Shown one piece after another: positions 1-64,000 of a stretch of 64,000 bases of DNA (its first letter is position 1; the number at the start of each line of letters is the position of its first letter). The position numbers were made by a program, and so were the translations under genes. Origin of the DNA: Eledone cirrhosa (lineage: Eukaryota); assembly GCA_964016885.1 (NCBI GenBank), contig OZ024764.1, positions 2,108,001-2,172,000 on the forward strand, written 5' to 3'. The notes under the pieces were generated by a model. It was not told the DNA's origin. It ran no database searches and was given only the letters and a program-made list of their open reading frames with translations.

Positions 1-175
1 TTATTTTTATCTAAAGACATTTTTTCCAATTCCATTCCAATTCTATCTTATTTCTCATTCTTTCTTCTGATGAAGGACTAGCGTCCGAAACGTTAAGACC
101 CTCTTCCTGCTATATCAAGCGTTAACTTGATATATTCCTTCCATATACTGTACTGATTGTGTTGTTATTTATGTT

Positions 176-180
<5 letters not shown>
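1..180 (+). mobile_element. Short Penelope-like (pLTR-type) repeat with hammerhead motif, copy 1, cut by the window edge
   Basis: Closely similar to 42039-42235. Contains CTGATGA...GAAAC and runs into (TA)n. Confidence 0.6.
63..98 (+). ncRNA. Type-I minimal hammerhead ribozyme
   Basis: Reads TCTT-CTGATGA-A-GGAC-TAGC-GTCC-GAAA-CG-T-T-AAGA. Stem I is TCTT/AAGA, stem II is GGAC/GTCC, and stem III is the palindrome ACGT. Core nucleotides are intact. Confidence 0.75.
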
Positions 181-254
<74 letters not shown>

Positions 255-367
255 CACATATATATATATATATATACATACACACACACACACACATATA
301 TATATATATGTGTGTGTGTGTGTGTTATGGAATACTGTTAGCTTCTCGCTACAACAGTTTCTATACT

Positions 368-418
<51 letters not shown>

Positions 419-443
419 TATATATATACACATATATATATAC

Positions 444-496
<53 letters not shown>

Positions 497-778
497 CACA
501 CACATATATATATACACACACATATATATATATACACACACATATATATATACACACACATATATATATATACACACACACATATATATATATATACACA
601 CACATATATATATACGCACACACATATATATATATACACACACATATATATATATACACACACACACATATATATATATATATACACACACATATATATA
701 TATACACACACACACACATATATATACACACACCCACACATATATATATATATATATATATACACACGCACACACACA

Positions 779-811
<33 letters not shown>

Positions 812-952
812 TTATCGATATATATATACATATTTATATGTATGTATGTGTATAAATGTGTATGGGTATATATATGTGTGTGTGTGTGTGTATGAATGTA
901 TATATACATGTGTATGTGTGTGTAAGTATATATATATATGTGTGTGTGTATA

Positions 953-1007
<55 letters not shown>

Positions 1008-1110
1008 TATATATATATATATATACTTACACACATACACATGTATATATACATTCATACACACACACATATATATACCCATACACATTTATACACATAC
1101 ATATAAATAA
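180..1110. repeat. Compound (TA)n/(CA)n/(TG)n microsatellite field
   Basis: Direct reading. The IY/TH/VC-rich ORFs here are artefacts. Confidence 0.95.
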
Positions 1111-1253
1111 AATATACCCCACACACATCCACCATAGGAGGGATATCATTCTTACAGAGATAGTGTTCTCAATAGATGAACAGTTCAAACAATTTCTTGC
1201 ACCTCCTGCCATTATTATTATTATTGAAAAAAAAATGAGCGTTTTATAATGTA

Positions 1254-2148
1254 CTAGCAGTGGTACCCGGCGTTGCACGGGATGAGGTATTTTGGAACGC
1301 AGGCCGCCAACACACCTAATCGTGGAAAAACTGCATGCCTGGACAATATGTTAAGAAAATAAACCGAATATTCTGATGGCTGGATAATCTTTGAGATTTT
1401 CCTCGATGAAGCAGGAAAAATGCAAATTTTCACCTAATGAGGGCACTAGGGGATCAAGGAAATAAATTTTTTTTTATGTGCATAATATGCCTTGAAATTT
1501 CGGGACAATCGGCTAGACGTAACGCCTCAAAAAGCCATAAAAAGCTGAAAAAATGACGTTTTTCACCTAATGCGGGCCCTAGGCCATAAAAAAGTTGGAT
1601 TTTCTTTGCTTACGGTATGAAGAAGAGACTGACTAATACATAGTTACAATTTCAAGGAAATCGGTCTGACGTAACGCCTCAAAAAACCCCTAAAAAGCTT
1701 TTAAAAAACGCAGTTTTTCACCTAATGAGGATCAAAATATGGAAAAATGTGGGAAAATGTTATGTGCATAACCCTCCCTGACACATAAGTAATACACATG
1801 TAAAGTTTGAAAAAAATCGGTTGGGTACTTCTCGAGTTTTAGGGATTTAAACTCACAGACAGACATCCTCAGGGAAGTGACGTAATGCAGACAGCCAGAC
1901 ATACAGACAGATATTATAAGGGCGCGCGGCGTTATATGTATGTATCTATCTAAAAAGAGAAAGACTAAGAATTATAGAGAGAGATCGCTAAATCGTCTAA
2001 TGCGGCCCCTAGGGCATTAAAAATTTGAAATTTTGTTTGCTCATAACATTCCCTGAAATATAAGTATTACATGTGTAAAGTTTGAAAACAGTGGATTGCG
2101 TGGTTCTCGAGTTACACAGACAGACATCCTCAGTTTTATATATATAGA
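1254..2148 (-). mobile_element. Non-autonomous Helitron
   Basis: Minus strand begins TC(TATATATATAAAA) at 2148. It ends with the hairpin CCCG-TGCAACGC-CGGG, then CTAG at 1254. Inserted between A and T with no TSD. Internal degenerate repeats (ttttcacctaatg) are present. Confidence 0.85.
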
Positions 2149-2306
2149 TGTAAAGTCTGTAAAATATAACTGGTTTTCATGTATCAGTGTGAACCATCTT
2201 ATCAAATGTTGAGTATTACATTTAAAAAGAATAATTTGTATAGAACCTTACTGCTTTTTCAAATATATATATATATATAGACAATATTCCCCCAATCCCT
2301 CCCCTG

Positions 2307-3564
2307 CAAAGTGGTTGTGTAGGTGTCACAACAAAAAGTACCCAGTCCACACTGTAAAGTGGTCATGTAGGTGTCACAACAAAAAGTACCCAGTCCACAC
2401 TATAAAGTGGTCATGTAGGTGTCACAACAAAAAGTACCCAGTCCACACTGTAAAGTGGTCATGTAGGTGTCACAACAAAAAGTACCCAGTCCACACTGTA
2501 AAGTGGTCATGTAGGTGTCACAACAAAAGCACCCAGTACACACTGTAAAGTGGTCATGTAGGTGTCACAACAAAAAGCACCCAGCCCACACTGTAAAGTA
2601 GTCATGTAGGTGTCACAACAAAAAGTACCCAGTCCACACTGTAAAGTAGTCATGTAGGTGTCACAACAAAAAGTACCCAGTCCACACTGTAAAGTAGTCA
2701 TGTAGGTGTCACAACAAAAAGTACCCAGTCCACACTGTAAAGTAGTCATGTAGGTGTCACAACAAAAAGCACCCAGCCCACACTGTAAAGTAGTCATGTA
2801 GGTGTCACAACAAAAAGTACCCAGTCCACACTGTAAAGTGGTCATGTAGGTGTCACAACAAAAAGTACCCAGTCCACACTGTAAAGTGGTCATGTAGGTG
2901 TCACAACAAAAAGTACCCAGCCCACACTGTAAAGTGGTCATGTAGGTGTCACAACAAAAGCACCCAGTACACACTGTAAAGTGGTCATGTAGGTGTCACA
3001 ACAAAAAGCACCCAGCCCACACTGTAAAGTAGTCATGTAGGTGTCACAACAAAAAGTACCCAGTCCACACTGTAAAGTAGTCATGTAGGTGTCACAACAA
3101 AAAGTACCCAGTCCACACTGTAAAGTAGTCATGTAGGTGTCACAACAAAAAGTACCCAGTCCACACTGTAAAGTAGTCATGTAGGTGTCACAACAAAAAG
3201 CACCCAGCCCACACTGTAAAGTAGTCATGTAGGTGTCACAACAAAAAGTACCCAGACCACACTGTAAAGTAGTCATGTAGGTGTCACAACAAAAAGTACC
3301 CAGTCCACACTGTAAAGTAGTCATGTAGGTGTCACAACAAAAAGTACCCAGTCCACACTGTAAAGTGGTCATGTAGGTGTCACAACAAAAAGTACCCAGT
3401 CCACACTGTAAAGTAGTCATGTAGGTGTCACAACAAAAAGCACCCAGCCCACACTGTAAAGTAGTCATGTAGGTGTCACAACAAAAAGTACCCAGTCCAC
3501 ACTGTAAAGTGGTCATGTAGGTGTCACAACAAAAGCACCCAGTACACACTGTAAAGTGGTCATG
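2307..3564. repeat. 48-bp minisatellite, about 26 copies (array A)
   Basis: Unit AAAAAGTACCCAGTCCACACTGTAAAGTGGTCATGTAGGTGTCACAAC. Confidence 0.95.
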
Positions 3565-4470
3565 CCAAAAGAGAGAGAGTTGGTTTCTAACATAGATACA
3601 AGACTCTCTCATTGGAATTTACACAACACCAACTAGGTAGATATGTATGTATGCCTGCATGTGTGTGTGTGCAGGTATGGATGTTATTGTATGTGTGGAT
3701 GTGTATATTTTGAGTTGTATGTGTACATGTGTATATGCTTTGTATCTGTACATGTGTATATGCAGTTATTAGATGCAAAATTTTTGGAATGTTTTACATA
3801 TTTTTACTGTTCCATTAATGGATTGTACTTGTAATATCCTAACTAGTTGTGTTCTTTCTGTTCCTGTGAAGCCTAGCTTCTCAAGATTTGTATTGAGGCA
3901 GTTACTAAAATACCCCAGTGCCCCAATAATCACAGGTATAAATATGAAGGTGTAATCAGGGTGGAGTATCTGCAGATTTCTCATCAGTTCTGCATAAATG
4001 TTCTTCTTTTCACTAATCTTTGATATTATATTGGCATCTGCTGGGCAGCTAATTTCCACTACTGTGCATACTTTCTTCTGCCTGTCCCATATCATAATAT
4101 CTGGTCTGTTATGCCTGCATTTTATTGGGGTTTTTACTGGAACATTCCACCAGTACTCTTTCATATTATGTATATGGATGTCTTCCACATTGTTGTAGCT
4201 TTTAATGTGTTTATTATCGGGGCTATCATTTTTACAAACTGCATTGTACAGTGTTTTAGCCACTATATCATGCCTCATAGGTAGATAGTACCGCGATGAC
4301 ATCTTTGGACAGCTGCTGATGACATGGGTGTTATCCTCGATGTTAGTTCTGCAGAGTCTTCACTTGTTATCACATCTAGGTGTTTTGCCTGCATCCCTAT
4401 CTCTTTTGTGAATCAGATATTTCATGCTGATCTCCTGTTCCTGGATTGCAAAAGTGTATCCTTCAAAGTG
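3565..4470 (-). mobile_element. 3' fragment of an RLE-type (R4/Dong-like) non-LTR retrotransposon
   Basis: Translation shows EGYTFAIQEQEI, a degenerate CCHC (*RLCRTNIEDNTHVISSC), RHD, and the endonuclease motif RPDIMIW...VVEISCP. 3' UTR is shared with 19123-19800. Confidence 0.8.
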
Positions 4471-4502
4471 GGAGCCATGTATGTATGTATGTATGTATGT
4501 AT

Positions 4503-4652
4503 CTAGGAGAATGTATCTCAGGAAACTGGGATAACTCCGATATAAAACCTGTAGCGCAGTAGTTACAGATGATGTTGATCTTTTCTTCTTTTCGGGTTAT
4601 AGCTACTGTCGCTCAGAGAGTGGGATTGGCTCAGTGCACAGTCTTTCCTCAT
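4503..4652 (+). mobile_element. Fragment of RTE-derived non-autonomous repeat, family B
   Basis: Matches 46792-46945 and the reverse complement of about 19980-20125. Confidence 0.6.
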
Positions 4653-4683
4653 CATGTATGTATGTATATATGTATATATATAT

Positions 4684-5027
4684 GGAGGCACATGGCTTAG
4701 TGGTTAGAGCATTGGCCTTGCAATCGAAAGGTTGTGAGTTCAATTCTCAAACCGGGTGATGTGTTGTTTCCTTAAGCAAGACACTTTATTTCACATTGCT
4801 CCAGTTTACTCAGCTGTAGAAATGAGATGATAGGGACTGGGGTCCCTATCATTCCACTGTACAGTGGTCGTGGAGGTGCCACGGCAAAAAAGCACCCAGC
4901 ACTCACTGTAAATGAGGTTGGTGTTAGGAAGGGCATCCAGCTGTAGAAATCAAGCCAGAATCAGTTCCCATCCCACCCTTGCAAGCAGGGAAAAGCGGAC
5001 GTAAAATGAAATGATGAAATGAAATGA
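4684..5027 (+). mobile_element. tRNA-derived CORE-like SINE, family 1
   Basis: A box TGGCTTAGTGG, B box GAGTTCAATTC, CORE-like TCCTTAAGCAAGACACTTT, AGGAAGGGCATCCAGC, and an ATGA/ATG tail. Five near-full copies occur in the window. Confidence 0.85.
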
Positions 5028-5035
5028 TATATAAA

Positions 5036-5185
5036 ATAGAAATGGCTTGTACAGGACTAGAACTGTTTCATTCAAAGGAAATCATTGAATGAAACAGTTC
5101 TAGTCCTGTAGAAGCCATTTCTATATTAAATATTTATACTCTGCTATGTATTGAGTACCTTACTCACCGTGATTACTCCCAAACA
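5036..5185 (+). repeat. Fold-back element (40-bp arms at 5036-5075 and 5085-5124) plus unique tail
   Basis: Arms are reverse complements with one mismatch around a 9-nt spacer. Flanked by TA-rich sequence. Confidence 0.85.
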
Positions 5186-5284
5186 TATATATATAAATGT
5201 ATGTATAGTATATTTGGCAATATACCGTATGTTTAATTAGAAACATTTTGAAGACCATTTCCTATCGGTTTTAAAGTAGTGACT

Positions 5285-6427
5285 ATACATACATTGATGT
5301 ATACATTGCTGTATACATTGCTGTATACATTGCTGTATATATTGATGTATACATTGCTGTATACATTGATGTATACATTGCTGTATACATTGATGTATAC
5401 ATTGATGTATACATTGATGTATACATTGATGTATACATTGCTGTATATATTGATGTATACATTGCTGTATACATTGCTGTATACATTGCTGTATACATTG
5501 ATGTATACATTGATGTATACATTGCTGTATACATTGATGTATACATTGCTGTATACATTGATGTATACATCAATGTATACATTGCTGTATACATTGCTGT
5601 ATACATTGCTGTATACATTGATGTATACATTGCTGTATACATTGATGTATACATTGCTGTATACATTGCTGTATACATTGATGTATTCATTGATGTATAC
5701 ATTGCTGTATACATTGATGTATACAGCAATGTATACATCAATGTATACATTGATGTATACATTGCTGTATACATTGCTGTATACATTGATGTATACATTG
5801 ATGTATACATTGATGTATACATTGCTGTATACATTGATGTATACATTGCTGTATACATTGATGTATACATTGATGTATACATTGCTGTATACATTGATGT
5901 ATACATTGATGTATACATTGCTGTATACATTGATGTATACAGCAATGTATACATTGCTGTATACATTGATGTATACATTGCTGTATACATTGATGTATAC
6001 AGCAATGTATACATTGCTGTATACATTGCTGTATACATTGCTGTATACATTGCTGTATACATTGCTGTATACATTGATGTATACATTGCTGTATACATTG
6101 CTGTATACATTGATGTATACAGCAATGTATACAGCAATGTATACATTGCTGTATACATCAATGTATACATTGATGTATACAGCAATGTATACATTGCTGT
6201 ATACAGCAATGTATACATCAATGTATACATTGCTGTATACATTGCTGTATACATTGATGTATACATTGATGTATACATTGATGTATACATTGATGTATAC
6301 ATTGATGTATACATTGCTGTATACATTGCTGTATACATTGATGTATACATTGATGTATACATTGCTGTATACATTGATGTATACATTGCTGTATACATTG
6401 ATGTATACATTGATGTATACATTGCTA
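5285..6427. repeat. 12-bp minisatellite GTATAC+ATTG(A/C)T, about 95 copies
   Basis: Direct reading. Some spacers are inverted (ATCAAT, AGCAAT). Confidence 0.95.
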
Positions 6428-6457
6428 TTTTACAGCACCTATCCTAATATATATATA

Positions 6458-6780
6458 TAATGAAAATTATTGTGTACAGTGCTCAGGTGCACTACAACTC
6501 ATCAAAGCTGCATGTATAGTACATAGAATAATTGTTTCTACTTTTTGGCACAAGGCCAGCAATTACCCAGTGTATTACTGGTACTTTATTTTATCGACCC
6601 CGAAAGGATGAAAGGCAAAGTTAACCTCGGCGGGATTTGAACTCAGAATGGCAAGGGCCGTAACTCTATCCTTCAAATCATGGCGTCCAACCCTCTACCG
6701 ATTCTGCCACTTCACTAGAATAATGTACAAATGTCAGGAAAGTAAACATGATTATGGAAAACATGAAATTTCATATATCT
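6458..6780 (-). mobile_element. CR1-like LINE 3' UTR fragment interrupted by a family-2 SINE
   Basis: AATGAAATTATTGTGTACAGTGCTCAGGTGCACTACAACTC matches 10695-10740. The match resumes (TAGAATAATGTACAAATGTCAGG) after the SINE. Confidence 0.65.
6530..6715 (-). mobile_element. tRNA-derived SINE, family 2
   Basis: Minus strand has A-box-like TGGCAGAATCGGTAG, B box GAGTTCAAATCC, core GCCTTTCATCCTTTCGGGGTCGATAAAATAAAGTACCAG, and an AATTATT tail. Confidence 0.85.
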
Positions 6781-6965
6781 ATCTATCTAGGGCGGGTAAA
6801 ATTCCCGAGATCCATGGACGAGTTCTCTCCAGCGGTCTCTGTCCCTCATTATCACTGCCATGTCCTGCGTCTCCAACAGACCAGTGTCTGTCCTTATTGC
6901 ATCAACATACGTTAACCTTGGTCTTCCTCTTCCAGTGTGTCCATGTAGGGGCTCCCAAAGGAGCA
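6780..6965 (-). mobile_element. Extreme 3' end of an RTE/RTEX-like LINE
   Basis: LLWEPLHGHTGRGRPRLTYVDAIRTDTGL...DRDRWR, a typical RTE-group ORF C-terminus, followed by an (ATAG)n tail. Confidence 0.7.
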
Positions 6966-7199
6966 TATGTATGTACGTATACATACTTATACATACTTAT
7001 GTATGTACGTATACATACTTATATTTAAGTATCAGCCATACTAAGAGTGAGAAATGAAATTTACTTTTTTCCATTTATCGTTTTCAGTACGCCTGGCTGA
7101 CTAACTCACTCGATATGCAAATTAGGCTGCTCAGCCGTTAATATGCATAAGGAAAGTATATACTTTCAAACGTTCAATCATCTGACAGGAAGGTATACT

Positions 7200-7236
7200 G
7201 TGCTGATGACAGCTAATAAGCTAGAAACTAATTCAC
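7200..7236 (+). ncRNA. Probable minimal hammerhead ribozyme, slightly degenerate
   Basis: Reads GTG-CTGATGA-C-AGCT-AATA-AGCT-A-GAAA-CTAA-T-T-CAC. Stem I is GTG/CAC and stem II is AGCT/AGCT. AATAAA and (TA)n follow downstream. Confidence 0.5.
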
Positions 7237-7464
7237 CATTCCTTTGTCAGTGTTGAACAAAAGGGCAACGGTGGTTGCTAAACACTGTACGGCTTAATTC
7301 GGGATGTTTGTTTACAAACACACCGAGCATTATAATAAATGTTCGATAAACCCATACGTACATATATATATGTGTGTGCATGTATGTATATATACATACA
7401 TGTATATATACATATATATATACATGTATGTCTGTATACATATATGTATGTACGTATACATACT

Positions 7465-7495
<31 letters not shown>

Positions 7496-7509
7496 TCATA
7501 TATATAGAG

Positions 7510-7630
7510 CAGGGGTGTTCAACATCTTCCATTGGGGGGCCACTTTTGAACATTGGAACAACTATTAGGGCCATTAATATTTATTAAGCACTATTCCAAA
7601 GATTCACCACAACTTCTTTCCATAACATGG
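7510..7630 (+). mobile_element. hAT (Charlie-like) element left end
   Basis: CAGGGGTGTTCAAC terminus preceded by ATATAGAG. No matching right end was found. Confidence 0.45.
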
Positions 7631-8370
7631 AACTGGGAAATTATAACATATAACCCTATCAGTGAAGCCCTTTAGTATAGGTCAACTGGGGAATTATAAC
7701 ACACATAACCCTATCAGTGAAGCCCTTTAGTATAGGTCAACTGGGGAATTATAACATATAACCCTATCAGTGAAGCCCTTTAGTATAGGTCAACTGGGGA
7801 ATTATAACATATAACCCTATCAGTGAAGCCCTTTAGTATAGGTCAACTGGGAAGTTATAACACATATAACCCTATCAGTGAAGTCCTTTAGTATAGGTCA
7901 ACTGGGAAATTATAACATATAACCCTATCAGTGAAGCCCTTTAGTATAGGTCAACTGGGAAATTATAACATATAACCCTATCAGTGAAGCCCTTTAGTAT
8001 AGGTCAACTGGGAAATTATAACATATAACCCTATCAGTGAAGTCCTTTAGTATAGGTCAACTGGGAAATTATAACACATATAACCCTATCAGTGAAGCCC
8101 TTTAGTATAGGTCAACTGGGGAATTATAACATATAACCCTATCAGTGAAGCCCTTTAGTATAGGTCAACTGGGGAATTATAACATATAACCCTATCAGTG
8201 AAGCCCTTTAGTATAGGTCAACTGGGGAATTATAACACATAACCCTATCAGTGATGCACTTTAGTATAGGTCAACTGGGAAATTATAACATATATAACCC
8301 TATCAGTGAAGTCCTTTAGTATAGGTCAACTGGGGAATTATAACATATAACCCTATCAGTGAAGCCCTTT
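7631..8370. repeat. 53-bp minisatellite, about 14 copies
   Basis: Unit AACTGGGAAATTATAACATATAACCCTATCAGTGAAGCCCTTTAGTATAGGTC. Confidence 0.95.
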
Positions 8371-8840
8371 AATATATATATATATACATATATGAAATAC
8401 AATATGTTGAAAAGGTAACACACCAGAGAGAGATATACAGTGCGCTATCAATAAAACAGGGAAAGAACCACCAGTGTATGGAATCTATAACCTATGAAAG
8501 GCTGACTATATACACGATAATTAAAAATATAAATTAAAGCGTAAATAAATACCTCTATAACTATATAACACATGTACAAATCCAAAGAGATCTGTTTCGC
8601 CAGTAAGTTGTTGACAGAAATGAAATAACCCCAGTTCTTCAGCGTGTGTAAGGCTATACATTTCAGACAACACTAAGAGAATTTTTCAAGCGACCGTCCA
8701 ACTACACGTGGGAGAGAGAAGTCACAGTGTGTTTAAGGGCAGTGAACGAGTGGCCTCTGAGGGACGAGATGCTAGAAAGGGCAGCCCAAAACCACTCAGA
8801 GAAGTGTGCTCAAGCAAACAGAGGGAGAGAAAAGACTGTT

Positions 8841-9195
8841 ATCATCATTCATCATCATCATCATCATTTCATTTTACGTCCACTTTTTCCCTGCTTGCAA
8901 GGGTGGGACAGGAACTGATTCTGGCTTGATGTCTACAGCTGGATGCCCTTCCTAACACCAACCTCATTTACAGTGAGTGCTGGGTGCTTTTTTGCCGTGG
9001 CACCTCCACGACCACTTTGCAGTGGAATGATAGGGACCCCAGTCCCTATCATCTCATTTCTACAGCTGAGTAAACTGGAGCAATGTGAAATAAAGTGTCT
9101 TGCTCAAGGAAACAACACACCACCCGGTCTGAGAATTGAACTCACAACCTTTCGATTGCAAGGCCAATGCTCTAACCACTAAGCCATGTGCCTCC
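8841..9195 (-). mobile_element. SINE family 1
   Basis: Reverse complement of 4684-5027. Confidence 0.85.
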
Positions 9196-9213
9196 ATATA
9201 TATGCATGTGCCT

Positions 9214-9274
<61 letters not shown>

Positions 9275-9473
9275 TTCTCAACCTGATTAGTTCTATCGTT
9301 GCTCTGGTATATATATTGTGTGTTTAGCCTACCACAATGTTCGATTTGTCAAGCTATTTAAACATGTTATTATTCTAAGGACCTATCTTATCGAGTGCTT
9401 TGCTAACTCATCATTTCATATAAGTAGGCCGAATTCACTTGCAAACCGCCAGAGATTCGATTTTATTGATTTC

Positions 9474-9512
<39 letters not shown>

Positions 9513-9514
<2 letters not shown>

Positions 9515-9765
9515 GATATTAAACAAATGGAAACTATATTTATAAAACCATATTTATTTCATTATACATATTTCAGGGATACCATATTAAAAATATGGCA
9601 TGCCTTCTTCAGATAAAATACAATATATAAGCAGTTTTATAAATAAATTTGACGTACCATAAATATTGATCAACTTCCATTTGAGAAGTTGGTTTGGTAG
9701 TGCTTTATATCAGTTATAAAATATTTACTCGTTGTAACCCAACAATTTTAAATAAAACTTTTGCA
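9513..9765 (-). mobile_element. Hammerhead-bearing short element inserted in (TA)n
   Basis: Both ends match 41049-41492 in reverse orientation. (TA)n on both sides. Confidence 0.65.
9555..9620 (-). ncRNA. Type-I hammerhead ribozyme
   Basis: Minus strand reads TATTTTAT-CTGAAGA-AGGCATGCCATA-loop-TATGGTATCCCT-GAAA-TATGTA-T-A-ATGAAATA. Stem I is 8 bp and stem II about 11 bp. Confidence 0.75.
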
Positions 9766-9804
9766 TATATATATATATATGCCCCCCCCCCCCCCCCCCC
9801 CCCA

Positions 9805-10075
9805 CCGCAAGGTGGTCGTGGAGGTGCCACGGCAAAAAGCACCCAGCCCACACTGTAAAGTGGACGTGTAGGCGCCACGAAAAAGCACCCAGGACTCACT
9901 GTAAATGAGGTTGGTGTTAGGAAGGGCATCCAGCTGTAGAAATCAAGCCAGATCAGTTCCTGTATGAGCAAGGCATGGTCAGCCGACCAGACACTGCCCA
10001 CAACAGGACAACCCGTCTAACCCATGCTAGCGTGGAAGAACGGACGTAAAACGGTGATGATGATGATGATGATGA
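9805..10075 (+). mobile_element. 3' part of a SINE family 1-related element with two 48-bp-like internal units
   Basis: AAAAAGCACCCAGCCCACACTGTAAAGTGGACGTGTAGG..., then AGGAAGGGCATCCAGC and a (GAT)n tail. Confidence 0.75.
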
Positions 10076-10237
10076 TATATATATATATATATATATATAT
10101 ACAGTGAATCTTCGCTTATCCAGACAGTCAAAACCAAACAGTTAGAAAAAGATCCGGTTAAGTGAAATATCTGGATAAGTGAATTCTAAATTCCCTTTGT
10201 TACATAATGCCCGTGGTTTCGAATGTTTTGGCATCTA

Positions 10238-10660
10238 TTAGTCAAAATAAAAGACAAATGCTAAGTAAAGAAAGATTAAAACTTCCTCTGCTTCTTCGTC
10301 ATCCCCCTTTCGACTTACGTGTTCATCAGTTCCGACGTCATCGAAATGTTCATACCCGAACCCGTCATTCTCAAACCATTCGATCAAATCTTCAATGTAC
10401 AATGCCTGGTCTAATTGCTCGTAGTCTGACGTTTTCAGGCTTTCGCTCTCTTTTCCACTCCCTTCAAACCAATTTGCAATTTTTCCGATACAAATCCGCA
10501 TAGCTTGGCTTCCGACCGTTTGATATCCGATATTGCAGACGTCCCGACATTGTATCTTTTCGCGAGTTCATCTGGCGTAGCTGTTTTCTTTTTCAATGCA
10601 TCACATAGAGAGCTTATCCGCGATAGTCAAAGCAACTCGCTTTCGCTTTTCTCCAGCCAT
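10238..10660 (-). pseudogene. pogo/Tigger (CENP-B-like HTH) transposase remnant
   Basis: MAGEKRKRVALTIADKL..., ELAKRYNVGTSAISDIK and YEQLDQALY are fused directly to an acidic C-terminal segment. Stops and frameshifts are present and the DDE domain is absent. Confidence 0.7.
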
Positions 10661-10684
10661 TATGTTTAACTGAGAGTTAGTTTT

Positions 10685-12148
10685 ATAATAATAATAATGA
10701 AATATTGTGTACAGTGCTCAGGTGCACTACAACTCATCAAAAAGTGTATGTATAGTACATAGGGTAATGTACAAACATCAGGAAAACGAACAGTGCATGA
10801 GTCATGATATACACATAACAATGAAATTATTGTGTAAAGTGCTCAGGTGCACTACAACTCGTCAAAGGTGTATGTATAGTACATAGAATAATACACAAAT
10901 GTCAGGGAAGTACATGTGTGTATGTGTTAGCTGTAGTGTTGGCGGATCTCGGGAAGCATGGAGGCCTTAAAGGATGCAGTGTCTCGACAGCTAACAACTG
11001 ATGCAGGTAGTTTGTTCCATGGAGGTTTTAAAGGATGCAGTGTCTCAACAGCTAACAACTGATGCAGGTAGTTTGTTCCATGGAGGCCTTAAAGGATGCA
11101 GTGTCTCGACAGCTAACAACTGATGCACGTAGTTTGTTCCATGGAGGCCTTAAAGGATGCAGTATCTCGACAGCTAACAACTGATGCAGGTAGTTTGTTC
11201 CATGGAGGTTTTAAAGGATGCAGTGTCTCGACAGCTAACAACTGATGCAGGTAGTTTGTTCCATGGAGGCCTTAAAGGATGCAGTGTCTCGACAGCTAAC
11301 AACTGATGCAGGTAGTTTGTTCCATGGAGGCCTTAAAGGATGCAGTGTCTCGACAGCTAACAACTGATGCAGGTAGTTTGTTCCATGGAGGTTTTAAAGG
11401 ATGCAGTGTCTCGACAGCTAACAACTGATGGAGGTAGTTTGTTCCATGGAGGTTTTAAAGGATGCAGTGTCTCGACAGCTAACAACTGATGCAGGTAGTT
11501 TGTTCCATGGAGGCCTTAAAGGATGCAGTGTCTCGACAGCTAACAACTGATGCAGGTAGTTTGTTCCATGGAGGCCTTAAAGGATGCAGTGTCTCGACAG
11601 CTAACAACTGATGCAGGTAGTTTGTTCCATGGAGGTTTTAAAGGATGCAGTGTCTCGACAGCTAACAACTGATGGAGGTAGTTTGTTCCATGGAGGTTTT
11701 AAAGGATGCAGTGTCTCGACAGCTAACAACTGATGCAGGTAGTTTGTTCCATGGAGGCCTTAAAGGATGCAGTGTCTCGACAGCTAACAACTGATGCAGG
11801 TAGTTTGTTCCCTGCTTCAGCAACTCTGAGCGTGAAAAAATGTTTCCGAAAGTCATGGGAGCTGTGCTGTTTTCTTACTTTGTGGGCATGCCCACGTGTG
11901 TTAGACACATGGAAATCAAAAAGATACTCAGGGTTGTTGTTGGCAACATGGTTAACAATTTTGTGGGTGTTTACCAAGTCAGTTGCTAGGCGTCAGAGCT
12001 TTAATGAATCCATGCCCAGGGAAGCAAGGCGCTCAGAGTATGGTAGATGCCTGATGGAGGGTATTCGCTTGGTTGCACGTCTCTGAACAGTTTCCAGGCG
12101 GTCAATGTTCTGAGCAAGATAGGGGTTCCAGACTGGTGATGCAAATTC
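10685..12148 (-). mobile_element. 5'-truncated CR1-like LINE
   Basis: EFASPVWNPYLAQNIDRLETVQRRATKRIP...YSERLASL, TRGHAHK and FFTLRVAEA.NKLP, followed by a 3' UTR and (ATT)n tail. Confidence 0.85.
10957..11810. repeat. 61-bp minisatellite, 14 copies, inside the CR1 ORF2 end
   Basis: Unit CATGGAGGCCTTAAAGGATGCAGTGTCTCGACAGCTAACAACTGATGCAGGTAGTTTGTTC. Confidence 0.95.
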
Positions 12149-12364
12149 TTTAGCTTTTAAACAGTCAATCAAATAAAAGAAATCAATACATGCCACGTGT
12201 TAGCTGAGTGTGACGGCTAGGCACAAGTAGCCAACCGGCACTAGGCGCGTTTTCTATAAACTTCATAAACCCTCACATCCAGTAAATCGTATTTTGGAAA
12301 AGCAATATCTGGGTAAGTGAAGAAGCTCTGTAGTTGATATCAACAAACAAAACCCAGCAGGCAA

Positions 12365-13188
12365 TATATGTATATATATGTATATATGTATATATATGTA
12401 TATATATATATGTATATAAACATCAAACAATATATATATATACACTACGTATACACTATATATACACCTATATATACACTTTATATACACTATATATACA
12501 CTATATACACTGTATATACACTATTTACACTTTATATACACTATATACCCTACATATACACTTTATATACACTATGTATACACTATATGTACACTATATA
12601 TACACTAAATATACTATATACACACTATATATACACTATATATATATACACTATATACACACTATACACACTATATATACACTATATACACACTTTATAC
12701 ACACTATATACACACTATATACACTATATATACACTATACACACACTATATATACACTATATATACACTATATATACACTATACACACACTATACACACA
12801 CTATATACACACTATATACACTATATGTACACTATATACACACTATATATACACTATATACACTATATATACACTATATACACACTATATACACACTATA
12901 TACACTATATACACTATATATACACTATATATACACTATATACACTATATACACTATATATATACACTATATACACTGTATATACACTATATACACACTA
13001 TACACACTATATACACTATATACACACTATATACACTATATACACACTATATACACTACACACACTATATACACTGTATATACACTATACACACTATATA
13101 TACACTATAGACACTATATATAAACTATAGACACTATATATACACTATAGACACTATATACACACTATATATACACACTATATACACA
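12365..13188. repeat. Degenerate (TACACTATA)n-type simple repeat
   Basis: Direct reading. Confidence 0.9.
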
Positions 13189-13267
13189 CCTGTCACCTCC
13201 CATCCCAGCAGTAATATATCAAGGTTTCTCCAATCACCAATGACAGCTCATCACAGTGTGATACATG

Positions 13268-13832
13268 TCACAGCAACACCACCACCACCACCATCACCAC
13301 AACCATCACCACCACTACACCACCATCACCACGACCATCACCATCACAGCACCACCACCACCATCACAGCAACACCACCACCACCACCACCATCACAGCA
13401 ACACCACCACCACCATCAGCACCACCATCACCACCACTGCCACCATCATCTTCACCATTATAACCATCACCACCATCAGCACCATCACACTACACACCAC
13501 ACACCACTACACTACACCACACACCACCACCACCACCACCAGTACACCACTACCCCCACTACACCACACACCACCACCACTACACCACTATCACCACCAC
13601 CACCACCAAAGCAACACCACACACCACCACCACACACCGCCACTACACTACACCACTACCCCCCCACTACACCACACACCACCACCACTACACCACTACC
13701 CCCCCACTACACCACACACTACCACCACCACCACCACTACACCACTACCCCCCCCCCACTACACCACACACCACCACCACTACACCACTACCACCACCAC
13801 CACGACACTACACCACTACCACTACCACCAGC
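13268..13832. repeat. (CAC/CAT/CTA)n low-complexity tract
   Basis: Direct reading. The poly-H/T/P ORFs are artefacts. Confidence 0.9.
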
Positions 13833-13979
13833 ACTATTTCCTCATTCTCCATTGTATATAACTTAATACATGTCACTATGGCAACAGCAAGTAATGTTGT
13901 TCTGTTAGTTGTTGTTGTTTAGCCCCAGGTCAGTCCTGATCCAGTAGACCTATGATCAAAGATAGTCCAGCTGTGACCA

Positions 13980-16832
13980 TCCTGTCTTATATACAGACAC
14001 AGTGTATCTAGGACTACACTATCTAATGTGTCCTGTCTTATATACAGACACAGTGTATCTAGGACTACATTATCTAATGTGTCCTGTATTATATACAGAC
14101 ACAGTCTATCTAGGACTACATTATCTAATGTGTCCTGTCTTATATATAGACACAGTGTACCTAGGACTACATTATCTAATGTGTCCTGTCTTATATACAC
14201 ACACAGTGTACCTAGGACTACATTATCTAATGTCCTGTCTTATATACAGACACAGTGTACCTAGGACTACATTATCTAATGTCCTGTCTTATATACAGAC
14301 ACAGTGTACCTAGGACTACATTATCTAATGTGTCTTGTCTTATATACAGTCACAGTGTACCTAGGACTACATTATCTAATGTGTCCTGTCTTATATACAG
14401 ACACAGTGTACCTAGGACTACATTATCTAATGTGTCCTGTCTTATATACAGACACAGTGTACCTAGGACTACATTATCTAATGTGTCCTGTCTTATATAC
14501 AGACACAGTGTATCTAGGACTACATTATCTAATGTCCTGTCTTATATACAGACACAGTGTATCTAGGACTACATTATCTAATGTGTCCTGTCTTATATAC
14601 AGACACAGTGTACCTAGGACTACATTATCTAATGTGTCCTGTCTTATATACAGACACAGTGTACCTAGGACTACATTATCTAATGTGTCCTGTCTTATAT
14701 ACAGACACAGTCTACCTAGGACTACACTATCTAATGTGTCCTGTCTTATATACAGACACAGTCTATCTAGGACTACATTATCTAATGTGTCCTGTCTTAT
14801 ATACAGACACAGTCTATCTAGGACTACATTATCTAATGTGTCCTGTCTTATATACAGACACAGTGTACCTAGGACTACATTATCTAATGTGTCCTGTCTT
14901 ATATACAGACACAGTGTACCTAGGACTACATTATCTAATGTGTCCTGTCTTATATACAGACACAGTGTATCTAGGACTACATTATCTAATGTGTCCTGTC
15001 TTATATACAGACACAGTGTATCTAGGACTACATTATCTAATGTGTCCTGTCTTATATACAGACACAGTCTACCTAGGACTACACTATCTAATGTGTCCTG
15101 TCTTATATACAGACACAGTGTACCTAGGACTACACTATCTAATGTGTCCTGTCTTATATACAGACACAGTCTATCTAGGACTACATTATCTAATGTGTCC
15201 TGTCTTATATACAGACACAGTCTACCTAGGACTACATTATCTAATGTGTCCTGTCTTATATACAGACACAGTGTACCTAGGACTACACTATCTAATGTGT
15301 CCTGTCTTATATACAGACACAGTGTATCTAGGACTACATTATCTAATGTGTCCTGTCTTATATACAGACACAGTGTATCTAGGACTACATTATCTCATGT
15401 GTCCTGTCTTATATACAGACACAGTCTATCTAGGACTACATTATCTAATGTGTCCTGTCTTATATACAGACACAGTGTATCTAGGACTGCATTATCTAAT
15501 GTGTCCTGTCTTATATACAGACACAGTGTATCTAGGACTACATTATCTAATGTGTCCTGTCTTATATACAGACACAGTGTATCTAGGACTACATTATCTA
15601 ATGTGTCCTGTCTTATATACAGACACAGTCTACCTAGGACTACATTATATAATGTGTCCTGTCTTATATACAGACACAGTGTATCTAGGACTACATTATC
15701 TAATGTGTCCTGTCTTATATACAGACACAGTGTATCTAGGACTACATTATCTAATGTGTCCTGTCTTATATACAGACACAGTCTATCTAGGACTACACTA
15801 TCTAATGTGTTCTGTCTTATATACAGACACAGTCTATCTAGGACTACATTATCTAATGTGTCCTGTCTTATATACAGACACAGTGTACCTAGGACTACAT
15901 TATCTAATGTGTCCTGTCTTATATACAGACACAGTCTATCTAGGACTACACTATCTAATGTGTTCTGTCTTATATACAGACACAGTGTACCTAGGACTAC
16001 ATTATCTAATGTGTCCTGTCTTATATACAGACACAGTGTACCTAGGACTACATTATCTAATATGTCCTGTCTTATATACAGACACAGTGTATCTAGGACT
16101 ACATTATCTAATGTGTCCTGTCTTATATACAGACACAGTGTACCTAGGACTACATTATCTAATGTGTCCTGTCTTATATACAGACACAGTGTACCTAGGA
16201 CTACATTATCTAATGTGTCCTGTCTTATATACAGACACAGTGTATCTAGGACTACATTATCTAATGTGTCCTGTCTTATATACAGACACAGTGTACCTAG
16301 GACTACATTATCTAATGTGTCCTGTCTTATATACAGACACAGTGTACCTAGGACTACACTATCTAATGTGTCCTGTCTTATATACAGACACAGTGTATCT
16401 AGGACTACATTATCTAATGTGTCCTGTCTTATATACAGACACAGTGTATCTAGGACTACATTATCTATGTGTCCTGTCTTATATACAGACACAGTCTATC
16501 TAGGACTACATTATCTAATGTGTCCTGTCTTATATACAGACACAGTGTATCTAGGACTACATTATCTAATGTGTCCTGTCTTATATACAGACACAGTCTA
16601 TCTAGGACTACACTATCTAATGTGTCCTGTCTTATATACAGACACAGTGTACCTAGGACTACATTATCTAATGTGTCCTGTCTTATATACAGACACAGTG
16701 TACCTAGGACTACACTATCTAATGTGTCCTGTCTTATATACAGACACAGTGTATCTAGGACTACATTATCTAATGTGTCCTGTCTTATATACAGACACAG
16801 TCTACCTAGGACTACATTATCTAATGTGTCCT
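13980..16832. repeat. 51-bp minisatellite, about 56 copies
   Basis: Unit TGTCCTGTCTTATATACAGACACAGTGTA(T/C)CTAGGACTACATTATCTAATG. Bracketed by direct copies of TTTA(G/A)CCCCAGGTCAG(T/C)CCTGATCCAGTAG at about 13918 and 16845. Confidence 0.95.
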
Positions 16833-17119
16833 TCCTTGCTATTGTTTAACCCCAGGTCAGCCCTGATCCAGTAGTGACTATCCAGTTTTTTAGTCAAACA
16901 CAACAGCAACAACAATACCAACAACTGATACCAGAACCACATAAAAGAATTAGAACTTGAGAGTGTAGTGTCCATGCTAATCGTATGACAACCCGGCCAT
17001 CCCCCCGGGCTGGTCAAACCGGGCCCTCAGCTGTCAGCTGGTAAATCATGTGACGGAATGATGAAACCAGACAGAGCTGGAAGAAAGGTCACAAGGCTGA
17101 TGACACCATAAAAATGTAT

Positions 17120-17121
17120 GG

Positions 17122-17163
<42 letters not shown>

Positions 17164-17639
17164 GCACACACACCCATATACATATGTTTGTATATATGTG
17201 TAGATACACATATACATATATACACACATGTATATATGTATATATACACATATCTATATATACAATCTGTTATTTTAATATATATATATATAAGTATATA
17301 TACATATACATATATATACATATACACATATATATAAAATATACACATATATATATACATATATATTCATATACACATATATATACATATACATATATAT
17401 ACATATATATTCATATACATATATACATACATATACATATATACATACATATACATATATATACATATGCACATATACATATATATACATATATACACAT
17501 ATATACATATATACATATATACACATATACATACATATACATATATATACATATGCACATATACATATATATACATATACATATATATACATATATACAT
17601 ATACATACATATATACACATACATATATATACATATACA

Positions 17640-17673
<34 letters not shown>

Positions 17674-18188
17674 CATATATACACTAGTCCACTCAACAAT
17701 ACAGGGAAGTAGGCACTAGACATTTCAATTTAGGCCTCATTAGCAAAGTGGCCACTTATCTTTTGTTAGGGGTTCAAATAAGGGGATGGGGAGACGGTAC
17801 GTCTTGGGGGGTGGGGAACAACCTTGTTTTATTTTGTTTTATACACACATGATATATATATACTTATATATATACATTTATATGTATACATATAATGTAT
17901 ATATATATATATGTAAATGTATATATATATTTAAATGTATATATATATATATATATATAAACATTTATATATATATATAAGTATATATAAGTATATATAT
18001 ATACGTAAGTACATATATATATAAATGTATATATATATACGTAAGTACATATATATATAAATGTATATATATATATATATATAAATACATATATATAAAC
18101 ATTTATATGTGTATATATAAACATTTATATATATATATATAAGTATATATATATATTTAAGTATATATAAGTATATATATATATATAA

Positions 18189-18276
<88 letters not shown>

Positions 18277-18326
18277 TTATATATATATAAGTATATATAT
18301 ATATATATAAGTATATGTATATATGA

Positions 18327-18390
<64 letters not shown>

Positions 18391-18448
18391 TTATATATAT
18401 ATATATATAAGTATATGTATATATGAATGTATATATATATATATGTGT
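17120..18448. repeat. (TA)n/(CATA)n microsatellite field
   Basis: Direct reading. A short unique island lies at about 17685-17840. Confidence 0.9.
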
Positions 18449-18544
18449 GCTGAAGAAAAGGTTTCTTACAAAGCTAGCTTTGTGTAGTTCTCTAATAGAA
18501 CTTTTCAAAGAGAAGATAGTCCTCTCTTTCTCTCCCTCTTTCAC

Positions 18545-18955
18545 ACAAACACACGACCCTGTGATAAACACACGACCCTGTGATAAACACACGACCCTCT
18601 GATAAACACACGACCCTGTGATAAACACACGACCCTGTGATAAACACACGACCCTGTGATAAACACACGACCCTGTGATAAACACACGACCCTCTGATAA
18701 ACACACGACCCTGTGATAAACACACGACCCTCTGATAAACACACGACCCTCTGATAAACACACGACCCTCTGATAAACACACAACCCTGTGATAAACACA
18801 CGACCCTCTGATAAACACACGACCCTCTGATAAACACACGACTCTGTGATAAACACACAACCCTCTGATAAACACATGACCCTGTGATAAACACATGACT
18901 CTCTGATAAACTCATGACCCTGTGATAAACACACGACCCTGTGATAAACACACGA
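18545..18955. repeat. 19-bp minisatellite, about 21 copies
   Basis: Unit GATAAACACACGACCCT(G/C)T. Confidence 0.95.
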
Positions 18956-19122
18956 AACTCCAGATTAACAAGACTCACTATTTAGCCTTAATAGTTTTGA
19001 ATATCGAAAACCCTACTTCAGTATTGAGTACTCTTTCCTCTCAGCCGGCAACTGCATATGGATCCTTTTTTTATATAAACATACTCACATACATACATAT
19101 ATACATATATACATACACACAT

Positions 19123-19800
19123 TAAAAGCTACAGCAATGTGGAAGACATCCATGTACATAATATGAAAGAGTACTGGTGGAAAGTTCCAGTAAAAACCCC
19201 AATAAAATGCAGGCATAACAGACCAGATATTATGATATGGGACAGGCAGAAGAAAACATGCACAGTAGTGTAAATTAGCTGCCCAGCAGATGCCAATATA
19301 ATATCAAAGATTAGTGAAAAGGAGAATATTTATGCAGAACTGATGAGAAATCTGCAGATACTCCACCCTGATTACACCTTCATATTTATACCTGTGATTA
19401 TTGGGGCACTGGGGTATGTTAGTAACTGCCTCGATACAAATCTTGAGAAGCTGGGCTTCACAGGAACAGAAAGAACACAACTAGTTAGGAAATTACAAGT
19501 ACAATCCATTAATGGAACAGTAAAAATGTGTAAAACATTCCAAAAATTTTGCATCTCATAACTGCATATACACATGTACAGATACAAAGCATACGTACAT
19601 GCACAGATGCAACTCAAAACATCCACATCCACACATACAATAACATCCATACCTGCACACACACACATGCAGGCATACATACATATCTACCTAGTTGGTG
19701 TTGTGTAAATTCCAATGAGAGAGTTTTGTGTCTATGTTAGAAACCAACTCTCTCTCTTTTGGCAAACATTTGTGAAATTATAAAACCAGAAGAACATACA
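19123..19800 (+). mobile_element. 3' fragment of the R4-like RLE retrotransposon, second copy
   Basis: Highly similar to the reverse complement of 3565-4205. An in-frame TAA replaces the E of VEISCP. Ends in (TACA)n. Confidence 0.8.
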
Positions 19801-19867
19801 TACATATATATATATACATACACACATACATATATACACAGACATACATATATATATATATATATAA

Positions 19868-20210
19868 TGGCTGCCCCCTCGTTATCGAGTATGGCCATTG
19901 CACGATATACCATTATCAATAATTATCAATTAATTCTATCGTGCAATGCCTGTGCGTGAAGATATGTTTTAAAGTGAGGAAAGACTGTGCACTGAGCCAA
20001 TCCCACTCTCTGAGAGACAGTAGCTATAACCTGAAAAGAAGAAAAGATCAACATCATCGGTAACTACTGAGCCGCAGGTTTTATATCGGAGTTATTTCAG
20101 TTTCCTGAGTTGCCTTCAGAAGAAGGCCCTGACAAAGGCTAGGGGTCCTTCACTCCCAGTGGTTTAACCGCGCAATCGGGTGTCCAGCCCGACTATTTCT
20201 ATGTCCCCGT
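19868..20210 (-). mobile_element. RTE-derived non-autonomous element, family B
   Basis: Reverse complement of 46700-47042. Shares CCTAGCCTTTGTCAGGGC and GATGATGTTGA.CT..TCTTCTTTT with family A. Confidence 0.65.
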
Positions 20211-20282
20211 GCATATACATACACATGTACCCATGTATATATACATACACATACTATGTACATGTGTATATACATATTTACA

Positions 20283-20480
20283 CATTTTTGGATGGCCGTT
20301 GACTCTTATGAGTTCTTCCGCCCTTTGTCAGGTTTTGTTTTTCGTCCTGCAGGGTGTCCAAAATCACCCTCCTCACCTAGTAAACTTGGTGGGGTTGCCG
20401 GTTTAGTCGCTAACGAACCGACCAAGTGACAGGTTGTACTGGGTTACATGTTATCAGTAGCACTCAAGAGTAGCCCGACA
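20283..20480 (-). mobile_element. 5' part of an RTE-derived element, family A
   Basis: Matches 33995-34180 and 38830-39020. Confidence 0.6.
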
Positions 20481-20504
20481 TACATACATACACATATACA
20501 TACA

Positions 20505-21310
20505 TGGTTATTGCTTTATCTTTGCAGACGATTGCCGTCTCCCTATGCACCCCCATCTACCGTCACCAACTCCAAACGTCCGTTCATGGCCTCTTAGGTG
20601 GCCTCTAAGTCCAGCATTAGATTTCCCCAGTCTGCAGCAAATGTGACAGACAAAAGATGTGCCCTCTATTGGATTGATTGGGTCAGTTTGTGGGATGTCA
20701 TCCTTGTGTACCCTCATATGCTTTTTAAGACCATAGATTGATTTGCAGATCTTTCTACACACCACACATGCTGTCTCACCTAGTAATGGAGGGATAGAGC
20801 TGCATACAGTCGGCTTTTTATGTGATTTTAAATAAGTGATGTACCCAGATTTAGAGAGCAGTAGAGGACCATACACCTCACAAATCCAGCTCCCTATGTT
20901 CTTATTGAGGTTCATACTGTGCCCCTTTCGAAGGTGATGTTTAAGTTTTTCATGGTGAAGACATCTCTCTTCAAACATCTGCAACCTTCCTTCACAAGTC
21001 CTCTCCATTTAACCCTCTTTAAAGCAAGCACTTCCCAGTTCTGAACTTCAGACTGTAGATCTTTAACTTTGTTTTTTATGCAATCATTATATCTTTTTCT
21101 TGACTGTAAAATAGTTGTTTTGGGAGTCTTTCCTCATTTATGCGCACATCATATCCTACCCAACACATTTGAGAGCATATGATGGTAGATTCAATGCTTG
21201 TGCAACCAGCATCTATAAGGATTCGTGTCAGGTATTTTTTGTTGCCATTTGATGTTTAGGATTCATCTTAAACATTTTTGATTAAAGTGCTTAAGCAAAT
21301 TGATCCAGTG
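20505..21310 (-). mobile_element. Degenerate RTE (BovB-like) LINE 3' end with C-terminal C2H2 zinc fingers
   Basis: KCLR*ILNIKWQ..., ERLPKQLFY, CVVCRKICKSIYGLKKHMRVH and CHICCRLGKSNAGLRGHLRGH. Frameshifted, with a (TATG)n tail. Confidence 0.75.
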
Positions 21311-21760
21311 ACAATGTCTTAGAGAGGTGTAAGTGTGCAAGGTCGGATTTTATCATGTTGTTCCAGGTTTTTCTGGGTCTACCTACTCCGTAACTTCCAT
21401 CAATTTTGATTACCCTGCACTATTTTATGCAGCTGTCGTCTTTCATGCGCATCACGTGACCATACCAACGTAATCTTCTCTCGAGTAAACAGCATCTGAT
21501 CCCTCTTATTCCTAATTTCTCACTTAGTTCATTTATGTTTTGCCATTTGTATATATTAATTACTATTACATATCCAACGGAGCATGCATGCTTCGTTCCT
21601 TTCCAGTCTACGCAGGTCCTCTGCACACAATACCCATGTCTCACTGCCATGTAACATTGTAGTTCATATACAAGCATCATACAATCTGCCTTTTATTTTC
21701 AGAGAGATACCTTTTGTGGCCAACAGTGGTATAAGCTCTCTGAACTTTTTCCATCCCGTT
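21310..21760 (-). mobile_element. RTE LINE fragment
   Basis: GWKKFRELIPLLATK.ISLK.KGRLYDAC and ELSEKLGIRGIRCCLLERRLRWYGHVMRM. Homologous to 31930-32220. Confidence 0.8.
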
Positions 21761-21874
21761 AATGAATATATACATATTTATCATAACTATAATAAAGTAT
21801 GGAGTGTGGGACTGCGTCCTGAATATATATTTTTTATCCCGTTAATAAAATAAGTTGGATTATTTTGAAAAAAT

Positions 21875-22236
21875 AATTGTTTCTACTTTTGGCACAAGGC
21901 CAGCAATTACCCAGTACATTACTGGTACTTTATTCTATCGACCCCATAAGGATGAAAGGCAAAGTTAACCTCGGCAATGAATGAATATTACATAAGTTAT
22001 CTACTAAATTTCGTAGCTGTTGATTAAACATAAACATTCTTATATATAATTGTTTCTACTATTGGCACAAGGCCAGCAATTATCCCAGTGTATTACTGGT
22101 ACTTTATTTTATCGACCCCGTAAGGATGAAAGGCAAAGTTAACCTCGGCGGGATTTGAACTCAGATTGTAAAGGGACGTAACTATGCTGGAAAGCATGGC
22201 GTCCGACCCTCTACCGAAACTGCCACTCCACCGCCC
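21875..22236 (-). mobile_element. SINE family 2: partial copy at 21875-21977 and full copy at 22048-22236
   Basis: Same core and B box as 6530-6715. Confidence 0.85.
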
Positions 22237-22907
22237 GTAATATATATAACGATTGTTTATTTCAAGATTCACTTCTTTAAAATATTCAAATGTCAACACT
22301 TCCAGTTAACGTCCGTTATATCATAACACTTATTACATCGCTTATGTAAACATCCATATATTTGCATCGTTATATAAGGTTTCATTACCGTAATCCAGTT
22401 TATATATAATATCATCTTATTTAATGTATCATGGATTACTTTACTGATTACATAAGACAGTGAAACACAGTCTCTCTTCAGTTTCTGTGTATATTGTCAA
22501 TTACAATTGTATTTGACGTATGATATCTATATGTATATATATTTGCATATAATATCAATATACACACTACACATGTATCATATCTACATGTATATATACT
22601 TGCGTATAATATCTATATACACACTACACATGTATCATATCTACATGTATATATATTTGCATATAATATCAATATACACACTACACTTGCTGGCAGAAAA
22701 CCACATGAAGGGTGGTTTTTCTGCTAGTATAGATAATGCTATGTCTAGTATTGAAATAATATTTCTTCAAATCACTTCACAAGATACTATGGGATGGACA
22801 ACAGTACATTCAGTTTTGAAATAATGTTTCTTTAAATCCTGAAAAACACAACACACACACACATACAGATACACATATATGACAGCAGTTTCCATCTACT
22901 AAATATA

Positions 22908-24052
22908 CAGTTGTCCCCCGGTATTTGCGGGGGTTACTTTCCTGGAGCATTCGCGAATATTGGACGTGGTCCATAAAAATGCCTACAAACATCAAAATAC
23001 AATGTAAAATATAATAAAAAAAGAAGGAGAGTCTTATACGAAGGGGCGTCCAATAGGCCAGCAAATACAGTATATTGTTGTCCGGAGAGAAAGGCATCTG
23101 TCCTCAGTCCTCTCAACCTCGTCCACCATATAACCTCTTTCACCATAGCCACCGTACAGAGGAAAACCACCTCTCTTTCATTTTTGGATACATAGATGGA
23201 TAGACAGTTAGAGAGATAGATAGACAGATAGATATAAAGATATAGGTAGATAGATAGATAGATAGATTTCTTTATTAGCCACAAGGGCACAACAAGAAAG
23301 GGGACAATACAAAGACATGCCGGGGATTTTACATACAGTCGTGTAAAAAATATAAAAACAAACAATTTCAACAAGCGAAATCCCCAATAGGGGGGAGGCG
23401 CCACAAATGGGTTGTTTAATACCCCGTAGATAGAACAACCCTCAACTTTAGGAGCATGTTGTGCAAGTGCTCCTTTCTTCCTTTTGCTCTCTTCCTCAAC
23501 CTACAGGCTTATAAACAGAGAAAGCCCAATGACTCGGGCCATTTTCGCTTCATCCACCCACCTTTCAGTAAATTTACTGGGGTACAGTGCCTCTCTCTCC
23601 ACCCTGATTCTCCTTCTAAAGTGATACTTAAAGAAGGGAATCAATTGTTGTCTGGAGACAATGGCATCTGTCCTCAGTCCTCTCAACCTCGTCCACCATA
23701 TAACTTCTTTCACCATAGCCACCGTACAGAGGAAAACTGCCTCTCTTTCGTTTTTGAAAGAGTCTGGCAGTTTGATCCTTACTATGGACTCGGCAGTCAA
23801 CTGTATTTGTCCCATACGCGACAGCAGTTGTTCTGCATAGTTCCACAGGTCGCTTACGCCCGGGCAGTGTACAATTGCGTGCAGAACTGTTTCAATGTCC
23901 TTTGTTGTTGATAATTTAGTGTCAAAAAAGATATTTAAAAAATTGCGGAAGATATTCCGTGAATATTCGGTGGTTTCCACGAACAATTATTAGGTGGGTT
24001 CTAAAGGAAACTTTACGAATAACCGGGAGACCACGAATGCCGAGGTTCACCG
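22908..24052. mobile_element. pogo/Tigger-like MITE with nested Tx1 LINE fragments
   Basis: TA-flanked degenerate TIRs CAGTTGTCCCCCGGTATTTGCGG and the reverse complement CGGTGAACCTCGGCATTCGTGG. Confidence 0.55.
23188..23905 (-). mobile_element. 5'-truncated Tx1-like LINE related to 53014-58640
   Basis: ETVLHAIVHCPGVSDLW...KEVIWWTRLRGLR...SLFISL* aligns with the ORF2 C-terminus at 57824-58405. 3' UTR ends AATAAAGAAA followed by (TCTA)n. Confidence 0.9.
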
Positions 24053-24404
24053 TATAGGCTAGATCTATATACTACTCCTGTTGTATATAATGTATATGAT
24101 ATGTATTGGAGACGTTTGCTTCTGACAGGACATCCTAGAATGAGGCGTGCTTGAGGACTCCACCCCCAACGAACTCACCCAGGAATAAGTGGGCGAAGAA
24201 ACAGAAGGGTCTGTAATGTATAAGACGATAAACACACCCAGTACACTCTGTAAAGTGGTTGGTGTATCGAAGGGTATTCAGCTGTAGAAAGCTTGCCAAA
24301 GAAGGGATTAACAGGACCCTTCAGTTGTGTCATAAGACACAACTTCTCTCTACTTGATATGACTGTACATAAGCAGGATAGAGACACCTAGGCCTGTCTG
24401 GGAG

Positions 24405-27400
24405 GTCAGTCCAGACCCTGCTTCAGTACTGACCTGGTCTCTGTTGACCAATCCAGACCCTGCTTCAGTACTGACCTGGTCTATGTTGACCAATCCAGGC
24501 CCTACTTCAGTACTGACCTGGTCTATGTTGACCAGTCCAGACCCTACTTCAGTACTGACCTGGTCTATGTTGACCAATCCAGGCCCTACTTCAGTACTGA
24601 CCTGGTCTATGTTGACCAGTCCAGACCCTACTTCAGTACTGACCTGGTCTATGTTGACCAATCCAGGCCCTACTTCAGTACTGACCTGGTCTATGTTGAC
24701 CAGTCCAGACCCTACTTCAGTACTGACCTGGTCTATGTTGACCAATCCAGGCCCTACTTCAGTACTGACCTGGTCTATGTTGACCAGTCCAGACCCTACT
24801 TCAGTACTGACCTGGTCTATGTTGACCAATCCAGACCCTGCTTCAGCTCTGACCTGATCTATGTTGACCAGTCCAGACCCTGCTTCAGTACTGACCTGGT
24901 CTATGTTGACCAGTCCAGACCCTACTTCAGTACTGACCTGGTCTATGTTGACCAATCCAGGCCCTACTTCAGTACTGACCTGGTCTATGTTGACCAGTCC
25001 AGACCCTACTTCAGTACTGACCTGGTCTATGTTGACCAATCCAGGCCCTACTTCAGTACTGACCTGGTCTATGTTGACCAGTCCAGACCCTACTTCAGTA
25101 CTGACCTGGTCTATGTTGACCAATCCAGACCCTGCTTCAGCTCTGACCTGGTCTATGTTGACCAGTCCAGACCCTGCTTCAGTACTGACCTGGTCTATGT
25201 TGACCAATCCAGGCCCTACTTCAGTACTGACCTGGTCTATGTTGACCTGTCCAGACCCTACTTCAGTACTGACCTGGTCCATGTTGACCAGTCCAGACCC
25301 TGCTTCAGTACTGACCTGGTCTATGTTGACCAGTCCAGGCTCTACTTCAGTACTGACCTGGTGTATCTTGACCAGTCCAGGCCCTACTTCAGTACTGACC
25401 TGGTCTATGTACACCAGTCCAGGCCCTACTTCAGTACTGACTTGGTCTATGTTGACCAGTCCAGGCCCTACTTCAGTACTGACCTGGTCTATGTTGACCA
25501 GTCCAGACCTTACTTCAGTACTGAGCTGGTCTATCTTGACCAGTCCAGGCCCTACTTCAGTACTGACTTGGTCTATGTTGACCAGTCCAGGCCCTACTTC
25601 AGTACTGACCTGGTCTATGTTGACCAGTCCAGGCCCTACTTCAGTACTGAGCTGGTCTATCTTGACCAGTCCAGGCCCTACTTCAGTACTGACCTGGTCT
25701 ATGTTGACCAGCCCAGACCCTACTTCAGTACTGACCTGGTCTATGCTGACCAGTCCAGACCCTACTTCAGTACTGACTTGGTCTATGTTGACCAGTCCAG
25801 ACCCTGCTTCAGTACTGACCTGGTCTATGTTGACCAGTCCAGGCCCTGCTTCAGTACTGACCTGGTCTATGTTGACCAGTCCAGACCCTACTTCGGTACT
25901 GACCTGGTCTATGTTGACCAGTCCAGACCCTACTTCATTACTGACCTGGTCTCTTGACCAGTCCAGGCCCTACTTCAGTACTGACCTGGTCTCTTGACCA
26001 GTCCAGGCCCTACTTCAGTACTGACCTGGTCTATGTTGACCAGTCCAGGCCCTACTTCAGTACTGACTTGGTCTATGTTGACCTGTCCAGACCCTACTTC
26101 AGTACTGACTTGGTCTATGTTGACCTGTCCAGACCCTACTTCAGTACTGACCTGGTCTCTGTTGACCAGTCCAGACCCTACTTCAGTACTGACCTGGTCT
26201 ATGTTGACCAGTCCAGGCCCTACTTCAGTACTGACCTGGTCTCTGTTGACCAGTCCAGGCCCTACTTCAGTACTGACCTGGTCTCTGTTGACCAGTCCAG
26301 ACCCTACTTCAGTACTGACCTGGTCTATGTTGACCAGTCCAGACCCTACTTCAGTACTGACCTGGTCTATGTTGACCAGTCCAGACCCTACTTCAGTACT
26401 GACCTGGTCTCTGTTGACCTGTCCAGACCTTGCTTCAGTACTGACCTGGTCTATGTTGACCAGTCCAGACCCTACTTCAGTACTGACCTGGTCTCTTGAC
26501 CAGTCCAGGCCCTACTTCAGTACTGACCTGGTCTCTTGACCAGTCCAGGCCCTACTTCAGTACTGACCTGGTCTCTTGACCAGTCCAGGCCCTACTTCAG
26601 TACTGACCTGGTCTATGTTGACCAGTCCAGGCCCTACTTCAGTACTGACCTGGTCTCTGTTGACCAGTCCAGACCCTACTTCAGTACTGACCTGGTCTAT
26701 GTTGACCAGTCCAGACCCTACTTCAGTACTGACCTGGTCTATGTTGACCAGTCCAGGCCCTACTTCAGTACTGACCTGGTCTCTGTTGACCAGTCCAGGC
26801 CCTACTTCAGTACTGACCTGGTCTGTTGACCAGTCCAGGCCCTACTTCAGTACTGACCTGGTCTATGTTGACCTGTCCAGTCCCTACTTCAGTACTGACC
26901 CGGTCTCTGTTGACCAGTCCAGGCCCTACTTCAGTACTGACCTGGTCTATGTTGACCTGTCCAGACCCTACTTCAGTACTGACCTGGTCTCTGTTGACCA
27001 GTCCAGACCCTACTTCAGTACTCACCTGGTCTCTTGACCAGTCCAGGCCCTACTTCAGTACTGACCTGGTCTATGTTGACCAGTCCAGACTACTTCAGTA
27101 CTGACCTGGTCTATGTTGACCAGTCCAGGCCCTACTTCAGTACAGACTTGGTCTATGTTGACCAGTCCAGGCCCTACTTCAGTACTGACCTGGTCTATGT
27201 TGACCAGTCCAGGCCCTACTTCAGTACTGACCTGGTCTATGTTGACCAGTCTAGGCCCTACTTCAGTACTGACCTGGTCTATGTTGACCAGTCCAGACCT
27301 ACTTCAGTACTGACCTGGTCTATGTTGACCAGTCCAGACCCTACTTCAGTACTGACCTGGTCTATGTTGACCTGTCCAGGCCCTACTTCAGTACTGACCT

Positions 27401-28918
27401 GGTCTATGTTGACCTGTCCAGGCCTTGCTTCAGTACTGACCTGGTCTCTGTTGACCAGTCCAGACCCTACTTCAGTACTGACCTGGTCTATGTTGACCTG
27501 TCCAGACCCTACTTCAGTACGGACCTGGTCTCTGTGGACCAGTCCAGGCCCTACTTCAGTACTGACCTGGTCTATGTTGACCAGTCCAGACTCTACTTCA
27601 GTACTGACCTGGTCTATGTTGACCAGTCCAGGTCCTACTTCAGTACAGACTTGGTCTATTTTGACCAGTCCAGGCCCTACTTCAGTACTGACCTGGTCTC
27701 TGTTGACCAGTCCAGGCCCTACTTCAGTACTGACCTGGTCTGTTGACCAGTCCAGGCCCTTCTTCAGTACTGACCTGGTCTCTGTTGACCAGTCCAGGCC
27801 CTACTTCAGTACTGACCTGGTCTGTTGACCAGTCCAGGCCCTTCAGTACTGACCTGGTCTCTGTTGACCAGTCCAGGCCCTACTTCAGTACTGACCTGGT
27901 CTGTTGACCAGTCCAGGCCCTTCAGTACTGACCTGGTCTCTGTTGACCAGTCCAGGCCCTACTTCAGTACTGACCAGGTCTGTTGACCAGTCCAGGCTCT
28001 TCTTCAGTACTGACCTGGTCTATGTTGACCAGTCCAGGCCCTACTTCAGTACTGACCTGGTCTCTGTTGACCAGTCCAGGCCCTACTTCAGTACTGACCT
28101 GGTCTCTGTTGACCAGTCCAGGCCTTGCTTCAGTACTGACCTGGTCTATGTTGACCAGTCCAGGCCCTACTTCAGTACAGACTTGGTCTATGTTGACCAG
28201 TCCAGGCCCTACTTCAGTACTGACCTGGTCTATGTTGACCAGTCCAGGCCCTACTTCAGTACTGACCTGGTCTATGTTGACCAGTCTAGGCCCTACTTCA
28301 GTACTGACCTGGTCTATGTTGACCAGTCCAGACCTACTTCAGTACTGACCTGGTCTATGTTGACCAGTCCAGACCCTACTTCAGTACTGACCTGGTCTAT
28401 GTTGACCTGTCCAGGCCCTACTTCAGTACTGACCTGGTCTATGTTGACCTGTCCAGGCCTTGCTTCAGTACTGACCTGGTCTCTGTTGACCAGTCCAGAC
28501 CCTACTTCAGTACTGACCTGGTCTATGTTGACCTGTCCAGACCCTACTTCAGTACTGACCTGGTCTCTGTTGACCTGTCCAGACCCTACTTCAGTACTGA
28601 CCTGGTCTATGTTGACCAGTCCAGACCCTACTTCAGTACTGACCTGGTCTCTGTTGACCAGTCCAGGCCCTACTTCAGTACTGACCTGGTCTCTGTTGAC
28701 CAGTCCAGGCCCTACTTCAGTACTGACCTGGTCTCTGTTGACCAGTCCAGGCCCTACTTCAGTACTGACCTGGTCTCTGTTGACCAGTCTAGGCCCTACT
28801 TCAGTACTGACCTGGTCTATGTTGACCAGTCCAGGCCCTACTTCAGTACTGACCTGGTCTCTGTTGACCAGTCCAGGCCCTACTTCAGTACTGACCTGGT
28901 CTCTGTTGACCAGTCCTA
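24405..28918. repeat. 42-bp minisatellite, about 107 copies, inside a degenerate SINE 3' part (24230-28958)
   Basis: Unit GACCAGTCCAG(G/A)CCCTACTTCAGTACTGACCTGGTCT(A/C)TGTT. Preceded by a SINE-like segment and followed by CCCTTGCTAGCAGGGGAAGTGGATGTTAAA(TGA)n. Confidence 0.95.
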
Positions 28919-29102
28919 CCCTTGCTAGCAGGGGAAGTGGATGTTAAATGATGATGATATATATACACGTGTGTGTGTGTATGTATATATATATATTTGT
29001 ACATGTATATATATATGTATACATGTGTGAGTGTGTATGTATGTATGTATATATATATATTTATTAAAATAACATTAAAGTTTAAACAAAGAATTATTAT
29101 AT

Positions 29103-29290
29103 TGGCAATATCGGTAGAGCGTCGGACGCCATGCTTTGACGCATAGAGTTACGTCCCTTTACGATCTGAGTTCAAATCCCGCCGAGATTAACTTTGCCTT
29201 TCATCCTTATGGTCGATAAAATAAAGTACCAGTAATGCACTGAGTAATTGCTGGCCTTGTGCCAAAAGTAGAAACAATTATTATTATTAT
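29103..29290 (+). mobile_element. SINE family 2
   Basis: B box GAGTTCAAATCC, family core and (ATT)n tail. Confidence 0.85.
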
Positions 29291-29321
29291 AATATATATA
29301 TATATACATATATATATATAC

Positions 29322-29698
29322 CATCATCATCGTTTAAAGTCTATCTTCCACGCTAGCATGGGTTAGACGGGAGTTGTCCCACTTGAGGCAAGGTTGGTCG
29401 GGTGACCATGTCTCGCTCATATAGAACTGTCTGGCAGGTTTTTCTACGGCTGGATGCCCTTCCTAACACCAACCACGTTTACAGTGTGGACTGGGAGGTT
29501 TTTACCGTGTTACCTACACGGCCACATTACAGCGTGGACTGTGTGTTTTTGTCATGACACCTACACCTCTTTAGTTTGGACTGGATGTTGTGGCACCAAC
29601 ATAACTTTATAGAGAAAGGGGTGGTGTTGGTGGGAGTGGGAGGATGGAGTAGGGGTAGTGGGTTGGGGTGTATATTTGGTTAAGAGGTGCCTACTGAT
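29322..29698 (-). mobile_element. RTE 3'-UTR-type repeat (family C)
   Basis: Reverse complement of about 32243-32612. Confidence 0.75.
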
Positions 29699-29753
29699 TA
29701 TATATATACACACACATATATATATATATATACACATATATATATATATAAAT

Positions 29754-29800
<47 letters not shown>

Positions 29801-30018
29801 TATATATACACACACACACACACATATATATATATACATATATACACACATATATATATATAAACACACACATATATACACACACACATGTATATATATA
29901 TATACACACAACCACACATATATATATATATATACACACACACACCCATATATACACACACACATACATATATATATATAAAGATACACACACACGCACA
30001 CATATATATACATGCACT

Positions 30019-30049
<31 letters not shown>

Positions 30050-30224
30050 TCACACACACATATATATACACACACACACAAATACACACACATATACACA
30101 CACACACACATATACACACATATACACACACACATATATACACACACACACATATATACACACACACACACACACACATACACACACACACATACTGTTA
30201 GTCAACACAAAATGGTATTTGTAC

Positions 30225-30256
<32 letters not shown>

Positions 30257-30307
30257 AATACACACATATATATACACACACATATACACACACACATATA
30301 CACACAT

Positions 30308-30338
<31 letters not shown>

Positions 30339-30350
30339 CACATACACACA

Positions 30351-30385
<35 letters not shown>

Positions 30386-30415
30386 TGTTAGTCAACACAA
30401 AATGGTATTTGTATA
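29699..30415. repeat. (CA)n/(TA)n microsatellite field
   Basis: Direct reading. A 29-bp island CTGTTAGTCAACACAAAATGGTATTTGTA is duplicated at about 30195 and 30385. Confidence 0.9.
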
Positions 30416-30609
30416 AAAACTAATGTAGTTAATGGGAAGAGAAAGACAGCAAGACTGGAGTATTTGACCTTTCTATAGCTGTGGCCTCCACTATATAGTA
30501 CCCCTACCCCTAGCAGCCCTTCTCCTCACCCCAGGGCCAACAACTGCCCTTCAATTATATCACAGTACCCCCACTAATCACTTACGTAACCCCTAACAGA
30601 ATCATTAAA

Positions 30610-31265
30610 CTGCCACCAACACCAACACTACTACTACCACTGCCACCAACACTACTACTACTACTACTACCACCAACACTACTACTACCACTACTACTAC
30701 CACTACTACCACCACTACCACCAACACTACTACTACCACTACTACTACCACCACCACTACCACCAACACTACTACTACCACTACTACTACTACTACCACC
30801 ACTACTACTACTACCACCAACACTACTACTACCACTACTACTACTACCACCACTACCACCAACACTACTACTACCACTACTACCACCACCACCACTACCA
30901 CCACTACTACTACTACTACCACTACCACCACCACTACTACTACCACCACTACCACCAACACTACTACTACCACTACTACTACTACCACCACTACCACCAA
31001 CACTATTACTACCACTACTACTACTACCACCACTACCACTACACTACCACTACTACTACTACTATCACTACTACTACTACTACTACTACCACTACCACCA
31101 ACACTACTACCACTACCACCAACACTACCACCACTACTACAACCACCACCACCACTATATCCACCACCACCACCCACCACTACTATATTCACCACCACCA
31201 CCACCGCCACTATATCCCCCCCCCCCCCCCACCACCACCCTCTATATCCACCACCACCACCACTG
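30610..31265. repeat. (CTA/CCA)n trinucleotide low-complexity tract
   Basis: Direct reading. Confidence 0.9.
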
Positions 31266-31511
31266 GGAATCACAATTATGGTTAATGGAATAGCTTCACG
31301 TGATTGGTCAAATAACAACCAAGAAAAAATATGTGATGTGTGTATATCATCATTTTACGTCCACTTTTTCTTGCTTGCAAGGGTGGATATATGTGTGTAT
31401 ATATATATACACACAAAGACATATATATTATATACACATATATATATATTATATATATATATATTTATCATATATATATATATATATACATATACATAAA
31501 TATAATATATA

Positions 31512-31802
31512 TCATCATCATCATCAACGTTTAACGTCCGTGTTCCACGCTTGCATGGGTTTGGACGGGGGTTTTCCCACTTGAGGCAAGAGTGATTGTC
31601 TTGCTCGCATAGGACTGTCTGGCGGGTTTTCTACAGCTGGATGCCCTTCCTAACACCAACCACATTTACAGTGTGGGGCTGGGAGGTTTTTACCGTGTTG
31701 CTTACACGGCCACATTACAGCGTGGACTGTGTGTTTTTTGTCGCGACACCTACACGATCTCATTTGTTTCGGCCTGGATGTTGTGGCACCAACATAACTT
31801 TA
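31512..31802 (-). mobile_element. Family C repeat, 5'-truncated
   Basis: Matches 29322-29610. Confidence 0.75.
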
Positions 31803-31865
31803 ATATACATAAATATAATATATATATACATAAATAAAATATATATATAATATAAGTATAATAAA

Positions 31866-31917
<52 letters not shown>

Positions 31918-31929
31918 TATATAATATAA

Positions 31930-32612
31930 CGGCAAAGCATAAATGAACTAAGGGAGAAATTAGGAATAAGAGGGATCAGATGCTGTTTACTCGAGAGAAG
32001 ACTACGTTGGTATGGTCATGTGATACGCATGAAAGACGACAGCTGTATAAAAAAGTGCAGGGCGATCAAAATAGACGGTAGCCACAGAGTAGGCAGACCC
32101 AGAATAACCTGGGACGACTTGATAAATTCAGACTTCACACACTTACACCTCTCCAAGACAATGTCACTGGACTGAGATCTTTGGTGCTACACAGTAATAC
32201 AGAAGACCCGCCTTGCCTAAGTACAAAGCGAAACCTACTACAGTCAGTAGGCACCTCTTAACCAAAATACACCCTCGTCACACTAACCCTACCCCCACCG
32301 CCATCTACACCACCCCTTTCTCTGTAAAGTTATGTTGGTACCACAACATCCAGTCCGAAATAAATGAAGTCGTGTAGGTGTCACGACAAAAAAACACACA
32401 GTCCACGCTGTAATGTGGCCGTGTAGGCAACACGGTAAAAACCTTCCAGTCCACACTGTAAATGTGTTTGGTGTTAGGAAGGGCATCCAGCCGTAGAAAA
32501 CCTGCCAGACAGTCCTATGCGAGCAAGACAACCACTCTTGCTTCAAGTGGGACAATTCCCGTCCAGACCCATGCTAGCATGGAAGATGGACGTTAAACGA
32601 TGATGATGATGA
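31930..32612 (+). mobile_element. RTE LINE 3' end continuing into the long family C 3' UTR
   Basis: ELREKLGIRGIRCCLLERRLRWYGHVIRM...VGRPRITWDDL, then a UTR with 48-bp-like units, AGGAAGGGCATCCAGC and (GAT)n. Confidence 0.8.
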
Positions 32613-32627
32613 ATATAAATATAAATA

Positions 32628-32835
32628 TAATTGTTTCTACTTTAAATAATTGTTTCTACTTTAGGCACAAGGCCAGCAAATACCCAGTGCATTACTGGTA
32701 CTTTATTTTATCGACCCTGTAAGGATGAAAGGCAAAGTTAACCTCGGTGGGATTTGAACTCAGACGGCAAAGGGCCGTAACTCTATGCTTCAAAGCATGT
32801 AGTCCGACTCTCTACCGATACTGCCAATCCACCGC
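32628..32835 (-). mobile_element. SINE family 2
   Basis: Family core and B box. Confidence 0.85.
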
Positions 32836-32850
32836 ATATATATATATATA

Positions 32851-33038
32851 ACAAAGGAATTGTGGTAAGGAACCAGGTGGACCATAACACACCAGAGTAC
32901 TCAATACTTAGGGTAGTAGAGTGGTTAATATAAAACAAGTATGATCCCGAAGGCAGAGCTCAAGCCGTTTCGATGGCTATTTCCACAAATAGCCGTCGAA
33001 ACGGCTTGAGCTCTGCCGTCGGGGTCTTGAATATTTTC

Positions 33039-33040
<2 letters not shown>
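32851..33040 (-). mobile_element. Fold-back element in (TA)n, family F
   Basis: Arms at about 32941-32982 and 32987-33028. The tail matches the reverse complement of 60673-60750. Confidence 0.75.
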
Positions 33041-33072
<32 letters not shown>

Positions 33073-33173
33073 CGTTTAACATCTATCTTCCATGCTACCA
33101 TATATATACACACACACATGTATACATATATACACACATGTATATATATATATACACACACACACATATATAT

Positions 33174-33204
<31 letters not shown>

Positions 33205-33581
33205 TGATGTATACATATATACACACGTGTATACATATATACACACACATATATATATACATATATATACACACACATATGTATACATATATACACACAT
33301 ATATACATATATATACAAACACACACATGTATACATATATACACACATATATACATATATATACATACACACACATATATATACACACACATGTATACAT
33401 ATATACACACACACATATATACATATATATATACACACACATGTATACATATATACAGACACATATATACATATAAATACACACACATACACACTGATGT
33501 ATACATATATACACACGTGTAAACATATATACACACATGTATACATACATATATAAACACACACATGTATACATACATATA
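33041..33581. repeat. (CA/TA)n microsatellite field
   Basis: Direct reading. Confidence 0.9.
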
Positions 33582-34183
33582 TGGTGGCTGCCAACTCGTT
33601 TTCGAGTACAGCCACTACTTTATATCCATGTAGGAGAACCCTTACCGATGCGCTGAACGAGTGTGACTTTTTAGTCCAGCCAGCGACTTGAAAGCTCTGG
33701 TACAAACACTACACTTGTGACAATTATTGACACATAGTGCTGGGCCCATGGTACCATGTGATGACAAGTGCAGAGAGATCTCCAGATACAAAGCAATGCC
33801 TGTGCCGTGAAGCTTTTATAGTGAGCAAAGGCACTGCACAAAGCCAGTCCCACTCTCTTAACCAAGATGATATTTACCAAAAAGAAGAACAAGTCAACAT
33901 CATTGGATACCATCAGGGTTACAGGTGTTATATCAGAGTTTTCCTTCTCCTAGAATTCTGCCTTGACAAAGGCTAAGGGGTCATCTCTCCCGGTGATTTT
34001 GGATGGCCATTGACTCTTAAGAGCTCCTTCGCCCTTTGACAGGTCTTGTTTTTAGTCCTGCAGGATGTCCAAAGTCACCCTCCTCACCAAGACACCTTGG
34101 TGGGGTTGCCAGTTTAGTCACCAACGACCCGACCATGAGACAGGTTGTACTGGGATACATGTTACCAGTAGCACCAACTGGTG
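33582..34183 (-). mobile_element. RTE-derived non-autonomous element, family A (about 600 bp)
   Basis: Near-identical to 38298-39023. Carries TAGGAGAAGGAAAACTCTGA, which resembles RTE 5'-UTR motifs. No RT coding sequence; flanked by microsatellites. Confidence 0.65.
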
Positions 34184-34747
34184 ACACACATATATACATA
34201 CATATATACACACATGTATACATACATATACACACACACACACACATGTATACATACATATATACACACATGTATACATACATACCCACACATGTCATCA
34301 TACATCATTTCATTTTACGTCCACTTTTTCCTTGCTTGCAAGGGTGGGACGGGAACTGTATACATATATATATATATATATATACATACACGCACATGTA
34401 TACATACATACACACACACACACATATATACATACACACATGTATACACACATATATACATACACATGTATACATACATATACACACACACACATATATA
34501 CATACACACACACGTATACATACATATATATATACACATATATATATATACATACATATACACACATGTATATATACATACATATACACACACATGTATA
34601 TATATACATACACACACATGTATACATACATATATACACACATGTATACTAATACACACACAACCACACATGTATACATACATATACACACACACATGTA
34701 TACATATATACACACACACATATATACATACACACACATATATACAT

Positions 34748-34780
<33 letters not shown>

Positions 34781-35191
34781 CATGTAGGTTAAATGCATTT
34801 GGATAACAAATTAGATTTGCTATATTGTCCTAGATGTGGTTGGTCTGAATAAAAGATGAGATGGTCATTATTGGAACCACTTTGGTGATAGAGCTGTGGT
34901 AAACCATGGTAACCTACAACAACAGCAACAGCAACAACAACAACAACAACTCTAATGACACCAGCGGACAATATTAAAATGCCAAAATGACAAGAATTAG
35001 GAGAGATTTGGTAATATAATGATGATGATGATGATGGTCAGTCACGTGACATTGGTGTGTGAGAATGGAGGCAGCAAAAACATGTTAGACCATTACTCAC
35101 CAGAGTACTCAATACTAATATGAAAAATCAGCAGGAGTCCCGAATTTTTTCATATATATACATATATATATTTGTATGCATATACGTGTAT

Positions 35192-35531
35192 GGAGGTACA
35201 TGGCTTAGTGGTTAGAGCATTGGCCTTGCAATCGAAAGGTTGTGAGTTCAATTCTCAGATCGGGTGATGTGTTGTTTCCTTGAGCAAGACACTTTATTTC
35301 ACATTGTTCCAGTTTACTCAGCTGTAGAAATAAGATGATAGGGACTGGGGTCCCTATCATTCCACTGCAAAGTGGTCGTGGAGGTGCCACGGCAAAAAAG
35401 CACCCAGCACTCACTGTAAATGAGGTTGGTGTTAGGAAGGGCATCCAGCTGTAGAAATCAAGCCAGAATCAGTTCCTGTCCCACCCTTGCAAGCAGGGAA
35501 AACGAACGTAAAATGATGATGATGATGATGA
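35192..35531 (+). mobile_element. SINE family 1
   Basis: Matches 4684-5027. Confidence 0.85.
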
Positions 35532-36009
35532 TATATATATACACACACAAAAACAAGATGGCGTAGGACAGAACAAAGGAGAGGCACAAAACAAAGAAAA
35601 GAATCCCCGGTCCCTGATGAGGTCACAGAATGTGTGACAAAAGAACTTTGACAATATATGAACAACTGCCCGGTCGTGGAACCAACTAACCAACCGGAAA
35701 TTTATAAATTTCTTAAATTTATAATTTAATTTATAATAAATTGGAGTTAAAGCAACTGGTGAGTGTGTTTCTTATTGGCAACATGACCCTCCCAAAGTAT
35801 AACAAAATATATATATATATAACGAAGGAGGTGTGGTAAGGAACCAGATGAACCATAACGCCCCAGAGTACTCAATACTTAGAATAGTAGAGTAGGTAAT
35901 AGGAAAATGTTTAACCCAGAGCCCAAGCCGTAATGTACTGGGTATTTGCTGGCCTTGTGCTAAAAGTAGAAACAATTATTTTTTGTAATATATCAAATCA
36001 AAATTACAT

Positions 36010-36356
36010 TCATCATCATCATCATCATTTCATTTTACGTCCGCTTTTTCCCTGCTTGCAAGGGTGGGACGGGAACTGATTCTGGCTTGATTTCTACAGC
36101 TGGATGCCCTTCCTAACACCAACCTCATTTACAGTGAGTGCTGGGTGCTTTTTTGCCATGGCACCTCCACGATCACTTTACAGTGGAATGATAGGGACCC
36201 TAGTCCCTATCATCTCATTTCTACAGCTGAGTAAACTAGAGCAATGTGAAATAAAGTGTCTTGCTCAAGGAAACAACACATCACCCGGTCTGAGAAATGA
36301 ACTCACAACCTTTCGATTGCAAGGCCAATGCTCTAACCAGTAAGCCATGCGCCTAC
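36010..36356 (-). mobile_element. SINE family 1
   Basis: Reverse complement of 4684-5027. Confidence 0.85.
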
Positions 36357-36399
36357 ATTATTAAATCTTATTTTGTTTCTTGTAAATCATTTTTTTCAA

Positions 36400-36662
36400 A
36401 ATATCAATTCAAAACTTTTGTGAATAGGCATCATATGTTGTCATTTACCAATGGTTTAAATTTCATATAAATCGAAGGGTAAAAATTTTCAGCGGGGGTT
36501 TGTGCCCCCAGGGAACCCTTTGATTAAAATGAAATATACTTATCCAGGTACCCTGGGCAATGTAGTTTCAGAATATATATGGTTATGGGGGTCTATCTCC
36601 AAAACCATAGGAGGAGTTTGTGAACAAACAAACAGACAGGAATACAATTTTATATATATAGA
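36400..36662 (-). mobile_element. Helitron-like 5' fragment
   Basis: Ends ACAAACAGACAGG...TTTTATATATATAGAT, like the Helitron terminus at 2115-2149. Confidence 0.45.
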
Positions 36663-36973
36663 TATACTTTATAAAACTTTTTAAAAAGAATTGTGCCTCT
36701 CATTTTTTCAATAATGTCACTTTGATGAATCAAAGAAAGGAAAAAAAAAAGAAAAACATATCCTTAAATATATTTCCCATGCTATTTCCAATTTCACCTT
36801 TTCTCTATAACCACTGATTTGCATAGAAACTTTCTTCCCTTTTCAAATATATATATTTATATATAGAAGGTATAAAACTATGCATATATCAGATAAGTAG
36901 CACTCAACAGTTGATATGTAGACTTAGCACTTTCCTATAAACAAGTGCTATTATGCCTCATATCATTGTACCT

Positions 36974-37043
36974 TATTTTATCTGAAGAGAACACAATTTC
37001 TCTCCCAGGATGATTTTGTATTCGAAATACGTATAACAAAATA
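36974..37043 (+). ncRNA. Type-I hammerhead ribozyme
   Basis: Reads TATTTTAT-CTGAAGA-GAACACAA-loop-TTGTATTC-GAAA-TACGTA-T-A-ACAAAATA. Stem III is the palindrome ATACGTAT. Stems I and II each pair at 7 of 8 positions. Confidence 0.75.
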
Positions 37044-37096
37044 TATAGAACTCTTATAACCATCTTTTATTTCATCTTTATTATATATATCTATAT

Positions 37097-37943
37097 CTAT
37101 ATATATACCAGCGTACAAGTCGACATTTGGAGCCTAAAAATATCTCTCCAAAACCAGGGGTTGATTTGACCCCCAAATATAAAATGTGAACCTTTACCAC
37201 TGAAGGGTAAACAGACAAACTGCCTGCCTAACACTTGTTGTACACCACTTACCATAACTCTAGCAACCCACCACATTATTTCCTACTGAATCTCATATTT
37301 GTTAAGTCTAACTTAGAGATTATAGTAATAACTATAGACATTGGTCTTGCTGTAGCTTATAGGGTAGGTTACTGGAGGGTAGGTTACTGTAGGGTAGGTT
37401 ACCATAGGGTAGGTTACTGTAGGGTAGGTTACCACAGGGTAGGTTACCATAGGGTAGGTTACCATAGGGTAGGTTACCATAAGTTAGGTTACTATAGGGT
37501 AGGTTACCATAAGTTAGGTTACCATAAGTTAGGTTACCATATCGTAGGTTACCTTAGGGTAGGCTACCATAGGTTAGGTTACCACAGGGTAGGTTACCAT
37601 TGGTTAGGTTACCATAGGGTAGGTTATGACAGGGTAGGTTACCATAAGTTTCGTTACCATAGGGTAGGTTACCACAGGGTAGGTTTCTATAGAGTAGGTT
37701 ACCATAGGTTCGTTAATGTTAGACTGGTTTACTCAGTTAGTTAGATCTCACTAGCGACTGAAGTGTTTTAGAAGTGTCTTAGCCTTTAGCGTGCCACTAC
37801 ATTCTTTGAATTATTTCCCCTGCAACTGCCTTATTTTTTAGGGGTCTTCTTATCCGGTGAATATAGGCCTAAACCTGAATTACACCTCAATATTTTAGGG
37901 GTAGACCTATGCACCAGATCGACTTGTATGTCGGCATATACGG
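37097..37943. mobile_element. pogo-like MITE with an internal 15-bp minisatellite
   Basis: Right end TCGACTTGTATGTCGGCATATACGG-TA mirrors the left end TATATACCAGCGTACAAGTCGA. Confidence 0.5.
37358..37712. repeat. 15-bp minisatellite AGGGTAGGTTACCAT, about 23 copies
   Basis: Direct reading. Confidence 0.9.
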
Positions 37944-38297
37944 TATATCTTTATCTGTTTTTATGGTATTATATTATCGGGGCCGATAAAATAAAGTACC
38001 AGTAATACACTGGGAAATTGCTGGCCTTGTGCCTAACGTAGAAATAATTATATTATCTAAGATGCATCATTGCAGCAGGCTGCATCGTCCGATCCTTTAC
38101 AGAATCTGGTGTTATGCAACCTTATCTTTACACATGAAATTGTATCCCAGGAGGTGGCTGGAGAGGGTCTTCAGATGCTGTTATTTACATTCTTACATAT
38201 CTCTCTCTATATATATATATAGACATATCTCTCTCTCTCTCTCTATATATATATATACATATATCTCTCTATATATATACACACATATCTCTATATA

Positions 38298-39023
38298 TGG
38301 TGGCTGCCAACTCTTTTTCTAGTACGGCCACTACTTTATATCCATGTAGGAGAACCCCTACCGATGCGCTGAACGGGTGTGACTTTTCAGTCCGGCCAGC
38401 GACTTGAAAACTCTGGTTACAAACACTAGACTTGTGACAATTATTGACACACAGTGCTGGGCCCATGGTACCATGTGACGACAAGTGCAGAGAGATCCCT
38501 AGATATAAAGCAATGCCTGCGACTTGAAAACTCTGGTTATAAACACTAGACTTGTGACAATTATTGACACATAGTGCTGGGCCCATGGTACCATGTGACG
38601 ACAAGTGCAGAGAGATCTCCAGATATAAAGCAATGCCTGTGCCGTGAAGCTTTTATAGTGAGCAAAGGCACTGCACAAAGCCAGTCCCACTCTCTTAACC
38701 AAGATGATATTTACCAAAAAGAAGAACAAGTCAACATCATTGGATACCATCAGGGTTGCAGGTGTTATATCAGAGTTTTCCTTCTCCTAGAATTCTGCCT
38801 TGACAAAGGCTAAGGGGTCATCTCTCCCGGTGATTTTGGATGACCATTGACTCTTAAGAGGTCCTTTGCCCTTTGACAGGTTTTGTTTTTAGTCCTGCAG
38901 GATGTCCAAAGTCACCCTCCTCACCAAGAAACCTTGGTGGGGTTGCCTGTTTAGTCGCCAACAACCCGACCATGAGACAGGTTGTACTGGGATACATGTT
39001 ACCAGTAGCACCAACTGGTGACC
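38298..39023 (-). mobile_element. RTE-derived element, family A, with a 120-bp internal tandem duplication
   Basis: Matches 33582-34183. Segment 38400-38519 is repeated at 38520-38639. Confidence 0.7.
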
Positions 39024-39028
39024 TGACA

Positions 39029-39060
<32 letters not shown>

Positions 39061-39194
39061 CACATATCTCTCTATACACACACACACATCTCTCTCTATA
39101 TATATATATACACATATCTCTCTATATATATACACACACATCTCTCTCTATATATATACACTCATATCTCTCTCTATATATATACACACATATA

Positions 39195-39256
<62 letters not shown>

Positions 39257-39289
39257 CACACACACACACACACATACACTCGTATATAT

Positions 39290-40142
39290 AACTTAACTTC
39301 AACAGATTTCAGTTAGTATTGTCCCAGGCCATGCCTCACTTAATAGCACCATCTGGCGAAGTCCTTCAAATCATGATTTGGACACCATGGCCCACTCAAG
39401 CAGAGAGTTTTTGTTTACAGAGACATATCCAGGTGTAGGAGGTTTATCCGGGATTTCTTGAAGGAATTTTTCCAAAGCCTTCTTGAACTTTATGGGGTCT
39501 GTTTCTGTTTTAATGGGTTTTGGTGTAATGTTAAAGAGAGCGGGGCCAATTGAGGTGAAATAATTGTGCCGTATTGTTGTTATGAGATGCGAGTGAGATT
39601 TTTGTTGTGGGCGGATAGCACACGGTCCAAGCCTTGGGTGTACCTTAAAGATGATGCCAACATCATTTGGGCAAAGCTGATGGAATATTTTCCACATCAT
39701 ACAGATAATGTAGCGCTCACGGCGACGTTGGAGAGAATAAAGGTTGAGCTTTTCTAATCGACCCCAATAGTCAAGGCCTGTCATGTCATCTATCTTTTTC
39801 GTAATTGACCTTTAGGGTGCTTCAACTTTCATGATACTTTGTTTCGTGTGGGGAGACCACAGTGGTCAACAGTATTCAAGGTGGGGTTGGGCAAAAGTGG
39901 AGAAGTGAAGGATAACAGTGTGGATATCTCTCGACTGGAAAGTTCTGAGAATCCAGGAACACATTCTGGGGGCCATGTCAACTTTGCTGTTTCTATGAGT
40001 GTCCCAGCTTATGTTGTTGTCCACAATTACTCCCAGGTCTCTGATGTTGTTGGATGCCACAAGAGTTTCACCCGAAGGAAGAGAGTATGGTAGTTTCAGG
40101 GCATCCTTTTGTCCAAAGTGGATTAACTCGAACTTATCCTCG
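39290..40142 (-). mobile_element. 5'-truncated CR1-group LINE (second family)
   Basis: IRDLGVIVDNNISW, FAQPHLEYC and LDYWGRLEKLNLYSLQRRRERYII...ALEKFLQEIPDKP. Frameshifted. Confidence 0.8.
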
Positions 40143-40160
40143 TTTATATATATATATATA

Positions 40161-40501
40161 TCATCATCATCATCATTTCATTTTACGTCTGCTTTTCCCT
40201 GCTTGCAAGGGTGGGATGGGAACTGATTCTGGCTTGATTTCTACAGCTGGATGCCTTTCCTAACACCAACCTCATTTACAGTGAGTGCTGGGTGCTTTTT
40301 TGCCGTGGCACCTCCACGACCACTTTGCAGTGGAATGATAGGGACCCCAGTCCCTATCATCTCATTTCTACAGCTGAGTAAACTGGAGCAATGTGAAATA
40401 AAGTGTCTTGCTCAAGGAAACAACACATCACCCAGTCTGAGAATTGAACTCACAACCTTTCGATTGCAAGGCCAATGCTCTAACCACTAAGCCATGTGCC
40501 T

Positions 40502-40503
<2 letters not shown>
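40161..40503 (-). mobile_element. SINE family 1
   Basis: Reverse complement of 4684-5027. Confidence 0.85.
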
Positions 40504-40547
<44 letters not shown>

Positions 40548-40551
<4 letters not shown>

Positions 40552-40777
40552 TCATCATCATCATCATCATCATCAGGTTTAGCGTCCGTGTTCCACGCTT
40601 GCATGGGTTTGGACGGGGGTTTTCCCACTTGAGGCAAGAGTGGTTGTCTTGCTCGCATAGGACTGTCTGGCGGGTTTTCTACAGTTGGATGCCCTTCCTA
40701 ACACCAACCACATTTACAGTGTGGGGCTGGGAGGTTTTTACCGTGTTGCCTACACGGCCACATTACAGCGTGGACTG
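40548..40777 (-). mobile_element. Family C repeat, truncated
   Basis: Matches 31512-31730. Confidence 0.75.
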
Positions 40778-40792
40778 TATATATATATATAT

Positions 40793-40929
40793 ATATTTAT
40801 TAAAATAACAGATTAAAGTTTAAGCAAAGAATCGCTGCTTTCACCCTTAACGGGATCTTCTGAAGATCCCGTTAAGGGTGAAAGCAGCGATTCTTTGCTT
40901 AAACTTTAATCTGTTATTTTAATAAATAT
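40793..40929. repeat. Perfect palindrome with 68-bp arms centred on T40861
   Basis: Arms read as exact reverse complements. The apex is TCTTC-T-GAAGA. Confidence 0.9.
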
Positions 40930-41012
40930 TTGCTCTACGGTTCTTATATATTTGATATATATTTATCCTTATCGAGCCCTCATTGGATTTTAGTCTTCAA
41001 ATTTATTATTAT

Positions 41013-41051
<39 letters not shown>

Positions 41052-41165
41052 AAGGTTCTATTTAAAATTGTTGGGATACAACAAGTAAATATTTTTATAA
41101 CTGATATAAAGCACTCGACAAGTATTTGGAGTAGATATACGAAACTATATTTATAAAACCATATT

Positions 41166-41230
41166 TATTTCATTATACATATTTCAGGGATACCAAATTA
41201 AATTATGGTATGCCTTCATCAGACAAAATA
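41166..41230 (-). ncRNA. Type-I hammerhead ribozyme (inverted copy)
   Basis: Reverse complement of 41385-41449. Confidence 0.7.
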
Positions 41231-41384
41231 CAATATATAACAGTTTTACAAATAAGCTTTGACGTACCCTTTTAAAAAGCAACCATTATGCTTCCATTAT
41301 GCTTCCAACAGGATGGCTTCCAAAAATAATGGTTGCATTTTAATAGGGTACGTCAAAGCTTATTTGTAAAACTGTTATATATTG

Positions 41385-41449
41385 TATTTTGTCTGATGAA
41401 GGCATACCATAATTTAATTTGGTATCCCTGAAATATGTATAATGAAATA
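41385..41449 (+). ncRNA. Type-I hammerhead ribozyme
   Basis: Reads TATTTTGT-CTGATGA-AGGCATACCA-loop-TGGTATCCCT-GAAA-TATGTA-T-A-ATGAAATA. Confidence 0.75.
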
Positions 41450-41619
41450 AATATGGTTTTATAAATATAGTTTCCATTTGTTTAATATCGTATATCTATA
41501 TATATATATAGTGATGGCTGCAATGATAGTTTTCATGGAGATGGTATTTAAAAAACTGTTGCAATCTGACTTCCATATCCTGTCGAAACCACCCATCTTA
41601 ACACATGTGTATCTCTCAC

Positions 41620-41679
<60 letters not shown>

Positions 41680-41851
41680 TATATGTGTGTGTGTGTGTGT
41701 ATGTATGTATGTTACATATCCTGGACACAAGAGATTCTGTCTACTGTTATCCAGCTTGTCAGGTTTCTTTTGACATTCAAGTTCCCTCTGGTCACCCCTC
41801 ACCCACCATCTATATGCCCATATATCTATATATCTACCTACCTATCTTTCC

Positions 41852-41889
<38 letters not shown>

Positions 41890-41904
41890 CCAAGAGATGT
41901 CAAT

Positions 41905-42026
41905 ATGACTCATACACTGTTTATTTTCCTGACATTTGTACATTATTCTATGTACTATACATGCACCTTTGATGAGTTGAAGTGCACCTGAGCACTGTAC
42001 ACAATAATTTCATTATTATATTATTA
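41905..42026 (+). mobile_element. CR1-like 3' UTR fragment
   Basis: Reverse complement of about 10690-10805. Confidence 0.7.
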
Positions 42027-42038
42027 TGAATGGACCTG

Positions 42039-42231
42039 TTATTTTTATCTAAAGATATTTTTTTTCCAATTCCACCCTGCCTGTCCCCTCAATCTATCTT
42101 ATTTCTCATTCCTTCTTCTGATGAAGGACTAGCATCTGAAACGTTAAGACCCTCTTCCTGCTATATCAAGCTTTAACCTAATATATTCCTTCCATATACT
42201 GTACCAATTGTGTTGTTATTTCTGTTTACCT

Positions 42232-42235
<4 letters not shown>
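42039..42235 (+). mobile_element. Penelope-like short repeat, copy 2, with a decayed hammerhead at 42114-42149
   Basis: Matches 1-180. GCGTCCG has changed to GCATCTG in stem II. Confidence 0.6.
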
Positions 42236-42271
<36 letters not shown>

Positions 42272-42429
42272 TATTTTTCTATACTAGAATTATTTTCAAT
42301 ACACTGATGCGTACGTGTGTATGTGTGTATGCGTGTATGTGCGTATGTGTGTATGTGCGTAGGCATACATTTATACGTTTGAGTATATAAATATAAACGC
42401 GCAAACACTCACACAAGTACAAAACTCAG

Positions 42430-42848
42430 ACATTCTCACAAACACACACACATATTTACACAACCACACACATACATTTACACAAACACACACACATACA
42501 TTTACACAAACACACACACATACATTTACACAAACGCACACAAACATTTACACAAACACACATTCATTTACACAAACACACATATATTTACACAAACACA
42601 CACATACATTTACACAAACACACATACATTTACACAAACACACACATACATTTACACAAACACACACACATATTTACACAAACACACACACATATTTACA
42701 CACACACATTTACACAAACACACACATACATTTACACAAACACGCACATTTACACAAACACACACACATGCATTTACAGATACACACACATATACATTCA
42801 CAAACGTACACACACATATTTACACAAACAAACACATACACTCACACA
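42430..42848. repeat. Degenerate (CATTTACACAAACACACA)n repeat
   Basis: Direct reading. Confidence 0.85.
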
Positions 42849-42906
42849 GTGTACAGAGAGGAGTATGAGGTAGACAAACTACTCCTTTCTCTGGGAAGGT
42901 GGGCTA

Positions 42907-44970
42907 TTAACTCTTTACCATTTACATTACTCTATATATATTATTGTATTTTCACAGTAAAGGCTTTACCTCACATAATATCTCACATAACATTTACATT
43001 ACTCTATATATACTATTGTATTGTCACAGTAAAGTCTTTACCTCACATAATATCTCACATAACATTTACATTACTCTATATATACTATTGTATTGTCACA
43101 GTAAAGGCTTTACCTCACATAATATCTCACATAACATTTACATTACTCTATATATACTATTGTATTTTCACAGTAAAGGCTTTACCTCACATATCTCACA
43201 TAACATTTACATTACTCTATATATACTATTGTATTGTCATAGTAAAGGCTTTACCTCACATAATATCTCACATAACATTTACATTACTCTATATATACTA
43301 TTGTATTTTCACAGTAAAGGCTTTACCTCACATAATATCTCACATAACATTTACATTACTCTATATATACTATTGTATTGTCACAGTAAAGGCTTTACCT
43401 CACATAATATCTCACATAACATTTACATTACTCTATATATACTATTGTATTGTCACAGTAAAGGCTTTACCTCACATAATATCTCACATAACATTTACAT
43501 TACTCTATATATACTATTGTATTGTCACAGTAAAGGCTTTACCTCACATAATATCTCACATAACATTTACATTACTCTATATATACTATTGTATTGTCAC
43601 AGTAAAGGCTTTACCTCACATAATATCTCACATAACATTTACATTACTCTATATATACTATTGTATTGTCACAGTAAAGGCTTTACCTCACATAACATTT
43701 ACATTACTCTATATATACTATTGTATTGTCACAGTAAAGGCTTTACCTCACATAATATCTCACATAACATTTACATTACTCTATATATACTATTGTATTG
43801 TCACAGTAAAGGCTTTACCTCACATAATATCTCACATAACATTTACATTACTCTATATATACTATTGTATTGTCACAGTAAAGTCTTTACCTCACATAAT
43901 ATCTCACATAACATTTACATTACTCTATATATACTATTGTATTGTCACAGTAAAGGCTTTACCTCACATAATATCTCACATAACATTTACATTACTCTAT
44001 ATATACTATTGTATTGTCACAGTAAAGGCTTTACCTCACATATCTCACATAACATATACATTACTCTATATATACTATTGTATTGTCACAGTAAAGTCTT
44101 TACCTCACATAATATCTCACATAACATTTACATTACTCTATATATACTATTGTATTGTCACAGTAAAGTCTTTACCTCACATAATATCTCACATAACATA
44201 TACATTACTCTATATATACTATTGTATTGTCACAGTATAGTCTTTACCTCACATAATACCTCACATAACATTTACATTACTCTATATATACTATTGTATT
44301 TTCACATTAAAGGCCTTACCTCACATAATATCTCACATAACATTTACATTACTCTATATATACTATTGTATTGTCACAGTAAAGGCTTTACCTCACATAA
44401 TATCTCACATAACATTTACATTACTCTATATATACTATTGTATTGTCACAGTAAAGGCTTTACCTCACATAATATCTCACATAACATTTACATTACTCTA
44501 TATATACTATTGTATTTTCACAGTAAAGGCTTTACCGCACATAATATCTCACATAACATTTACATTACTATATATACTATTATATTTTCACAGTAAAGTC
44601 TTTACCTCACATAATATCTCACATAACATTTACATTACTCTATATATACTATTGTATTTTCACAGTAAAGGCTTTACCTCACATAATATCTCACATAACA
44701 TTTACATTACTCTATATATACTATTGTATTTTCACAGTAAAGGCTTTACCTCACATAATATCTCACATAACATTTACATTACTATATATACTATTATATT
44801 TTCACAGTAAAGTCTTTACCTCACATAATATCTCACATAACATTTACATTACTCTATATATACTATTGTATTGTCACAGTAAAGGCTTTACCTCACATAA
44901 TATCTCACACAACATTTACATTACTCTATATATACTATTATATTTTCACAGTAAAGTCTTTACCTCACAT
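42907..44970. repeat. 72-bp satellite, about 28 copies (array 1)
   Basis: Unit CATTTACATTACTCTATATATACTATTGTATT(G/T)TCACAGTAAAGGCTTTACCTCACATAATATCTCACATAA. Begins at TTAACTCTTTA. Confidence 0.95.
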
Positions 44971-45214
44971 ATATAAACTATTACAATATGAAAGAAAGAG
45001 GTTTGTTGGTTTGTTCCGTCATGCATCACGCAAAAACGAAAATTTAGTACAGCAATGGAATGGTTTAATACCCAGGAAGGTTTATTGATAATAATTTTAT
45101 AACCAAGTTGGCTGCTATTTCTAGCAGGCTGAGACTCAACCATAAGGGATTCTCTCTGTGTGTTCGTTGCCAAAGATCATGCTTCTCGGCCAGTGTCTCC
45201 GATTCAAACGCTGG

Positions 45215-45264
<50 letters not shown>

Positions 45265-45266
<2 letters not shown>

Positions 45267-46293
45267 GGAAATGGTCATGTTCAATATGTAGGAAAGGAAC
45301 TGGCATAAACTCTATAAAATGTGCACAAGAGATGTAGCAGGCAAAATAACAGGTAGGGAAAACTTCATATGCAGTAGATGTACAGGGAAATTTGACAGAA
45401 GTTGCAGTGATAGACACATTTTTCAAATGCAGGTGGGTTCTATAGAAGTGGTTGATAGCTTCCGGTACCTAGGAGATCAGATTAGCATGGGAGAGGGGTG
45501 TTCCGAGGCCATAGTATCTAGAATAAACATGGGTTAGAAGAAGTTTAGGGAGCTGCTTTCTATGTTGACAAAGAATGGTTTCTCCCTGCGTACGAAAGGC
45601 CGGTTATATGATGCCTGTGTGAGATGCTCGATGCTGCATGATAGTGAGATATGGGCAGCAACTGTAGAGGATATCTGACAGCTGGAGAGAAATGAAACAA
45701 GCATGCTCCGTTGGATGTGCAATGTCAATGTACGTGAACGACCGAGCATGGATGAGTTGAGAGAGAAACAGTGTTTAACCCTTTAATGATCAAACCGGCC
45801 AAAACTGGCCAGAATTCGCTACCTTTTTCTGTTGAAACTGGCTGCAACTGGTCACTCAAACTGATGTTAAGGTATTGTTCTCAAAATAAATACTTTCAAC
45901 ATCTCATAGATTCGATATTATGTGAGATAATTATGTGAAGTAAAGCCTTTACCATGAAAATATAATAGTATATATAGAGTAATGTGAATGCTAAAGGGTT
46001 AAGAGGGATAAGTTTTAGTGAGTGGGAGAGAAGACTGAGATGGTATGGACATGTGATGCGCATGGAGGATGACCGCTGAGTAAAGAAGTGCCAAGAAATC
46101 CCAGTAGAAGGAAGACGCAGTAGAGGAAGACCAAGAAAATCATGGGCGGAGGTGGTGAGAGCAGACCTCAGATCACTGAAGCTCACCGAGATGACGAAAG
46201 ACCGTGCCAAGTGGAGAGATGCTGTGCTGAATAAGACCCGTCCACCCTTGCAAGCAGGGAAAAGCGAACGTAAAATGATGATGATGATGATGA
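45265..46293 (+). mobile_element. 5'-truncated RTE LINE interrupted by a piggyBac-like MITE
   Basis: VVDSFRYLGDQI, KFRELL..LT, KGRLYDACVR, SMLRWMCNV, RLRWYGHVMRM and RGRPRKSW, then a (GAT)n tail. Confidence 0.85.
45779..45998. mobile_element. piggyBac-like MITE (220 bp)
   Basis: TTAA-CCCTTTA...TAAAGGG-TTAA. Removing it together with one TTAA restores the RTE frame (ELREKQCL|RGI). Confidence 0.85.
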
Positions 46294-46479
46294 TCTATAT
46301 CTTTAATCATTTTCCATATATGGCAACAGGAAATCATTTAGCTACTCTAAAGAGATTATTAGTCTCCTGTATTTTCCATAACAAGAATTTGTTCTTCTCG
46401 CTCCACATAATGAACTAATATACTAATTTTATTTACAATTGTATAAATAATGGGGAAGGGGTAAAGAAGGGCAGATATT

Positions 46480-46610
46480 TGGGGTAGTAGAGTGTGACTA
46501 TATTAGAGTTGGTGCCCTATGGCTGAGCTCTTGCCTCTTCAACAGAGTCTGGAATTAGCTGTCAAAACAGCAAAAGCTTGGCCGTCGGGCTCCAACTCTT
46601 TCTAATATAT
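46480..46610. repeat. Diverged fold-back element related to family F
   Basis: AGAGTTGGTGCCCTATGGCTGAGCTCTTGC pairs imperfectly with GCAAAAGCTTGGCCGTCGGGCTCCAACTCT. The flank GGGTAGTAGAGTG is shared with about 32911. Confidence 0.55.
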
Positions 46611-46699
46611 AGACATATCTAAGCATGTATGTATGTTTATATGCATGAATGTATGTATATATGCATATATGTATGTGTATATGTATGTATGAATGTATG

Positions 46700-47042
46700 C
46701 GTGGGGACATAGAAATAATCAGGCTGGACACCCGATCGCACGGTTAAACCACTGGGAGTGCAGGACCCCTAGCCTTTGTCAGGGCCTTCTTCTAGGAGAA
46801 GAAGGCAACTCAGGAAACTGGGATAACTCCGATATAAAACCTGCGACTCAGTAGTTACAGATGATGTTGATCTTTTCTTCTTTTCAGGTTATAGCTACTG
46901 TCTCTCAGAGAGTGGGATTGGCTCAGTGCACAGTCTCTCCTCACTTTAAAAAAATCTTCATTGCACAATAGCATTAATTGATAATTATTAATAATGTTAT
47001 ATCGTGCAATGGCCATACTTGATAACGAGGGGGCAGCCATCA
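46700..47042 (+). mobile_element. RTE-derived non-autonomous element, family B
   Basis: Reverse complement of 19868-20210. Confidence 0.65.
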
Positions 47043-47106
47043 TACAAGAAATTATGAATTTTATGTGAGAAAAGTTTCCAACCTCCTCTATGAAGGGATC
47101 TTTTCT

Positions 47107-50100
47107 GGAGCCATGACAAAAGTACCCAGTCCACACTGTAAAGTGGTCATGTAGGTGTCACAACAAAAAGTACCCAGCCCACACTGTAAAGTGGTCATGT
47201 AGGTGTCACAACAAAAAGCACCCAGTCCACACTGTAATGTGGTCATGTAGGTGTCACAACAAACAACACCCAGTCCACACTGTAAAGTGGTTATGTAGGT
47301 GTCATGACAAAGAGCACCCAGTCCACACTGTAAAGTGGTCATGTAGGTGTCACAACAAACAACACCCAGTCCACACTGTAATGTGGTCATGTAGGTGTCA
47401 CAACAAACAACACCCAGTCCACACTGTAAAGTAGTCATGTAGGTGTCACAACAAAAAGTACCCAGCCCACACTGTAAAGTGGACATGTAGGTGTCACAAC
47501 AAAAAGCACTAAGTCCACACTGTAAAGTGGTCATGTAGGTGTCATGACAAAGAGCTCCCAGTCCACACTGTAAAGTGGTCATGTAGGTGTCACTACAAAA
47601 AGTACCCAGTCCACACTGTAAAGTGGTCATGTAGGTGTCACAACAAACAACACCCAGTCCACACTGTAAAGTGGTTATGTAGGTATCACAACAAAAAGTA
47701 CCCAGTCCACACTGTAAAGTGGTCATGTAGGTGTCACAACAAAAAGCACCCAGTCCACACTGTAAAGTGGTCATGTAGGTGTCATGACAAAGAGCACCCA
47801 GTCCACACTGTAAAGTGGTCATGTAGGTGTCACTACAAAAAGTACCCAGTCCACACTGTAAAGTGGTCATGTAGGTGTCACAACAAAAAGCACCCAGTCC
47901 ACACTGTAAAGTGGTCATGTAGGTGTCATGACAAAGAGCACCCAGTCCACACTGTAAAGTGGTCATGTAGGTGACATGACAAAAAGTACCCAGTCCACTG
48001 TAAAGTGGTCATGTAGGTGTCACAACAAACAACACCCAGTCCACACTGTAAAGTAGTCATGTAGGTGTCACAACAAAAAGCACCCAGTCCACACTGTAAA
48101 GTGGTCATGTAGGTGTCTCAACAAAAAGTACCCAGTCCACGCTGTAAAGTGGTCATGTAGGTGACATGACAAAAAGAACCCAGTCCACTGTAAAGTGGTC
48201 ATGTAGGTGTCACAACAAAAAGTACCCAGTCCACACTATAAAGTGGTCATGTAGGAGACATGACAAAAAGTACCCAGTCCACACTGTAAAGTGGTCATGT
48301 AGGTGTCACAACAAAAAGTACCCAGTCCACACTGTAAAGTGGTCATGTAGGTGTCACAGCAAACAACACCCAGTCCACACTGTAAAGTGGTCATGTAGGT
48401 GTCACAGCAAACAACACCCAGTCCACACTGTAAAGTGGTCATGTAGGTGTCACATAAACAACACCCAGTCCACACTGTAAAGTGGTCATCTAGGTGTCAC
48501 AACAAAAAGTACCCAGTCCACACTGTAAAGTGGTCATGTAGGTGTCACAACAAAAAGTACCCAGTCCACACTGTAAAGTGGTCATGTAGGTGTCACAACA
48601 ACAAGTACCCAGTCCACACTGTAAAGTGGTCATGTAGGTGTCACAGCAAACAACACCCAGTCCACACTGTAAAGTGGTCATGTAGGTGTCACAACAAACA
48701 ACACCCAGTCCACACTGTAAAGTGGTCATCTAGGTGTCACAACAAAAAGTACCCAGTCCACACTGTAAAGTGGTCATGTAGGTGTCACAACAAAAAGTAC
48801 CCAGTCCACACTGTAAAGTGGTCATGTAGGTGTCACAACAAAAAATACCCAGTCCACACTGTAAAGTGGTCATGTAGGTGTCACAACAAAAAGTACCCAG
48901 TCCACACTGTAAAGTGGTCATGTAAGTGTCACAACAAAAAGTACCCAGTCCACACTGTAAAGTGGTCATGTAAGTGTCACAACAAAAAGTACCCAGTCCA
49001 CACTGTAAAGTGGTCATGTAAGTGTCACAACAAAAAGTACCCAGTCCACACTGTAAATGTGGTCATGTAGGTGTCACAACAAAAAATACCCAGTCCACAC
49101 TGTAAAGTGGTCATGTAGGTGTCACAACAAAAAGTACCCAGTCCACACTGTAAAGTGGTCATGTAGGTGTCACAACAAAAAGTACCCAGTCCACACTGTA
49201 AAGTGGTCATCTAGGTGTCACAACAAAAAGTACCCAGTCCACACTGTAAAGTGGTCATGTAGGTGTCACAACAAAAAGTACCCAGTCCACACTGTAAAGT
49301 GGTCATCTAGGTGTCACAACAAAAAGTACCCAGTCCACACTGTAAAGTGGTAGTGTAGGTGTCACAACAAAAAGTACCCAGTCCACACTGTAAAGTGGTC
49401 ATGTAGGTGTCACAACAAAAAGTACCCAGTCCACACTGTAAAGTGGTCATGTAGTTGTCACAACAAACAACACCCAGTCCACACTGTAAAGTGGTCATGT
49501 AGGTGACACAACAAAAAGTACCCAGTCCACACTGTAAATGTGGTCATGTAGGTGTCACAACAAAAAGTACCCAGTCCACACTGTAAAGTGGTCATGTAGG
49601 TGTCACAACAAAAAGTACCCAGTCCACACTGTAAAGTGGTCATGTAGGTGTCACAACAAAAAGTACCCAGTCCACACTGTAAAGTGGTCATGTAGGTGTC
49701 ACAACAAAAAGTACCCAGTCCACACTGTAAAGTGGTCATGTAAGTGTCACAACAAAAAGTACCCAGTCCACACTGTAAAGTGGTCATGTAGGTGACACAA
49801 CAAAAAGTACCCAGTCCACACTGTAAAGTGGTCATGTAGGTGTCACAACAAAAAGTACCCAGTCCACACTGTAAAGTGGTCATGTAGGTGTCACAACAAA
49901 AAGTACCCAGTCCACACTGTAAAGTGGTCATGTAGGTGTCACAACAAAAAGTACCCAGTCCACACTGTAAAGTGATCATGTAAGTGTCACAACAAAAAGT
50001 ACCCAGTCCACACTGTAAATGTGGTCATATAGGTGTCACAACAAAAAGTACCCAGTCCACACTGTAAAGTGGTCATCTAGGTGTCACAACAAAAAGTACC

Positions 50101-51133
50101 CAGTCCACACTGTAAAGTGGTTGTGTAGGTGTCACAACAAAAAGTACCCAGTCCACACTGTAAAGTGGTCATGTAGGTGTCACAACAAAAAGTACCCAGT
50201 CCACACTGTAAAGTGGTCATCTAGGTGTCACAACAAAAAGTACCCAGTCCACACTGTAAAGTGGTCATGTAGGTGTCACAACAAAAAGTACCCAGTCCAC
50301 ACTGTAAAGTGGTCATCTAGGTGTCACAACAAAAAGTACCCAGTCCACACTGTAAAGTGGTTGTGTAGGTGTCACAACAAAAAGTACCCAGTCCACACTG
50401 TAAAGTGGTCATGTAGGTGTCACAACAAAAAGTACCCAGTCCACACTGTAAAGTGGTCATGTAGGTGTCACAACAAAAAGTACCCAGTCCACACTGTAAA
50501 GTGGTCATCTAGGTGTCACAACAAAAAGTACCCAGTCCACACTGTAAAGTGGTCATGTAGGTGTCACAACAAAAAGTACCCAGTCCACACTGTAAAGTGG
50601 TCATGTAGGTGTCACAACAAAAAAGCACCCAGTCCACACTGTAAAGTGGTCATGTAGGTGTCACAACAAAAAGTACCCAGTCCACACTGTAAAGTGGTCA
50701 CGTAGGTGTCACAACAAAAAGTACCCAGTCCACACTGTAAAGTGGTCATCTAGGTGTCACAACAAAAAGTACCCAGTCCACACTGTAAAGTGGTCCTGTA
50801 GGTGTCACAACAAAAAGTACCCAGTCCACACTGTAAAGTGGTCATGTAGGTGTCACAACAAACAACACCCAGTCCACACTGTAAAGTGGTCATGTAGGTG
50901 TCACAACAAAAAGTACCCAGTCCACACTGTAAAGTGGTCATGTAGGTGTCACAACAAAAAGTACCCAGTCCACACTGTAAAGTGGTCATGTAGGTGTCAC
51001 AACAAAAAGTACCCAGTCCACACTGTAAAGTGGTCATGTAGGTGTCACAACAAAAAGTACCCAGCCCACACTGTAAAGTGATCATGTAGGTGTCACAACA
51101 AACAACACCCAGTCCACACTGTAAATGTGGTCA
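47107..51133. repeat. 48-bp minisatellite, about 84 copies (array B), running into a SINE 3' end (to about 51280)
   Basis: Same unit as 2307-3564. Followed by AAGAAGGGCATCCAGCTGTAGAAACC...ATGCTAGCATGGAA. Confidence 0.95.
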
Positions 51134-51500
51134 GCATTAAGAAGGGCATCCAGCTGTAGAAACCAAACCAAAATCATTTCTCTGAGCAAAATCACGCTCC
51201 CACAACCTCATCCCTTACAAAGGGACAGCCCGTCCTACTCATGCTAGCATGGAATATGGGCATTAGGGGATTATTATGATATATATATAAATGTATATAC
51301 ACATACACATGTATATATAGAAGTGTATATATATATGTTCCTAGCCTACTGTTTCTAGGCAACCACTAAGACTGTTATCATCAGAAAACAGAATCCTCTT
51401 CCCTGTTCCATCAATAAAGTTTCCTCTGTGGACATTTTATCTCGACAGAAATAAGCAGAAATATTGGCACACACACTATGTATGATAAGAAAGTTTCACT

Positions 51501-53013
51501 TTAACCCATTAGCGTTTACATTACTCTATATATACTATTGTATTTTCACAGTAAAGGCTTTACCTCACATAATATCTCACATAACATTTACATTACTCTA
51601 TATATACTATTGTATTGTCACAGTAAAGGCTTTACCTCACATAATATCTCACATAACATTTACATTACTCTATATATACTATTGTATTTTCACAGTAAAG
51701 GCTTTACCTCACATAATACCTCACATAACATTTACATTACTCTATATATACTATTGTATTGTCACAGTAAAGGCTTTACCTCACATAATACCTCACATAA
51801 CATTTACATTACTCTATATATACTATTGTATTGTCACAGTAATGGCTTTACCTCACATAATACCTCACATAACATTTACATTACTCTATATATACTATTG
51901 TATTGTCACAGTAAAGGCTTTACCTCACATAATACCTCACATAACATTTACATTACTCTATATATACTATTGTATTGTCACAGTAATGGCTTTACCTCAC
52001 ATAATACCTCACATAACATTTACATTACTCTATATATACTATTGTATTGTCACAGTAAAGGCTTTACCTCACATAATATTTCACATAACATTTACATTAC
52101 TCTATATATACTATTGTATTTTCACAGTAAAGGCTTTACCTCACATAATACCTCACATAACATTTACATTACTCTATATATACTATTGTATTTTCACAGT
52201 ATTGGCTTTACCTCACATAATACCTCACATAACATTTACATTACTCTATATATACTATTGTATTGTCACAGTAAAGACTTTACCTCACATAATATCTCAC
52301 ATAGCATTTACATTACTCTATATATACTATTGTATTTTCACAGTAAAGTCTTTATCTCACATAATATCTCACATAGCATTTACATTACTCTATATATACT
52401 ATTGTATTTTCACAGTATTGGCTTTACCTCACATAATACCTCACATAACATTTACATTACTCTATATATACTATTGTATTGTCACAGTAAAGACTTTACC
52501 TCACATAATATCTCACATAGCATTTACATTACTCTATATATACTATTGTATTTTCAAAGTAAAGACTTTACCTCACATAATATCTCACATAACATTTACA
52601 TTACTCTATATATACTATTGTATTGTCACAGTAAAGGCTTTACCTCACATAATATCTCACATAACATTTACATTACTCTATATATACTATTGTATTTTCA
52701 CAGTAAAGGCTTTACCTCACATAACATTTACATTACTCTATATATGCTATTGTATTTTCACAGTAAAGGCTTTACCTCACATAATATCTCTCATAACATT
52801 TACATTACTCTATATATACTATTGTATTGTCACAGTAAAGACTTTACCTCACATAATACCTCATAACATTTACATTACTCTATATATACTATTGTATTGT
52901 CACAGTAAAGACTTTACCTCACATAATATCTCACATAGCATTTACATTAGTCTATATATACTATTGTATTGTCACAGTAAAGACTTTACCTCACATAATA
53001 TCTCACATAACAT
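51501..53013. repeat. 72-bp satellite array 2, left part (about 21 copies)
   Basis: Begins TTAA-CCCATTAGCG, the MITE terminus. Same unit as array 1. Confidence 0.95.
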
Positions 53014-53224
53014 CTCGTATACGAGAGACGTGTGTTGACGTGTGTGAACAAGCTCGGCTACCGAGTCGGATTTACTTACTCAAAAAGTGAGTTTTGATTA
53101 ATTTTTTTATACTGTAATATACGTTAACCCCTTGCCTTGGTCGTCAAACTTTGAGTTTATTTATTTTCGCCCCTTTTTGGGGCGAATTTTCCAGTTAAAA
53201 ATTTATTACGGCAAACTAATTGAA

Positions 53225-54946
53225 ATGGACGGAATTTTCACATCTCATCCTAACGTGAAAGCCACGCCCCCTAAGAAAGGTGATACAGAGAAGCTAGAAG
53301 CACAAGGCTCTAAGTCTTCCCTCCTCACTTCTGCAAAAGAAACATGGAACACGGAATTAAAAGAAAAATTTGTAAAAATGGGTGAAAACCCAGAAAGTCA
53401 CATAAACGCAGACAAAAACAACAACGACAATAACAGCAATAGTCACAACACCAACCAAGGAAAAAATAACGATAACACCAAACAAAGCGAACCCACTACT
53501 GGTGCCTCCTTTGCACAGGCGGTCCGGAAAACACAAACCTGCAAGCAACTGGACATTACAACTCTGAGAGAAAAGATGAAGGAAGCGAAACAGTATGTAA
53601 CTTTCAAAGAAGGAGGAGACTTCACAATCACCTCCCCACAAGAAATCAAAAGAGACACGACGCTAAGAACGATATCTTTCAGAACAATTTCCAACATAAC
53701 AAGGAAACCAACTCAATTATCCCAAAAAGAGATTGAGCTGGTCCTAAAAAATGTGTGGAGTGATATATCGTTCATACAAAAAGGGCCACTCTATGGGAAT
53801 ATAACGGTCCTAATGAAGGATCAATTGACGGCCAGGAAATACTCTGTGGCACCAATTGTTTCCAAGCTACATACATTTTTCCCCACATATTTAGGGAAAA
53901 GAACGCAGAAGATAAGGGTCTCCGGAATCCGGCCAAATGCATGCATTTCCTGGGTACTAACAGGATTTTTAGAAGACGAGGACGGAATCCTCTCAGTAGG
54001 AGAAGTCACCACAGACGTTTTCGGCGGTTTGAGCGTGGAGGTTCTGGTCCAAATGAGACCAGAACGAATAGCTAGAATACCACAGAGGGTGTCCCTCGAT
54101 GGAGAAACATTTATATATATTTCAGCCGAGGGTAGGAGGCCCATATGTTACTACTGTTCAAGCAGGGGTCATCTAAGGGCTGCTTGTCCTCAATTGACAA
54201 AAAAAAAGGCTCTTTTGCCTACACCCCACACACCACCACCACCACCACCACCACCACCACAACAACAACAAAAACAACAGGGAAAAATAACACAAGACAC
54301 GGCCCCACCCAAAACAACTCCCAAAACACACACAAATACAACAAAACCCCAAAATACACCACTACCCGACAGCACGGACGAGGACCCAGTGGAAACGGCA
54401 CCTAGTGACGAAGAGGGGGAACCCTTCCAACCTGTAAAAAGGAAAAAAAGAAAGCACCACTCGAACATAAACGAAACAAACACACAACCACCAACAAAAA
54501 CAAAACAAACAGAACAAACAAAATCCGCCCCACCCCAAAACATAACACATACAACAAAACGTAAGCACACACAAGAACAACAAACAAACACAACACAAAT
54601 AAAACAGTATACATACATTAACACAAATAACAAAGAACTAGTAAAAACAATACACAAAGACCCTTTGGTGGAAACTGAAGGGCAATTCTTTGCAAGCGCG
54701 GCCAACAAACCGCATTTAAAAATGATAAGACTCCCAATGGACACCTATGCAAAACTAAGAGAGAACTTTCCTGAGGACGTGGGGAAAACATGTACTCGAC
54801 CCTATAACCGCGTCCTCTTGAAACGTTTCCCCACCCACACCTCACCAAACACCCCCACTCCACCACAGAACAACACCCCACCAAACAACCCCTCCAATAC
54901 GCCCATGGATATTGTGCAACCTGCTCCTCAGGAGCCGAACAGGTAG
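53225..54946 (+). CDS. LINE ORF1p, gag-like nucleic-acid-binding protein (573 aa from the first ATG)
   Basis: Uninterrupted ORF with the zinc knuckle CYYCSSRGHLRAAC (CX2CX4HX4C), SFAQAV, a basic KRKKRK stretch and a P/T/Q-rich tail. Confidence 0.9.
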   Translation: MDGIFTSHPNVKATPPKKGDTEKLEAQGSKSSLLTSAKETWNTELKEKFVKMGENPESHINADKNNNDNNSNSHNTNQGKNNDNTKQSEPTTGASFAQAVRKTQTCKQLDITTLREKMKEAKQYVTFKEGGDFTITSPQEIKRDTTLRTISFRTISNITRKPTQLSQKEIELVLKNVWSDISFIQKGPLYGNITVLMKDQLTARKYSVAPIVSKLHTFFPTYLGKRTQKIRVSGIRPNACISWVLTGFLEDEDGILSVGEVTTDVFGGLSVEVLVQMRPERIARIPQRVSLDGETFIYISAEGRRPICYYCSSRGHLRAACPQLTKKKALLPTPHTPPPPPPPPPQQQQKQQGKITQDTAPPKTTPKTHTNTTKPQNTPLPDSTDEDPVETAPSDEEGEPFQPVKRKKRKHHSNINETNTQPPTKTKQTEQTKSAPPQNITHTTKRKHTQEQQTNTTQIKQYTYINTNNKELVKTIHKDPLVETEGQFFASAANKPHLKMIRLPMDTYAKLRENFPEDVGKTCTRPYNRVLLKRFPTHTSPNTPTPPQNNTPPNNPSNTPMDIVQPAPQEPNR

Positions 54947-54967
54947 GTCCTTCCTCTTTTAACCAAC

Positions 54968-57900
54968 ATGGCTGATATAAGAGTTGGGTGTCTGAATGTA
55001 CGTGGCCTGGGACTGTCTTGGAAACAAGGCAAACTTTTAAACGATCTCAGGTCGCATAGAATGGATGTAATGGCTATTTGCGAGTCCAGGATCAGCAGCG
55101 AGCACCAACTGGCGCCCCTCTTCGACGACTTTGAGATCTTCGCATCTCTCTGTCAACCGGGGGGTGGGGGTGGAGTTGTCGTTCTGCTGCGAAAACACCT
55201 GGGCCTCGCCATACAGAAGGTGCACCTGGACCCGGAGGGTCGACTGGTGGTTTTAGACGTCGGCAGTAGTGAAAGTGGAGCCCTTAGACTAATAGCTGTG
55301 TACGCCCCTTTTTGGGCAGCGCGGCCGGAATACTTCCAACGTCTGGAAACTTTTCTGGGAACGTCCCGCTCCTTGCTTTTAGTGGGGGACTGGAATGGTA
55401 TCCTGGATGCACGTTGGGACTATGTAGGGGCATGTGCCAATAGAGGGGGGTGTAAAAGCCTCAAAAGGTTAATCGGCCGATTTGACCTGGCCGATAGATA
55501 TCGACTAGATTTTCCGACTGTACCACTATGGACGTGGACCAATCGCAGTGGAACATCTAGGTCGTACCTAGATAGGGTCCTAGTTAGAGAGAACGATAGG
55601 GACACATTTAGCTGTCCAAAAATGTTCATGGTTGACTATTCGGATCACAAGTTAGTGACCTGCATAGCCAACCTTGATAGAACCCATAGACAGGGACCCG
55701 GTTACTGGAAGCTGAACTTGTCCTTACCGAGAAGCAAAGCTTACAGTAAACGGATTAGCACGTTAGTCAAGCAGAGTTTGACAGGGGCAATTGTCAACAA
55801 CAGGTGGTGGAGCTCTCTTAAGAGAGCAATTAGAATAGAATCGATAGGTTTTAGTCAGGAATTAGCAAGGGATAGGAACAAGACGGAAAGGGAATTAGTA
55901 GATAGAGTAGAAGAGGCGATTAGGAGTGGCAATGTAGCCGGCGTGCTGGCATCAAGAATGGCCTTAGACCAGTTCTTTGAGGTGAAGCATGAAGGCTGCG
56001 TTGTCAGGAGTAAAATACGTGCTCTGGGTAATGAGGGAGCCAAAGCTGTAAGCTGGGCCCGAGTGACAGAGGCAAAAAGTGGGAACAAGTCCACGATTCG
56101 GTCTTTGAAGGACCAGGATGGGCGTGTGATCCTTGAACCTGGGCAGATGTGTGCGGCCTTTCAGCGGCACTTTGCACGACTGTTCGAGAGGGGCGGCGCG
56201 CCGGGTGAGACTATGGATTTCAATCCATACCTCGACGGTCTGCCGCGCCTCTCGGACGCGGAGGCGAAGTCCTGCGAAAGGACGATTTCAGCTGCTGAGA
56301 TAGGGGCGGCGCTGAGCCAATGCGGCAAACGCAAATCCCCGGGTCTCGATGGTCTACCATACGAGCTATATGTAGCGATGCCGGACTTGTTCTCCGATAT
56401 CCTCGAAGCGGTCTACTGCAACTGGCAGCAGAACGGGAGAATTCCCAGTTCTGTGACCAAGGGCGTAGTTACGCTGGTGAGGAAGGATGAGAACAAGGGG
56501 GATGACATAAGTAACTTCAGGCCCATAACTCTGCTAAATACAGAGTTAAAGATTTTGGCCAAGGTGTTAGCGAAGAGGTTGGCGCTTGTCGTTGGAAACC
56601 TGGTGGGAGAAGCGCAGACATGCGCAATCCCGTCCAGGTCCATTCACGACAATCTCCACCTTATGCGATACATCATAGAGAGGGTAGGGAATGAACCCGG
56701 CTTTGGTGGGGCCCTGATCAACTTGGATCAATCTAAAGCTTTCGATAGGGTTGACCATCGTTACCTGGATGCGGTGCTCGCGGCGGCAGGCTTCGGACCC
56801 GTTTTCAGGGGTTGGATTGCTGCGATGCACAGCAGCAACGTCTGCTCAAGGGTCAAGGTGAACGGCCACCTCTCGGAGCCGTTCCAAATCATGCGATCCA
56901 TCCGACAGGGATGCCCTCTCTCCTCCCTACTGTATGTGCTGGCTCTTGAGCCACTACTGCGGAAGTTGGAGCGGTTGCAGGGCATCCCTTTGGAACCGGG
57001 ATTGCAGAAAGCGGCGTCGGCCTACGCCGATGACGTGACAGTAATGGTGTCGAAAACCTCGCAAATCGGTGAGATCGGCACCTTACTGGAGGAATATGAA
57101 AGGTTTACAGGAGCCAAGCTGAACCGGGACAAGTCCGTCGGTTTGCAACTCGGAACATGGAGAGGCAAACCGATGCCCTCCAACGACGTCGTCGGACGCT
57201 GGACGGAGGGCCCGGTGAAGCTGCTTGGGGTCTGGTTCGGACCAGACCTCCAGGTGGAGAAAAACTGGAACGAGGTAACGGCCAGGGTGTTTGCACTCAC
57301 CCAGAAGTGGGCCCAGTGCAAACTATCCCTGAAAGGTCGAGCGGAGGTGGCGAATACTTATATAGCATCCGTCATCTACTACCGCTTGACCGTCGTGCCT
57401 TGCCCAGTGAAAAGACTCGCCAAAATGGAGTGCGCGCTGTTCCAATTTCTTTGGAACAAGCGGACCCCTTTGGTGAGGAGATCCATCTGCTGTCAACACC
57501 CTTCGAAAGGAGGGCTGGGGATGCCGTGGCTACAGATGCGTAAACACGCATTAAGGCTACGGCACCTCCAGGTATTCCTCACCGGTCAACCGGTGTGGGC
57601 CCCGTTTGTGAGGCGAGCCTTTCCCAGACTCGTCTCGCTCACCGAGCTGCAATCCTGGGTCAAGCAAAGACCGAGAAAAGTGGGCGACTGGCACATTGAA
57701 TGTGCCCAGGCGCTCACGGCCCTCTGGAAAGCGGACCCGGCAATCAGTGGAGACTCCACCTCGACATTCTATAGAGGGTTGGTACGCAGCAGGTGCGACG
57801 ATGCTCTCTGAGAAGCTCTAGGCATGGAGGAAGATGAACTGGCCAGTCTGTTCGGTAGGACGTTTGGCCCTGGACCGATGGACAACTTCCAAAAGTCCCT

Positions 57901-58405
57901 GGCTTGGCAGTGCTACCGAGGGGCTCTACCCGTTCGAGACAAGCTCCACAGGCATGGGAGCCTGGGTAGAGATCCTTTGAATAAGATCTGTCCGAGATGC
58001 GTGCATGATGACGAAACCGTTGCGCACGCATTCGTACACTGCCCAGGCATTGCTGACCTGTGGGGCTATGTGGAACGACTACTGTCGAGGGTGGGACCAA
58101 TCCGGTTGACCACCGAGTCCATTGTCACGATCAAACCGCCTCCCCCTTTCAAAAACGAAGGAGAGGCGGTTTTTCTCTGTGTGGTAGCCATGGCTAAAGA
58201 AGTTGTATGGTGGACGAGGCTGAAAGGGCTGAGGTCAGACACCTTTCTCTCCGGCCAACAACTGGTCCCCTTTTTCAAATACCATTTTAAAAGAAGGATC
58301 AGAATGGAGAGAGAGGTGCTCTACCCCAGCAAGTTTTATGAAAGGTGGGTGAAAGTAGGGAGAATGGCCAGAGTGAATGGGTCTTCTCTCTATATCAGCC
58401 TGTAG
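54968..58405 (+). CDS. LINE ORF2p: APE endonuclease, reverse transcriptase and C-terminal CCHC finger, with one in-frame TGA at 57809-57811
   Basis: EN motifs LNVRG, YAP, GDWN, YLDR, SDH. RT motifs KSPGLDG, FRPITLLN, DQSKAFDRV, RQGCPLS, YADD. CPRC...HAFVHC lies in the same frame after the stop. Confidence 0.93.
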
Positions 58406-58642
58406 GTGAAAGAAGAGGAAAAAGAGGAGACGAGGGAAGCACCTACTCTTTGTGCTCCTGAGGAGAAGGGTTACACATTTTTTCCGGGGTGTGTGCAACC
58501 CATGTTAATGCCCCCTCCCTATTGAGGACTTCGTTTGTTGTTGTTATTTCATTGTTATATTTTTGTACTCGTTAATTATATGTAAACTTCCCCCCTTGTA
58601 TCTGTCCCTACCTTTTGTGCCCTAGTGGCAAATAAAGAAACC

Positions 58643-60412
58643 ACTCTATATATACTATTGTATTTTCACAGTAAAGTCTTTATCTCACATAATATCTCAC
58701 ATAACATTTACATTACTCTATATATACTATTGTATTGTCACAGTAAAGGCTTTACCTCACATAATATCTCACATAACATTTACATTACTCTATATATACT
58801 ATTGTATTGTCACAGTAAAGACTTTACCTCACATAATATCTCACATAGCATTTACATTAGTCTATATATACTATTGTATTGTCACAGTAAAGACTTTACC
58901 TCACATAATATCTCACATAGCATTTACATTACTCTATATATACTATTGTATTTTCACAGTATTGGCTTTACCTCACATAATACCTCACATAACATTTACA
59001 TTACTCTATATATACTATTGTATTTTCACAGTAAAGTCTTTATCTCACATAATATCTCACATAACATTTACATTACTCTATATATACTATTGTATTGTCA
59101 CAGTAAAGGCTTTACCTCACATAATATCTCACATAACATTTACATTACTCTATATATACTATTGTATTTTCACAGTAAAGGCTTTACCTCACATAAAACC
59201 TCACATAACATTTACATTACTCTATATATACTATTGTATTGTCACAGTAAAGACTTTACCTCACATAATATCTCACATAGCATTTACATTACTCTATATA
59301 TACTATTGTATTGTCATAGTAAAGACTTTACCTCACATAACATTTACATTACTCTATATATACTATTGTATTTTCACAGTAAAGGCTTTACCTCACATAA
59401 TACCTCACATAACATTTACATTACTCTATATATACTGTTGTATTTTCACAGTATAGGCTTTACCTTACATAATATCTCACATAACATTTACATTTCTCTA
59501 TATATACTATTGTATTTTCACAGTAAAGGCTTTACCTCACATAATATCTCACATAACATTTACATTTCTCTATATATACTATTGTATTTTCACAGTATAG
59601 GCTTTACCTTACATAATATCTCACATAACATTTACATTACTCTATATATACTATTGTATTTTCACAGTAAAGGCTTTACCTCACATAATACCTCACATAA
59701 CATTTACATTACTCTATATATACTATTGTATTTTCACAGTAAAGGCTTTACCTCACATAATACCTCACATAACATTTACATTACTCTATATATACTATTG
59801 TATTTTCACAGTATAGGCTTTACCTTACATAATATCTCACATAACATTTACATTTCTCTATATATACTATTGTATTTTCACAGTAAAGGCTTTACCTCAC
59901 ATAATATCTCACATAACATTTACATTTCTCTATATATACTATTGTATTTTCACAGTATAGGCTTTACCTTACATAATATCTCACATAACATTTACATTAC
60001 TCTATATATACTATTGTATTTTCACAGTAAAGGCTTTACCTCACATAATACCTCACATAACATTTACATTACTCTATATATACTATTGTATTTTCACAGT
60101 AAAGGCTTTACCTCACATAATACCTCACATAACATTTACATTACTCTATATATACTATTGTATTTTCACAGTATAGGCTTTACCTTACATAATATCTCAC
60201 ATAACATTTACATTTCTCTATATATACTATTGTATTTTCACAGTAAAGGCTTTACCTCACATAATATCTCACATAACATTTACATTACTCTATATATACT
60301 ATTGTATTGTCACAGTAAAGGCTTTACCTCACATAATATCTCACATAACATTTACATTTCTCTATATATACTATTATATTTTCACAGTAAAGGCTTTACC
60401 TCACATAATATC
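58643..60412. repeat. 72-bp satellite array 2, right part (about 24 copies)
   Basis: Same unit. A 5-unit (360-bp) periodicity is visible at 59451, 59811 and 60171. Confidence 0.95.
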
Positions 60413-60510
60413 AAATCTGATATTTTGATATCATTTATTTAGATCAGTATGAGTGGCTGGTTACAGGCAGTTTGAACAGAAACAGGTGAGAGAAATCTGG
60501 CTGCATATGG

Positions 60511-60545
<35 letters not shown>

Positions 60546-60548
<3 letters not shown>

Positions 60549-60750
60549 GGAGAAAGTATGACCCCGACGGCAGAGCTCAAGCCGTTTCGGCGGCTATTTC
60601 TGGACTACTTTAGTCCAGAAATAGTCGTCGAAACGGCTTGAGCTCTGCCGTCGGGGCCATACTTTCTCCTATTACCCACTCTACTACCCTAAGTATTGAG
60701 TACTCTGGTGCGTTATGGTCCACCTGGTTCCTAACCACAACTCCTCCATT
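60546..60750 (+). mobile_element. Fold-back element in (TA)n, family F
   Basis: 62-bp arms at 60546-60607 and 60611-60672 around the loop CTT, followed by a tail shared with 32851-32930 and 35821-35900. Confidence 0.8.
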
Positions 60751-60865
60751 ATATATATATATAGTTCAAGGTACAAAAAGTCTTCTTAGAGCTAGAGAAA
60801 ATATATGCCAACACAAATATATGCCATGAAGGGCTCATTCTACTGACATAGCTTTAAAGAAGCTG

Positions 60866-61052
60866 TTTGCAGTATCGGTAGAGGGTCGGACGCCATGCTT
60901 TGCAGCAAAGAGTTACGGCCCTTTATGGTCTGAGTTCAAATCCCGCCGAGGTTAACTTTGCCTTTCATTCTTACAAGGTCGATAAAATAAAGTACCAGTG
61001 TTGCACTGGGTAATTGCTGGCCTTGTGCCTAAAGTAGAAACAATTATTATTA
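60866..61052 (+). mobile_element. SINE family 2
   Basis: B box GAGTTCAAATCC, family core and (ATT)n tail. Confidence 0.85.
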
Positions 61053-61146
61053 CCATTATCTATATAATCACCATAATTGCTGTAATCATCATCATCATTA
61101 GAGGCTATAAAAACAAAATCCCATCAAAGTAGAAATAATTATTAAT

Positions 61147-61269
61147 CAGACAGTCCTATGCGAGCAAGACAACCACTCTTGCCTCAAGTGGGAAAACTCC
61201 CGTCCAAACCCATGCAAGCGTGGAACATGGACGTTAAACGATGATGGTGATGATGATGATGATGATGAT
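61147..61269 (+). mobile_element. Family C extreme 3' end
   Basis: Matches 32507-32612 and ends in (GAT)n. Confidence 0.75.
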
Positions 61270-61391
61270 TCGAAAAACTCAGATGACAGTTCTCGTATTC
61301 AGCCATGTAGAACGATGAAACTATTTGTTAGTTGTTTGAATATGGCAAAGCTCGCCATTTATCGCTCGTATACATGAAATTGACTGGCCAG

Positions 61392-64000
61392 TCTGCTGAT
61401 ATGCAGATCTGGCTGATCAGTGCATCTGCTAATATGCAGATCTGGCTGATCAGTGGATCTGCTGATATGTAGATCTGGCTGATCAGTGGATCTGCTAATA
61501 TGTAGATCTGGCTGATCAGTGGATCTGCTAATATGTAGATCTGGCTGATCAGTGGATCTGGCCGATCAGTGGATCTACTAATATGCAGATCTGGCCGATC
61601 AGTGGATCTGCTAATATGTAGATCTGGCTGATCAGTGGATCTGCTAATATGTAGATCTGGCTGATCAGTGGATCTGCTAATATGCAGATCTGGCTGATCA
61701 GTGGATCTGCTAATATGTAGATCTGGCTGATCAGTGGATCTGCTAATATGCAGATCTGGCTGATCAGTGGATCTGCTAATATGCAGATCTGGCTGATCAG
61801 TGGATCTGCTAATATGCAGATCTGGCTGATCAGTGGATCTGCTAATATGTAGATCTGGCTGATCAGTGGATCTGCTAATATGCAGATCTGGCTGATCAGT
61901 GGATCTGCTAATATGTAGATCTGGCTTATCAGTGGATCTGCTAATATGCAGATCTGGCTGATCAGTGGATCTGCTAATATGTAGATCTGGCTGATCAGTG
62001 GATCTGCTAATATGCAGATCTGGCTGATCAGTGGATCTGCTAATATGCAGATCTGGCTGATCAGTGGATCTGCTAATATGCAAATCAGGCTGATCAGTGG
62101 ATCTGCTAATATGCAGATCTGGCTGATCAGTGGATCTGCTAATATGCAGATCTGGCTGATCAGTGGATCTGCTAATATGTAGATCTGGCTGATCAGTGGA
62201 TCTGCTAATATGCAGATCTGGCTGATCAGTGGATCTGCTAATATGCAGATCTGGCTGATCAGTGGATCTGCTAATATGCAAATCAGGCTGATCAGTGGAT
62301 CTGCTAATATGCAGATCTGGCTGATCAGTGGATCTGCTAATATGCAGATCTGGCTGATCAGTGGATCTGCTAATATGTAGATCTGGCTGATCAGTGGATC
62401 TGCTAATATGTAGATCTGGCTGATCAGTGGATCTGCTAATATGCAGATCTGGCTGATCAGTGGATCTGCTAATATGCAGATCTGGCTGATCAGTGGATCT
62501 GCTAATATGTAGATCTGGCTGATCAGTGGATCTGCTAATATGCAGATCTGGCTGATCAGTGGATCTGCTAATATGTAGATCTGGCTGATCAGTGGATCTG
62601 CTAATATGCAAATCAGGCTGATCAGTGGATCTGCTAATATGCAGATCTGGCTGATCAGTGGATCTGCTAATATGCAGATCTGGCTGATCAGTGGATCTGC
62701 TAATATGTAGATCTGGCTGATCAGTGGATCTGCTAATATGCAGATCTGGCTGATCAGTGGATCTGCTAATATGCAAATCAGGCTGATCAGTGGATCTGCT
62801 AATATGCAGATCTGGCTGATCAGTGGATCTGCTAATATGCAGATCTGGCTGATCAGTGGATCTGCTAATATGTAGATCTGGCTTATCAGTGGATCTGCTA
62901 ATATGCAGATCTGGCTGATCAGTGGATCTGCTAATATGTAGATCTGGCTGATCAGTGGATCTGCTAATATGCAGATCTGGCTGATCAGTGGATCTGCTAA
63001 TATGCAGATCTGGCTGATCAGTGGATCTGCTAATATGCAAATCAGGCTGATCAGTGGATCTGCTAATATGCAGATCTGGCTGATCAGTGGATCTGCTAAT
63101 ATGCAGATCTGGCTGATCAGTGGATCTGCTAATATGTAGATCTGGCTGATCAGTGGATCTGCTAATATGTAGATCTGGCTGATCAGTGGATCTGCTAATA
63201 TGCAGATCTGGCTGATCAGTGGATCTGCTAATATGTAGATCTGGCTGATCAGTGGATCTGCTAATATGCAAATCAGGCTGATCAGTGGATCTGCTAATAT
63301 GCAGATCTGGCTGATCAGTGGATCTGCTAATATGCAGATCTGGCTGATCAGTGGATCTGCTAATATGTAGATCTGGCTGATCAGTGGATCTGCTAATATG
63401 CAGATCTGGCTGATCAGTGGATCTGCTAATATGCAAATCAGGCTGATCAGTGGATCTGCTAATATGCAGATCTGGCTGATCAGTGGATCTGCTAATATGC
63501 AGATCTGGCTGATCAGTGGATCTGCTAATATGTAGATCTGGCTTATCAGTGGATCTGCTAATATGCAGATCTGGCTGATCAGTGGATCTGCTAATATGTA
63601 GATCTGGCTGATCAGTGGATCTGCTAATATGCAGATCTAGCTGATCAGTGGATCTGCTAATATGCAGATCTGGCTGATCAGTGGATCTGCTAATATGCAA
63701 ATCAGGCTGATCAGTGGATCTGCTAATATGCAGATCTGGCTGATCAGTGGATCTGCTAATATGCAGATCTGGCTGATCAGTGGATCTGCTAATATGTAGA
63801 TCTGGCTGATCAGTGGATCTGCTAATATGTAGATCTGGCTGATCAGTGGATCTGCTAATATGCAGATCTGGCTGATCAGTGGATCTGCTAATATGTAGAT
63901 CTGGCTGATCAGTGGATCTGCTAATATGTAGATCTGGCTGATCAGTAGATCTGCTAATATGTAGATCTGGCTGATCAGTGGATCTGCTAATATGTAGATC
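61392..64000. repeat. 33-bp minisatellite, at least about 79 copies, running off the window
   Basis: Unit GATCTGGCTGATCAGTGGATCTGCTAATATG(C/T)A. Confidence 0.95.

Follow-up and report, generated by a model that had tools for sequence, protein, structure and literature searches.

The element at positions 41049-41492 of the window (the whole stretch of 64,000 nucleotides that was analysed) is a young-looking head-to-head insertion of Penelope-like element (PLE) type, which belongs to an abundant hammerhead family. In the reading that we consider likely, two near-identical hammerhead ends were joined head-to-head in a TA tract, probably in one PLE event, and the resulting hairpin is predicted to silence both ribozymes. 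The element behaves as a truncated PLE would, and its formal assignment to the PLEs depends on a parent with RT and GIY-YIG domains. Its parts, and those of a second family copy in the window, are as follows.

41016..41047, no strand: left (TA)n tract, the inferred target (sequence)
41049..41140, minus strand: 3' tail of the family unit, in the left arm only, ~85-90 nt past the right-arm end (insert in X16 reads, joints)
41113..41120, minus strand: tail motif T[AG]T[CT]GAG[CT], chosen post hoc, also in the tails of four other palindromic elements
41141..41289, minus strand: left arm, an inverted, 5'-truncated copy with 15 nt missing where the tail begins (alignment, reads)
41166..41230, minus strand: left type-I hammerhead motif (C3 at 41222), with cleavage predicted after 41174 (descriptor scan)
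41290..41325, no strand: head-to-head junction (sequence, read starts and depth)
41326..41474, plus strand: right arm, a 5'-truncated copy (inverted-repeat alignment)
41385..41449, plus strand: right type-I hammerhead motif, predicted cut after A41441 (descriptor scan, folding)
41475..41498, plus strand: post-ribozyme segment, running into (TA)n (sequence)
9513..9765, minus strand: second family copy with the same two ends (self-comparison, sequence)
9555..9620, minus strand: type-I hammerhead of the second copy as a motif (C3 at 9612), with cleavage predicted after 9563 (descriptor scan)

The inverted-repeat arms (41141-41289 and 41326-41474) are 149 nt each, 99% complementary and 36 nt apart. 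They contain two mismatches, at 41271 and 41278, and the 130 bp given for the inverted duplication in the earlier note turned out to be the perfect part of these 149 bp. Within the junction, ~41290-41310 is local filler that contains an 11-nt tandem duplication, and ~41311-41325 is family sequence retained by the right arm only, with read pieces beginning at 41312-41313. The right arm terminates in the TA-like first bases of the tail, followed by (TA)n. The left arm spans to the tail end, and its 15-nt loss sits at a short microhomology. Both family copies are bordered by (TA)n at both ends (four of four ends in the window), and TA loose ends were found at both termini in the reads, in agreement with the targeting of TA microsatellites that had been proposed.

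The second copy is approximately 92-93% identical to the element at 41049-41492 and terminates at the identical two sites. It consists of a long arm with the ribozyme, a filler of ~37 nt (9662-9698) and an inverted arm that holds the last 67 nt of the tail only (9699-9764), and the hammerhead-bearing palindrome is not present in it. Its single hammerhead and its described differences at N7, in loop II and through G-U/A-U swaps in stems I and II were all found again.

Arms that are identical over 130 bp might also point to a single normal insertion that was later duplicated in inverted orientation at the DNA level by fold-back repair, or to an assembly artefact. Either would agree with the spacer at 41289-41303, where depth was 0 to 0.5 in all four read runs, even if such a gap proves nothing. 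However, the left arm has 92 nt of family tail that are missing from the right arm, and therefore it cannot have been copied from the latter. The second copy ends at the same two sites, the arms differ by two bases and the 15-nt gap, and the layout is common to four other elements in the window, all of which speaks against a later duplication and makes it unlikely. As the arms are identical over 130 bp although the family varies by 5-10% or more, the data fit one template and one event, which is the PLE insertion that we favor. A DNA transposon of MITE or foldback type that targets TA, and whose ribozyme-like motif arose by chance, would likewise be short, non-coding, palindromic and TA-flanked. 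However, the termini of the element show no inverted-repeat relation to one another, the palindrome lies inside the element and is missing from the second copy, the hammerhead motif is far beyond chance, and read depth is polar, so that such a transposon is scarcely credible here.

A type-I hammerhead has the core CUGANGA / GAAA / UH and three helices, with stem I open. Both strands of the window were scanned with a descriptor that demanded at least 4 bp in stem I, at least 3 bp in stem II and at least 2 bp in stem III. Four matches were obtained, three of which stem from this family (C3 at 41393 on the plus strand and at 41222 and 9612 on the minus strand, with H17 at 41441, 41174 and 9563, respectively), and the fourth (42118) is small and unrelated. 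All three family motifs have a stem I of 8 bp and a stem II of 9-13 bp. In the right motif, C3 is followed by N7 at 41397, the A-U closing pair 41400/41429, G12 at 41430 and a palindromic stem III at 41433-41440, and stem I extends to 41378/41455. When the 31.7 kb left after tandem-repeat masking were shuffled 200 times with dinucleotides kept, a mean of 0.01 matches each was reached, none with both stems of at least 8 bp, and 5000 shuffles of the second copy gave 0 descriptor matches. The strength of the family motif is far beyond chance. With regard to the claims of the earlier note, one type-I hammerhead with an intact core per strand was recovered (41393 on plus, 41222 on minus), the descriptor search proposed there retrieved the family motifs with no shuffle as strong, and the cut after A41441 agrees with the H17 position as a predicted site. 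The hammerheads called complete there are complete as motifs, a term that does not imply activity.

The proposed Rfam search gave a different result, as narrow scans of both family copies returned no hammerhead family at E up to 10. Over the whole window, at E up to 1, there were microsatellite-driven matches only among the 150 of 316 matches listed. The motifs are atypical in several respects: in both copies, stem II closes with A41400-U41429 (or with an extra A and a G-U pair), the conserved G10.1-C11.1 is absent, a C-C mismatch lies inside the long stem II, and stem III consists of a palindrome of 2 bp. As a side observation, loose ends before 41204 in the runs X1 and X4 reveal a subfamily in which C replaces U ahead of GAAA, and this subfamily would regain the usual stem II closing pair.

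The read evidence stems from four of the 18 listed runs, where X1, X4 and X16 carry species label A and X5 carries label B. The search listed no RNA run holding the family. X16 consists of RAD reads, and depth, also when summed over contigs, does not stand for copy number in any of the runs. Pieces aligned to the element in 4610 contigs of X1, 1525 contigs of X4, 32685 reads of X16 and 74 contigs of X5. This is a many-copy family common to two species labels, and the earlier expectation of a multi-copy family was met by the public-read counts. In X16, 3677 of 9794 reads with 39 start places contained a 15-nt insert behind 41140, which is the reverse complement of the right-end segment of the element (~41475-41489). 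Opposite-strand joints additionally tie 41137 and 41142 to 41482-41492. Therefore, the left 92 bases continue the inverted arm and do not form a 5' head. Read in the ribozyme sense, the family unit comprises an upstream region, the hammerhead, ~50 nt, a tail of ~85-90 nt and (TA)n. Contigs that cross the 41140 junction as it exists in the window had a depth of 31 in X1, compared to 88486 one base earlier. The 444 bp that had been described as one element are thus valid as the interval between the TA tracts, but not as the family unit, since the left 92 bp belong to the inverted arm as its 3' tail, and in the reads the unit reaches further 5' than in the window copy.

Upstream of 41311, loose ends demonstrate that the unit goes on in AT-rich sequence. 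The 30-nt loose end stops in all three frames, and no coding link to a PLE was seen in it. The ratio of upstream to downstream depth was 0.024 in X1, 0.005 in X5 and 0.037 in X16, and 0.64 in X4; the decay towards the 5' side may partly result from divergence from the reference. A coding function of the tail was ruled out by frame-breaking single-base deletions, which occurred in X16 at 41092 in 6442 of 9009 reads and at 41124 in 5222 of 11878 reads. Exact-pattern scans of metagenome contigs gave no match. Head-to-tail tandem units were found neither in the window nor among the joints listed (15 of 56).

The last result bears on the second half of the earlier label, Penelope/retrozyme-like. 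In a non-LTR retrozyme, tandem hammerhead repeats would be cut to monomers, circularized and re-inserted by a PLE. The metazoan non-LTR retrozymes described in the accessible text of PMC7229834 and of a 2026 preprint (bioRxiv 10.64898/2026.07.22.740005) are indeed alike in being short, non-coding, AT-rich, PLE-related and equipped with a type-I hammerhead. The family studied here combines such a hammerhead with no open frame, low GC and many copies, and the upstream part is overrepresented in X4 (ratio 0.64). The preprint, in the sections available, derives retrozymes from PLE pLTRs, so the two classes grade into each other. However, retrozymes are defined in these texts by head-to-tail units and circular RNAs, whereas the window copies are single or head-to-head, and the head-to-tail unit is absent from the window and from the joints listed (15 of 56). 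The boundaries of the copies also do not coincide with the cut site, with ends lying ~50 and ~140 nt downstream of it, and motifs of PLE type (PMC4209133, accessible part) share the long stem II and the palindromic stem III. A retrozyme is therefore decidedly unlikely. While that part of the label did not stand, the Penelope-like origin did, on account of layout, tail and truncation.

The PLE-type features found are a hammerhead in a terminal repeat, an inverted 5'-truncated copy, a one-end tail and a microsatellite or AT-rich target. According to the accessible text of Craig et al. (2021, PMC8557442), PLE insertions are truncated at the 5' side and often accompanied by an inverted copy that is likewise 5'-truncated; they have a tail of 30-40 bp at only one end and are biased towards microsatellites. 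Frangieh et al. (2024, PMC11167929), in the parts available, report that a purified PLE cleaves AT-rich DNA on both strands and extends both, that reverse transcription begins at two internal sites bounding the tail, and that hammerhead cleavage requires the protein. The window element resembles these insertions (PMC8557442, PMC11167929) in its 5' truncation, inverted copy, one-end tail, two ends downstream of the hammerhead, and microsatellite or AT-rich target, but its tail of ~85-90 nt is longer than the described 30-40 nt (PMC8557442) by a factor of two to three. For Naiads, which are without canonical hammerheads, a (TA)n bias is reported there, and for Neptune a microsatellite bias. In Schistosoma mansoni, opposite-strand hammerhead pairs 100-700 bp apart were regarded as probable truncated PLEs in the accessible text of Cervera and De la Pena (2014, PMC4209133), and such dual hammerheads showed low activity as dimers. 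The PLE hammerheads of that work are alike in being type-I, with a long helix II and a palindromic helix III suited to dimers, and are mostly single dispersed motifs, with opposite-strand pairs as in the window element. Unlike them, the window stem I is 8-14 bp (4-5 there) and the closing pair is A-U, and unlike in those systems, the parent ORF was not found in the 64,000-nt window.

In terms of mechanism, a PLE RT/GIY-YIG complex would nick both strands of one TA microsatellite, and each nick would prime reverse transcription, which would begin downstream of the ribozyme at one of two favored internal positions. At the opposite nicks, one cDNA would begin from the distal start and one from the proximal start. 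Both would stop after approximately 180-240 nt, and their ends would be joined with local filler. The ribozyme would act in the source RNA, probably as a stem III dimer or with protein help, and the doubled ribozyme in the window element would be a by-product. An autonomous PLE and a short non-coding derivative of one are about equally likely as that source RNA. No PLE RT or GIY-YIG domain was found in the window when 237 of 299 open frames of at least 45 aa were compared with Pfam, the 62 unscanned frames being other frames over the LINE at 53102-58405. This LINE was rejected as a partner, as it encodes an AP endonuclease and RT and is not a PLE.

Folding was considered separately for the ribozyme and for the complete palindrome, and all values below are predictions. 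The hammerhead alone is not the minimum-energy fold (-8.6 versus -13.1 kcal/mol). A dimer swapped via the self-complementary stem III reaches -28.8 kcal/mol, compared to 2 x -8.6 kcal/mol for two monomers and a two-strand minimum of -31.0 kcal/mol. The 334-nt palindrome folds with -229.7 kcal/mol (z -37), and the minus strand gives the same hairpin (-242). On the plus strand, formation of the ribozyme fold would incur a penalty of 97 kcal/mol in the whole transcript and of 47 kcal/mol in a transcript starting at 41200, and the penalty falls to 5.9 kcal/mol only for transcripts that start at or after 41250. On either strand, the antisense arm is transcribed ahead of the ribozyme. Self-cleavage of read-through transcripts from either strand, as the earlier note had envisaged, is unlikely according to these models because the antisense arm comes first and the 149-bp hairpin makes the ribozyme fold cost 97 kcal/mol. 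The double ribozyme in the window element probably does nothing. The intact state of both cores could suggest that the host has retained a two-way ribozyme device that cuts transcripts across the locus from either strand. However, intact cores are anyway expected of a young copy, and the leading antisense arm on both strands, together with the graded penalty above, renders such a device very improbable.

For the family as a whole, variant rows were mirrored onto one arm before counting. Among the 40 of 102 rows listed, 13 variable positions were found in the 65-nt ribozyme and 0 in the 12 core positions (P ~0.05; 0.051). The 13 sites are N7, four positions in loop II and eight in the stems. 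Pairing is kept by five stem variants (41386, 41424, 41428, 41437 and 41444), and by 41401 too if it is joined with 41428, the 41428 change being the commoner one. The variants at 41407 and 41422 each break a stem II pair, unless unlisted rows compensate. Altogether, this lends modest support to selection on the fold in the source RNA.

Tandem repeats occupy half of the window (32298 bases masked). All five local inverted repeats left after masking carry the half GAAA-stem III-UH, and each has a tail on one side only that runs up to a TA tract. Besides the element described above, these and related features are the following.

5029-5131, 32943-33026, 40793-40929 and 60546-60672: four further palindromic elements of three unrelated families
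35805-35931: tail of the 32943/60546 family
5149, 40970 and 60694 (plus), 32906 and 41120 (minus), also 9389 (plus) and 35877 (minus): matches of T[AG]T[CT]GAG[CT]
53102-58405, plus strand: nearly intact L1/Tx1-type LINE (Pfam), with fragments at 23074-23893

In the four palindromes, the hammerhead 3' half (stem III of 4-5 bp) lies in the arm, and a one-sided tail of ~53-86 nt leads to the TA tract. The fold-back point is loop II in three of them and a CUGAAGA core in the element at 40793. The motif T[AG]T[CT]GAG[CT], chosen post hoc, occurs in all five tails, 30-66 nt ahead of the TA tract, with a total of 14 matches over the 63.4 kb of unmasked strand. We lean towards regarding the shared tail motif as real, and it is possibly a recognition site for the PLE protein or a splice signal. 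Beside the second copy, an AT-rich stretch at 9290-9478 ends in (TA)n and may be the tail of another family; it has an 11-nt run around the tail motif in common with the hammerhead family tail.

Several further repeats were noted. Two copies of another family, at 55-180 and 42106-42231 (plus), are 87% identical. Both contain a minimal hammerhead of textbook form, with an extra A, a short stem II and a palindromic ACGU, which lies ~85-90 nt ahead of (TA)n; the copy at 42118 has a stem II mismatch. The LINE at 53102-58405 has a zinc knuckle in ORF1 and an AP endonuclease and RT in ORF2, with one stop ahead of the zf-RVT part. Its one named homologue among the 120 matches listed is from Argonauta hians (68% identity), a single name that makes an octopod host likely. 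The LINE was the sole retroelement match in the Pfam comparison (237 of 299 open frames). Two copies of one fragment without a Pfam match lie at 3565-4359 (minus) and 19113-19764, and we take their translation to resemble the restriction-like endonuclease end of an R2/R4-type LINE. A SINE-like repeat of 330-350 bp is present in five copies with 94-98% identity (4657-5011, 8846-9203, 35163-35541, 36007-36358 and 40151-40503). A related family is found at 9802-10066, 29322-29697, 31516-31802, 32244-32612 and 40577-40778, and long tandem arrays of 48-bp units (2300-3564 and 47107-51133) are similar to part of the SINE-like repeat.

The deviating run X4 is of unrecorded library type, and its contigs amount to 88 million letters, compared to 1381 million for X1. 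Its enrichment of the upstream part is 17- to 140-fold (ratio 0.64). In the 33 listed rows besides sense A>G, the median share of other letters was 3% in X4 versus 23% in X1. X4 looks like RNA from a subfamily near the window copy. Among the rows listed, four of the seven sense A>G rows were particular to X4 (41381 with 66%, 41416 with 46%, 41386 with 43% and 41412 with 40%), and the same sites reached at most 0.04% in X1, 0.6% in X16 and 0 in X5. Position 41424 (31% in X4) may be a fifth site. Only one of the other 33 listed rows was particular to X4 (41141 G>A, depth 35), which corresponds to a Fisher P of 0.002 for rows that are not independent. Over all places, A>G plus T>C accounted for 16 of 31 changes in X4 versus 10 of 54, 11 of 44 and 27 of 100 in the other runs (P 0.003-0.03); if transitions alone are considered, X4 still differs from X1 (P 0.04), but the contrasts with the other two runs are lost (P 0.28 and 0.64).

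These data suggest A-to-I editing of the family RNA, a reading that is unproven and to which we give a cautious preference. Several points count against it: X4 and X1 come from different samples, three of the four Gs also occur in a few genomic contigs, the loop that holds two of the sites is sensitive to alignment, and expression of one or two loci could mimic the pattern. Repeat-directed A-to-I editing is widespread in coleoid cephalopods (Albertin et al. 2022, PMC9068888), where it is likewise directed at repetitive elements, but the accessible text has no edited ribozyme. RNA editing was also raised as one possible source of the heterogeneity of mussel retrozymes (PMC7229834; bioRxiv 10.64898/2026.07.22.740005, accessible parts). 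Among the titles and abstract beginnings covered, there was none on natural editing of a retroelement hammerhead. When inosine was modelled as G at the five sites, no fold energy changed, and therefore no claim of an editing effect on the fold is made. That editing controls cleavage is doubtful. It would be a rather unlikely combination, taken as a whole, if a transcribed octopus subfamily were edited to 40-66% in stem I and loop II, ADAR thereby tuned cleavage and mobility, and the tail motif that unrelated families have in common were recognized by the PLE protein.

With regard to previous work, the layout is already known, and the addition made here is a cephalopod family of PLE hammerheads. 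The accessible part of PMC4209133 contains no cephalopod case, and titles and abstract beginnings yielded no hammerheads in cephalopods, with subscription papers, Repbase, repeat libraries and supplements lying outside this scope. For Octopus vulgaris, recently active Penelope families (30 families with 329 insertions) are described in the available text of PMC13282606, the supplement of which may hold the window hammerhead family. With two fixed ends, a long tail and a motif in five tails, the family is a natural test of the PLE internal-initiation model. Moreover, an abundant and possibly edited ribozyme RNA in heavily editing animals would make it directly testable whether editing gates cleavage.
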